Assembly (NCBI RefSeq): GCF_006345805.1
Contig: NC_043001.1
Coordinates: forward strand, 104,036,001-104,100,000
DNA: 64,000 nt
Origin: Octopus sinensis
Lineage: Eukaryota
Reading direction: 5' to 3'
Of this stretch, positions 1-64,000 are shown one piece after another (position 1 is the first letter of the stretch; each line of letters begins with the position of its first letter). A program made the position numbers and the translations under genes. The notes under the pieces were generated by a model. The model was not told the DNA's origin, made no database searches, and was given only the letters and a program-made list of their open reading frames with translations.

Positions 1-936
1 AGAATTGGTAAGACACTCTCTAGAGAGCTGAACAGTAGAAAGTCTTCAGAGAACAAATCCACCTTCAGCAAGTGTTTTGGCCCTTAACCTCTTACACTCT
101 AACAGGGCTGGACCGCATCCAGGTCATCACACTTTAGTTCCCTTCTGCTGACACTTTTTTAGCCGCTTGGATATCGGAAACTTGTGCATTTAAACTGCTT
201 GGAGATTTCATCTAGTTGGAACTGTTCTCGTTAGCTCAGCTTTATACTGGACAAATCGAGAAAATAATAACTTCAATAAAATCCGCCAATATTTTCAAGT
301 ATAGTTGCTCTCTGTGTAGCTGTAACTGTGAATTAATTTCAGATAACATAAATTTTCCATTCTTTTTCAGAGACTTCAAATTTCTGTTTAATTTTATTCT
401 TCAAGATAAAAGAGATGAAATAGCAAAGCTGTTTTTTTTTTGTTTCTTTTTCCTTCTACAGACTTTTATTTTATTTTGACGATTGTCTTAAAAACATTAT
501 TTCCCGTTTCCGGTTAATAGATTTCTCTATGAATTTATTCCTCTTTTACGTTTTCCATTTCGTAATATCCTCAAATTTCGAGTGTCTTTGTTGTGTCAAT
601 GTTGTTGTTGTTGATGGTGATTTGTTTTATATCGATCTGATTATCATTATAATCTTCGTAGTTATTCCTACAAACAAACTACCTCAAACACCAACATCAA
701 CATCGACAACACCAGCGACTGCAAAATCCTCAACACAATCATCATCACCATTACCATCGTTATCATAAACATCATCATAACCATTATCATCAATGCTGTA
801 TAATAATACTTTCATTATTATTGCCGGTTTATTACTACTAAAAATTGCTGACTGGCCTGCTGGTGTTCCCTCATCTATGCCCCATTGGCTAATATAAAAT
901 TAACATCATCATCATCGTCATCGTTATTATTTTCTT

Positions 937-1150
937 AAGGCGACGAGCTGACAGAATCGTTAGCACACCACGCGAAATGCTTAGCGGTATTTCGTCTGCA
1001 GCTACGTTCTGAATTCGAACTCCGCCGAGGTCAACTTTGCCTCTCATAGTTTCAGGCTCAATAAATTAAGTACCAGTGAAATATTGGGGTCGATGTAATC
1101 GACTACCCCCCTCCCCCATATTTTAGGCCCTGTGCCTATAGTAGAAAGGA
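937..1150 (+). mobile_element. tRNA-derived SINE, group B
   Basis: Head AAGGCGACGAGCTGACAGAATCGTTAGCAC, B-box-like GAATTCGAACT, body CCGAGGTCAACTTTGCC...AAGTACCAG...GGGGTCGATGTAATCGAC; followed by an (ATT)n tract; many related copies in window. Confidence 0.85.
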
Positions 1151-1151
1151 T

Positions 1152-1152
1152 G

Positions 1153-1214
<62 letters not shown>

Positions 1215-1303
1215 CATCATCATCATCATTATTATTATTATTATCATTATTATTATTATTATTATTATTACTATTATTATTATTATTATTTTTATTATTA
1301 TTA
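1152..1303. repeat. (ATT)n/(ATC)n microsatellite
   Basis: Trinucleotide run; source of the poly-Ile ORFs in the track. Confidence 0.95.
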
Positions 1304-1314
1304 TACCACTCAGA

Positions 1315-1525
1315 CTAGAATCAAACCCACATATCAATGCTAACATAGCTCCTTGCGCATCCGATTGAGCTAGGACACTCACCTATAAATTTCAGCCAAA
1401 TCTTATGTATTAGACAGTTTATTATCTATACATAAAATTTGGTTGAAATTTACGGGTGAGTGTTCTGGCTCAATCGGATGCTCAAGGTACCATGTTAGCG
1501 TTGTGATATGTGAGTTCGATTCTAG
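1315..1525. repeat. Imperfect inverted repeat (hairpin), arms 1315-1401 and 1437-1525
   Basis: Reverse complement of the right arm aligns to the left arm with ~12 substitutions and a 2-bp indel. Confidence 0.85.
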
Positions 1526-1583
1526 CGTTAGTTAGCTCATGATTTTTCAGTCAATTGTTTAGATAAATGTCGCTTTAATCAGA

Positions 1584-1584
<1 letters not shown>

Positions 1585-1652
<68 letters not shown>

Positions 1653-1685
1653 ATGTATATATTAATATTATGATATATATTATAT
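1585..1685. repeat. (TA)n microsatellite
   Basis: Direct reading. Confidence 0.95.
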
Positions 1686-1779
1686 AGTTATTGTATAGAA
1701 AAGACTGTCGTAGTCGCTTTTTTTCCGTAACTTATCAAGCCTCTAGGTTTGTTTACAAATATTATATGTAGCATATATA

Positions 1780-1980
1780 TGTATATGTGTTTGTGTGCAT
1801 GCATGCATGTATGTATATTTGACGGGTTTCTTTCACTTTCCAATGACCAAATCTACTCACAAGACTTTGGTCAGCTCAAGGCTATAGTAGAAGGCACATG
1901 CCTAAGGTGCCACGCAGTGGGACTGAATCCAGAACCATGTGATTGAAAAGCAAACTTCTTACCATACAGCTACGCATGCG
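1780..1980 (-). mobile_element. SINE group A, 5' half
   Basis: Reverse complement of GGCTGTGTGGTAAGAAG...TTCAGTCCCACTGCGTGGCACCTT...GAAACTGAAAGAAGCCCGTC consensus. Confidence 0.8.
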
Positions 1981-1983
1981 ACA

Positions 1984-3060
1984 TTATTGTGTCGTGTCTC
2001 CGTCTGTATTCTGAAGGACCAACTTTCTGCATTCATTCACAAAACGCTGTGCAATCCCATTTCTATCACTGCAAACCCTGCAGTTGTCACTTTCTGCTGA
2101 ATCGTCGTTCCTGCATTTAGTATAATTTTTCTCAAGTGCTTGTTCCTGCGCAGCACAGATTAGCACTTTTACCTCTGGCTTCAAGTAATCTGTGTTCTTA
2201 CATCTTTCGAAAACTGTCCGTACATATTTGTTACTATCCCATTTCCTTTCGTCTTCCTTACTCGCATTTGTTATTGTTTGCACTCCGTGCAAATATTTAC
2301 CCTGGCTGTAACAGATATTCTCAGCTTAACCAACAAATGTTCTATGCGGCTAACAATATACCACCACAAGCAATTTTCTTTCGAGGACAAATGAAGTCTG
2401 ATCAAAAAGCATTGAGACTGGTGCTATCAAAAGAAAACCACAACACATAACAATTCAATATTTAATTTCCTTTGAAGCCACACACTTTATCCAGCGTTGT
2501 TTCCACTGACGGAAGCATTCCTGGAACTTCTTTTGGGGGGGGGACTAGTGAATAGCACCTTCGTCGCATTCTCTTGGATTTTCTCAAAGTCTTGAAATCT
2601 TGCTGGGATCTTCCACTGCAAAGACTGAGCTTTGGTTTTGCGCTCATAGCCATAGACCAACGATTCACCAACTATTATAGCCGTTTTCAAGAAGTTTTCA
2701 TCTTCTTTGACTTAATCAAGGATCTCCTATGCACTTGAAACCCGATCGTCTGGAACCGGCCAGTATCAAAGATTCTATAATGATACTGACGGTCAAAACC
2801 ACTGAGTCCCTCATTGTTACAAATCGTGACGGGAACGACGCTTTCAGCATCCACAGACTGGAACCCTGATTAGATAACCCATCCACGCTTACCTTACATA
2901 CAAGATTGTAGTCTGAGGCCAACTGCTTTAAACAGTGAACAACCCGTTCCGCCCCTAACTTAACGAAAGGTTTATCTCTTATACGACCTTGCTGATTTGT
3001 AGAGAGTAACCTATCCATAGTTTTACAGAAGTGGTTGTCTAAATATTTTTGAAAATACAA
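1984..3060 (-). mobile_element. Decayed R4/Dong-like non-LTR retrotransposon ORF fragment (RT to CCHC region)
   Basis: LKPEVKVLICAAQEQALEKNY...CRVC...IAQRFVNECRKL matches the R4-clade pattern LKxETExLIxAAQEQALxTN...CRxC...TIxHIxSxCxKL; upstream frames give RT-like remnants; multiple frameshifts. Confidence 0.75.
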
Positions 3061-3721
3061 TTTTTATAAAGAACACATTTTAATAACAAAATGCCTTTAA
3101 TTCAATAACCAAACCTGTCGTTCTTTAGTATTCTGCGAGTATTTCATCATCATTCTAGTCATTCGCTATTATTTCGTCGATTATTAATGCTCGAGGGTAT
3201 TCCTTTTTATTATGTGATCCATCACATGACATTTGATTTGTTGTTTCCAGAGACAAGTGAAAATTCGTATGGTTGCAATAGAACTTTTCTTTCAAATATT
3301 TTGATATGCTATCGGCAAGACAGAAATACAAAACGATGTGGTGTAGGGAAAATATTCAGCCATTCTACAATGTCTACGATTTTACTGTTTCTTATGAGTC
3401 ATAATTTCTTAGTCACAAGATTTCTAACTGTTAAGATGGTTCGGGGTTCTTTCTCAAGAACGTTTGTAATTGAGTTTTTGATGAAGTTTAAACACAACCA
3501 ATTCATTTATACAATCACAACACCTCAATTGTTTCCGTTTAGGCTTCCCTAAAAAGTGCAAAGCCTTCTACAAAAGCAACCAACGTTGCCAGCCGCTTGC
3601 TTTATATTTTCACTCTGCTTATTCGTATTTTTCATGAAATTTCATCTCGTTACACTGAAGCAACAAAACTATCGATTTCCATTAGTTCAATATTTCACCA
3701 CTAATAAGTTCTATATTTCCT

Positions 3722-3728
3722 CTTTCTC

Positions 3729-3776
<48 letters not shown>

Positions 3777-3790
3777 ACACACACACATAC
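3722..3790. repeat. (CT)n-(CA)n microsatellite
   Basis: Direct reading. Confidence 0.9.
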
Positions 3791-4384
3791 ATAAACACAC
3801 TCACCCGCTAACTCAATATGTATCTATTTCCTGCTCTCTGCCTCCCTCTTACTCTTCCGTTCTTTCTCTTTTTCAACTCGTCTTCTGCCATATAATTGGA
3901 GCAGGGATTGTTCTTTGCGCTCAGAGCACAAAACAAAACAGCGTCTTGTGTTAATAACTGAACTTTCAAAACTTCTTTCGCTTTTCGATTTTTCTTATCT
4001 CACAGATTACTAATCAATTCTATTCACATCAACTGTCGTTATGAAACTCACAAAAACATCTTTCTCAATGATGTAATATTAGACTGAATAATGAAATTAT
4101 AAATTTCGGGGATAACAAATGATTATTACTAGAATGTATCTCCTTTCAGAATTGATATAATTTCATCAAAAATACAGTGGCACAAAAGAGGGTTGTTTTA
4201 AGAAAAGAACTAGAAAACATCGTAAACCTTTCTATTTATGTCGTTAGAGCATGCAGATTTCAGTGTATATAGGATGAAACAGTTTAAATGATGAAACATA
4301 TTCGGATTAATTATCTTCCGAAATTAAGGATAACCTTGATATATTCTTTGTTTAACATTGATCTTTTACTGATTTCACTCATTA

Positions 4385-4705
4385 GATTGCGGTCATGCTG
4401 GAGCATCGCCTAGAAGAATTTTAGTCAAATCAGATTATTACATTTTTAGCCCGTTACTTATTCTATCGTCTTTTGCCGAACCACTTAGTTGCGGAGACAT
4501 AAACATAACGACACTGACTTTTAAGTGGCAGCGGAAGACAAACACACACATACATACAGATATGCGATGGGATTCTTTCAGTTTCCGTATACAAAATCCA
4601 CTGACAAGGCTTTGGTTGGTCCGAAACTATAGTAGAAAACAACTGCCCAAGGTGCCGCGCAGTGGGACTGAACCCGGAACCATATGGTTGGGAAGCAAGC
4701 TTCTT
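4385..4705 (-). mobile_element. SINE group A
   Basis: Tail (GATTGCGGTCATGCTGGAGCATCGCC), short CA tract, then reversed head (CCCAAGGTGCCGCGCAGTGGGACTGAACCCGGAACC). Confidence 0.8.
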
Positions 4706-4724
4706 ATTTCTTTATTGCCCAGAA

Positions 4725-5122
4725 GAGGCCAAACATAGAGGGGATAAACAAGGACAGACAAAGAGATTAAGTCGATTGCATCGACCCAAGTGCGTAACTG
4801 GTATTTATTTTATCGATCCTGAAAGAATGAAAAGCAAAGTCGACCTCGGCGGAATTTAATCTCAGAACGTAACGGCAGACGAAATACCTATTTCTTTACT
4901 ACCCACAAGGGGCTAAACACAGAGAGGACAAACAAGGACAGACAAGCAGATTAAGTCGATTACATTGACCCCAGTGCGTAACTAGTACTTAATTTATCGA
5001 CCCCGAAAGGATGAAAGGCAAAGTCGACCTCGGCGGAATTTGAACTCACAACGTAACGGCAGACGAAATACCGCTTAGGGATTTCGCCCAGCGTGCTAAC
5101 GTTTCTGCCAGCTCGCCGCCTT
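4725..5122 (-). mobile_element. SINE group B, tandem dimer
   Basis: Two head-to-tail ~190-bp body/tail units with a single head at ~5085-5122. Confidence 0.85.
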
Positions 5123-5844
5123 CTTACCACACAGCCATTCCTGCACCTAGACATCCTTAATCAGTTAGGTTGACTAAAGCCTCGTTGAATACCTAAAGGA
5201 AACTGTTTTCTATGAAGATTAAATCTTGAAATGGTTTAACACAACGCGATCAAAAACATCCGTTCAATATTTTGTGCAAACAACGCAACAAGAAAAATTG
5301 ATTTTCGATTTTTTTTTTTTCTAAAATAAAAATTACCACGAAGATCGACATTTATATTCAAACATGACATAAAATTAGCATAATAAACAGGAAAACTAAT
5401 GAACTAATTAAGAATTTCTATGAATAAAGATGAACGAATATTAACACAAATATAAAAACGGCTTGTAATGTTTCCGAAATAGAAGAATATTTTCTAAACG
5501 CGGTGTATGTTGGAAATATAAATACATTGGAACTTGTTGCGTTTCATGTTTTTATTACTCTAATAATGCACCATTTCGATATAAATATCTATTTCCATTC
5601 ACTGAATTAAACAATAATAGATTTGTTGCTCTTTTGTTAGTTTGGTAAAAAAAAATTATGGCTCAGATTTTATTTTAGTTAAATTTATTGCTGTGTGCCG
5701 TTTGTTGTTTTTGATTTCCTCTCACGGAATGAAAATAACCAATATTGCCGGACGGGATGTTCAGACATTGAATTTTCATTGAGTGCTTTTAGTTCATTGG
5801 TTTCATTTAAGCTTTACGGTTCTACCATCGATGGAGCATATTGG

Positions 5845-5950
5845 CGCTGGTCCTGGCGCTGGTCCTGGCGCTGGCGTTGTGTTAGCTCTGGCAGCGGTGA
5901 CGGTGATGGTGGTAGTGATGATGATGATGATGATGATGATGATGACGACG
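5845..5950. repeat. 12-bp unit (TGGCGCTGGTCC) x~3 followed by (GAT)n
   Basis: Direct reading. Confidence 0.8.
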
Positions 5951-6040
5951 ACGAAAGTGACTACGACATCCACGAAGGATTATTAATGATGTTGGTGCTG
6001 AAGACAGTGAGCTGGCAGAATCGTTAGCACGCCGGACAAA

Positions 6041-6117
<77 letters not shown>

Positions 6118-6175
6118 ATAGAAATATTAAAATTACTAAGTCTCTTTAAAAGAGATTACGACAGCGTTTCTGGAA

Positions 6176-6523
6176 ATTAATAGTTATCGCCATACTAATA
6201 TGGCATTCTTAAAAATAAGAATAAAGCTGTCGCTGATTAGCTCCATGAAGCCATCGCCTCAAGCTAGCTACTTGACACACAAACTGCGTCCGTTATTAAA
6301 CCTTCGAACAGGAGAGGTCAGCCGCTTCAACCTGCTAGTCCGACAGCTACAGACATGTTTCAGGCTTGTTGCCCCTTCTCAATGCAGCGTAGTCAGACCT
6401 GCAGGTGACGCTACTGGCCGTCTCTGTTCGAAGATTTTACCTAGTTACGGTGATACACAAACTTCATGGAACGACAGCTTTATTCTTATTTTTAAGAATG
6501 CCATATTAGTATGGCGATAACTA

Positions 6524-6528
<5 letters not shown>
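6176..6528. repeat. Fold-back segment with perfect 57-bp inverted repeats (6176-6232 / 6472-6528) between (TA)n tracts
   Basis: ATTAATAGTTATCGCC...AAAGCTGTCG is an exact reverse complement; (TA)n at 6042-6117 and 6527-6633. Confidence 0.9.
6345..6390 (-). ncRNA. Degenerate minimal type I hammerhead ribozyme motif (Penelope pLTR-like)
   Basis: Minus strand GCTGCA-TTGAGAAG-GGGC(AACAA)GCCT-GAAACATGTC-TGTAGC: stem I 6 bp, stem II 4 bp, palindromic ACATGT stem III, GUC site; core differs from CUGANGA at 2 positions. Confidence 0.5.
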
Positions 6529-6566
<38 letters not shown>

Positions 6567-6587
6567 ATATATATATATATATATTAT

Positions 6588-6637
<50 letters not shown>

Positions 6638-6690
6638 GTTTTGGGATTTGGTTTGCAAGATTCTTTATATGATTTCGTGTGTTGAAGCAT

Positions 6691-7175
6691 ATTCTGTTGT
6701 GCCTGGGGAGAGTCGTTTTCTTTTTGTGCTTTATAATGTAACACACTCACTCACCGATAAAATTTCCACTTTTTTCTTATTTTTATTTTCCTAAAATTTT
6801 CGTTGCATCTTGCAAGCTTTCCAATAGTCTTGACTCTGTCTGTTATTTACACTGCGTTCCCTTTTGTTTGTTTGTGCGCGTGTGTGTGGGTCAGTGTGTG
6901 TGTGTGTGTGCCTATACATGCATGCATGTACATATGTATGTGTGTGTGTTTTTGCATGTGTATGTATGTATATATATGTATATATATACAAACACATGCT
7001 CACTCATACATAGAAAATACACAAACACGGAGAGGCAAGCACATAAATATGCAGGATACGTACATACAGATGCACACACATACATACATATATACATATG
7101 CATATACACACATATATACATACATACACATGCAAAAACACACACACATACATACGTACATGCATGCATGTATAG

Positions 7176-7213
<38 letters not shown>

Positions 7214-7410
7214 ACCCGCACACATGCGCACAAACAAACCAAAGGGAATGAAATGTAAATAACGGACAGAGTCAAAACTTTTGAAAAGGTTCCAAGACGC
7301 AACGAAAATCTTAGGACAATAAAAATAAGAAAAATGTGGAAATTTTACCGGTGAGTGTGTTAAATTATAAGGCACCAAAAGAAAATGACTCTCTCCAGTC
7401 ACAACAGTAT
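6691..7410. repeat. Imperfect inverted repeat, arms ~6691-6973 and ~7113-7410
   Basis: TGTTGTGCCTGGGGAGAGTCGTTTTC... vs ...GAAAATGACTCTCTCCAGTCACAACA; arms include both unique and microsatellite sequence; ~85-90% identity. Confidence 0.85.
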
Positions 7411-7434
7411 ATATATAATATATATATAATATAT

Positions 7435-7497
<63 letters not shown>
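7408..7497. repeat. (TA)n microsatellite
   Basis: Direct reading. Confidence 0.95.
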
Positions 7498-7724
7498 GTT
7501 TGTTAGTTTCGGCGCGGAGACACTATTTTCTTAGATCTACTTTAGTTTAGTGATTCAAAATATTTAATAAGCATAAACCACATTGTCTTATGTCCTGTCT
7601 GTGGACATGAATCAAGCTAGTCGTCTAAGCTACTCAGGTACTGAGCTTGCATTATCTACTAATATAGTGGTTGGGTCTACCAATCACAAAATTCTCTTAC
7701 GAATACAGTAATATCCTTTTCTAC

Positions 7725-7927
7725 TCTAGGCTCAAGGCCCGACATTTTTGGGGAGAGGGCAGCTGATTAGATCTACCCCAGTACGTAACTTGTACTTAAT
7801 TTATCGTCCCCGAAAGGATGAAAAGCAAAGTCAACCTCGGCGGAATTTGAACTGAGAACGTAAAAACAGGCGAAATACAGGTAAGAATTTCACCCGGCGT
7901 GCTAACCTTTCTGCCATCTCGCTGCCC
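7725..7927 (-). mobile_element. SINE group B
   Basis: Reverse-complement match to group B consensus. Confidence 0.8.
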
Positions 7928-8232
7928 TATGAATACAGTAATATTACAACACGGTTTGGTTTCCGTGGCGCTAAATACAACATTTCTGACATATAAAACT
8001 TGCCTGCACTCGGATATTGATTTAACCCAGAGCTCTCGTTTCATGCTGTGAAAAAGAAGGCGGAAGGCTGTGAAATAAATAAATGGCGCCGATAATGCAA
8101 TGAATAATGATGAAGTGGAGCAGAAAGTTTATTGTTCGAAAGAGGTTTTACGACGTTACACTCACTTAGCAAACATCTATGGTCCTTATATTCTCGGGTC
8201 ATTCCATTCAACGTATTTCCCACGGTAAGCAA

Positions 8233-8407
8233 AGGCGCAGCTGCGCCTGTATAGTAAGAAGCTTCCATTCCAACATCACGTTTCTGGGTTCAGTTCCACT
8301 GTGTAGCACCATGGGAAAGTGTCTATAGCCTCGGGCTGACCAAAGCCTTGTGAGGGGATTTGGTGGATGGAAACTGAAAGAAGCCCATCGTATATATACA
8401 TACGTAC

Positions 8408-8440
<33 letters not shown>

Positions 8441-8485
8441 TACACACATACTCACACACACACACATATATATGTGTATGTATGC

Positions 8486-8518
<33 letters not shown>

Positions 8519-8790
8519 TGTACGTATGAATGTACGTGTATGTATGTGTGTGTGTGTGTGTCTGGGTGTGCATCTTTGTGTCTGTGTTTGTCCCCCACCA
8601 CCGCTTGACAACCTGTTTTCGTGTGTATAAGTCCCCGTAACTTAGCGGTTCGGCAAAACAAACCGATAAAATAAGTACCAGGCTTAAAGGGAAAATAATA
8701 ACCGGGGTCGATTCGCTTGCCTAAAAGGCGGTGCCCCAGCATGGCCGCAGTCTAAGGACTAAAACAAGTGAATGATAGAAGATAAAAGAA
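8233..8790 (+). mobile_element. SINE group A, near full length, with internal (TA)/(CA)/(TATG) microsatellite
   Basis: Head, GAAACTGAAAGAAGCCCATCG, microsatellite 8392-8560, then CCCGTAACTTAGCGGTTCGGCAAAA...GGTGCCCCAGCATGGCCGCAGTC tail. Confidence 0.85.
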
Positions 8791-8927
8791 GATAAGCGGA
8801 ATTTGTTTGATACAAACAGAAATAGCTTTACAGCTAAGTAACTTGATTCTTGAAGGCAAGTGAAGGACAAGAGAATGAATTTTGACCCTATCTCTATACA
8901 AAGATGAATATTACAAGAGGTTTCAGA

Positions 8928-9320
8928 AGGCGGCGAGCTGGCAGAATCGTTAGCACGCCGGGCGAAATGCTTTGCGGTATTTCGTCTGCCGCTGCGTTCT
9001 GAGTTCAAATTCCGCCGAGGTCGACTTTGCCTTTCATCCTTTCGGGGTCGATGAAATAAGTACCAGTTACGCAATTGGGTCGATGTAATCGACTTAATCC
9101 GTTTGTCCTTGTTTGTCCTCTCTATGTTTAGCCCCCTAGTGGGTAATAAAGAAGTAGGTATTTCACCCGTCATTACGTTCTGAGTTCAAATTCCGCCGAG
9201 GTCGACTTTGCAATTCATCTTTCTGGGTCGATAAAATAAGTACCAGTTGCGTACTGGGATCAATATAAACCACTGACTCCCTCCTCAATAATTTCAGGCC
9301 TTGTACCTAGAGTAGAAAGG
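8928..9320 (+). mobile_element. SINE group B, tandem dimer
   Basis: Intact head AAGGCGGCGAGCTGGCAGAATCG, B box GAGTTCAAATT; body repeated after an AATAAA-containing linker. Confidence 0.85.
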
Positions 9321-9379
9321 AATCGTTACCGTCTTTACGTTCCGTGTATACATCTTTATACACCCTTATATATGGATAT

Positions 9380-9425
<46 letters not shown>

Positions 9426-9921
9426 AGATTCTTTTAATCACTATATGTCCTTTAAAAGAGACGAACACAGCGAAAACATTAAACTACATAAGCTAACAAA
9501 CTCGCAATATACAATCATATCCTCACACGATCAATTTCTTTCTGACCTATTGCAGTCGTTAACGACTAACTTCACTGAATATCTAATCGTATTTTTTTCT
9601 TATTTCCATTCCAGTCACTCCATGTAATGGTATAAATAATGACAGTAATAAATTCCACGAGACTTCGAACAGAATAACGACTACTCTATGACAGAAGGAG
9701 AAAGAGGAAGAGAGCAGTTAGTGAAATCCGGGAAGTCATTTTAGCAGCCAGGACAAATCAGTAAACGCTCCGTTATTTTAATTCTATGCGCTCTTCAGTG
9801 ACATCGACAGACTTTAGCTTTCTGTTTTCACCTAACGCCGCAACCTACAGTTTCTCTAGGCACTGTTAGGTAATTCCGATTGAACAGTGATCCACTTGGA
9901 ATTTTATATTTCTTCTCAAAT

Positions 9922-10400
9922 AGGCGCGAGTGTGGTGAGAAGTTTGCTTGCCAACCAGATTGGCTTAGCTACGTTGTATAAACCATATGATTGCGGGTTC
10001 CTGCCCACTGCGTGGCAATTTGAGCAAGTATCTTCTACTATAGCCTCAGGCTAACCAACGCCTTCTAAGTGCATTTGATAGACGGAAACTGAAAGAAGCC
10101 TGCTGTATATATGTATATGTGTGTAGGTGAGTATGTGTGTGTGTGGACGGGTGTGTGTGTATGAGTGTACGTGTGTCTTTCCCTTTGATTTTGTCCCCCA
10201 AAACGGCTTGACACCTGGTGTTTGTGTGTTTACATCCCCATAACTTAGCGGCTCAGCAAAAACGAACGACAGAATAAGTACGTGGCTTTAAAAACATAAT
10301 TAAAGAGTATTGGGGTCGATTCATTCGAAGAAAAATTCTTCAGGGCTGTGCTTCTGCATGGCCGCAGTCTAATGACTGCAGCAAGTAAAAGATAAATAAT
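9922..10400 (+). mobile_element. SINE group A
   Basis: Head, internal GT tract and tail present. Confidence 0.8.
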
Positions 10401-11054
10401 AAAAGAAATCTTAGATTCTTGTCAAGAGTGTTGTTTGTTTTTAAATTCCAGAATCTGAAGCGAAGAGAAAAGTGCAGCGAACCCATTGCCTGCCACGAGC
10501 CCCATTTGGGGATCTGCTAAAAACAGTCTCACTCCCGATTGTTTGTTGTATTCAAAGTGAATTGCTTATGTATATTGTATTTGCAGTGGCGTGTTTAACA
10601 ATATTTAGTAGTTAAAGTTTGCCATTATTAGCTCTGGCTAATTCTGGAGGACATTTTATATAATAAATTGCAAATTTTGAACAACAAAAATATTGACCGC
10701 TTTGAAAACATTTTTTTTTTTTTTTTTGCATTTCCCATTTATATCATTCATTGATATCTCATACACATTCGCATTTGATACTATAGTTTCAAAAAAAAAT
10801 GTTTATTATTGCAATTGAATACAAAAATATAATTATTCTTTTTTTCAGCAATCCCCATTTGAGACTTTTGGAAAAATTTATCATAATTTCCAAAATAATT
10901 CGCATATGAATAAAATTTAAATACTATATATTATTTTAACTCTTAAGTCACCTACCAAAGCCACAAAATACGAATTAAAAAATTTGGCAGTTAATGGGTT
11001 TATCACGAATACATAAACACTGTGTTGGCAGCTTTTTAACGAGTCTTATTGGTT

Positions 11055-11265
11055 TCAAATTTTGGCACAAGGCCAGTAATATCGGGGGAGGGGCAAGTCG
11101 ATTACATCCACCTCAGTGTTCAACTGGTATTTATGCTATCGACCTCAAAGGAATGAAACGCAGAGTTGACCGCGGTGGCATTTGAACTCAGAACATAAAA
11201 TCGGAAGAAATGACGCTAAGCATTTTGTTCGGCGCGGTAACGCTTCATTCCGCTTATTGCCTTGA
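11055..11265 (-). mobile_element. SINE group B, diverged
   Basis: TTTTGGCACAAGGCC...ATCGACCTC...TTTGAACTCAGAAC. Confidence 0.7.
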
Positions 11266-12865
11266 AGAGTCTGTTAATATCGTTTTATGGTTATTTTAAA
11301 CTTTTTTATGGCAGAATATTGGAATTGTGGTTTCTGTCCTTTTATTTTTGATTGAATTACGATAGTCATTTTTGCATCGCAGAGTGAGGAATCGCGATAC
11401 TGCTAAGTTGTAGAAAAAATCCAGCTTGTCATAGTTTCAAATACGTTTGCTTGAATTTGAATTCCAACTGTAAAACTGTTTTGTGTGTGTGTGTGTCTTG
11501 TCTTTTTTTCCCTCCCACCGATTCAGTAAGGTTTAGAGAAATATTTCTCGTCCCTGTTGACGATTCATTAAAAACAAACATGCAAATGCCCAACAAGATC
11601 GAACCGAGGTCTCTGTATCTGCACAGCGTACAGAAAATGTCCCTTGCATACAGGGAGAGTCTTTTCGTTACAAGAAAAAATACAAATTTGTATTGAATTT
11701 AGACGCAAAGTGAGTGGTTAATTAATACCATCGACACCCGTAAATGTTCATTTATTTCATCGCCCTCGGGTGGATGATAGACAAAATTGACTTTGGCGAG
11801 TATTGGACTTCGTAATTGATGGTATGGTAATGAAAACTCCCATTCATCGGGTTCCCCCATTTGCAGATAGGGGAATGACTTCTAAATTTACAGGTTGGCT
11901 GCATATCATGGGTTGCCTTTTGGCAAGGCATAGCAGCCGTGAACTATTATGCCAGGGTCACGGTGAAACTCTGAAGCCCTGAAAAGAGCGGAAATGCCGC
12001 CACCTTTGGAAAGCAGGAGGGTTGTAGGGAATGAAAGGCAAGGCATAAAAAAATACTTTATCTTTGGATTTCTTCCCACTTCGCAGAACAAATACCACTT
12101 TATGAATCTTGGCCTGGGAAACCCGTCAGTTTGCCTAGGACTGCAATCGTCTGTAGGACCTGCGACGATAGACGAGAAATTAGCCATCGAAAAACATTCA
12201 GTGTCCTTTTAAGCTCGACCAGAGAATGATCACGTAAAGAACTCGACACCTTTACAGAAAATACTCGAAAAAATCCAATTATTAACAAAAGACTACTGAA
12301 TAATTATGATAATGATAAATAGCTGTTGGCCCAAAAGCTAAGAGTTGAAACGAATGCCTAATAACTGTCATCTGAGGCTAGTTTGTAAATAACTATTTTT
12401 AAAATATAAAGATGCAAATATGCTACGAATATATAATATAGGGTTACTTCAGAAATATTATCGATTATTTTAATTTATTATACGTAATAATATCCAGCTC
12501 TGAATTCATACAGAATATATGTCACTGGGAATTATATGCTCTTTCTGTCAATATTGCAAAATTGACAAAATGTAACGCAGCTGGTTCAGACATACAGTGC
12601 CGACTGGATTTAAAAGTGACTTTGTCAGAATTTTATAGACCGCCCCATCACACTGACCTTCTTAACAGTATAATGAAGACGGGAGAATAGTAGACGTCTA
12701 AACGTCGTAGACATTTTATTTATAGAGATCTCAAGATAATCTCTCGGTAAATGAGAAGAGAAGAGTTTCAATTCCAAAGAAGTGAAAATATGAAAAGAAA
12801 AGTATGTTTTTAAGAAAACAAATTTGTTGGGAAATAGCAGAGTCGACCGAATGGATCATTTCTCT

Positions 12866-13290
12866 TCTATCTCTGGCTTGTTTCAGTCATTAGATTGTGG
12901 CCATGCTGGGGCACTGCCTTGAACATTTACTGATCGAAGGAATCGATCCCCAGCACTTATTGTTTTTTTTCTGCTTTTGTTTTTTGTAAAGCGTGGTACT
13001 TATTCTGTAGGTGATTTTAGCCGATGCCCTAAGTTATGGGGACGTAAACACACCAACCCTGGTCGTCAAGCAGTGGCGGGGAAAAATACAGACAAAAAGA
13101 TATACACATATAGAAAAATATACATATACGACGGATTTCTTTCAGTTTCAGTCTACCAAACCAACTCCCAAGGTTTTGGTCGGTCCATGGCTATAATAGA
13201 AAACACTGGCCGAAGGCGTCACGCGGTGGGACTGAACCTGGAACCATATAGGTGAGAAGCAAACTTCTTACCACACAATCACTTCTGAAC
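12866..13290 (-). mobile_element. SINE group A
   Basis: Reversed tail, internal tract and head. Confidence 0.8.
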
Positions 13291-13389
13291 CTGAAAAAGC
13301 AAAATTGATCTGAAAGAGGTTAAACGTCAGAAGGACAGATTTAAAAATTGAATGAATTTCAACAGATTATTTCTCTGTCATCAAGTTTT

Positions 13390-13530
13390 CTTTACTTAAT
13401 GTCTCAAGAAACTTTGCCTTTCATCCTTTCGGGGGTCGATAAATTAAGTAACAGTAGAACACTGAGGTCGATGGAATCGGCTCGTTTCCTCCCTCCAAAT
13501 TGCTGGTCTTGTGTCAGAATTTGAAACCAT
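13390..13530 (+). mobile_element. SINE group B, 5'-truncated
   Basis: ACTTTGCCTTTCATCCTTTCGGGGGTCGATAAATTAAGTA. Confidence 0.7.
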
Positions 13531-14084
13531 TATTTACTGCTGGAAGCAGCATCGTTCCGACGCCATTGAGAAAAAGAAAACCTTTCCCCTATGCTGCGAG
13601 AAACCGAGATACTCTCAATGAGAATTTTTGCAGAAGACATTTTGCGGAGTTTTCTTAATGTTTTCACATATCTCCTCAAATCACTCTTTACAAAACAGGA
13701 ATCAAATACTTCTAGTCGTTGATATGAAAGCTATACCAACAATAATATAATTATTGCAGGAGCCGAAAATATTAATTCTATCATTTGGTAGATAATTAGC
13801 ATCATTACTAGAATGCCCATGAAATCTAATTACAGAGTCAAAGGATTAAAGAAAATCTTTAAGCATTAATGTGTTTCAATATTGACCAGCAGATCGAGAC
13901 AGCATCGAGTCTTGGATCTCGTAGCTATCCTATCTGGCAACTGTTAAAGAATAAGAAATATTCCACAAAGAAAAAACCATAAACAAGAATAATTAAATCG
14001 AATACTTATTTATAGAGAGACTTAATTATAATGAAATACCACAAAATTGGGCACATACTAAACTCTTTCAATAAATGTATCACA

Positions 14085-14280
14085 GCGAAACCGGCAAGCT
14101 GGCAGAAGTGCTAGCACGCAGAGCGTCTGTCTTTACGTTCTAAGTTCAAATTCCACCGAGGTCGACTTTGCCTTTCATCCTTTCGGGGTGGATAAATTAA
14201 GTACCACTTGTGTACTGGGGTCAATCTAATCGACTGGCCCCTCCCCAAAATTTCAGGCCTTGTGCCTAGAATAGAAAATA
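14085..14280 (+). mobile_element. SINE group B
   Basis: Head plus B box AAGTTCAAATT plus body. Confidence 0.8.
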
Positions 14281-14294
14281 AATAATTGTGTCAC

Positions 14295-14670
14295 AGGCAT
14301 GGCTGTGTGGTAAGAAGTTTGCTTTCCAACCACATGGTTTCAGGTTCACTCCCATTGTGCGGAACCTTGAGCAATTGTTTTCAAATATATCCACGGGCCG
14401 ACCAAAGCATTGTGAGTGGTTTTGGTAGATGGAAATTGAAAGCAGACCATCGTATATGTTTATATTTGTGTATGTGTTTATGTGTCTTTCTCTTTGCGTT
14501 TGTTCCCCACCACCACTTTACAACCGGTGTTGGTGTGTTCACGTCCTCATAAGTTACCTGTTTGGCAAAAGAGTCTAATAAAATAAGTAGGAGGCTTTAC
14601 AAAATGTCGGTAGTGGTGCCGATTGTTCAAGGTGGTGCCCCAGCATGACCGCAGACTGATGACACGAATA
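14295..14670 (+). mobile_element. SINE group A
   Basis: GGCTGTGTGGTAAGAAGTTTGC head through GGTGCCCCAGCATGACCGCAG tail. Confidence 0.8.
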
Positions 14671-14951
14671 TTATGGATAAGGACTTCGAATTTTCTACCA
14701 GCTAAGTCTATATATATATAGCATTCTGCCAAGAATTCACAACCTCGAATAAACAATACAGACATACAGAAACAATGAAAATGCCTCTTGTATTTGAACA
14801 CTACGCAAATATTCTTTTAAAAAACTTTTCATTTAATTTTTCCAAAATTTGTTTTTCCATACTTAGATTTGAAAAAAGTCTCGATGACCGAAACTGGTAC
14901 TAAAATGGTTTTTATAAAATTATTTTAACATTTTCTACTTTGACTTTTTTC

Positions 14952-15024
<73 letters not shown>

Positions 15025-15269
15025 ATATATATACACTTCTCAAGAAATCCATAATGGCGTGATTCCTTTGTCTCAAGGAATCATTTCACAATGTCCCTTG
15101 AAAAGCTAATTTAAATAGTGAAAACGGTTGGATATCACGGCATTTTATGAGACTTTTACCACCCATAAAATATGTATATATATTTTTTTTTATAAAAAGA
15201 TATTAGAACTATGCGAAATGAAGGCGTTTCTCTTCCTCTTTTTATGTTTTATAAATATTTCCACTTCCC

Positions 15270-15303
<34 letters not shown>

Positions 15304-15529
15304 TGTATGTATTGTCTATAACCGTTAATCCAGGCACGTTTTTTTTTAACTCTAGCTTTTCCCTCTCTCCGTCTGTTTTCTTTCTTCATTCCTTTTCGTA
15401 GAAGAGCCCAGGTTCGGAACGTCAAAGACTCCCATTTTCCCTGAGCGCCTAATATATTTTCTTTGTTGTTTCCTCATTTGTCTCTTTTCTTTTATTTCTG
15501 TTATTTTGTATTTTGTATAATTTTGAACC

Positions 15530-15800
15530 ATACGTGCATGTGTGTGTGTGCGTATGTGTGTGAGTGTGTGTATATGTGTGTGAGTGCCTGTGTGTGTGAG
15601 TGTGTCCATATGCCCGTGTGTATGCGCGCGTGTGTGGGTGTGAGCGAGTGTGTGCGCATGTGCGTGTGTGAGTGTGAGCGAGTGTGTGTGTGTTTGCATG
15701 TGCGTGCGTATGTGCGTATGTGTGCGTGTGAGTGTGTATGTGTGAGTGCGTGTGTGTGCGTGTGTATGTGCGTGTGTGTATGTGTGCGTGTGTGTGCATG
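15530..15800. repeat. Complex (GT)n-type microsatellite
   Basis: Direct reading. Confidence 0.9.
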
Positions 15801-15989
15801 TTTTATGTATAGCTATAGAAAGCAGCCAAACATTAATTCAAGAAGGTAATGTTGTTACATTTAGGTGGAGGATCAAATTTAATTCTGAAGCGAAAAGGTT
15901 GATAATCGTGGCTTTCACCATAGAGGCAGGCTAATATAATGCAACGCTAATGTGAATTGTAATGGCTTATCCAAAATAAATGAAAGTTA

Positions 15990-16330
15990 GACACAGTATT
16001 TTGTAAGCCCGCCTTTATCACAAACATTACAGCTTTCACCTGATTAGTGATGGATCTGATTCAATTATCAATAACCGACTGATCCATTCTTATCCATTCT
16101 TCCGTTAATGCTACTTCCAGTTTTATAATTGATGTAATTTTCCCTGATTTTGCTCACAACCTTCTTTCAAAATGATCCATACATGCATTCTATTGGATTA
16201 AGATCGAGGCTTTGAGTACACCATTTAATTCGATTCCTTGAGTTCATTTTCAAGCCTGTGAGACCTTTGTTTCTAAGACAGGATTCAATCTTCATGAAAA
16301 GGATCGCTTTTTTACATTATCGTTTCCTAC
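15990..16330 (-). mobile_element. Tc1-like transposase C-terminal relic
   Basis: WCTQSLDLNPIECMYGSF*KKV corresponds to WPxQSPDLNPIENLWxxLKxxV; after a frameshift LEVALTEEW...; heavily decayed. Confidence 0.6.
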
Positions 16331-16419
16331 ATGGAATAGATGGGTTATCGATTTTTTCAAGTTGTTGACAGTATTTAGGGACCCTTTAAATGATTTCCAA
16401 CAAAAATAAATTCTTATCT

Positions 16420-16920
16420 GCCTATCACCTAATCTGTCGCCCATAAACTACCTCCAGCTTCCTGCATTTTGTTCTTCCTTGCAAATAATCCGGTTTTTAT
16501 GACTCGGATTAGTTATGATACATCTACCACTGTGTCGACCAGACCACGAAATGCTATTGTACACCATTTGCAACATGTCTGGCCAAACGGAACTTGTGCT
16601 TTCTGTATTCTGAAATCGCATCCTTCACTCTGCTCCGTTCTCGAACAATCTTGTTTCGAATTTGCTCTCGTAATAACATTTCAAGCATGGACGTTTCTTT
16701 GGCCCTTTGCGTCGCAGCCAATCGATGTTCTATCCTCTTTGTAGTAGTCCATATCTCACTTGCATATAAGAACACCGGTGGGATGGTGCTATTGAAGAAT
16801 CTGGCACATTTGGCATTGTCTAGCTTTGTCTGGAGCACATCCTTTACTGAATTAAATGCCTTCCATCCGACCCATATTCTTTTTGAGATTTCTGTATCTC
16901 TGCATCTCAACTTCCGTCTT
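16420..16920 (-). mobile_element. RTE-clade LINE fragment (RT C-terminal part)
   Basis: EISKRIWVGWKAF...FNSTIPPVFLYASEIW...QRAKETSML...IRNKIVRERSRVKD...KFRLARHVA matches the RTE pattern EIxRRIxxGWxAF...LYASETW...IRNExIRxRSxVxD...KFRWAGHVAR. Confidence 0.85.
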
Positions 16921-17294
16921 CAATGCCTTTTCTTTTCAGAACCTTCCTGACGCCTCACATATTTCTTCTTTATAAGGCAATACCCTTCTTCAATACTCTT
17001 CTTCAGTGCACCTTTAGTCAATGCTGTTCACGTCTCGATATATCAATCCCGAAACAATGGCTTGTTCCTCGCTTGGATAGTCCACATTAATATCAGCCAA
17101 TCACTCGCTTGTGTTAAATTCATCGATCTCTCTTTTTTCCTCAATGGTTTTCATTGTTTGACTTTATCAACTTAAAGTTATAATTAATACGGCAGCACAA
17201 TTAAATCCAAATATGTACCTGCTGAGAAGGGATAATAAACCCAGTTATGAAATACCGGGAAATAGCGTGATGACCACTGTATATTTAAATGAAC

Positions 17295-17635
17295 ACACAT
17301 ACACACACGCGCGCGCGCGCGCGCACACACAGAATGGTCACAACTGGAATGTAATTGGTCAAAGGTCGCTTCGATAAGGACAGGCTTGAACTAAACACCA
17401 GCCAACTCATGCACTGCACATACTTATATAGACTTGGGCACTTATACACACACACGCACACACGAGCGTGCACACACACACACACACACAAACTCACTCA
17501 TACACACACGCACACACGAGTGCGCACACACACACACACACACACTCACTCACTCACACACACACGTACACATGAACGCGCGCGCGCACACACACACACA
17601 CATACACATACATATACATATACGTGTACATATAT
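17295..17635. repeat. Complex (CA)n/(CG)n microsatellites
   Basis: Direct reading. Confidence 0.85.
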
Positions 17636-17799
17636 ACTAGGCACCACATTCTACAATGCTCACACACGTACCATTCAAACACAAACAGAAAGAGGCACAG
17701 ACTCTGTATTTAACCATAAACATAACCGGTTATATTCCCCATAGTTAGTATAACTAACTAGTATTACCTAGCATTACTAACTGGTACTCAGTCGGTTAT

Positions 17800-18095
17800 T
17801 AAGTCGAGGATTCCCGTTTCTCCAACCAACGAAACAGCCTGCTCATGAAATTAACGTTCAGGTGGTTGAGTACTCCACAGACACTCGTAACCCTTAATGT
17901 TGTTCTCGGGAAAAATCAGCGTGACACAAAGGAATGTGATCAGGTTGTCCCTTTCAGTTACAGACACTACTCACGTTTGTCAGCTGAGTGGTATGGAGCG
18001 ACGTGGAATAAAGTGTATTGCTCAAGGACACAACACGCCGCCAGGGGGCTTCAACCGAATGCCGTAGCCACTAAGCCACGCGCCTTCGAACCAAC
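17800..18095 (-). mobile_element. tRNA-derived SINE, group C
   Basis: Reverse of ...GTTGTGTCCTTGAGCAA...ACTTTATTCCAC...CACTCAGCTG...GCAGGCTGTT; related to 26840-27160. Confidence 0.7.
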
Positions 18096-18269
18096 TACGT
18101 ACTCCATACTATACTTGGTACATACGCGCACATAATGGCATGTGCACATATATATATACACACACCTTACTACCTACATCCATCCGTACGTGTATGCAGA
18201 CATACACGAATGTTGTATGTTTAGTAATCCAAGAACAAAGAAAGGGTATCCACAGAACACCAAATCGAC

Positions 18270-18655
18270 AAGGGAGACAGACAGACAGACTGAAACAAGC
18301 AAGGAAGGAAAAAAAGGAAGGAAGGAAGGAAGGAAAATAAAAAGAAAAATGAAAGAAAGACAAAGAAGGAAAGAAAAATGAAAGAAAGAGACGAAGGAAG
18401 GAAAGAAAAAAGAGGCGGAGGAAGGAAAGAAAAAAGAAAAATGAAAGAAGGAAGAAAAAAAGAAAAATGAAAGAAAGAGACGCAGGAATGAAAGAAAGAT
18501 AGCAAAATGAAAGCGACGAAGCAAGGAAAAGAAAAAGAAAAATGAAAGAGACAAAGGAAGGAAAGAAGAAAGAAAAACGAAAGAGACAAAGGAAGGAAAG
18601 AAAAAAGAGAATTGAAGATCGATACAATGGATGAAGAAAAGAAAAGAGAAAGGGA
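18270..18655. repeat. GA-rich low-complexity tract
   Basis: Degenerate AAAG/GAAG units. Confidence 0.9.
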
Positions 18656-18839
18656 GAAGCCTTGGTTCGATCCTTGAGCAAGTCATCATAGGGTCGTCTA
18701 CTAAGCAACAACCCAATATATCGATTATGTCGTACATTTATTGGTTATGAAATCAATAGCTTAAAAGCAAACTGTATTTGCACTGTTCTTTGCAATGTGA
18801 AATGATAATGGCCGGGAATAAATATGAAGAAAATATTTC

Positions 18840-18975
18840 GTGGCTGTGTGGTAAGAAAGTTGCTTCCAAACACAACCACCCGGTTCCGGATTCAGTCCCA
18901 CTTCTTGGTACCTTGCTATAAGATCGAGCTGACCAAAGTGCTGACGGAAAATGAAAGAAAGCCGTCGTAGAATAC
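18840..18975 (+). mobile_element. SINE group A, 5' part
   Basis: GGCTGTGTGGTAAGAAAGTTGC...GGAAAATGAAAGAAAGCCGTCG. Confidence 0.7.
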
Positions 18976-19099
18976 ATGTGTAAACAAGAGAGACAGAGAG
19001 AGGCAGGAACAATGAAAATGCTCCTTGTATTTGAACACTATGCAAATATTCTTTTAAAAAACTTTTCATTTAACTTTTCCAAAATTTGTTTTATACACT

Positions 19100-19300
19100 T
19101 ACAGTTGTGGCAGAAGTATGAAGGAAGAGTGAGAGAAAGTTGTGGTGAAAGAGTACAGCGGATTTCACCACCACCTACCGGAGCCTCGTGGAGCTTAGGT
19201 GTTTTTGCTCAATGAACACTCACAATGCCCGTTCTGGGAATCGAAACCGCGTTCTTACGACCGCGAGTCCGCTGCCCTAACAACTGGGCCATTGCGCCTC
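19100..19300 (-). mobile_element. tRNA-derived SINE, group C
   Basis: Minus head GGAGGCGCAATGGCCCAGTTGTTAGGGCAGCGGACTCGCGGTCG...GGTTTCGATTCCC; related to 45251-45565. Confidence 0.8.
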
Positions 19301-19479
19301 CTGTTGTTGTTGTATGTTGGTGGATTGAGAGAATGTTTCGGGCTATTAATAGGCTGTTACTAAAAACGATTGGAACCTTCGCGATTGGAGCATTCGACGT
19401 AGAAAGTTCATACGTGAAGGAAGGAGTTGTGAAGAAAATATAAGTTTTGAGAATAAACTTTACAGACGTAAACGTGGTC

Positions 19480-19643
19480 AGAAGTTTGCTTCTCAACCTA
19501 ATGGTTCCGGGTTCAGTCCCGCTGTGTGGCACTTTGAGCAAATGTTTTCTACCATAGTCTCTGGCCGACCAAAACCTTGTGGGTGGATTTGGTAGACGGA
19601 AACTGAAAGAAGCCTGTCGTATATTCGTATATTTGTGTGTGTG
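19480..19643 (+). mobile_element. SINE group A, 5' half, ending at its microsatellite
   Basis: GGTTCCGGGTTCAGTCCCGCTG...GAAACTGAAAGAAGCCTGTCG. Confidence 0.8.
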
Positions 19644-19644
19644 T

Positions 19645-20069
19645 AGGATGATTGGAAAGTAACTCGCTATTTTAAAACACGTGAATTATTCATAAATTGT
19701 AATTTTTTCTCAAATGTTTTGTGTTTGGTTTTTGAAGTACTATAACTTAACCAGTAATCATATTGCTCTTGTCGTTCGTGTGACTTCTTTCTCTGGGGTT
19801 GTTTAAAGGAACAAGCCTACAGCACCAAACTAAAGACTATGGAAAAACTCGTAGGGTGAATGCGAGAAGTTGTCTTCCATCGCACAAAAGTTCCTGGTGA
19901 AATCACTTGACGCAATCCTTGGGCGACTCAAGAAGATGGTGGCGATATCTGGAGCCCATATCGATTTTCCAATAAACTTTCATACTAAAAGCTTTCCTCT
20001 GGTATCGATTTTTTGGTAAAAATTACAATTTATAGATAATTTATGAGTATTTTAAAACGGATCACCCTG
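19645..20069 (+). mobile_element. Internally deleted Tc1/mariner-superfamily element (non-autonomous)
   Basis: Imperfect ~60-bp terminal inverted similarity (TAGGATGAT...TAAATTGTAATTTTT / AAAAATTACAATTTA...ATCACCCTG-TA); internal SCDFFLWGCLKEQAYSTKLKTMEKL matches the PCDFFLWGYLK motif after the third catalytic residue in DD37/DD41-type transposases. Confidence 0.7.
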
Positions 20070-21394
20070 TATATAGATATGCATATAAAAGGAAAATATA
20101 TTCCTCTACGTATAAGTTGTAAAATAAAATTCTATTTGTGATCCTGGTGCAATAATGCTCTAATGCCTGCTACAAAAATTCAAGTATATCCAGGGAGGCA
20201 CTCACAATCTATAAAGTAATAGACATTTAATATATCAACCGCGACACACTTAAAAATACATGATATGGCGAGAGGGAAAGCAAGCATTGAAAAGAACATG
20301 GTCAACAAATTAGGCACAGTTCATGCTTTATGGTACGAACAAGTGATAAGTGAATGTGTCTGTTGTGTGTGTTATAAAGCGGCTATACAAGAGACAGGGC
20401 ATCAATATAGCTTTTTATACATACATCAATAATTCATATAAATATCTGATTCTCAACAGCTACGTCGATGTCAACTAAAATAGACCTACATTAACACGTG
20501 TTCTCTACGACACAGATATAGTATTTTATACAATTATAAAGCAAAAACTGCATGCTAGACACAGTCATATATAAATTGTAAATGTAAGCATATTTGCAAA
20601 AGGACCGTCTAAAAAATACCCAAAAATAAAAAAAGAACGACATATTACACAAAATCACTAGTCTACATCTATTGAGCAGTTATATAAACATTTAGACAGA
20701 TATACAAGAGATAGTCAACAGTAAAGAAATTATATTGAAACGTTGATAAATGCAGAAGGAAGGACAGACTTGATAAAGTAAACAGCGATAAAATACAAAT
20801 ATTGCTATACGTTGGCAAATGTATAGGCGTATGTTAAACACAAAAACATGGCGGCATGTCATTTTTTTTTTTTTTTTATAATAAAGAAGTAATTTTCGAT
20901 AATGTTATGGTAATGGGCGTAGCGTTATTTTTCTCTATTTTTCTCTATTTTGGGAAATATAATTGGTTTAAACAGTGATTCGCCACCATTTTTTAAGCTA
21001 TGGGCCCCTCTGATTACTATTTTATTCAGACAGTCCCCCATAGGTATTCGATGTTTAAAAACTAGTTTTATAGATACTTCTTTCAAATTTCCTATTTTGT
21101 CTTTCACACGTTCACTGGTATCGGTTTGCTATAACAATCTCCGAGAGAACATGTTTCTATGGCTGGAAACATGTTAAACTATGTGAAGCATTAGAAAAAG
21201 AAACCTAGCTGTTTCTTGCCATGAATACATCTACAGCAAAACCTTTTCCTGGACCCTTAAAATACTACTGTAAATCCGCAATTTAGTATTAAATGTTAGC
21301 AGTTCGGCAAAAGGTTTTACATCAACGTACCCTTAACCGAAACAGATATTAAAACAAACACTAGTTCCAGATGGTCTTATGGTGCACATGTCTA

Positions 21395-21720
21395 CCTTCA
21401 CGAGTATTTCGATGTCCCTACACTCCATATTACTGGCATTCTGTCGGTTACGACGATGAGGGTTCCAGATGACCTGATCAACAGAATAGCCTGCTTGTGA
21501 AATTAACGTGCAAGTGGCTGAGCACTCCACAGATATGTGCGCCCTTATCATGGTACCCAGAGAGATTTGATGCGATACAGGATGGGATAAGGCTGGCCCG
21601 TTTGAATTACAGGTACAAATCATTTTTGCCAGCTGAGTGAACTGAAGCAATGTTAAATAAAATGTCTTGCTTAAGAACACAAGGCTCCGCCGAATATCGA
21701 ACTCACCACCTTACTATTGT
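21395..21720 (-). mobile_element. tRNA-derived SINE, group C
   Basis: GGGTTCCAGATGACCTGATCAACAGAATAGCCTGCTTGTGAAATTAACGTGCAAGTGGCTGAGCACTCCACAGA, reverse of the 26840 and 44094 copies. Confidence 0.7.
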
Positions 21721-21732
21721 GAGCCGAATACC

Positions 21733-21963
21733 TATTTCTTTACTGCCCACAAGGGGCTAAACATAGAGAGGACAAGCAAGGACAGACAAACGGATTAAGT
21801 CGTTTACATCGACCCCAGTGTGTAAGTGGTACTTAATTTATCGACCCCGTAAGGATGAAAGGCAAAGTCAACCTCGCGGAATTTGAACTCAGAACGTAGC
21901 GGCAGACGAAATACGGCTACGCATTTCGCCCGGCATGCTAACGGTTCTGCTAGCTCGCCGCCT
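21733..21963 (-). mobile_element. SINE group B with AATAAA linker module
   Basis: Reverse-complement match including head GGCGGCGAGCTAGCAGAA. Confidence 0.85.
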
Positions 21964-22555
21964 TAAAACCACTGACTATTGACTCGCCAGGCTTTGTCAT
22001 TTGTCAGGTCTTCATTTTCATGCTGCGGAGTATCCAAAGTCGTCCTCTTCACCAAATAATCTGGTTGACGTTTTCAGTTTAGTCGCCGTCACCCCTGACT
22101 ATGCAACGCGCTGTACTGAGTAACATATCGACTAATAACACTCTCGAACCAGCTGGCATTTAATGAATGGATGGATGAATTCTGTAGCTTTGATATATGT
22201 TGTTCGGTGAGCACACGTTCATAATTGTGTCTGTGAATGTGTATGTGAGTGTGTATACGTCAGACGACTTGGTTTACTGGATTATTATGGTACATAAGGT
22301 TCAGTAGTTGTGTTTGCGTGCATATACAGGCGCGCGCGCGTATGTGTGTGTGTAACCAATGACTTTGTGTGTTTTATACATGCGATAATAATTATTTTAT
22401 CAAAACATCACCACTAACACCACCACCACAATTATCATCACTATAGTTTTCAGCAACAAAGCTCATTTCATTTCAGTTCAGTTCAGCTGTTGGTTTATAT
22501 CTACTTTTTTGCCATCGATATATCTATACTCTGACAATACAAATGCTGTCTACCT

Positions 22556-22588
<33 letters not shown>

Positions 22589-23649
22589 AATGTCAATGCC
22601 GTCCATGTCCATCTCTCTCTATGTCTTTCTTTAACCTCACCAAAAGAACATCACCTTCTGCTAAATATTATATCCTAAACATATCTCTTTCTCTTTACCT
22701 TTCGCTCACCATCTCACAGCACTTCATTAACACTTCTCTTTCCCTCTTCTCTCTCACCGGTTTTTCTCACCCTTTGCCTCCTCTCCCTTCAACTAAACAC
22801 GTGATGCATTTGGCCTTAATGTATTATAATACTCCTCTTTTCTTTCTTATCTACTCACTTTCTTCTGCCCACGCCCTCCCTCTCACTTTTACTGCACCTC
22901 TCACTCACTTTACCTCCACCTCTCTAACTAACTACTGTGTAGCGGGCGAGCGAACAATCAGATTATCATATGGATTATTAGTTCGTCCGTCGTTGTCGAC
23001 GATGACGAAGGACATCACATGGAAGAATACGGAACATAGTGAATCCGGCCGTGGCCAATCAGTCTGACGCATGCTCGGAAGGATCTGCTGGGGATTGGAC
23101 ACCGATTGTCTAGTAGGACAGAAGGCACGAAGTTGGCTCAGGATTTGCTGCAGTCCGTGTTTGGTTTGTGTCCCTTCTCTCCTGTTCTCTATACTCATAT
23201 ACAGACATCACATGTATTATATATTCCAGAGCCACATGTTGGCATCAGATGAGCGAAATGCATAAACTCTCCACTCATATACACTTGTGCACACACATAC
23301 ACACGCGCACGCGCTCCCAGTCATGTGCGCCTTTGTTATCATAATAACCGTATCAAAATAAACGTCCCATCTGACACACATACACGAACACACAAACACA
23401 CACTCACACACAGAGCAGGAAACATACACACACATGCACAGATGCGCATACGTACACACAGCCAGACACACGCTCGCTCGCACGTGCACATCGAAAGTGT
23501 ATAACAGATGGATTCAATATGTTATATAATCGATAGTGTTTATAATGAAGCGAAAACATTCACACGAGAAAAGTCAATTCTGCACACCCACAAAGACACA
23601 CGCTCACTCACACAGACACACACACACACGCTGGTGTGCGCACGCGTCT

Positions 23650-24120
23650 TTGTACATACATACATACACACATACATACAATCATACATACATACATACA
23701 TACATACATACATACATACATACATACATACATACATACATGCATGCATGCATACATACATACATATAGAAAACACGTAGTAGTGTCTAAATGGTTTATG
23801 CTCTATGTAAATATATACGCATGCGTATATGTATATATTTAATATACATATTTGTGTCTATATTACATGTGTGTGTTTGTGTGTTTGCATGTGTGTATAT
23901 CTATCTTTATGTACCTGTCTATCTTTCTCTCTGTCTGTCTATCTAACTATATCTTTCTCTATCTATCTTTATCTATCTTTATGTATCTATCTATCTATCT
24001 ATTTACCTATCTATCTTTATCTATCTTTATGTATCTATCTATCTATCTATCTATCCATCTATCTATCTATCTATTTACCTATCTATCTTTATGTATCTAT
24101 CTAGCTATCTATCTTTGTCT
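23650..24120. repeat. (TACA)n and (TCTA)n microsatellite cluster
   Basis: Direct reading. Confidence 0.9.
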
Positions 24121-24224
24121 CTCTCTCCATCCATCATTTGAGCACTACTGTGTATTTTCGATACTGTTCATATCTCGGTCTCGCCTATTGTCTGTATACA
24201 TATAGATACATACATATATAAATA

Positions 24225-24640
24225 TAGGCTGTGTGGTAAGTAGCTTGCTTCCCAGTCACATAGTTTGGGGTTCACTCCCACTGCGTGGCACCCTGGGCAA
24301 GTGTCTTCTACTATAGCCTCGAGCCGACTATTGCCTTGTCAGTTAATTGGTAGGCGGAAACTGAAATAAGACCGTCGAATGTGTGTGTGTGTGTGCGTGT
24401 GTGTGTGTGTGTGTATGTGTGTGTGTGTGTGTGTGTATTTGTGAGTTTGTGTTTCTCTCCCCACCATCACTTGGCACCGCTGTTGGTGTGTTTACGTCCC
24501 CGTAACTTGGCGCTTCGTTAAAAGAGACGGATAAAATATGTGCGGGGCTTACAAAGAATACGTCCCGGGTTCTATTTATTCGACTAAAGGTGGTGCTCCA
24601 GGATGGCCACATTCAAATGACTGAAGCAAGTAACAGAAAA
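24225..24640 (+). mobile_element. SINE group A with internal (GT)n
   Basis: Head, (GT)n 24380-24436, tail. Confidence 0.85.
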
Positions 24641-25194
24641 AAATTTGTGTGTGTTTGTATACATACACACACACACACACACTCATATATATATATATAT
24701 ATATATTTATATTTATGTGTGTATGTGTAAACGTGTATATATATATGTGTTTATATATATGTATATATATATGTGTGTGTATGTGTGAATGGGTGTCTGT
24801 GGGGGAGTGTATATGCGTACATTCGAATATGAGACACCCACTCCATACAAAACCATCCGACTATGCTCACACACGACGCACTTCAATCATCCATAAAGTC
24901 AATCAACCGTAAATAGAAGTGAAACGCTAAACGAACCGGTTCACTCGCACCACCATAGACACACACTCACACACAAACACAGCTCTTTTGAATGCATCGT
25001 TGATCTTATAGAAAATTGATTTATTTTTCCTGCCTTACATTAACAAACCAAACTCAGTCGAAACTTTTCAAAACTTCTCATCTTATCTGTTGTCTGCAGC
25101 GAACTTCATCCGGGCTTTTCGTCGGTTGTTTTTTTTTTTTGTCTCTTTTTCATTTCTTTTATCTCTTTATTCTTGCAACGAGCAATCTATCTTT

Positions 25195-25457
25195 TATCTT
25201 ATCTTTCACTTGTTTTAACCATTGGACTGTGGCCATACTGGTGCACCACCCAGAATCATTTTTAGTCGGGCGAATCGACCCCAGTATACTGGTTTTTTTT
25301 CTAAGCTTGGCACTTATTCTATCGGTTCTTTTGCCGAACCGCTAAGTTACGGGGAAGTAAACACACCAGCACCGGTTGTGTCTGTGTTTGTCCCTCCACC
25401 GGTGGGGGGGGACAAACAGAGACACAAAAACACATACATACACACATACATATATAT

Positions 25458-25517
<60 letters not shown>

Positions 25518-25710
25518 GGCGGACTTCTTTCAGTTTCCATCTACCGAATCTACTCACAAGGTTTTTCTCGGCTAGAAGCTATTGTGGGAGACAATATACC
25601 CAGAAGATGCAATCATTTCTGATCAAATATTTTCTAACATATACACGAATCGCGCTGCTGAACTCGGTACCCTTTGGTTGAGAAGCACACGCCTTACCAC
25701 AGAGCCACTC
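25195..25710 (-). mobile_element. SINE group A with internal (TA)n and a foreign ~56-bp replacement in the head
   Basis: Tail, (TA)n 25448-25515, head interrupted at 25602-25657. Confidence 0.8.
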
Positions 25711-26128
25711 CTGCTACTATTAACCTTCGAATTCAACAATTTTTGTTTCAGCAGCATTTTTAAAACGAATTTTCAATTATTAAGAGTAATCTTTAAAATA
25801 TTTGGACAATATTTTGTAATTAATAATAACATGCAAATAGCATTCTGTTGTTAATTAACAGATCGAGATTAACGTTGTAAGTTAGCTAATCACTAAATTT
25901 GTTTTATGCTATAGTTAACGTAAAAATCCATATATAGGCACGGGCGTGTCTGTGTGTTAAGAACTTTTTGCGTTCCAGCCACATGGTTCCGAGTTCAGTC
26001 TCACTGCATAGCCTCAAGCCAAACGAACCCTTGTGTGTGGGTTTGGTTGAGGAAAACTGGAAGCCCGACGCGTGTACATACATACATACATACATACATA
26101 CATACATACATACATACACACATATATA

Positions 26129-26208
<80 letters not shown>

Positions 26209-26299
26209 AACTTACTTGGAAAAGGATGCGTGGCATTCGATCATATAATAATATAAATAATAATCACTCTGCCATCTGCTCTTTACTTGATGGATTATA

Positions 26300-26470
26300 T
26301 TGGTTTCAAATTTTGGCACAAGGCCAACAGGTTCGGAGAAAAGGGTGGACAAATCGATCACGTCGATCCGTGTGCTGAAGCGATACTTATTTTATCGACC
26401 CCTAAAAAGATGAAAGGCAAAGTCGGCGGAATTTGAACTCAGAACATAAAGACTCTGCTATCTCGCCGTC
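26300..26470 (-). mobile_element. SINE group B, partial
   Basis: TTTTGGCACAAGGCC...GATGAAAGGCAAAGTCGGCGGAATTTGAACTCAG. Confidence 0.7.
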
Positions 26471-26839
26471 TTTACCTGATGAATAATCTTACAAAGATTC
26501 CATTGTTTTTAGTCGCAAATATGTCGAGCCACAAGTGATATCTTGCAGAGAAAGGCGCTGACAAAATATTCGAAGCTTCTGGTCAAATTATGAACAGAAC
26601 CTTAAGCAATTATTGAAAATAAATAACAATAAAATTAGAATTCATAGTGAATAAGAACTTAATAATGAGATGCAGTAGTTAGCAATTTGGAATAGTGTAA
26701 ATATTATTTTTAAAACAGCTTTTTCACAGCTTCAAGTGTTAGGCGACCAGATGTTTCTGTGTGAAACACACAGTTTGATATACAATAGAAGACTCAGTTT
26801 TATATATTTTTAATTAGAAATTAATTAGGAGAATGTAAA

Positions 26840-27160
26840 GTCATGTGGTTTAGTAGTTAGGATATTTGATCGACGATCCTAAAGTCGTGAGTTCAATTCT
26901 CAGCGGCGCGTTGTGTCCTTGAGCAAGACACTTTATTTCACGTTTCTCCGGTCCATTCAGCTGGCAAAAATGAGTTACACCTGTATTTCAAAGGGCCAGT
27001 CTTGTCACATTCTGTGTCATATTGACTCTCCCTAAGAATTGCGTTAAGGGTACGCGAGTCTGTGGAGCGCTTAGCCACCTGCACGTGAATTTCACGAGCA
27101 GGCTGTTCTGTTCATCGGTTCAACTGGAACACTCGTCATTGTGACCAATGTGACGCCAGT
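26840..27160 (+). mobile_element. tRNA-derived SINE, group C
   Basis: A-box-like TGGTTTAGTAGTTAG, B box GAGTTCAATTC, central GTCCTTGAGCAAGACACTTTA. Confidence 0.75.
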
Positions 27161-27351
27161 TTTTGAAGGCTGAGAATATTTCTGTCTAGTAATTCATCGA
27201 CGAAAATATATCGAGGTGTACCTTAACTCTACTGAGATATTTATCTTCAAGAGAATTTACTTTCCCCGAATACAAAGTTGAATAAAAATTAGGAAAGAAC
27301 AACAGAGCAATTAACACCTTTCGTCCGGAAAAGTCAACATAGAGGCAGGAA

Positions 27352-27425
27352 TGTCTTCTATTGCCTCGGGCTGACCAAAGCCTTGTGAGGGGATTTGGTA
27401 GCCGGAAACTGAAAGAAGCCCGTCG

Positions 27426-27462
<37 letters not shown>

Positions 27463-27665
27463 GTTTCTTTGTGTCTGTATTTATCCCCCATCACAACTCG
27501 ACAATCAGTGTTGATCTGTTTACGCCCCCACCCCATAACTTAACGGTTCGACCTAAGAGAACGATAGAATACGTACCGGGCTTAATAGAACACATATTGT
27601 AGGTTCGATTCGTTCGATGACCCATCATGGCCGCAGTCTAAGGGCTGAAACAAGAAAAAGAATGA
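27352..27665 (+). mobile_element. SINE group A, 5'-truncated
   Basis: GGGCTGACCAAAGCCTTGTGAGGGGATTTGG through CATGGCCGCAGTC. Confidence 0.8.
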
Positions 27666-27735
27666 AAGATAAACAGAGTAAAATACAGTAGTACCTCGGT
27701 TTTCGGACGCCTTTGATCACGAATACATCATGCTT

Positions 27736-27797
<62 letters not shown>

Positions 27798-27798
<1 letters not shown>

Positions 27799-28350
27799 TG
27801 CCCTGATGCAGTACCAGGCAGTGACTCTCATGGCTTCTGATCTTAACTGATTGGAAGTGTTATCATGTACATTGTTCTGTCTTGGTATAAAAGATGGGCT
27901 ACAGCAAATATTCTGCTCAATACCACAGATTTGCTTGTCAGTTGTTTGACCTTAACCAGTTGAGCATCTCCCTTAGTGGCTGACGATATGTACATCTCTG
28001 ATCAAGAGCAGAAGTAGTGGGGGAGCATCATAGCCATGTGTTGAGAGGGATTCTTTGGGGTTTGAATAATTCACCTCTGGAGATATGGGTGGTTTTTTCA
28101 ACATCCTTAAACAACCCTTATTCAGGGACCGTTTGAGGGGATGGACTACTCAACCTGAAGAAAATTCTAACTGGGCCCCACCTGCAAGGTCATGTGCAGT
28201 TTATCTTGATATGAGATCACCATGTCGCACACATATGGTTGTGATGCATTGCCTGGTGTGCCCTTATCAGACGGGTAGTCATGATGGGTATATTGGGCTT
28301 CGTATATTTTACCCCAGTGTCACTTTGATGGCATGAACTGCTCTCTCACT
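27798..28350 (+). mobile_element. ~550-bp non-coding interspersed element inserted in an (AAT)n tract
   Basis: Flanked by (AAT)n on both sides (27741-27797, 28351-28656); its 3' end recurs at 60822-60911, also in (AAT)n. Confidence 0.7.
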
Positions 28351-28379
28351 CAATAATAATAATAACAATAATAATAAAA

Positions 28380-28428
<49 letters not shown>

Positions 28429-28435
28429 GCAATAA

Positions 28436-28467
<32 letters not shown>

Positions 28468-28484
28468 TAATAATAATAATAATG

Positions 28485-28527
<43 letters not shown>

Positions 28528-28656
28528 TAATAAAAAAAAATTTTAAATAATAATAATAATAATAATAGTAATGACAATAATGATAATGACAATAATAATA
28601 ATAACGACAATAATAATAATGACAATAATAATAATAATAATGATAATAATAATAAT
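28351..28656. repeat. (AAT)n microsatellite, interrupted
   Basis: Direct reading. Confidence 0.95.
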
Positions 28657-29065
28657 GAGAAAGGTTTGCAGTTTAGAAAGAAAACGGAAATATCTTTCCA
28701 AAGAAGAAATGATTAGGAAATGAGTGCGATGGAGCAGAGTGGTAGAAACACGGGGATAGTAGACTAAATGCCTACCAGCGTTTCGTTTTATCCGTTGAAG
28801 CTCTTCTTTTCGGTTTTGATCGACTTCCTTCTTTATTCCTCTAGTTCAGATGAAAGAAATGACAATCACATCCCGGACTCACTTGAGTCGATTCTACTTT
28901 TTATCCTCAAACGATTAGTTTTGTCAAGAAATAATTAGCAGCAAAAGAAATATTGTTCCATCGGAGGTGAGTATCGAACTGTTTGTGCAGTAAGTAATTT
29001 TGGGAGGCACCTAGAAGATGCAATCATTTCTGATCAAATATTTTCTAACATATACACGAATCGCA

Positions 29066-29410
29066 CTGCTGATTTCTTCCGCAAAATCGGGACAACTGCG
29101 GCCCACCTGAGAAATGAACCCCGCGAAGAGGGTGACCTCTGCAGCGAATGTCGCTAGCCATTGTCTGCGGCAATGTCTTTGCATTATGTCCGCGAGACGC
29201 TGCTAAACACGCCACTTTTTCTGGGGCGTACAGCCCGATACCCTTCCTCCATCTTTTTCTGTTAGCACCCCCGCCATCGTTTTTTTTTTTCTTTTTCTTT
29301 GTTTCCTTGATGAGGTAATTATGGATCTTTTTCTCGATAATTTGGTCTTTTATATTTTCAATGTATTTTTTCTCTCTTTTCTTCCTGTAAAAATATGACG
29401 TTAATAAAAT
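29066..29410 (+). mobile_element. 3' end of a CRE-like non-LTR retrotransposon
   Basis: ADFFRKIG...EPRE...(frameshift) QRMSLAIVCGNVFAL resembles the CRE-clade terminal motif FLxxLG...QRLSxAIxRGNA; T-rich 3' UTR ending in AATAAA (29403-29408); related copy at 58645-58890. Confidence 0.6.
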
Positions 29411-30194
29411 CCAATTATAATACGGATTCAGACTGAATCCGTATCATAATTTGATTGATTTATAAAATTATTTGTTAGCATAGTTGGGTCTTAATACAGT
29501 GGAACAATATGAAATTCTCAGAATTCATTTCAGCATTATTTTCTAAAACTAAAGCTTAGTTTTAAAGAAATCATTATATTATTTTCTTTCATCTACTAAT
29601 CTGGTTTTCATTGATAATTAATAAAAAGATCACTGCACTCCATTTAATATATTTAATAAAAACAGATGTGGCAGCGAGTTAAAGCGATAAGTCGCCTACT
29701 TTAACCCTACTAATTCATTGTTTCTGAGGAAATTCTTACGGAGATGAAGCGTAGAGTCGATTAAAGTGAACCCAGCATCGGACTGACACTTGTTTTATCT
29801 ACGCCGAAGGAAGCCGATCAAAATTTCATAAGAGCTTAAAGGAACGAAACAAAATATGGGCAGGTATTTATTAGAATGTTAATAATCTGGCGTTTCTCTC
29901 ACCAAACCAGTCTCGTTTGATAATGATTTCTTTTTTGGAGAAACGGTTCGTTTTCTTTGGGTTTTTTTCATAAGATGTCAGTGGTGATGCATATATTAAT
30001 ACGATAGTACATTCTTAACTATCCTTTGTATCTCACTAACTCGAATAGAGAAAGATGCACACTGAGAGTGACATAGAGGAAATGAGACAAAGGGAGAGGG
30101 AGAGGGAGAAAGAGAGGAATAGTCAGAGATAGAGTAGATGGATGAATAAAGACAGAGAGAGGGGGGGAAACAGAAATAGTGTTAACATCCACTA

Positions 30195-32451
30195 AATTTC
30201 TATGCTTTTACCAATCTTAGGAAGTAATTGTTAGAAATATTTTGAAATTAAACTGGATAATAAGAGCATATTTCAACGAATCGGTTTTAATTAGACGCAA
30301 ACATTTACAAGAAATAAGGAAAAAGAGAAGTTCAGTCAGTACACTGGCTTTTAAAATATTTCCCCTATTATTTCACTGGTTGTTCATTGTATTCCGATCT
30401 ACACAAACTGATTATATATTCAACACATGCAAACGTGCGTGATTCCAACTCGAATCTGCACAATTGTCCGAATGAATATCAGCTAAACGTTTGATCTTTT
30501 GGCATCATAACCATTCACCTGTCTATTAACCACTCCATAATGTTTTATTTAACTAGGCACAATGGGTTTCTCTGTTTCAATGGTTGGTGGTAATGCTAGT
30601 GGCATTCAATGAGAAGTAGTGGCTTTAATCACTTAATGAAACACATTAAATTCGTAAGTTTGAAAAAGAAGAATACCTTCAACTGTCAATCAAAAACCGA
30701 TCTATGCCTTTACCTCTTCCCTCTCTCTCTCTCTGGCTTTAGTATATTACTCCCATTATGCTAATCAACTTGTGCAAATACAGTGTTAAAACATTGATAA
30801 TGTTTTATGTTAAATTGCTAATGGTTCAACAACGCTTAAGAGCGGATTTGTTTCCTAACAATAAGCGGTTTGGGTGGGTATCGAACGATGATAGTGTCAG
30901 GCTGTTGTCCGTATAGTTGTTGTTGATGTTAATGATGCAAGTGATATGCGTTTTAGTGTTTTATTTATAAAAAAAATCATTAATAAATATTTAGATATCT
31001 GTTGATAATAAAAAAAAAAGAGAAGGAACAACATCAGATTATGTTTCCATGAACATCATAATTAAGTTAACAGCATAAATGATCTCTCTTAAAACAAGCG
31101 TTAAGATGCTTTCGGATATTTTCCTGGACCCTGTCAACTGAAACTCGAATAATCGAGCTAATTGTGTACAGCAATCCTGCAACTCAATTCCATTTTTTAT
31201 GAAATTTTAATGAAATATATACCGGGATTTCTTTGTCAAATCGCTTATCTTTAGTTCTTCGATGATAACTGAAGATAAAGATGGAGAACTGAGATAGAAG
31301 GAGTTGCGAAAATAAAAATAAAACGATTCTAAAATGTTAAACGAGTCTAGTGAGTGGGATTATCTTTTTTGCTTTATTAATCTAGTGATTATCTCTTTAT
31401 ATTGCGGCAATGAAATTCAAAACAAATTATTCTGATGAGAGGACATGACTACCACAGGTAATTTAACTGCCTCATAGATTGAACTGGGTTCAACAACCCA
31501 CTTCTTTTGCTTGTTATATTACAGGCCATTAAGTAGAACAGAGAGGGAGAAAAAGAAACTGTCTGACTCGTTTACGAAACAACCATTCGCGATCAATGTC
31601 CAATAATTAGATTCTGAAAGTGTCACGTAGCAAGGGTTATCAACAGATATCTAAATATTTATTAATGATTTCTTTTATAAATAAAACACTAAAACGCATA
31701 TCACTTGCATCATTAACATCAACAACAACTATACGGACAACAGCCTGACACTATCATCGTTCGATACCCACCCAAACTGCTTATTGTTAGGAAACAAATC
31801 CGCTCTTAAGCGTTGTTGAACCATTAGCAATTTAACATAAAACATTATCAATGTTTTAACACTGTATTTGCACAAGTTGATTAGCATAATGGGAGTAATA
31901 TACTAAAGCCAGAGAGAGAGAGAGGGAAGAGGTAAAGGCATAGATCGGTTTTTGATTGACAGTTGAAGGTATTTCTTCTTTTTCAAACTTACGAATTTAA
32001 TGTGTTTCATTAAGTGATTAAAGCCACTACTTCTCATTGAATGCCACTAGCATTACCACCAACCATTGAAACAGAGAAACCCATTGTGCCTAGTTAAATA
32101 AAACATTATGGAGTGGTTAATAGACAGGTGAATGGTTATGATGCCAAAAGATCAAACGTTTAGCTGATATTCATTCGGACAATTGTGCAGATTCGAGTTG
32201 GAATCACGCACGTTTGCATGTGTTGAATATATAATCAGTTTGTGTAGATCGGAATACAATGAACAACCAGTGAAATAATAGGGGAAATATTTTAAAAGCC
32301 AGTGTACTGACTGAACTTCTCTTTTTCCTTATTTCTTGTAAATGTTTGCGTCTAATTAAAACCGATTCGTTGAAATATGCTCTTATTATCCAGTTTAATT
32401 TCAAAATATTTCTAACAATTACTTTCTAAGATTGGTAAAAGCATAGAAATT
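30195..32451. repeat. Long near-perfect inverted repeat, arms 30195-31008 and 31637-32451, 628-bp spacer
   Basis: Arm comparison shows 3 substitutions and one 1-bp indel; identical 66-aa ORFs on opposite strands in the track (30242+, 32204-). Confidence 0.97.
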
Positions 32452-32806
32452 GGTTGAAGTCGATTAACTGTACTCCAGTTCATTTCTGTTACTGTTTTAT
32501 GAAACTCGGAATATAAAATGCAAGATCGAATGTGATTTTAACATGTATTACTGCATATCGTTTAATCTGCTTGATTATCTGATTAGCTAATATTAACTAT
32601 TAGATGTATCAAAAAAGAAATACACACACTCCAAGGAGTGTACATGTAGCTGTTGTCTAGAGAATAAGAACATTATTACATTCGGTTTAGAAATAAATGT
32701 TCCTAATCTAAATCTAATTAGAGACAATTTGCACATCCAAGAATAAGAAACCTGACGATGATCAGAAAGAAAACTGAACGAATCTGAGAGTATTGATGTA
32801 TATGTG

Positions 32807-32851
<45 letters not shown>

Positions 32852-32920
32852 AATAATACATAGTATGTGTGTGTGTGTGTGTGCGCGTGTGTGTGTGTGT
32901 GTGTGTGCGTGCGTGTGTGC

Positions 32921-33544
32921 ATATATGGGTACAAGACATCACCAACGGTTCAAACATGAAATACGTAAACAAACGGATTAAATACATAAACAACGAGAAA
33001 AAAAAGGAGAATAGGACAAGTAAAAACAGTGAAAAACAGTTGTTGGCTGACTATCTACTCCTCATTTCGAGCATTCAACGACAATATTGGGCTTCAAAGA
33101 CAGATGCTCCCATAAATTCTAAAAACAATTTGGGATTTCTAGAAGGTCAAAGATGGGAACAAAAACAGGACAGTTGAGACATACAAGGAAACCGAACGAA
33201 AATAAACATGGAGGGTCGCTAGACCAGAACGAGAGGAAAATAGTTTATCTTCGTTCGGTTTCCTTGTATGTCTCCACTGTCTTGTTTTTGTTCCCAGCTT
33301 TGACCCTCCATAAATCCTAAATTTTATTTTAGAATTTGTGGGACTAGAATTTGTGGGACTTTGAAGACTCATATTGTCGTTGAATAAGCGAAATGAGGAG
33401 CAGATAGACAGCCGACAACTGATGAAGGGTCCTTTCTCTGTGTTTGCTTGTCTTGTTTTCCATTTTTACTCGTTGTTTATGTATTTAACCCATTTGTTCA
33501 GGTATTTCATGTTTGAAACGTTGGTGACGTCCTGTGCCCATATA
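32921..33544. repeat. Imperfect palindrome (arms ~32921-33207 and 33243-33544, 35-nt loop), Penelope pLTR-like
   Basis: GAGACATACAAGGAAACCGAACGAAAATAAAC pairs with GTTTATCTTCGTTCGGTTTCCTTGTATGTCTC; outer arms more diverged; flanked by (GT)n and (TA)n; CTGATGA at 33419-33425 and GAAACGTTGGTGACGTC at 33515-33531. Confidence 0.8.
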
Positions 33545-33642
33545 GCATGTATATATATATATATATATATTATTTACTATTTATTATTTAATTGAACGCC
33601 ACAATTCCATTTCCGAGTAAGTTTATATATATAAATATACAG

Positions 33643-33679
<37 letters not shown>

Positions 33680-34899
33680 TGTGTACGGCAAGAGATAATA
33701 TTTGCCTCTTTTATGGAGACAAAAGTTTATAAGACTGCAAACATGCTTTAGAATTTTTAGATAAAAAGGTGGAGAGTAAATAAGATAGATGATAGCTGCT
33801 ACGTGAATTTTGGTTTTATCAAGAAAGTGTCCAAGTAGACATTACAAAATAATTGATTCATAGGAAAAGTAAAATCATGTATAACTGATGTTTTTTTTTT
33901 TATAACCTACTCCCGGTGGTTTGTATTTTTTAATAAATGAACTTTCCTTCTTAATTCTTGATTGGTCTGAAGTATTGTCTGCACATTAATAGAATGGTAA
34001 GATAAGAAATTTGGAAGATTTGGTTTTCGCGCGTGTGTCCAAATGTTCAAACTAAATGGAATCTGTGTTGTGAAATATGTAGCGCTTGTGACATATGTAA
34101 AAAATAAAATATCTTCAGAACTGCACGAAACGAAATCACCACAAAAATTACTACAATAAGGACAGATGTGCCTATCGCAGTTAATGCGACTTCTCAATAT
34201 CCCAATGGCGTGTCACTTCCGAAAAGAGACCGAATCAGTCAGTCTGAAATATATAGAGACTGTGTATAAAGAAAATACACGGATTGCAATGTTGGCTGAA
34301 AATACTCCGAAAAATGCAATAGAAGCGACTCTGAAGTAAAATTATGTCTATATGACTGACTTAATGTACCGTGTATCGTTGAAAAGCTAGAAGCTGCAGT
34401 TTTCTCTGAGAAAAAGTCTTATAAACCTGTTGTGTTTAAAAACACAATAAAGTTCGGAGTTAGACGAGACAAGTCAGCTGAGATATTTAGATATTAATTC
34501 ATCAATCATAGATCTTTTCATCAAACATACAAGTAACAAAATACTATAAATCTGAATAAAGAAAATATCTCAAATATCTAAAACACTAAATATTATTTAC
34601 TCACATTGGAATAAAGTGGGAAGTAGGATATCTTTTGAATCGTCTCAATGTATTACTGGTATTAATTTTATTGATCTAAGGAGAATAACATACGAAAATG
34701 ATCTGCGGCGGGATTAAAGCTCATACCGTAAAAGTGGTGGACCTAAATACCACAAGTAACATACAGTCTATGCCATTGCCCTGGCTTTGTCTTAACAAGT
34801 ATTAAAAATGAATTATTTATACTGGCTTCTTTCATAAAATAACTATAAGCTTTACATAAAAACACTCTAACAATTACGTATTTTTCTACAACTGGCATA

Positions 34900-35090
34900 A
34901 GACCTGTAAGTTTGGAGAAGGAGGCTAAGTCGATTACATGGCTCCAGTGCCCATGTGCTACTTATTTTATCGACCCCGAAAGGATGAAAGGCAAAGTCAG
35001 CCTAGTAGAATTTGAGCGCAGAACGTGAAGACGGAGGAATGCTGGCAAACATTTCGCTCGGCGTTCTAACAATTCTGCCAGAACGCCGTA
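34900..35090 (-). mobile_element. SINE group B
   Basis: ATCGACCCCGAAAGGATGAAAGGCAAAGTC...TTCTGCCAG. Confidence 0.8.
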
Positions 35091-35789
35091 TTAATCATAT
35101 ATGTATGTAATTAACCAAAAAAAAACAGAGAAAAAAACAACGTGAGGACGTGGTATATGTAAAGTATTAATAAGACGCTCAGAGAAGGAAAGAGTGGTTG
35201 TTTTACATTTCGAACAAAGCTCTTGTTCGGAAACAGGAAACATAAGAAAGTCCAAAAGAAAAGGAAGGAGGAGGGAAAATATCGCCAACAGTCCACGTAT
35301 AGTCACATTTTGGAATGACCGGAAGTATATGGACAAAGAGAAAGTGCTTTCTAGGACAGGAGAGTGTGAAGAATGGCTGATAGCTGTATGTATGGTTGGG
35401 TATGTGTTCGTGTATGTTCGGTGGCATGTGTGTGAGTGATAGCGTGTGTGTACGGCAGCGTGTATGTATGGCAGTAACTGAGTGTGTGTTTGTGCGTGGT
35501 GGTGATGGTGTATATTTGTGATGCCATGTGTATAATGTAACGTGCGTGTGTCTACGTAGTAGCGTGTATGTGTGTGTGGTGTGTATGGTATTAACTGTTC
35601 ACATGTTTTTTTATGTGATTGGTCTGTGTGTCTGTAAATTTCGTAGTGAGAGGTCAGCAGCTATGGTGACAAATGCATGTGTGGGTGGTTGTGTGTTTTT
35701 GAAGATGTGCATAGACAGGATGGTCAGTGGTAGCAGGAGCAGTAGAAGGGAGGAAGAGAGGGAGTCTGAAGGGTGTGTCAGTGGGTAGG

Positions 35790-35970
35790 TGTGGATGCTT
35801 AGCGTATTTTGTCTGTCTCTACGTTCTGAGTTCAAATTCCGCTGAGGTCGACTTTGCCTTTCATCCTTTCGGGGTCGATAAACTAAGTACCAGTTGCGTA
35901 TTGGGGTCGATCTAATCGATTGGCCTCCTCTTCCCAAAAATTTAGAGCTTTGTGCCTAGAGTATAAAAGA
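35790..35970 (+). mobile_element. SINE group B, head-truncated
   Basis: ACGTTCTGAGTTCAAATTCCGCTGAGGTCGACTTTGCC. Confidence 0.8.
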
Positions 35971-36529
35971 ATATATTGTCAGATATAAATTCGTTTTGTG
36001 ACAACAATTATACGTTGCTCCATACAACTTGTGTAATATTATGATCTATTCGACTTTAAAAGCATCGTAAACTATGTTTAATCTTGCAAAAACTACTGCG
36101 TTGCCTGAGTAAATATTTGTTAAATAAATATGGCAAGAAATATCGTATCCTTTCCTACATGAAAATGTTGGAAGATGTAAGTGGAAATAGAAATTTACAC
36201 AATTAAACGTTCTCTCCACTAAAAATGGTGTTTATATGATGGATGAATAGGAGGTATATTTTTAATGCGTAAAACTGCTATCACATGAATGGAAGATGTC
36301 ATATCGTTAAATATAACCTAATATAAAAGGATATTACATAACAGAACGGAATATCATTATATAAACTAATTATGTCGAGATTAATTTTGGGAGAGGTGAA
36401 AGGCGACCATATTTAAATACAAACGTTTGATGTTGCAATTTTAATATTTAATAACTTCGACAATTTGAAATTCAAATCCTGAGGTAAATTACTATAAAAT
36501 TATGGTTTTTGTTTAATTATATAGGCTAT

Positions 36530-36810
36530 TAAGTGAAGACGCGTAGCCCAATGGTTAGGGCGTTGCTCTCACGACCGCTAAATTATAGGTTCGATTCCTG
36601 GACCGGGCTATGCGTTGTATTCTTGAGCAAAACACTTCATTTCATGTTGCTCCAGTCCACTCAGCTGTCAATGGGCGAACCCTGCGATTAAGGGTGGGGA
36701 ACGTTGGCCCGCTCACCTTGCCAGCGGTGTAGCATCACTGGAATGCTAAAACGATGCAAAGTGCATCGTGACTAGAGATATATAACAACATCTGATAGTC
36801 TGTTGATCAC
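36530..36810 (+). mobile_element. tRNA-derived SINE, group C
   Basis: A box CCAATGGTTAGGGCG, B box GGTTCGATTCC, GTATTCTTGAGCAAAACACTT core. Confidence 0.7.
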
Positions 36811-37844
36811 GTGATCTCTCGATTAAGTTATAATAAAACTAAAATAGTAGTATGAGAGTCAGAGAGTATTCAAAATAGTGAAAGGAAGTATTTTCAGGCC
36901 GTAAAGACAGAGGTTAATGCTTGAGGAACTGTTTTGGCTCTGTAGGCCTCCTTGCGAAACGGACAATCTGTCTACAGACACAAATGAATAAATGGTTGCA
37001 CGATTCTCTTCTCATCTATCGTATACGATTTTGTATTTAGTGTATAAAAGATAAACGATGATGAAAATAAATTTTAGTGAATGTGAGAAATGATAACCGA
37101 TTTGTGATAAAATTGTATGATTGTTAATAAATGGCAGAAGGCTCGACGAGACGTCCGGTGTCAGAGAGTATTCAAAATCTAACGCTTTGTATTAAACCTG
37201 ACATTTATCGTTCCAGGATGAGAAGATTCGAGTTAATCAACGTTTTAATTACGAAGTTTAATCAGCAGAATTGAACTGGGTCCATGGCCGTTGTTAGTAA
37301 ACCTTGATTTGCTAAAATTAAGGAGGTTGGTGACTGCAAAGCAATCATGGAGGGTTGAATTCCAGGGGAATTAGTCTTTTGGCAGAAAAGGATGGAGTGT
37401 GTGATTAGTGAGGGTGGGAGAGACACTGTGGGGGACAGGAAAAAAGAGGTGCGTTTATTGGGTCGGAATGGCTAGAGTTGACACGTAATCAGTTTTCTCC
37501 GAGGAACAGAAGTTGTTATAACAGCGGTACAAAAGGTAGATTGAGGGAACAGTTGGCTGTAGGTTGCAGCGTATCAAGAAATGACTTCACGCCATTCAGT
37601 TGTATAGTGTTTTTTATAGATGAGATCCAGGAATCGTGTATATAGCAGCAGTCCCATTCAATCGGTTTCCAATGCAACTGACTCTATTTCCTGAAAGTTT
37701 GAAGAAATCTCTTCATGTCTTAACAAATTAAAGCACTGCATCACATTCTTTGTATGCATACCAATCGAGGGCTCCTACATCCAACAGCTTCTAATACGAC
37801 TGAAATCGTAAGCAACACTTCCTAACTTTCTTTCTGCTCCCCAT

Positions 37845-37889
<45 letters not shown>

Positions 37890-37890
37890 C

Positions 37891-37940
<50 letters not shown>

Positions 37941-38300
37941 ATATCTGTATGTCTGTCTATCTATTTATCCATCTGTCTGTCTATATATCGATTTATCTAT
38001 TTGTCTGTCTATCTATCTGTGTATATCTATATATCTATCTATCTGTCTGTCTATGTGCATATCAATCTTTCTGTCTATCTATTTATCAATCTATCTGTCT
38101 ATCAATCTATCTGTATGTATGTCTGTATGTATGTCTATCTGTCTGTCTGTCTATCTATCTGTGTATATCAATCTGTCTATCTATCTGTCTGTCTATCTAT
38201 CTATGTGTATATCAATCTATCTGTCTATCTATCTATCTATTTGTCTATCTATCTATCCGTCTGTCTGTCTATGTGTCTGTTTGTCTATTTATCTATTTTA
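37845..38300. repeat. (TCTA)n/(TCTG)n microsatellite
   Basis: Direct reading. Confidence 0.95.
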
Positions 38301-38524
38301 TTTATCTCCATCTCTCTCAGTTTCCGTGGGGATGGGGTGTTTTTTTGCTTGTTTGTTTGTTATATTTTTGTTCTTAAATACGAAACAATGTAGATCTTTC
38401 TCTAAAACGTCAGAGCCAAAAGCGGTTTTTATTGCTACGGAACACATTCAACTTTGGTAAGCTGAGAATGCAATGATGACAGCACGAAGAAGCCTTTCTT
38501 ATAAGTTTCTGATAATAAATATGG

Positions 38525-38795
38525 ACGCTGGCTTAGCTGTGTGGTATGATGTTTCGTTCCCAACCATAAGGTTCTGGTTTCAGTCCTACTTCGCGCATGT
38601 GTGTTGTGTGTGTGTTGAGTGTATCTGTGTTTGTTACTCCCACCACCGTTTGACTACCCGTAACTTAGCGGTTCGGCAAACGAGACCGATAGAGTAAGTG
38701 CCAGGCTTAACAAAATATAAGCACTAGTATCAATTCATTCGATTAAAAATGCCCCAGCATGGCCGCTCTCTAATGACTATGACAAGTAAAAGGAA
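38525..38795 (+). mobile_element. SINE group A, internally deleted
   Basis: Head remnant joined to ACCCGTAACTTAGCGGTTCGGCAAA tail. Confidence 0.7.
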
Positions 38796-39217
38796 AAAAA
38801 ATTAAAAAACAAATACTTTATTCTGAAACTAATCAGCAGCCTCGAATAAAAACGAGGTTTTTATTCCACCATCTTCCAGCAAATATGTTTTTTTCTACTC
38901 ATTTACGAAGTACAACACTCTGGGTTTTGGTTATTTTGTTCTTACAACATTCAATAAAACACAGTAAAAAGAGACACATTATTTTTCAGTGTTCCTACAC
39001 AATAGTAACTACAGATCCTTCAAGATTTCGGAAATATCAAACCAACTTGGAATAGACAAGCCGACAGCATATGAAGACATTTAAGATGCAAAAGGAAAGT
39101 TAGCGAAAGGTCAGATTAATTTATGTACAGCAGAGGTTCTGGTTCGCATGAAAACATTCTCTTTAAAAACAATTATATCAAAGCAAGGTTAATTTTCGCT
39201 TTTGTCAAAATACACTT

Positions 39218-39470
<253 letters not shown>

Positions 39471-39809
39471 ACATGCATAAATACATAACAGTACATTCGT
39501 ACACAGACGTACACATATCTATATAATAATGAAGTGATCGGTTGGTAAATAAACTCAAAAGAAACCAAACGTGTGTTTAAAGAATTCTCCATTAAAAACA
39601 TGGATTGATTTGTGAAAGAAAAAACAAAAGAAAAGGGAAAAATCTCACTAAAAATGAAATTTCTTTTGAAACAACATATTTCGTGTGTAAAATAAATCAA
39701 CATTATACAAGCTTATATTTTTGCAACTCACTAAAGATTTCTCATAAAGTACAGCAACTGCTCAATGTCAATGGAAAATATGTGATTGAAATCGTCTGTA
39801 ATTTGGCGA

Positions 39810-39880
39810 GAATGATAGAGAATAATAGCGAATGGTAGAGAATGATAGCGAATGATAGCGAATGATAGAGAATGACAGAG
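39810..39880. repeat. 10-bp minisatellite (GAATGATAGM) x7
   Basis: Direct reading. Confidence 0.85.
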
Positions 39881-40018
39881 ATCTTAGTCGTTTGTACTCT
39901 TCGTAGAATATTCCTTAATCAATGTTCAACTGACTACGTCATTCAGCTCCGCTGAATCGACGGTTCAAACACACAATGCTTATCTACTGCTCGAAGACAG
40001 ATGCTGTATCTAGTTTCT

Positions 40019-40247
40019 TTAATCGTTCAGCATTCAGATTACTCTGTCAAATGTAAAGCTTATTTATTCGCATTGTCTTGACTCCATCATGCATAATCTT
40101 GTAGCTTCGAGATTTTGATGATGTGATTGGTTTATTCCTCGTATGACACTGTAGGACCGGTGTGACAGGTTGAATCTGGTCACTTTGAACATATAGCAGG
40201 TAGAATATTTTGGCATGATATACTCGGTTTAAATGCTAAACTGATAA
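40019..40247 (+). mobile_element. piggyBac-like MITE, degenerate
   Basis: TTAA at 40019-40022, CAGCATTCAG...AAATGCTAAA termini; reverse complement of the 59029-59255 copy. Confidence 0.55.
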
Positions 40248-40449
40248 GCTAAAGGAGTAAAGATTGTTTGCCAACATAACATGGCAGTTCTGGTTTAGGA
40301 CGAATGTTGCTGTAATTTAGCCCCAGGAGACATTGTCCTGTTATGTTGGCAAGCAATCTTTACTCCAAAGTACTGTTGTTGAATATCTCTCGTTGTGAGA
40401 TTTAAAAATTGTAATTTTCTGATAAGCAATAGTTCTGACATATTAGTTT

Positions 40450-41160
40450 TAAATTTTGGCACAAGGCCTGAAATTTCGGGAAAGGGGATCAGTCAATTAC
40501 ATCGACCCCATTTCTCGACTGGTACTTCATTTCATTGACTTCGAAAGGATGAAAGGCAAAGTTGATCTCGGCAGGGAATTTGAACTCAGAATATAAAGTC
40601 GGACTAAATTCTGCTTAGCATTTTGTCCGGCTTGCTAAATATTCCGTCAGTTCGCTACCTTCAGTTGTTCTGAGGTGTGGGACACCAAACATTTCGAGAA
40701 GATTTGCGAAATAATATAGATTCAAGATGTTAGAGGTGCTTTATTAGAAAGTTGTTTGTATCAAAGTTTAGAAATAAATAACCTTTCTACCGGAAGCACA
40801 GGTCCTTAAATTTGGGGGAAGTGATTAAGTCGATTGCACCGACTGATACTAATCTTATCGACCCCGAGAGGATGAAAGGCAAAGTCGACCTCGGCGGAAT
40901 TTGAACACAGAACGTAGCGGCATCATTTCGTTCGGCGTGCTAGCGATTCTTTCCTAATCTAGGCACAAAGCCCGAAATTTTGGGGGAGGGGTCAGTCGAT
41001 TAGATCGACCCCAGTACGCAGCTGGTACTTAATTTATCGACCCCGAAACGATGAAAGGCGAAGTCGACCTCGTCGGAATTTGAACTCAGGACATAAAGAC
41101 AGACGAAATATCGTTAAGCATTTCGCCCGGCTTGCTAACGATTCTGCCAGCTCACCGCCT
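40450..41160 (-). mobile_element. Cluster of three SINE group B units
   Basis: Repeated GATGAAAGGCAAAGTCGACCTCG at ~40550, ~40870 and ~41050. Confidence 0.8.
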
Positions 41161-41499
41161 TCAATTGTTCTGACATATGAGATACCAAGCATCTCGGGAA
41201 GATATGCGAAATAATATAGATTCATGAGGTTGGAGGTACTTTATCATCAGAAAGTCGTTTGTATCAAGGTTTAGAAATAAATAACAATGATATTCGGTAA
41301 AGCACCAGTCAAGAGACTGAAAAACGAACAGAAACAGAATTCGAATCGCTCTTTCATAAATTGTTTTATTTCATTTTCTTAGATAGAAGCAGATTGAGTT
41401 ATGAATGTCGCGAGTATTTATGCTTGCGTCCATTCGGTTTTGTTTATGCCCCTGGATTGTATATACACACAAAATGCATTCTTTTTTCCATCCTTTCTG

Positions 41500-41703
41500 T
41501 ATTCGACTTGCTTCAGCTATTTGACTGCAGCCATGCTAGAGCACTGCATTGAAGAATTTAGGTCGAACAAACCTCCCTTTGTATTTGTCTTTTTTAAACC
41601 TTCTATCAGTCACTTTGCCGAACTGCTAAGTATGGGGACATAAACACGCCAACACCAGTTGTCAAGCGGGGGCGGGGAACACACACACGCGCGCGCGCAC
41701 ACA

Positions 41704-41751
<48 letters not shown>

Positions 41752-43010
41752 TGCACTCAAACACACATGCATACATATATATAAATACATCTACAGGGTG
41801 CGTAAGATATTTGAGGACAGATTTATGTTTATAAAAAAAATCAGATATATAATAACAGACAAAAACTTTTTAAAAAGTGCTATGAGGATAACAATAAACA
41901 TTTTCTATAATGTTATTCAATAACGCCACCTTCAGGTTCAACAACGGCTTTTATCTGGAGAATTAGGAGGCCAAATGTTATGGGTTATGTGATCATGAAC
42001 ATTTTCAGCTATCCACTCTTGTGTTACTAGAGCCATGTGTGATAGTGCAGAGTCTTACTGAAACTTCCACTGCATATACTGTCTATCCAGGGCTTAACAA
42101 TTGTTCCAGGACCTCAATGTAGGCGGCAGAGTTAACTCTAAGGCCTTGTGGAAAGAAATAAGGAGGCATCACATGTCCTTCGTTGCTAACAAACCCTAAG
42201 AGCATGACAGTTTCAGGAAATTTTGTACTCATTTCTTCTGTTAACTTTTTGATCTTAGTCGAAGTTTTTTTCGTTTGAGAAAAACCAAATCAAATATTCT
42301 TCTGTTGGAATTTTCAGTTTAAGAACCTTTTAGATCTGATGTAGTGATTTTCGTTTGCTTTTTCTGACAAGTTGACCTTTCCTCATCATATAAGACTTAT
42401 ATCTAATGTCTTCGTGTACAACATTTCTGACCGTTCCTTCTCACACATGGAGATCTTTTGCAATTGACCTGATGGACTGTCTGAGATTGTAATCAATGGT
42501 TCGTTGAACTTGCTGGATAAATTCAAGTGTTTTGATGATTTCAGAGCATTTAGAATGCTTTTTATGTTTTGATACTGCTGATATATTTCCATCTTCAATC
42601 TCTAACTCCTTACAAACTCTGTAGATAAAAGATCTGGCAACTTTTAAAAATCAAGATGTTTCTAAATCGCTATGCTTGGCCTTTATAACCACAATAACAG
42701 CATGCCTCTTCATTTCTTAAGTAAGCTGAGTGTCTGCCATTATTATTTTCTGAAACAAAGATTATACAGAGTTAGCAAAAAAAGCAGCAATGATCCAAAA
42801 AAAGGTGTGTCCTCAAATATCTTACGCACCCTGTATATACGTCGGGATTCTTTCAGTTTCCGTCTACCAAATCCACTCCGAAGGCTCAAAGCTTTGGCTG
42901 ACCATAGGTTATGGTAGAAGACACTTGCCCAAGGTGTCACGCAGTGGAACTGAACCCGGAACCATGTGGTTGGGAAGCAAGCTTCCTTACTACACAGTCG
43001 CGCCTGCGCC
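41500..43010 (-). mobile_element. SINE group A split by a mariner insertion (tail 41500-41793, head 42834-43010)
   Basis: The two halves are colinear and join at the internal TA tract. Confidence 0.85.
41794..42833 (-). mobile_element. Tc1/mariner element, maT/DD37D-like, defective transposase
   Basis: Perfect 26-bp TIRs CAGGGTGCGTAAGATATTTGAGGACA (41794-41819, 42808-42833), TA on both sides; minus-strand KFPETVMLLGFVSNEGHVMPPYFF...FQ*DSALSH...IWPPNSPD then IKAVVEPEGGVIE*; stop, frameshifts and a deletion spanning the third catalytic Asp. Confidence 0.92.
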
Positions 43011-44093
43011 TATTTATGTTGAAATTATTTCTACTTTACATGGATTTTTACAACTAAGGGAAGGAAAATATAGTTGAAGAGGAGAAAGAGAAGGATGGAG
43101 GAAGAATAGCTGAAAGATAAAGAGAAAGAGAAAGTATGGGGGTGGAGATAATACATAAAAAGACAAGGATTGTGTCTTGAACAAGGAAAGAGAATTTGGA
43201 AGAAAGTTTTAGGAGGCGATTGTTGCTGTATTCACCAGCATTGAGTAGACAAATGGGAAACTGAATGCTTGTTATTTAATGATCACACACGGATCGCAAA
43301 ACGAAAATAAAATAAATTTTATTTTATTGTATTTTATTTTATTTTATTAATTCTGATTTATGAATTCGTAAATATCATTGAAATAAGATGGGAAGTAATG
43401 AAAAAGAAAGGGTAAATAAGTATTAACATATTTGAAAAATTTCTGCTATCGTCTGCCAAGAAATTGAAAGAAACCAAATCACGTGGTCATCCATGGTTGA
43501 GTATGGCTGTGTTGGTTATTATGTTGCTATGGGTTACCGGTTTTAGGCAAACAAACCATATCTCCTGCTGTGTGAGCTAATTGAAAATAAAATAAAAACA
43601 AGTATATGAATAAAATTGATAAAAAAATTTTCTTAACAATGTTATAAACAACGTCCACATATTGGAGATTATCGCTCTTAAACAAACATTATATCAGAAC
43701 CACCATAAAAACAGAAAAAGAAAACAACTAAAGCATAATTTCAAAATATATTTTAAAAGAAAAGATATGAAGGAAGTCCGTTGAGAGTAAAAGGAAAGAA
43801 ACAAGATGCCAAAGAAAAAGGAAAAACAATAGCGAAATGAAAATAACGAAAATAGAAGGTGGGGGGTGAGATGTTTTTGAGAGAAAGAGAGAGAGCGTCG
43901 GGGGGTTCAGAAATAGGAGGGAAAGAAAACTGCGGTTAGAGGGAGTAGAGCGAATCCAAATATATTTGTGGGAACGGAGGGTTTGGAGAAGAGTAAATAT
44001 TGAAGAGCGAAAGCTGAGAAACAGGAAGAGAATTATACGCCTGTAAGTGTGTATGTGTTTGTTTGTGTTTGATTGTGTGTATGTATATGTGTC

Positions 44094-44450
44094 GAGGCGC
44101 AAAAGCTAAGTGGTTAGGGCAGCGGACTCGCGGTTTCGACTCACACACCGGACGTTGTGAGTATTTATTGAGTAAAAACACCTAAAGCCCCACGAGGCTC
44201 CGGCAGTGGGTGGAGGCGAACCCTGCAGTTCTCTTTCACCACAATTATCTCTCCCTCTTTCTTCCTGCTTCTGTTGAATCTGTATTTCAAAGGGGCCAGT
44301 CTTGTCACAGTCTGTGTCACGCTGAATCTCATCGATAACTACGTCAAGGGTACACGTGTCTGTGGGGTGCACGTTAATTTCACGAGCAGGCTGTTCCGTT
44401 GATTGGATCAAGTGGAACCCTCGTCGTCGTAACCGACGGAGTGCCACGAC
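44094..44450 (+). mobile_element. tRNA-derived SINE, group C
   Basis: Head GAGGCGCAAAAGCTAAGTGGTTAGGGCAGCGGACTCGCGG; 3' part shared with 26840 copy. Confidence 0.8.
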
Positions 44451-44454
44451 GATG

Positions 44455-44714
44455 TACGTGTGTATGTGCATGTGTGTTTGTGTGTGTGTGTGTGTGTTAT
44501 TTGTGTATGTGTTATTTGTGTGTGAGGGTAGTGTGTGCGTGTTTATTTATCTGTGAGTGTGTGAGTGTGATTTAGTGAGTGTGCGTGTGTTTGTTTGTTT
44601 GTGTGCGTGTATGTGTGTGCATGTGTGTGCGTGAATGTGTGTGTTTATGTGCGTATATGTGGGAGTGTGCATGTGTTTGTGCGTGAGTGTATGTGTGAGT
44701 TTGTGTGTGAGTGA

Positions 44715-44775
<61 letters not shown>
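44455..44775. repeat. (GT)n-type microsatellite
   Basis: Direct reading. Confidence 0.95.
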
Positions 44776-44776
<1 letters not shown>

Positions 44777-45250
44777 TGCAGCACGGAATTTTGTCCGTGA
44801 GGTCGCTGTCCCAAAGCGACGAAAATATTTTGACACAAATTAAATTTAAATGTTGAAGTGAATCTAACGGTTTTTGTGTGATCCTTAAATGGCTTATAAA
44901 CACCTTCCACGCTGCAATTGTTTTTGTTTCAGCACACGACCTCAGATCAGGTCACATGCTATGCAAGTACATCACCGAAATTTATTATTCTTAAACAAAA
45001 ATATTATCAGCAGTGACTTGTTACTTTGACGTCAAAGAAAAAGGTTTAAATCCAACAAAACAAAAAATAACCAAAACGTCTGACATTCCGGTATCTACCT
45101 AAGAAAAGTGACACACCTAAATAAGCATACCTGCTTGCAAAGTTCTATATAAGTTCTAAACAATAACATAACCCTAAATGTAATCGACAAAAATTTTTCC
45201 AAAACACCTCTCCCTAACAACCAACCATAAAAACCTAATTTCCACCCTAC

Positions 45251-45565
45251 TTGTGGAGGCACATGACCTAGTGGTTAGAGCAGCGGACTCGCGGTCGAGG
45301 AATCGCGGGTTCGAATCTCAGACCGGGCGATGTGTGTGTTTATGAGCGAAACACCTAAGCTCCACGCGGCTCCGGCAGAAGGTAATGGCGAACTTCTGCT
45401 GACTCTTTCGCCACGACTTTCTCTCACTCTTTCCTCCTGCATCTCGCAGCTCACCTGCGACGGACCGGCGTCCCGTCCAGGTGGGCAACCTATAGGCCAG
45501 GGAAACCGGGTAACCGGCCCTTATGAGCCAGGCATGGCTCGAGAAGAAACAAACAAACAAAACTG
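45251..45565 (+). mobile_element. Full-length tRNA-derived SINE, group C subtype
   Basis: A box TAGTGGTTAG, B box GGGTTCGAATC, 3' segment CTGCGACGGACCGGCGTCCCGTCCAGG resembling the V-SINE domain as recalled, (AAAC)n tail. Confidence 0.85.
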
Positions 45566-46194
45566 CCTCCCTAATTAAACCCACACACCCAAGGAAGATT
45601 GTAACTTAACAGAGATTATATAAAGCAAAGATTAACTTCAATGCATCGCAGTTGGACAATGGCTTAGCCGGCCGAAACTTCGAAGTTACTGTCAATGATA
45701 TTCTGGTTTAATAATAAGTTAATATGGATGCAAGAATATTAAACTAAATATCCATTTACCTGAGACACAAGTCTTTTGTTGGCGTTTGAGACCATAGGGC
45801 TTCCATATTCCTGAAACTGTAACCCACATTTGGCACAGGGTATTTTGCCCTAGCTTGCCATTGGATCATGTCAGTAAGGTGGAGAGGGTCAATGAGGTCC
45901 TGTGTAAAGTACTCCATCCAGTGAGAGATAAATACAATTAAATGTACACAGTATAAAGACTCAAGCTAGTTTCTTGCTTTGGGGACACGGGTCTGGCAGG
46001 CTTTTATAACACACCGTGGTTTCCTGATTCATTTTATGCCGGCGTCTTGATTTGCAAATAAAATAGACCACGTGCTCGGAGCCTTAAGATTGCTTGGAGA
46101 CACTAAGCATGTTAAAAAAAACTTGTTTAGACACGTGTCTCCTAAGCAAGAAACCCTTAATAGCTCGTAACTTTATACTGCGTACATTAGATGA

Positions 46195-46422
46195 TACGTA
46201 TGTATCTATGTATGTGACTGTGTGTATGTATGTGCGTGTATGTTTGCATGTATGTATGTTTGTATGTATGTATGTATGTATGTATGTATGTATGTATGTA
46301 TGTATGTATGTATGCGTGTGTATGCATGTGTGTGTATGCATGCGTGTGTATGCATGCGTGTGTATGCATGCGTGTGTATGCATGCGTGTGTATGTATGTA
46401 TGTTTTATGTATGTATGTGTGT

Positions 46423-46460
<38 letters not shown>

Positions 46461-46655
46461 AGATCATGATGGGAGGAGAAAAGAGAATAAATTCATAAAA
46501 GTAAATGTTTTGCGTATGTATGTCTGTTTGTGTAAAGAAAGAATCGGGGCAACAAAGAGAAAGCGAGAGGAAGGAGAGAGAGAGAGAAAGAGAGAGAGAC
46601 AGACAGACAGACAGACATACAGACAGGCACAGAGAGAGAGAGAGAGAGAGAGAGA
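46195..46655. repeat. (TATG)n/(GT)n/(GA)n microsatellite cluster
   Basis: Direct reading. Confidence 0.95.
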
Positions 46656-46812
46656 TATGGAGAACGCAGCTGGAAAGGAGACAAGAAAGAAAAAGAAAGG
46701 TTTACAGATTGCAGTTTATTTTTAGTTTCAACCAAAATATTGAAGATCAAAAAACTTGAAGTGTTTTATATTTTTGCTTCTTTCAATCATGTTTCGATAG
46801 TAAAACAGAACT

Positions 46813-46843
<31 letters not shown>

Positions 46844-48319
46844 TATATATATCAATCTCTTCTTTACATTATATTATATCAGTCTTTGAGATAGCTTCAA
46901 GTATTGAAGCCCTATATTTGGATGATGTTTGAGTTCTTTGTTCTTTTGTAGAGATTCCTTCGAATCCGTCTACTGGTTTATGCTGTGATTTCACAGTTAC
47001 AACTTTTGCTCCATTTTTTAGCAAACATTTGTTATGGAATCAACGTGGGAACCTTTACGTATTCTCTCAGTTGCCGTCTTAGAAATGAAGTCGCCCTTCA
47101 CGATTGCCTGTTTGGTCAAGGCTGCCTTCGACCTGACAACACAGACATCCCTGACCACAGTTACAAGCAACACCATGAATCAGCGAATTTGCTGCTATTC
47201 GTCACTCAAACTGCTGGAAATGGCTGCCAAATCTCCATAAAATTATACGATTTATTGCCTCAAATAAAGACACGCTGGATTATATAACCCATAGTTTTAA
47301 AACAGACTGGATGGTCACGGTTGCAACGCTTTTGATCAGAAGTCTGCTTTATCAGGGCTGATCAATAACAATGACAAGAAAAAATACTATTATAAACGAG
47401 TCTCTGAGGGAAATTAATAGGAAGTAGTGTAGCGGCATCTAGATAGTTTAATGATCTCCCTTGCAAGGAAGATTATAGAGTAAACTCCCTTTCTAAGTTT
47501 CTCGAAGCATCTGTGTCATGAGACGTGATTCTTAATTATTCAAAAAGCTTAGCGTTTCTCTTGGAAGTCTCTAGAATGACTAGCGTTCCATTAATAAAAA
47601 CAGCTTGCTAATCCTTCTCTTCACTTCTTAGTCGATTAGACTTAGAGCCATTCACGTCATCGCTATATCCGTCTATTTCTCTACGCCACATGACTGAAAC
47701 CCACCACTTAGCTGTTATTTCTATATTTCCTATCACTGAACTTTCTTGCATAGATTACTTCATTCAACTAGATTCTACATTGTGATTATGTATCATCATC
47801 GACCAGTAAATAAAATATATATTTTATGTAGTAAACATATAAAATTCTTGAATTTATACTTCATCTCTGTATGAACTCTTGTAATAATATATACGCAGCC
47901 ACATCAACACCTTGTACTGACTATATATATATATAAGCACTAGAGTAGTATACCTGCTGGAAATAGCAACTAAATATTCATGAAATTTCACCTCACCAAC
48001 CATCTTAAAAGGTTAGATCGTCACTGGATTATGTAATCCTAAATACGGAATCACCGATAGAAAGAATGCTAATACGATTCTTTAATTTCTTTGCAGCAAC
48101 ATTTTCTCCAGACAACTTGCGGGGGCGAAGTAGAAACAAATTACTTATTCGATAACTATTAATCTCATTTTGAGGTCTGGAAAAATTTTATTACAATATT
48201 TACATCAACATTGTTCCAGTTGGTTTCATTTCTGACCGTTGTCAAGTGTATCACATGACAAGGTTAAAAATGGGAGAATCTATAAATGAAATTTCTGCTT
48301 TTGAAAGAGAATGTCTATC

Positions 48320-48750
48320 ATAGGCACAAGGCCTAAAATTTCGAGGGAGGGGACTAATCGATTACATCGACCCCAGTGCGTAACTGGTACTTATTTCATC
48401 GACCCCGAAAGGATGAAGGGCAAAGTCGACCTCGGTGGAATTTGAACTCAGAACGTAGCGGCGAATGAAATGCCTATTTCTTTACTACCCACAAGGGGGC
48501 TAAACACAGAGGACACAAACAAGGACAGACAAACGGATTAAGTCGATTATATCGACCCAAGTGCGTAACTGGTACTTATTTCATCGATCCCGAAAGGATG
48601 AAAGGCAAAGTTGATCTCGACGGAATTTGAACTCAGAACGTAGCGGCAGACGAAATACCACTAAGCATTTCGCCAGATATGGTAGCAATTCTTTTCTACA
48701 ACTTGGCACAAGGCCCGAAATTTTGAGGGAGGGGGCCAGTCGATTAGATC
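48320..48750 (-). mobile_element. SINE group B, tandem dimer plus start of a third unit
   Basis: Same body-linker-body layout as 4725-5122. Confidence 0.85.
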
Positions 48751-49779
48751 GAGCTACATGAATGGTAAATAGTTTACGGCACAAAAGAAATCATCGTTTC
48801 AAACTTACTCATAAACTACATGAAGTTGTTTATAAGATCGGAAATATAATTTCGAAGTGTTCATAATGTCACGGTCAGGATCTGATCAAAGGCTTTGCAA
48901 TTAGTTGGAGAAAACTTTCTAAATAAAGTGGAAGTATTCAAAAATAAACTTTATTTACCATTTTACTGTTAGTTTTGTTTCATTTTGGAAAATAATTATT
49001 TATTTTATAGTTTATTATAGCTTATATTTTGAACTAAATGTATTATAGCACTCCAAAATTTGTTAAGTGCTTAATGCTTTTATGGGTCTAAATCTGGCCC
49101 TGATAAAATGTGTTTCTTGAACTTTCAGAGTTGAAAAAATGTTTTTTTCTCTTTGCATGGTAAAAAATAAGAAACAGAAGAAAAAAAAATCCTAATGTAT
49201 TTTTTATTATATTTTTATATTATATTTATTATATCTAAATTGGTCTGCTCATTCTAAGTTACACGGAAAAGAAGTTGTGAATTTAAAATAAAGGCTTTTT
49301 GTCTTTCGTTTTATTTCACATCTAAATATATAGTGTAGTAATATATTTATGAAATACTTTCTGTTGGTATTTTCTAACAATATATTGGAGCCTTTTAGCT
49401 CTCCGAACAACGAAATGTATTGATTTATTATATAGATAGCTTCCGATTTATAAAAACGAAAATGATCGTCTGATATTTTTAATATTCTCAACGGTATTGA
49501 AACGACTTCAACATCGAATTGAAAACAGGAATCAACTTTGAAGTTGACGCATTCGTCTAAAATAGAATATTAAAATTAAGTGCAATGCTATAGAATGACA
49601 TAAGCACGAACAGGGTTATATGCGGTTGATGGCACAAGAGTTATAACGATCGTTACGTTTCATGTCTCTTAATATCAATACAAATTCCCGCCCGGATCGT
49701 GTTTGATTTTTATCCTCCTGCGATTGATGAAATAAGGAATGGTCAACTGAGAGAATCGACAGAAATACCCATTCACACT

Positions 49780-49950
49780 TGCAAAGTTTGTGTCTGTGTG
49801 GCGAGAAGTATGCTTCCCAACCACATAGTTCCGGGTTCAGTCTCAATTCGTCGCATCTTGCGCATGTGTATTCTACTATAGCCTCGAGCAAACCAAAACC
49901 TTGTGAATAGATTTGGTAAATGGAAACTGAAAGAAGCCCGTTACGGTTGA
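49780..49950 (+). mobile_element. SINE group A, 5' half
   Basis: GCTTCCCAACCACATAGTTCCGGGTTCAGTC...GAAACTGAAAGAAGCCCGT. Confidence 0.75.
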
Positions 49951-50509
49951 GAAATTCACTTTGCCACCACGGGTTCCTGGGTTCGATTTCCCAGCGTCGA
50001 ATATATATATTTTTTACTGTAGCCTCGGGTCAACCCAAGCTTTCTCAGTCAACTAACGGATATTGTTTTGATTATCCATCGAATAGATTATCCTTGTACT
50101 TCAAATGGTTAGTACATGTGTCTTCGGAATACATAACCATATTACATGCTAATTCAATGAGTAGGTAATAAACAACTGAATATTCATGGTCGAAATCGAT
50201 GAAGATCCCTTCATTTTTAACTTTATTATTCCGTGAGAGCAAATCGCGCCAATATCGACGAGGTGGGTCATGTTGCGAATCAACGTTATTTGTTGATGTT
50301 AGGGAATGAAGTTTAATAGAACGGCGGATGGTAAAATCAGTTCAGAATTTGGGAATGGTTTGCAACATTAGATGGTCTCTGCCTCATCTGACCTCAGCCT
50401 CGTCCTCATCACTTGTGCCATTTATCTGTCGATGAAATAGATTCCCGTAAAGTACTGGCGTGTATTTACTTGATTTTACCCACCGCCTCTCGAATGCATA
50501 ACCTTTTTT

Positions 50510-50700
50510 CTAAAGGAACAAGGCCTGAAATTTGGGGAAGATGTAAATCAATTACATCAACCCCACTATCCAACTGGTACTTATTGTCTCGACCCTGCAA
50601 GTATGAAAGGCAAAGTCGACCTCGGCACAATTTGAATTCAGGGCGTAAAGATGGAAGAGATACTTCCAAGCATTTTGCTTAGACTCTGCCAATTCGCCGC
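50510..50700 (-). mobile_element. SINE group B, diverged
   Basis: ATGAAAGGCAAAGTCGACCTCGGC. Confidence 0.7.
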
Positions 50701-51184
50701 CGTGGCTCTGAAATACCTATCCTTGAACCGATGATTAGTTATTAACCAAAACATCTCGTGCATGCTTGTGCATTGAACAGCAGTATTTGTCCAATGTGGT
50801 CTTCGGTGTCTCCCTAGTCTGTGTTGATCGATTTCAAATCGTCGCCAAAGATTCGACGCCAGTTGAACTGGTGTCGTCTGCGTTTTGTTTTGGGCGATTT
50901 ATTTTTCCTTTCCTTCTGGTGATATTCATCTTAATGTTGTTTTTGAAAACCAATCGCCTGCCTGCCTATCTCACATATTCTTCTTACTCTTCTTACTTGG
51001 TATTCTAAGTTCAATTATATCCTAGAACAACTTTTTTTCTTTTCTCTACGTTAGTTTAATCGATCATATCGATTAGATTTTTTTCCCAAAATATATGGTC
51101 TGGTCAATCGCCAATTTCAATCGTCTTTTCAGAGCTCACATTTTGATAACTACGATAGGAACATTTCTGTTATTTAGGCTGAAT

Positions 51185-51550
51185 AATGCGGCGAGCTGGC
51201 AGAATTGTTGAGTTTAAATTCTGCCGAGGTCGACTTTGCCTTTCATCCTTTCGGTGACCTCTGGTGGTCAATGTAATCGACTTCCCCCTCCCCTTAAATG
51301 GCTGGTTTGTGCCTAAATTCGAAACTCATATTAAAGAGACTTAAGGTCAGCTGGCAGAATCGTTAGCATGCCGGACAAAATGCTTAGCAGCATTTCGTCC
51401 GTCTTTACGTTCTAATTTCAAATTCTGTCAAGGTCGACTCTGCTTCTCATTCTTTTGGGATTGATAAAAGCAATACCAGTTAAATATTGGGGTCGATGTA
51501 ATCGGCTTGCTCCCTCCCCCTAAATTGATGTCCTATTCCCAAAATCTTAA
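51185..51550 (+). mobile_element. Two adjacent SINE group B copies
   Basis: GGCGAGCTGGCAGAATTG at 51190 and AGCTGGCAGAATCGTTAGC at 51349. Confidence 0.75.
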
Positions 51551-53059
51551 ACTAATGTTTCGGTTAAATAGTGGTGGTGGAGGCTTCCGTACATGTTCGA
51601 GTTTCCAATGAGCTGAAAAGAGATACAGTTTATAAAATTCCTCAGATTTGGCATTGGATTCATTTGAACGCTCGTGTCTTTCCCAAGAGTAATATTACCC
51701 GCTTAGGAAATTGAAATAATACCGTGGCGTAATATAACATGAGCACCGGAATTGATTTTGCAAGTGTGTGTGATACAGATCATTAAATTCTCCAGGAAAA
51801 TAAACACAACTTTCTGACATCGCTACAAAGTTGAGATATTTTATCCGAAGAGTATAGAACCGAAGTATGTCGAATATATATTCATATATTCTCTAAGAAA
51901 ATGAAAAGCAAGTCGACGCTGCGAGGATTTGAACCATGAAAGTAAATACATATAATACAAGTAACTTAATACCGGAAGCTGATTATTCGCCAGTCTATCG
52001 ATTCTTCTATCCACCGTCGTCAAACTAAATATCTAGCGGAATATCGTTGGCTGTCCAAAAATAAATTCAAAATGCAAAACAATGGTAGGTTGAAGCCGTT
52101 TGTATAGGAAGCTATGGAAGTATGCGTGCGTATGTGTGTGTGTGAACGCTTGTATATTTTGCTATGCATTTATAGGCGATCTGTTTGTTTTTTTCCGTCG
52201 CTTTATTTTTCAAAATTACTTTTTAACGTTGTAAGCAAAATCAAACAATGTATGTGACATAGTGAAATATTATAAAGTATATGTCTGTGTGTTTATTCGT
52301 ATCCTCACATAATAGCATTTTTGGGGAACTATATTTTATAGATTTCTTTATTCTTTATCAGTTACAGAATTATCCAGTTCGTGTTGGTTAAACACACTCA
52401 GCTAAAACTGCTCTTATCTCCTGTTACTGCAATTATATCCGTTGCTGATATTTCTTTTCATAAAACATTAGAAAGACAGACACCAACAAAACATTTCTTT
52501 TTATATAGCAAAAAAAATTTCACGTCTGCCTACATCGCCACAGATTTTGCGGTTTCGCAAATGTAGCTTCTTCTTTGGTAATCCTCGTGACTTCGTTTAT
52601 ATAACCTTGGCTTTGATTGTCTTCTTCAAGTACAGAAAAACTATGATGATTAACTGAATCAATCGCTTAGACATGGAAATTGTTGACACAAACTACCACC
52701 AATCAATTTATCTTTTTGAAAGTCATTCGGAAGCCATTTAACAGCGAGACACAGTGACTAGGAATGGAGTAGACGTTTTTATTATCTTAACTGATCTAAA
52801 AAAAAGGCGATAGACTGGCAAAATTGGCAAAGTCTGCAGCAGTTAATGAAGTCTCTGTACGCTTTGTGTTCTAATCTTGCCAGAATCAACTTGACCGTTC
52901 TTCTGAGATAGACGAAAAGTTTTAAATTTGGCTTTATACATAAAAATCCCATCCACCCCCCTTTTTTAACTGTACAAAATAGCATGAGGTGTATATCAGT
53001 AATACGTTCGAGGAAAATTGAATACGTATTTCACCGGTTTCAATATTTATCGTCAACTA

Positions 53060-53270
53060 AAAGGTGACGAGCTGGCAAAATCGTTACCGCACATGTTTAA
53101 CATTTCTTCGGTTTTACGTTCTGGGTTCAAATCTCACCGAGGTCTACTTTGCCTTTCATAATTTCAAGGTCGATAAAATAAGTCCCAATTAAATTCTGGG
53201 GTCGAGGTAATCGACTTAACCCCCTCCCTCTCCCGCGAAATTGCTGGCCTTGTACGAAAATTCAAAACAA
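53060..53270 (+). mobile_element. SINE group B
   Basis: AAGGTGACGAGCTGGCAAAATCG, GGGTTCAAAT. Confidence 0.75.
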
Positions 53271-54649
53271 ATATTTATTGCCAACTCTTTCATTTCAAAT
53301 GCGTTTGTAACATTTTCTCGCTCTTTTAACTTTGGCGACATGTTTCTTAAAGAAAGAATCTTCTTTTCTGTTGCAGCTGTTTTGCAGTTGCTGCTGTTGA
53401 AGTCAGTTCGACGCAGTCACAGAACTTGTTGAAATCCCGCTTAAAGCTAAACGTGTCGTCTGCCATTGCTTCAAATTCCTTCATCTTAAAGCTGACAGCT
53501 CGATGCACTGGACTTTTGTCATACAAGCAGTTGAGTCGTCTGTTCGTTTTAATCGTTGCAACTAACACCATAAACATTGCTATCCTCCTCCTCATCATCA
53601 TCATCATCAGCAGCAGCAGCAGCAACAGTATCATCGTCATCATCAATAACAACAGCAACAATAACGAGTACAAAATATTCTCGATTGCAGAACCATTACT
53701 TCCAACAGCAACAACAGCTTCAACAATATCAACCCGATTACAAATGGCCAAACCCCAGACGAGTGTACCTTTATATGGCTGCTCGGATTGTTAGAAATAG
53801 CAACTTACTCTATCAAATGAAAAGGATATATATAGCTTTAACAAAAGTAGAGCATACAGTGTTGTATGTCATCCTAATGGTCGAGATACGCGCTTTCCAC
53901 AGAAAAAGCGGAAATGTCAAGACTGGAATGTCTTTGATTATATAACTGTTTGATAAAAGTTGAACTGGAGGTAAGCAACAACAACAACAACAACACACAC
54001 TGTCACATCTACTTTTTACGGTTAAGTTGTTGCAAAGCTTCTAACATCATTGATACTACAATCACCATTGGAACTACAACACCACTACCGCTACAACAAC
54101 AAGAACAACAACACCACCAATAACAACAACAGCAGTTATTATTGTTGTTGTTGTTGTTATTCACTGAGTGAAGTAACTGGAATGCTGCTTGCTATAGAAA
54201 GTCAACAACATTTGAAACGTCGATGTACTAAACAGAGTGACCTCCCAAACTAAGTTTGACCTGATCTCTTTCCTATTCCATCTGTTATGACATTCTCTGT
54301 CATGGTTACAAGAGGAGTGAAGCGCTCTTTTTCTTCTTCTCCTTCTTTGTTTTTGCTTCGTCCATCTCATTCGTGTCCATAGTAACAACCATAATTCCAC
54401 TACACAGAGGGGGAAGAAGGAAAATAAAAAGTGAAGGAAGGAGTACGAAATATTCTGCAAGCGATCTCCTTTGATCGTTCTTCTAATCAATACTTTGATT
54501 CAACTCGTGTGATTGGCTAAAATAAAAACCTCTCAGACAAGTTCAACTGAGTCACCTCTTCTTTCCACCCATTTTTATTCTCTTCTTTCCTTCTCTCTGT
54601 CTTTCATTCTTACTTACCTTTGTTTATTTTATTCTTTATCTTTTTATAT

Positions 54650-55050
54650 TTCACTTGTTTCTTTCATTACACTGCGGCCATACTGGGGCACCACCTCCAA
54701 AAATTTTTAGTCGAACGGATCAACCCCAGTAATTAGTTTTTTTTTTGCTGTTGTTAAAGGTTGGTACTTATTCTATTGGTCTTTTGCAGGGGACGTTACC
54801 ACACCAACACCGGTTGTCAAGCGGTAGTGCAGTACAAACGTACACACACACACACATACACACACATACAACATACACACACACACACATACACACGACG
54901 GTCTTCTTTCAGTTTCTGTCAACCAAATCCACTCACAAGACTTTGGTCGGCCCGTGGATATAGTAGATATAGTAGAAGACACTTGGCCATGGTGCCACGC
55001 AGTTGGATTGAACCGAGAACCATGTGGTTAGGAAACACACTTCTTACCAC
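54650..55050 (-). mobile_element. SINE group A with internal (CA)n
   Basis: Reversed tail, microsatellite and head. Confidence 0.85.
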
Positions 55051-55059
55051 ACAGCCACG

Positions 55060-55922
55060 TCTACGCCTTTATTTACTATTTTCGTTCGTTTATCCTTCTC
55101 TCTTGATTTCATTCTTGACTTCTTCCGTCATTTATTTATATCATATTTATTCTTTTCATTTTTTCTTTACTTATTTTCTTCGCAATTTCTTGTTTTCGTG
55201 TAGTTTTTATTTAATTTTTATTTCTTCATTCATCCAATTTTATTCCCTCTTTCATCATTTTTTCATTCGTTCATTTTTTTACTACTTCCTTTCTTCTATT
55301 TGACTTTCATTCTTAGTTTCACTCAGTTTTTCTACTTTTCTTTCTTCCATCCTTTATTTCACTGATCATTCTTTCATAATTTTTCTTTCTTTCATTCTTT
55401 CTAACCTTTGTTCTTCTGTTTATTTTATTTCTTCCTTTCATTCTTTCTTTACATCGTTCTTTCTTTCTTTCGTTCATTTAATTTTCCTTCTGTTCCTTTA
55501 ATCTTTCACTAATTCTTTCTTTCTATCCTTCATCATTTTCACTTTCAGTCATTCGTTATTTGATTTATCGTTTTCATTCGTCCATTTTCTTTCCAATTCT
55601 TTATTTATTTATTGTTTTCGTTGGTTCATTCATATCTACTTTTCTTTTTTACTTCCCTCTTTTCTTTCATCTTGTCATTCATTCATTCATTTCCAACAGT
55701 ATTTTATTTATTTATTTCATTATTTACATCCTTCTTTTTAATATCATTCTTTCTTTTTCTCTATATTTCTTCTTTTTATCTCTTTCATTTTCCTTAATTT
55801 CCTTCAGTCATAAATACTTTCTATTTCTTTCTCTTTGTTTATTCACTTTGTTTCATTCCCTATTTTCATATTATTTCTTCAAATTTCTCTATTTTTTTCT
55901 TTCATCCTTCTTCATATCTCAC

Positions 55923-55986
<64 letters not shown>

Positions 55987-56200
55987 CTATCTATCTATCT
56001 TAACTGTCTTTCTATCCTTTTCTCTCTTTCTATCCCTATTTCTCTACACGATTCTCTCTCTCTATATATATATATCTCCCTCTCTCTCTTTCTCTCTCAT
56101 ACTCTGTCCTTAATTCTTTCATTTTATTTCTCTTTCGTTGTTCTCTTTCTGTCTTTCTTTAAATTTATCCCTTTTTCTGTTCCCCTCTCTCTCTCTCTCT
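55060..56200. repeat. T/C-rich low-complexity tract with (CT)n
   Basis: Direct reading. Confidence 0.9.
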
Positions 56201-56419
56201 CTCTCCCCTAACGCACACACACACACACACACTTGCTTCGTTAGCCCTCACGTTGAAAGAATGTCCAGAACATTCAAAGAAACGTTATGCGCGAAAGTAT
56301 TTCAGAATGCAGTATCGATGGGATTTTTGTTTTTTATTTGGCCAGCTCTTTGAAGTTTCCTTTTTCTCAGGCAAGACATAAGAAGAAACGGTTATAGTTC
56401 AGAATTCAAGGCTTTACAG

Positions 56420-56570
56420 CAGTGGCGCTCAACCATTTTTTACCTAAGGACCTCTTCGATTCCTGTTTTATTTGAGCGAACCCTCATAACCATTACATGT
56501 TTTTAAAAAACCTCTTATATTTATATAATTGAATAACATTTATAATTCAATATTATTGAGAATTGTATCT
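56420..56570 (+). mobile_element. hAT-like MITE, one end only
   Basis: CAGTGGCGCTCAACC terminus; aligns to the reverse complement of 63010-63140. Confidence 0.6.
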
Positions 56571-56579
56571 TTGAAGTTG

Positions 56580-56868
56580 CTTTAGTCATTCGACTGCGGC
56601 CATGCTGTGGTACCGCTTTGAGAAACTTTCGTCGAATGAATCTACCCCAGTACATCTTTTTTAAGGCCTGGTATTTATTTTATTGGCATGTTTTGCCGAA
56701 CTGCTAAGTTGCGGAGAAGTAAACGTATCAACACCGGTTGTCAAGTGATAGTGACGGAAATCACAGGCACACACTCACACACACACTCACACACACACAC
56801 CACACACACACACTCACACACTCACACACAAACACTCACACATTCACGCTCGCACACACACACACTCA

Positions 56869-56925
<57 letters not shown>
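56580..56925 (-). mobile_element. SINE group A 3' half plus (CA)n
   Basis: GACTGCGGCCATGCTG...TTTTGCCGAACTGCTAAGTT. Confidence 0.7.
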
Positions 56926-56927
<2 letters not shown>

Positions 56928-57511
56928 ATATCGCTCGTTGGTGATGACCTGTACTTAATACGTATCTTTTCATTTTTATTTAATAATTGAACGCCACACA
57001 ACCTTTGTCAACACTAAGATTTTACATTCATATATAATTTCTGCAACTCTGTTCTCTACCTATTTTCTTTCCCTCTCTCTCTCTCTCTTTATCCCTCTAT
57101 AATCCTCTGTTTCTTTTTCTCCCCTCCTTCTTTGCTGTCTCCCCCCCCCGTCTGTCTTTCTTTCACTCCCTATCTTTCTTTCCTTCTTTCTTCTCCCTTT
57201 ATTTCTTTCCGTCATTCTCTCTTTTGTCCCCTTTCCCCTCTGCCTGTTGCTCACATGTGACTACGGGGCATTTTCTCGTCTCTCGCTCCTTTCTGGATGG
57301 AACGTCCAGATAGCCGGACGAAATTTCTCTCACCTCTCGATATCTTTTTTCTCTCATAGTTATTCAATATACCTTCAAAATTTAACCCAGTTGATACCCA
57401 TTACAATTCGTCTTGGCCTTGCGGCCCTAAACGTCTGTCTTCGTCGATTGTTTACTTCCGTACGTCCACTTTGGTATCATTTGTTCCTTCGAAACCCTAA
57501 CTCTCCACAAA

Positions 57512-57690
57512 TATAAAGGAAATTGGAATAGAGTGCCCAGTGGAATTGTTACAAAAGGTTTGCCTCTTTGGTACGGTTAGAATAATCAGGAAAGTATTAC
57601 ATAGTTGAAAAGAATGGATAGCATGGTACCGTAGACGGCAGGTAGTAAGCCCGCTACGCATTCAAGACTCCAGAGGACCCAACAACAATA
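57512..57690 (+). mobile_element. 3' end of an R4/Dong-like LINE
   Basis: KEIGIECPVELLQKVCLFGTVRIIRKVLHS* matches the R4-clade C-terminus LQKxxLLGTARILRKVL; 3' UTR shared with 60640-60785. Confidence 0.75.
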
Positions 57691-58644
57691 ATGATGGCGA
57701 TAAAAGCATATGAGTTGTTACAAAAAGTAAAAGTTGATTTAAACTGATATAGAAACGGCAAAGAAGTCCTATAAGCAAATTCCTTCCCTTTCTTTTTCCT
57801 TTCTCAAAGTTTTAAGACTTGAAAATACGTACGAAACTATTATTGGTAACAGCAACTTGTCCGAAACGTCACAGCAATAGATTAAATACGTTTCGTTTAA
57901 TTAAAAAATATAAACAACCAGTTGTCGATTTTTTTTTTCGTTTTGGTACATAACTATGGTGAAAAGCATTTCAGCCAATACTATTTCGACTTTTTTCAGA
58001 TTTAATGTTTCTTGGACAATACTGTCTAATGTGTTCTTTCTTGAAACGGCAAGGTGGGAGTTGGTAGAAAATTGGCTGCTATAACTTGTAAGTTGCGCGG
58101 CTAATTGATGCTCCCCCACAACTTGTATGAATACCAGTTTCGTACTTTAGATTCGAATCAATTAATTGAACACATCCATCCACAGAATGCTTTGTAGTTA
58201 ATTAAATAGGACGTTAATTGCCGATTTAATAAAGTATTCAACAGGCTGGTCTTGAATTTAAATCGGCTTCTGGCATTTTACAGTCTTTCATTTTTCATTA
58301 GCGCTCTTCAGTTAGCTGCCAGGAATAGCTATGGCAAAAAGATCAATAGCGCTGACCATCCACTGATGCATCCTCTCATCATGAGTACATACACAATTGA
58401 CTCAATCAAATCAGTGACTCGCTAAGAATAAATACTTATTTATTAACAACAAAGGACAATGTATTTGCAGAAACACAACATCAGACGGCTTAAATGTCTT
58501 AGTTTTCTTCTTCTACATTCTGTGATCAAAGCGCCCCCACACGATCGAATTTAATTTTCATCTCTCAAGTCGATATAATAAGTAAGTAGATTCAATCTTT
58601 GTAAATTTCTGGTCCTGAACCAATATCTGAGATCAATGGAGTTG

Positions 58645-58890
58645 GCTATTCTCCGCGGCCATTCTCCGCAGCAACGCCATTGCAATCGTGTACGCGAGGT
58701 GCGGCGGGACACGCCATTTGTTCTGGGGAGTACGACCAGTTATTCCCCGCCAACTTCTGCTGTTTAATTCCACAGCCACTTTTTTTTTTACTTTTTCTTT
58801 GTTTCCTTGGTGAGCTAATTATGTTTTTTCATTCGATAATTTCATCTTTATTCCTTTTCCTTTCTTTTCTTCTTATAAAATGTTGTTAAT
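58645..58890 (+). mobile_element. 3' end of a CRE-like non-LTR retrotransposon
   Basis: FSAAILRSNAIAI motif; 3' UTR TTTTTCTTTGTTTCCTTGRTGAGSTAATTATG shared with 29066-29410; ends in AATAAA. Confidence 0.55.
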
Positions 58891-59028
58891 AAAAAATTGT
58901 GATTAGAATTGCGTATTAGAGACAAGGCTAACCACAATGAGCGCTGAAGTGTACAGTCGACTTGATGGTTCTAACGCCATGAAACAGCTGTTGAGAGTAG
59001 TTGTTGTAGTTTCTGGTGGTGGTGGTGG

Positions 59029-59255
59029 TTAACATTTCGCAGTCAAACGGGCTATATGAGGCTCAAAGATTCTACTGTTTTTATATTCACACCAGCCAGA
59101 CCTGGCCTCTCACACCTACCGTACAATGTCATTCCAAAAATAAACAAGCACATCTTCAAAATCTCAGAGCTATCAGAAAACGCATGATTAATTCAAAACA
59201 ATGGGACTGAACAAATATTACATTCGATAGAGTAACGTGAATGTGAACGGGTTAA
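59029..59255 (-). mobile_element. piggyBac-like MITE
   Basis: TTAA at both ends (59029-59032, 59252-59255); related to 40019-40247. Confidence 0.6.
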
Positions 59256-59919
59256 ACTCAGGTCAGCTCTGATCGAGTACACTCAAGATCCAGGCGCTTC
59301 AGCTGTGACCATCTCACCAATTATCTAAACAAAACAAAATGTCTCTAGTAGATTATACAGTATGTCCTTTTTAAAACATTATGTTCTAATTTAAGGGATG
59401 TTTGTTTGTTATTTCTAACACGTGGGGTGAGCACGTGGAGACTCCTTGTTTGGTTCATTATGTTTTAAGTTAGAACATGCGACACGGTGCTGACGAAATT
59501 TGCAAACTTTCCTAGACTGGCAAGATTAATGCCGTACAGGAAATTCATCCATCACAACTTGAGTTAAAAACGTTAATGGACATTTGGCTTATCTCAGCCT
59601 CAAATCTAATTAAAGAATGTTAATAACATACGGTAGACGTTCACTTGACCGAAGCATTAAAGCAATGGATTCGATGTATTTAAGTACTGAATGGATAGCA
59701 TACATCGACAGGTAGAGTCGATATTCTTTTATTTCTTCATTTGTTTCAGTGGAACGTCCACGGCCATACTAGAGTACCACCTTGAAGTTTTTAGTTGATC
59801 TTATCTATTTCAGTAATTATTTTAAAACCTGCTAATTATCTCATTGATCTCTAATTGTTAGGGGACAATAGCAGAAACCATCGTTTTATGAGCTGTGTCA
59901 TCGAAAAACAGACGTCGAG

Positions 59920-60053
59920 ACGGCACACACATACATATATATATATACTTACACAAACACACATACATACATACACATATACATACATACACACACGTAT
60001 ACATACATACATACATACATACACACACACACATACATACATACATACATACA

Positions 60054-60087
<34 letters not shown>

Positions 60088-60089
60088 CA

Positions 60090-60120
<31 letters not shown>
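59920..60120. repeat. (TACA)n microsatellite
   Basis: Direct reading. Confidence 0.95.
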
Positions 60121-60330
60121 GCCTGCGCGTGTCTTCGTATCTGAGTTTGTTCCATCATCACCTGTTGGTAGATTTACGTCCCCGTAACTTAGTAGTTTGT
60201 CAAAAGAGTCTAATGAAATAAGTTCCAGATTTTTAAAAAAAAGTTAAGTATTGGGGTCGGGTCATTCTATTGAAATTCTTCAAGACGGTGCCCCAGTATG
60301 GCCGCAACCTAGTAACTGAAACAAATGAAA
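60120..60330 (+). mobile_element. SINE group A 3' half
   Basis: TTTACGTCCCCGTAACTTAG...GGTGCCCCAGTATGGCCGCA. Confidence 0.75.
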
Positions 60331-60639
60331 CATACTACAAGACAATTCAGTTAATGTTAATGTATTTAATACAGTGAAAGTTTAATTGTTAATTAGTAAT
60401 TATTGCGTGATGAACAATAAATAATATCAATGAGAGATATTTTAATTATTTTAATTATCTCGAGAATCAATTGGAATAATTAAACCAGAACTAGTCATTA
60501 AGTAATATCGTTTTTTTTTCTTCTCCTTTGCAGTAGAATTAGCTCTAGTTATGATTATAATGCTTACGTCATTAAATATTTTAACTTCGACCATTAAATT
60601 ATCATCTGAATATTTAGAACCAGAAATTATTACCATTAT

Positions 60640-60785
60640 TATTATTATCTATTTATCACGGATTTTCTTGGAACTCTTGGAGTTTTGCATGCGTAGCGGG
60701 CTCACTACCTACAGCCAACGGTACCCTGCTATTCGCTCTTTTCAGCTATCTAAGACTTTCCGGGTTATTCTGGCTGTGCCAAGGA
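60640..60785 (-). mobile_element. 3' end of an R4/Dong-like LINE in an (AAT)n context
   Basis: Minus LGTARITRKVLDS*, UTR GGGTACCGTTGGCTGTAGGTAGTGAGCCCGCT, ending in (ATA)n. Confidence 0.75.
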
Positions 60786-60790
60786 AGCAA

Positions 60791-60821
<31 letters not shown>

Positions 60822-60911
60822 GTACCCTTATCAACGGGTATTCATGATGGGTATACTGCGCTTCGTATATTTTACCCCAGTGTCACTTTGATGGCATGCA
60901 CTGCTCCCTCA
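60822..60911 (+). mobile_element. 5'-truncated copy of the (AAT)n-associated element
   Basis: CATGATGGGTATACTGCGCTTCGTATATTTTACCCCAGTGTCACTTTGATGGCATG nearly identical to ~28280-28350; (AAT)n on both sides. Confidence 0.8.
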
Positions 60912-61884
60912 CTCAATAACAATAATAATAATCATACAAAAAAAGAAACTGAAAATTATTTAAGAATGATCCACGATCAAAAGAGGAACTGGAAATTATT
61001 TAGGGAAGATCCCTGGCTTACCATCCATGCAGGAAGTGCAAAAGGTTGTCTTAACTGCTACATCACAGGTACTGAGAAGAGCATTGTCACTGTGAATTTT
61101 CTTTCCCTTTTCCCCCCTTTATTTTTTTGTTTATTTTTTATGTTTTCCTTTTTCTCTCCATCTTTCTTCCCCTTTCTCTCTTTCACATGGCTTTGTAAAT
61201 AAACAATTTGGTGTTTTTATTTTAATGGCCTGCCAATGTATACAGTGCGTTTCTCTGCCCTAGGTGTCAGGAAGACACCCGGCAAGAAATGGAAACAGAA
61301 TTGAAACAAGATGCTAATGAAAATAATAATAATGCATTCGGAAGAATGAAAAATTCGATTAGGATTTAAGTTGCGTCAATATGATATCATTAAATAGATT
61401 TTATTATTCTAATTTATCTTAATATCAATAAAGTAATTTTAGTTTAGCAACAACCAGAAAGTGCTGCTTCAGCAGTGAAATGAGTGAGTGTGTGTATGGA
61501 AGTGAATGGTGTGTGTTATAGTGACATCCACAGCATGTTAATCCAGCAGCGAAACCTGAGTTCTCTCTCTCTCTCTCTCTCTAAGTATATTGGTCTTCTA
61601 CACGGTGTAAATATCAAGTGAATGTATGCCAGTCTTACTTCTATTTCTGTTGTTCGAGTATAAACTTGCTTCTCGAGAGATATTTCTTCTCTCCAGGCTG
61701 TTATTCATAGAAACATGAACTCACGGCACAACGACGAAGCACAAACGTCTACAGACGACAATGGTTTCCTGCGAAATTAGTTGCAGTTTCATCATTTCCC
61801 TCGTTCCATCTTTTATCGTCACTCTGTTTATTGATCTCCTTCGCTTACGTTTTCACCCTCTCCTTCTAGTTTTTTTTTTCATGA

Positions 61885-62063
61885 TATACACACACACACA
61901 GACACACATGCACACACACGCACATATGTACGTATGCGTGTGTGTATGTATGTATGTGTATATATAAGTGTGTATGTATGTATGTATATATGTATGTATG
62001 TGTGTATATATATATGTGTGTGTGTATGTATGTGTGTATACACACAGATAGATGTGTATAAAC

Positions 62064-62142
<79 letters not shown>

Positions 62143-62230
62143 ATAAATAGATAGATAGATAGATAGATAGGCAGGCAGGCAGGCAGGCAGGCAGGCAGAC
62201 AGGCAGGCGGACAGGCGGGCAGACAGACAG
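61885..62230. repeat. (CA)/(TATG)/(GATA)/(GGCA) compound microsatellite
   Basis: Direct reading. Confidence 0.95.
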
Positions 62231-62893
62231 ATAGCATCACTTCACACTTTCCACCTATCTCAGTGTTCGCTGAAATACTTAAACAGTTCACCGTTGAAGA
62301 TAAGATGTTAAACTTCCATCGGAATTATTTATTCTCAACATTAACAAATACGAAATAATAAAGAACGATGTGGAAAGAGAGTTGCTGGGGGCTTAGTGAA
62401 GTTCAACACAGGAAGTGAGAGATTCTTCATCGATCATTTGCCCTGATTTTGTGATTGGCTATCACTCAAAATCGATCACTATTATCCATCAAGTGGACGC
62501 ATATACATAATTTCTTTTTAAAGTCGAGTGACTAATCTACGCCAGAGTATTAATAGATGTATATATTATAAATGACGCCGGCCGCCTCTATCGTTATTCT
62601 GTTCTATTGTAGCTATTCATCATAGACCAGTAAAACATGGTTTTATGACAGACACACAACATTGTCGCTCGACCAACTGGAAATGAAATGCCATCCACAT
62701 TTTCTTCGTATCGCACCTTTTCATCTTAATAAAGGGATGGCCATATTGGAAGATACTGTTGTTCTATGTGCACTATGTCGGAATAAAAGACGGCTTAGTC
62801 ACAGATGAAATGTCTTTAGTCAAAAGACTGCTCGATTAGGGTTGACCTGATTCAGACAGCTGTAACTGCGAATCGACGAGAAATACTCTATCT

Positions 62894-63140
62894 CAGTAAT
62901 TCTGAACCGGGGTCCACGTAACCGTTGGGGACCCAAGTAAAATCTTGTTAAAATTGCTAATACATTGTTCATATTTCAACAGTGCACAAAATATTTAAAC
63001 TTTTTTTATACAGTTCCTAATAATATCTAATTACAAAGGATATATTAGGATTTTTTTAGATATCGAATGGCTATGAGGGTCGACCTGATAAAAATAGGTA
63101 TCAGAAGGGTCCTTTGGTAAAACATGGTTGCGACCCATTG
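62894..63140. mobile_element. hAT (Charlie-like) MITE, 247 bp
   Basis: Imperfect TIRs CAGTAATTCTGAACC / GGTTGCGACCCATTG; flanking 8-mers CTCTATCT and CTCCATAT match at 6/8, consistent with a decayed 8-bp TSD. Confidence 0.65.
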
Positions 63141-63589
63141 CTCCATATAAAGAAGTAGCTGCGAAATCTCCCTCAACTTACACTCCACTGTATTAAATAT
63201 ATTCTATTAAACGGAGAAAGTCGAGAATACTTGCCGGTGGAATGCTTTTCATCAGATGCCAGCTTAACCAGAATTGATCCTTTAATAAACAACAGCAGCA
63301 ATGACATAGTTACATAATTCCTGGAAGTAAGTCTTGGAGGTTATTCAAACTTAGTTTTATAAATTAACGAATCTTTCAATGTAAAAACAGTTCAGTTCAT
63401 GTCATTGTCATGCTATGTGCGTATATACGAATGTTATTTAGTTTCAAATCTAGATTTGTTCTAAACGGAGAAAGAGGTGATTTCTAATCTCGATCCAAAG
63501 CTTCTTCATTGGAATTCCGACAACATCGACAGAATATTTATGTATGTTTGTGTGTATGTGTGCAATGTTAGGAATTAGTGTATATGCAA

Positions 63590-64000
63590 ATCAGTATGTT
63601 TTGTTTTATGTATGTATTCTCACGCGTATAGTTGCATGGTTTAACAAATGCAAATGTACTTATATACCAAATTTTCGAAAAGATTTTCATATTTTGACAT
63701 TTCCATTCATGGTTTGTATCCGTAATCGTTTGACATTTCTTCTATCGGGTTTTTCTAACCCTAATTTCTCAACCTAGGCGCTGAGGCAGTTTGTTAAATG
63801 TCCCAGTGCTCCAATAATTACGGAAATAAATCTGAACTTGTAATCAGATCGGTTAGCGATAAAGTTTTCTACAGTTCAACATAGACGTGTTCTTTTCCCC
63901 TGAACTTCTGCTTTCTGTTGACATCGTCTGGGTGACTTATTTCAACTACTGCACACAGTTTCTCTTCTCTGTCCCAAATCACAATGGTTAGTCTTTTTTA
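63590..64000 (-). mobile_element. 3' end of a non-LTR retrotransposon with restriction-like (PD-(D/E)xK) endonuclease, R4/HERO-like; runs off the window
   Basis: IVIWDREEKLCAVVEISHPDDVN...(frameshift) DYKFRFISVIIGALG...IQTMNGNVKI*KSFRKF; matches the PDIVxxD...IIExSxP...PIIIGALG pattern; in-frame stops. Confidence 0.8.

What the first reader, a model, noticed from the sequence alone, without database searches (positions are those of the whole stretch)
30195..32451. 2.26-kb inverted repeat with ~815-bp arms at ~99.5% identity
The arms (30195-31008, 31637-32451) are non-repetitive AT-rich DNA differing only at 30221/32425, 30867/31778, 30973/31672 and by a 1-bp indel near 30672. There is no TSD and no transposase in the 628-bp spacer. 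All three substitutions are transitions; in a plus-strand hairpin they give two G-U pairs and one A-C mismatch, the latter a favoured ADAR site (established). It is either a very recent inverted duplication, a gene-conversion-maintained palindrome, a Foldback-like element or an assembly artefact. If transcribed it would form an ~800-bp duplex (endo-siRNA or hyper-editing substrate).
Basis: partly seen in the sequence, partly recalled or inferred. Interest (0 to 1): 0.7.

Follow-up and report, generated by a model that had tools for sequence, protein, structure and literature searches.

The report
Young 815-bp inverted duplication, non-coding
A stretch of about 815 bases of unique, non-coding DNA is present twice in opposite orientation, 628 bases apart and 99.5% identical, in what looks like an octopus-type genome. 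It is most likely a recent local copying accident, could fold into a very long RNA hairpin if transcribed, and belongs to a class of structure already known to be common in such genomes.

Summary
The arms are 30195-31008 and 31637-32451, with three transitions, one 1-nt A-run indel and a 628-nt spacer. It is the clear outlier in the window: the next-best local inverted pair is 429 nt at 79%.

Similarity falls to background exactly at all four arm borders. Arms and spacer have no other copy in the 64 kb. They contain no tandem subrepeats, no ORF longer than 73 aa, and no Pfam or Rfam match. There is no target-site duplication, no internal complementary region and no adapter remnant.

The window is microsatellite- and SINE-rich animal DNA. 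The SINE matches one I recall from Octopus, which is a lead from memory, not a test.

Best reading, at about 50%: a real, young, one-off local inverted duplication made by repair or replication, not a transposon. Rivals are a low-copy long-TIR element, an assembly artefact, and an older palindrome kept alike by gene conversion.

If transcribed, it folds into an 813-bp duplex. In molluscs that would more likely be an ADAR hyper-editing substrate than an siRNA source (PMC12479628, PMC5625713). This is a new member of a known kind, of low to moderate interest. Reads, the rest of the genome and RNA data are needed and were out of reach.

The parts
30195..31008 (.). Left arm (814 nt) of the inverted repeat. 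It is unique, non-coding and 34% GC, and contains a (CT)7 run at about 30716-30735.
   Evidence: alignment; no coding signal; no tandem repeats; no other copy in the window.
31009..31636 (.). Single-copy spacer (628 nt) that would form the loop of the hairpin. It starts with T followed by A10.
   Evidence: unique; ORFs of 47 aa or less, no Pfam hit; no segment complementary to the arm tips, no internal palindrome longer than 10 nt; no Rfam match of note.
31637..32451 (.). Right arm (815 nt), the reverse complement of the left arm at 99.5% identity.
30867..30867 (+). Arm difference in a CpG: the left arm reads gcGg and the right-arm equivalent reads gcAg (31778 T on the plus strand). This is the methyl-CpG deamination type of change.
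   Evidence: for the positions; context read.
30221..30221 (+). Arm difference G (left) against A (reverse complement of 32425 T).
30973..30973 (+). Arm difference A (left, inside an A8 run) against G (reverse complement of 31672 C). It would be the A-C mismatch in a plus-strand hairpin.
30672..30672 (+). Site of the 1-nt indel: A2 in the left arm against A3 in the right arm, at 31974.

Best explanation
This is a real and evolutionarily young local inverted duplication. One 814-bp piece of ordinary, unique, non-coding DNA was copied once in reverse orientation and now sits 628 bp from its source. The event was a single repair or replication accident, not transposition. Three candidate routes give the observed A-B-A' layout with blunt junctions. 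(a) The 3' end at a break or stalled fork folds back, synthesis runs back along the same strand, and the end is rejoined. (b) Replication switches template to the opposite strand and back. (c) A micro-inversion forms with staggered breaks, and filling them in duplicates one breakpoint segment in inverted orientation. The locus has no coding capacity. Its only predictable property is physical. It can extrude a cruciform or hairpin, it can flip the spacer by recombination between the arms, and any transcript that runs through it folds into an 813-bp near-perfect duplex. In a cephalopod or mollusc host, that duplex would most likely be hyper-edited by ADAR, not diced into siRNAs. Shown here: the structure, its sharp borders, its uniqueness in the window, and the absence of transposon hallmarks and coding signal. 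Inferred: the mechanism of origin, the age, the host identity, and everything about RNA.
For: The exact structure and 99.5% identity are established. Similarity drops to shuffle level immediately outside and inside both arms, which indicates one discrete event with no decayed older palindrome around it. No TSD of any length flanks the unit. The arms contain no tandem subrepeats or subterminal repeats. No transposase or other ORF is present. The spacer has no internal complementary region. No other copy or fragment of the arm or spacer occurs in 64 kb, even at relaxed stringency, whereas the window's true dispersed repeat recurs about 20 times. Three older TIR or hairpin units in the same window look different. 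They are short, their arms are 79-89% identical, and each sits inside a (TA)n microsatellite. The focal repeat therefore does not resemble the local MITE-like population. The differences between the arms look like real mutations, including a CpG to CpA change. Flanks are continuous and unique for more than 30 kb on each side, without N or adapter sequence. Octopus genomes are reported to have an exceptionally high fraction of loci able to form long, nearly perfect dsRNA (4.4e-3; PMC5625713), so a locus of this kind is expected there.
Against: The rest of the genome, reads and sister-species loci could not be reached. A low-copy transposon family or an artefact is therefore not excluded. Absence from a 64-kb window only rules out families of roughly 40,000 or more copies in a genome of about 2.5 Gb. 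The junctions show no microhomology of 2 nt or more that would positively mark template switching. Each arm taken alone is flanked by a 2-nt direct repeat: TA..TA for the left arm and GG..GG for the right. The unit also begins and ends with the palindrome AATT. I treat both as post hoc chance, but they could be faint insertion marks. The arm divergence of 0.37% is in the range of heterozygosity in such species, so a mis-join of haplotypes cannot be dismissed on divergence alone. The host assignment rests on a SINE sequence recalled from memory.
Confidence: 0.5

Rival explanations
1. The unit is a low-copy, non-autonomous mobile element with about 815-bp terminal inverted repeats (a long-TIR DNA transposon or foldback-type element). 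Alternatively, it is two copies of one roughly 815-bp element inserted head to head, 628 bp apart.
For: Both outer ends are sharp and discrete. The genome is clearly transposon-rich and holds other hairpin or TIR units. The unit's termini form the palindrome AATT, which could hide a 4-bp palindromic TSD. Each arm alone is flanked by a 2-nt direct repeat. Non-autonomous elements need no ORF.
Against: There is no conventional TSD of 2-10 bp. The arms have no subrepeats and the spacer has no internal complementary region. No transposase remnant is present. No second copy or fragment occurs in the window. A single arm has no terminal inverted repeats, LTR-type TG..CA ends, or poly(A) tail with a TSD of its own. 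The unit is unlike the window's MITE-like units, which sit in (TA)n tracts.
Confidence: 0.2
2. This is an assembly artefact. The second arm does not exist in the animal and was created by a chimeric or fold-back long read, or by a mis-resolved heterozygous region.
For: Near-identical inverted copies are a known product of fold-back or chimeric reads (general knowledge). The 0.37% divergence, one homopolymer-length difference and one change inside an A8 run could be haplotype differences or consensus errors. No read data could be examined.
Against: The palindrome is internal, with a 628-bp unique loop and two different unique flanks of more than 30 kb. An artefact would therefore need two precise switches, not one. 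There are no gaps or N and no adapter remnant at the centre or elsewhere (adapter sequences recalled from memory). A simple heterozygous inversion does not create an A-B-A' path in an assembly graph (inference).
Confidence: 0.13
3. This is an older palindrome whose arms are kept nearly identical by arm-to-arm gene conversion, as in larger sex-chromosome palindromes. It may also act as an invertible segment.
For: Arms of 800 bp at 99.5% identity and only 628 bp apart are good substrates for intrachromosomal conversion and for inversion of the spacer (established for inverted repeats in general).
Against: There is no halo of decayed inverted similarity beyond the arm borders. No gene or conserved element lies in the arms that selection could act on. 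Nothing in the sequence requires an age greater than the divergence suggests.
Confidence: 0.1
4. This is a functional hairpin-RNA gene. It would be a transcribed locus whose 813-bp duplex is processed into endo-siRNAs against a target gene (as with Drosophila hpRNAs), or serves as a dedicated ADAR substrate or sponge.
For: The predicted fold is a near-perfect 813-bp duplex. Young hpRNAs in Drosophila simulans arise in just this way, as inverted duplications (PMC10317233). Octopus shows the strongest hyper-editing signal among the animals surveyed (PMC5625713).
Against: The arms have no similarity to any coding sequence or known RNA, so no target is visible. No evidence of transcription could be obtained. 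Molluscs, including O. bimaculoides, showed no dedicated endo-siRNA pathway (PMC12479628). Being editable if transcribed is a property of any inverted repeat and is not evidence of function.
Confidence: 0.04

Closest known systems
Local inverted duplications with a single-copy spacer, produced by fold-back priming, template switching or staggered-break micro-inversion. Examples are inversion breakpoints with inverted duplications in Drosophila and Anopheles, cf. PMC1952172 in the list.
   Same: The layout is A-B-A', the ends are sharp, there is no TSD, the duplicated DNA is arbitrary and non-mobile, and the arms are near-identical when young.
   Different: The diagnostic evidence is missing here. 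That would be an ancestral single-copy state in an outgroup, spacer orientation relative to the ancestor, or junction microhomology. No microhomology of 2 nt or more is visible.
Genomic loci forming long, nearly perfect dsRNA that are hyper-edited by ADAR in octopus (Porath et al. 2017, PMC5625713).
   Same: It is a long near-perfect intramolecular duplex from nearby inverted copies in non-coding DNA. The host looks like an octopus-type cephalopod.
   Different: In that work most substrates are pairs of dispersed repeats. Here the arms are not a repeat family detectable in the window. Transcription and editing are untested.
Drosophila hpRNA loci (endo-siRNA hairpins; PMC10317233).
   Same: An inverted duplication of a few hundred bp with a loop, evolutionarily young, and near-perfect arms.
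   Different: hpRNA arms derive from a target gene or transposon and yield Dicer-2-dependent siRNAs. No target homology is found here, and the probable host clade lacks a dedicated siRNA pathway (PMC12479628).
Foldback (FB) and other long-TIR transposons such as Galileo, and the palindromic Harbinger-type repeat that is heavily edited in frog (PMC5625713).
   Same: Long terminal inverted repeats, a short non-coding middle, and the ability to fold back.
   Different: There is no TSD, no tandem subrepeats in the arms, no family members seen, and no transposase relic.

Membership tests
Foldback (FB-type) transposon | Long terminal inverted repeats built from tandem subrepeats | tested here: not met
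   TRF reports no array inside 30195-32451. A k-mer self-comparison of the arm finds only a (CT)n run and 10-12-mers.
Foldback (FB-type) transposon | Target-site duplication flanking the element | tested here: not met
   The left flank ends ...CATCCACTA and the right flank starts GGTTGAAG. There is no direct repeat of 2-12 nt. Only the palindromic terminal AATT could mimic a 4-nt TSD.
Foldback (FB-type) transposon | Dispersed family of copies | tested here: inconclusive
   There is no other copy in the 64-kb window. No arm ORF is present in the protein collection. A 30-mer is absent from metagenome contigs. The host genome itself could not be searched.
Cut-and-paste DNA transposon or MITE with long TIRs | TIRs plus a superfamily-specific TSD (TA, TTAA, TWA, 8 bp and so on) | tested here: not met
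   TIR-like arms are present but no TSD. The termini AATTTCTATGC match no motif I know, which is a judgement from memory.
Cut-and-paste DNA transposon or MITE with long TIRs | Transposase or a relic of one (autonomous copies) | tested here: not met
   The longest ORF is 73 aa in the arms and 47 aa in the spacer, with no Pfam hit at E<=1. A non-autonomous copy would not need one.
DIRS-like tyrosine-recombinase retroelement | Inverted terminal repeats plus an internal complementary region matching the ITR tips, with RT and YR genes | tested here: not met
   The spacer has no inverted match of 10 nt or more to the arm or flanks. No ORFs or domains are present.
hpRNA (endo-siRNA hairpin gene) | Inverted repeat folding into a long duplex | tested here: met
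   813 arm-arm base pairs in the MFE fold of the plus-strand RNA, at -1554 kcal/mol.
hpRNA (endo-siRNA hairpin gene) | Arms homologous to a target gene or transposon | tested here: not met
   There are no protein homologues of arm ORFs, no Pfam hit, no Rfam hit and no similarity to other repeats in the window. Non-coding targets elsewhere in the genome were not searchable.
hpRNA (endo-siRNA hairpin gene) | Primary transcript and Dicer-dependent 21-23-nt small RNAs | not testable with these tools
   No RNA data were available. The literature reports no dedicated endo-siRNA pathway in 32 molluscs, including O. bimaculoides (PMC12479628).
ADAR hyper-editing substrate | Long, nearly perfect intramolecular dsRNA | tested here: met
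   (in silico only).
ADAR hyper-editing substrate | Transcribed, with clustered A-to-G mismatches in RNA reads | not testable with these tools
   No RNA-seq access.
Repair- or replication-born inverted duplication | Single-copy ancestral state at the orthologous locus | not testable with these tools
   No eukaryotic genome collection was available.
Repair- or replication-born inverted duplication | Sharp borders, arbitrary non-mobile content, no TSD | tested here: met
Repair- or replication-born inverted duplication | Microhomology at the novel junctions | tested here: not met
   At most 0-1 nt under either polarity (read). Any microhomology absorbed into the arm ends cannot be seen.
Assembly artefact (fold-back or chimeric read) | No spanning reads, abnormal depth, or an adapter at the centre | tested here: inconclusive
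   There is no adapter-like sequence (adapters from memory) and no N. Reads and depth were not available.

The most novel reading that the evidence does not exclude
The locus is a newly born, transcribed hairpin in a cephalopod. Its 813-bp duplex would be a strong ADAR target, or an RNA-level sink for ADAR or dsRNA sensors, and its arms would also flip the 628-bp spacer between two orientations among individuals. It would then be a datable example of how the unusually dsRNA-rich cephalopod transcriptome acquires new editing substrates from non-repeat DNA.
Probability: 0.07. Interest if true: 0.5.

Novelty: new member of a known kind. Interest (0 to 1): 0.25.

Why it matters
On its own the locus matters little. 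It is one more long inverted repeat in a genome type already reported to be unusually rich in loci that can form near-perfect dsRNA.

It could still be useful as a clean, datable case. The arms differ at only 3 of 814 aligned sites and are made of unique DNA, so reads map unambiguously outside the arms. Junction PCR, spacer-orientation typing and editing assays would all be easy to interpret.

If real and transcribed, it would show that new ADAR substrates arise from one-off duplications as well as from paired transposons. If it is an artefact, it flags a class of error worth screening for in that assembly.

Tried and rejected
- **Other copies.** I ran blastn of the arm, spacer and flanks against the window at two stringencies. 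I also did an exact look-up of 10 arm or spacer ORFs among 15 billion proteins and a homology search with the 73-aa arm ORF. I scanned JGI metagenome contigs with a 30-mer and ran blastn against plasmids and phages. Nothing was found. No eukaryotic genome collection was available, so copy number in the host remains unknown.
- **Host identification.** A LINE-like ORF gave one 45%-identical Logan ORF from runs SRR11869390-94, whose organism I could not resolve. A SINE ORF gave nothing. The octopus assignment therefore rests on about 20 hits at 70-87% to a SINE sequence recalled from memory.
- **Known RNA families.** There is none at gathering score in the window. The sub-threshold plant-miRNA hits at 33157-33293 only reflect the neighbouring hairpin. 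No tRNA was found.
- **Retrocopy idea.** The left arm is followed by T+A10, and all three differences are A/G on one strand, which suggested a retrocopy of an edited RNA. I rejected this. There is no TSD around arm plus tail, the tail is interrupted, one of the three differences runs the wrong way, one is a CpG site, and three same-strand transitions have a chance probability of about 1/4.
- **DIRS-like element.** No internal complementary region.
- **Decayed extension of the palindrome.** None found.
- **Adapter remnants.** None found.
- **Coding context.** Ten of the least repetitive ORFs of the window gave no Pfam hit.

Full report
**Observation**

The inverted repeat is exactly as described. 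The repeat finder reports two abutting arm pairs, 30195-30673/31973-32451 and 30663-31008/31637-31982. A gapped alignment joins them into one 814/815-nt arm pair. It has three substitutions, at 30221/32425, 30867/31778 and 30973/31672, and one 1-nt indel at 30672/31974.

Identity is 99.5% and the spacer is 628 nt. All three substitutions are transitions.

The repeat is not a chance feature and is the outlier of the window. Among all inverted pairs lying within 6 kb of each other, the next best is 429 nt at 79%. The rest are pairs of dispersed repeats at 69-86%.

**Context**

The window has no N and no soft-masking. It is about 37% GC and packed with microsatellites. It holds no tRNA and no Rfam family at gathering score. 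None of the ten least repetitive long ORFs hits Pfam.

About 20 copies of a tRNA-derived SINE are present. They match, at 70-87%, a sequence I recall from Octopus genomes. That is a lead from memory, not a test. My attempts to confirm the host through the protein collections failed. I therefore treat the host as 'probably an octopus-type cephalopod'.

**Anatomy of the unit**

- The arms and spacer carry no tandem repeats. They have no internal direct or inverted repeats beyond 10-12-mers and a (CT)7 run.
- No ORF exceeds 73 aa in the arms or 47 aa in the spacer.
- There are no Pfam hits even at E<=1 and no protein homologues.
- There is no meaningful sub-threshold Rfam hit. The miRNA-like hits lie in the neighbouring hairpin at 33157-33293.
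- Neither arm nor spacer has another copy or fragment in the 64 kb, even with word size 7 and E<=1. This only excludes very abundant families, roughly 40,000 or more copies in a 2.5-Gb genome (inference).
- Similarity between the outer flanks, and between the two ends of the spacer, is at shuffle level immediately beyond the arms. All four borders are therefore sharp.
- The unit has no target-site duplication...CCACTA | AATTTCTATGC ... GCATAGAAATT | GGTTGA....

Two small oddities remain. The unit starts and ends with the palindrome AATT. Each arm alone is bracketed by a 2-nt direct repeat, TA..TA and GG..GG. Both were found post hoc, and I regard them as chance.

There is no junction microhomology of 2 nt or more under either polarity of duplication. 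No sequencing-adapter remnant is present (adapters from memory).

**What it is**

The transposon readings fail their testable defining features.

- Foldback-type elements need subrepeated arms and TSDs. Neither is present.
- Cut-and-paste elements need a TSD. None is present.
- DIRS-like elements need an internal complementary region and genes. Neither is present.
- A pair of independent insertions would need each arm to look like an element. Neither arm has TIRs, LTR ends, or a tail with a TSD.

The window does contain three older hairpin or TIR units, at 6118-6526, 6636-7405 and 32922-33544. These are short, with arms 79-89% identical, and each is embedded in a (TA)n microsatellite. The focal repeat shares none of these traits.

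An old palindrome maintained by conversion is not favoured, because no decayed similarity surrounds the arms.

An artefact cannot be excluded without reads. It would need two precise strand switches inside otherwise unique, gap-free sequence. One of the arm differences is a CpG/CpA change typical of real mutation.

The best-supported reading is therefore a real, one-off, recent inverted duplication of arbitrary non-coding DNA. It could have arisen by fold-back priming, template switching or a staggered-break micro-inversion. I give this about 0.5.

With 3 differences in 814 sites (0.37%), and an assumed neutral rate of 1-5e-9 per site per year, the event would be roughly 0.4-2 My old (inference; the rate was not measured here).

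**How it would behave**

The plus-strand RNA of 30195-32451 folds into 813 arm-arm pairs, with an MFE of -1554 kcal/mol.

Whether the locus is transcribed is unknown. If it is, the fate of the duplex depends on the host.

- A survey of 32 molluscs, including O. bimaculoides, found miRNAs and piRNAs but no dedicated endo-siRNA pathway. It suggested RNA editing as the way dsRNA is 'melted' (PMC12479628).
- Octopus shows the strongest hyper-editing signal among 19-22 animals. It also has an exceptionally high fraction of loci able to form long, nearly perfect dsRNA, at 4.4e-3 (PMC5625713).

ADAR hyper-editing is thus the more likely outcome, and Drosophila-type hpRNA function (PMC10317233) the less likely. 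No target homology is visible either. At the DNA level, the arms can recombine to invert the spacer and may be fragile during replication (general knowledge).

**Novelty and verdict**

The Foldback-like and long-maintained palindrome options are disfavoured. The artefact option is possible but not likely. The endo-siRNA option is unlikely in the probable host.

The structure belongs to a known kind, a local inverted duplication that can form dsRNA, in a genome type where such loci are already known to be common. Interest is low to moderate. The decisive data are reads, the genome-wide copy number, orthologous loci and RNA-seq, all of which lay outside the available tools.

Noticed in passing
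window 32922-33544: A second, older foldback lies right next to the focal repeat. Its arms are about 300 nt and 79-89% complementary, with a 35-nt loop. The RNA fold is -360 kcal/mol with z = -30. It is bounded by (AT)n(GT)n on the left (32810-32920) and (TA)n on the right (33547-33570). It looks like a MITE-type element in a TA microsatellite and is unrelated in sequence to the focal arms.
   Followed up: partly
window 6041-7497: Two further TIR or hairpin units are nested in one long (TA)n tract. The first, 6118-6526, has roughly 80-nt terminal inverted repeats. The second, 6636-7405, has 244-430-nt arms at 79% around a (CA)n/(TG)n core. Each is bounded by (AT)n arrays at 6041-6117, 6527-6634 and 7408-7497. 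This suggests elements that target, or seed, TA microsatellites.
   Followed up: partly
window, about 20 sites (e.g. 1814-1970, 14301-14663, 19474-19644, 24227-24637, 42834-42997): There are many copies of a tRNA-derived SINE. They are 70-87% identical to a sequence I recall from Octopus genomes. Its open frame (..SFSFRLPNPLTRLWSARGY..) accounts for many of the spurious long ORFs in the window.
   Followed up: partly
window 4705-5072, 8925-9282, 937-1104: A 184-bp unit is present as a 2-copy tandem at 87%. It has inverted relatives about 4 kb away at 82-86%. It is probably another dispersed repeat family.
   Followed up: no
window 16557-16919 (-) and 1987-3063 (-): These are degenerate retrotransposon- or transposase-like ORFs. 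They resemble a LINE RT C-terminal region and a possible mariner-like fragment, judged by eye. There is no Pfam hit. The only database hit is a 104-aa Logan ORF at 45% identity.
   Followed up: partly
window 28352-28656; 37846-38296 and 39219-39487: Very long microsatellites are present: (AAT)~103, and (TATC)~114 facing (ATAC)~65 about 1 kb away. The latter pair produces most of the low-identity 'inverted repeats' listed.
   Followed up: no
window 30019-30175: A purine-rich (GA/GGGA)n tract ends about 20 nt before the left arm. Similar short tracts sit in the arm (30716-30735, on the CT strand) and in the spacer (31540-31560). They could form non-B DNA structures near the duplication breakpoint. 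This is speculative.
   Followed up: no
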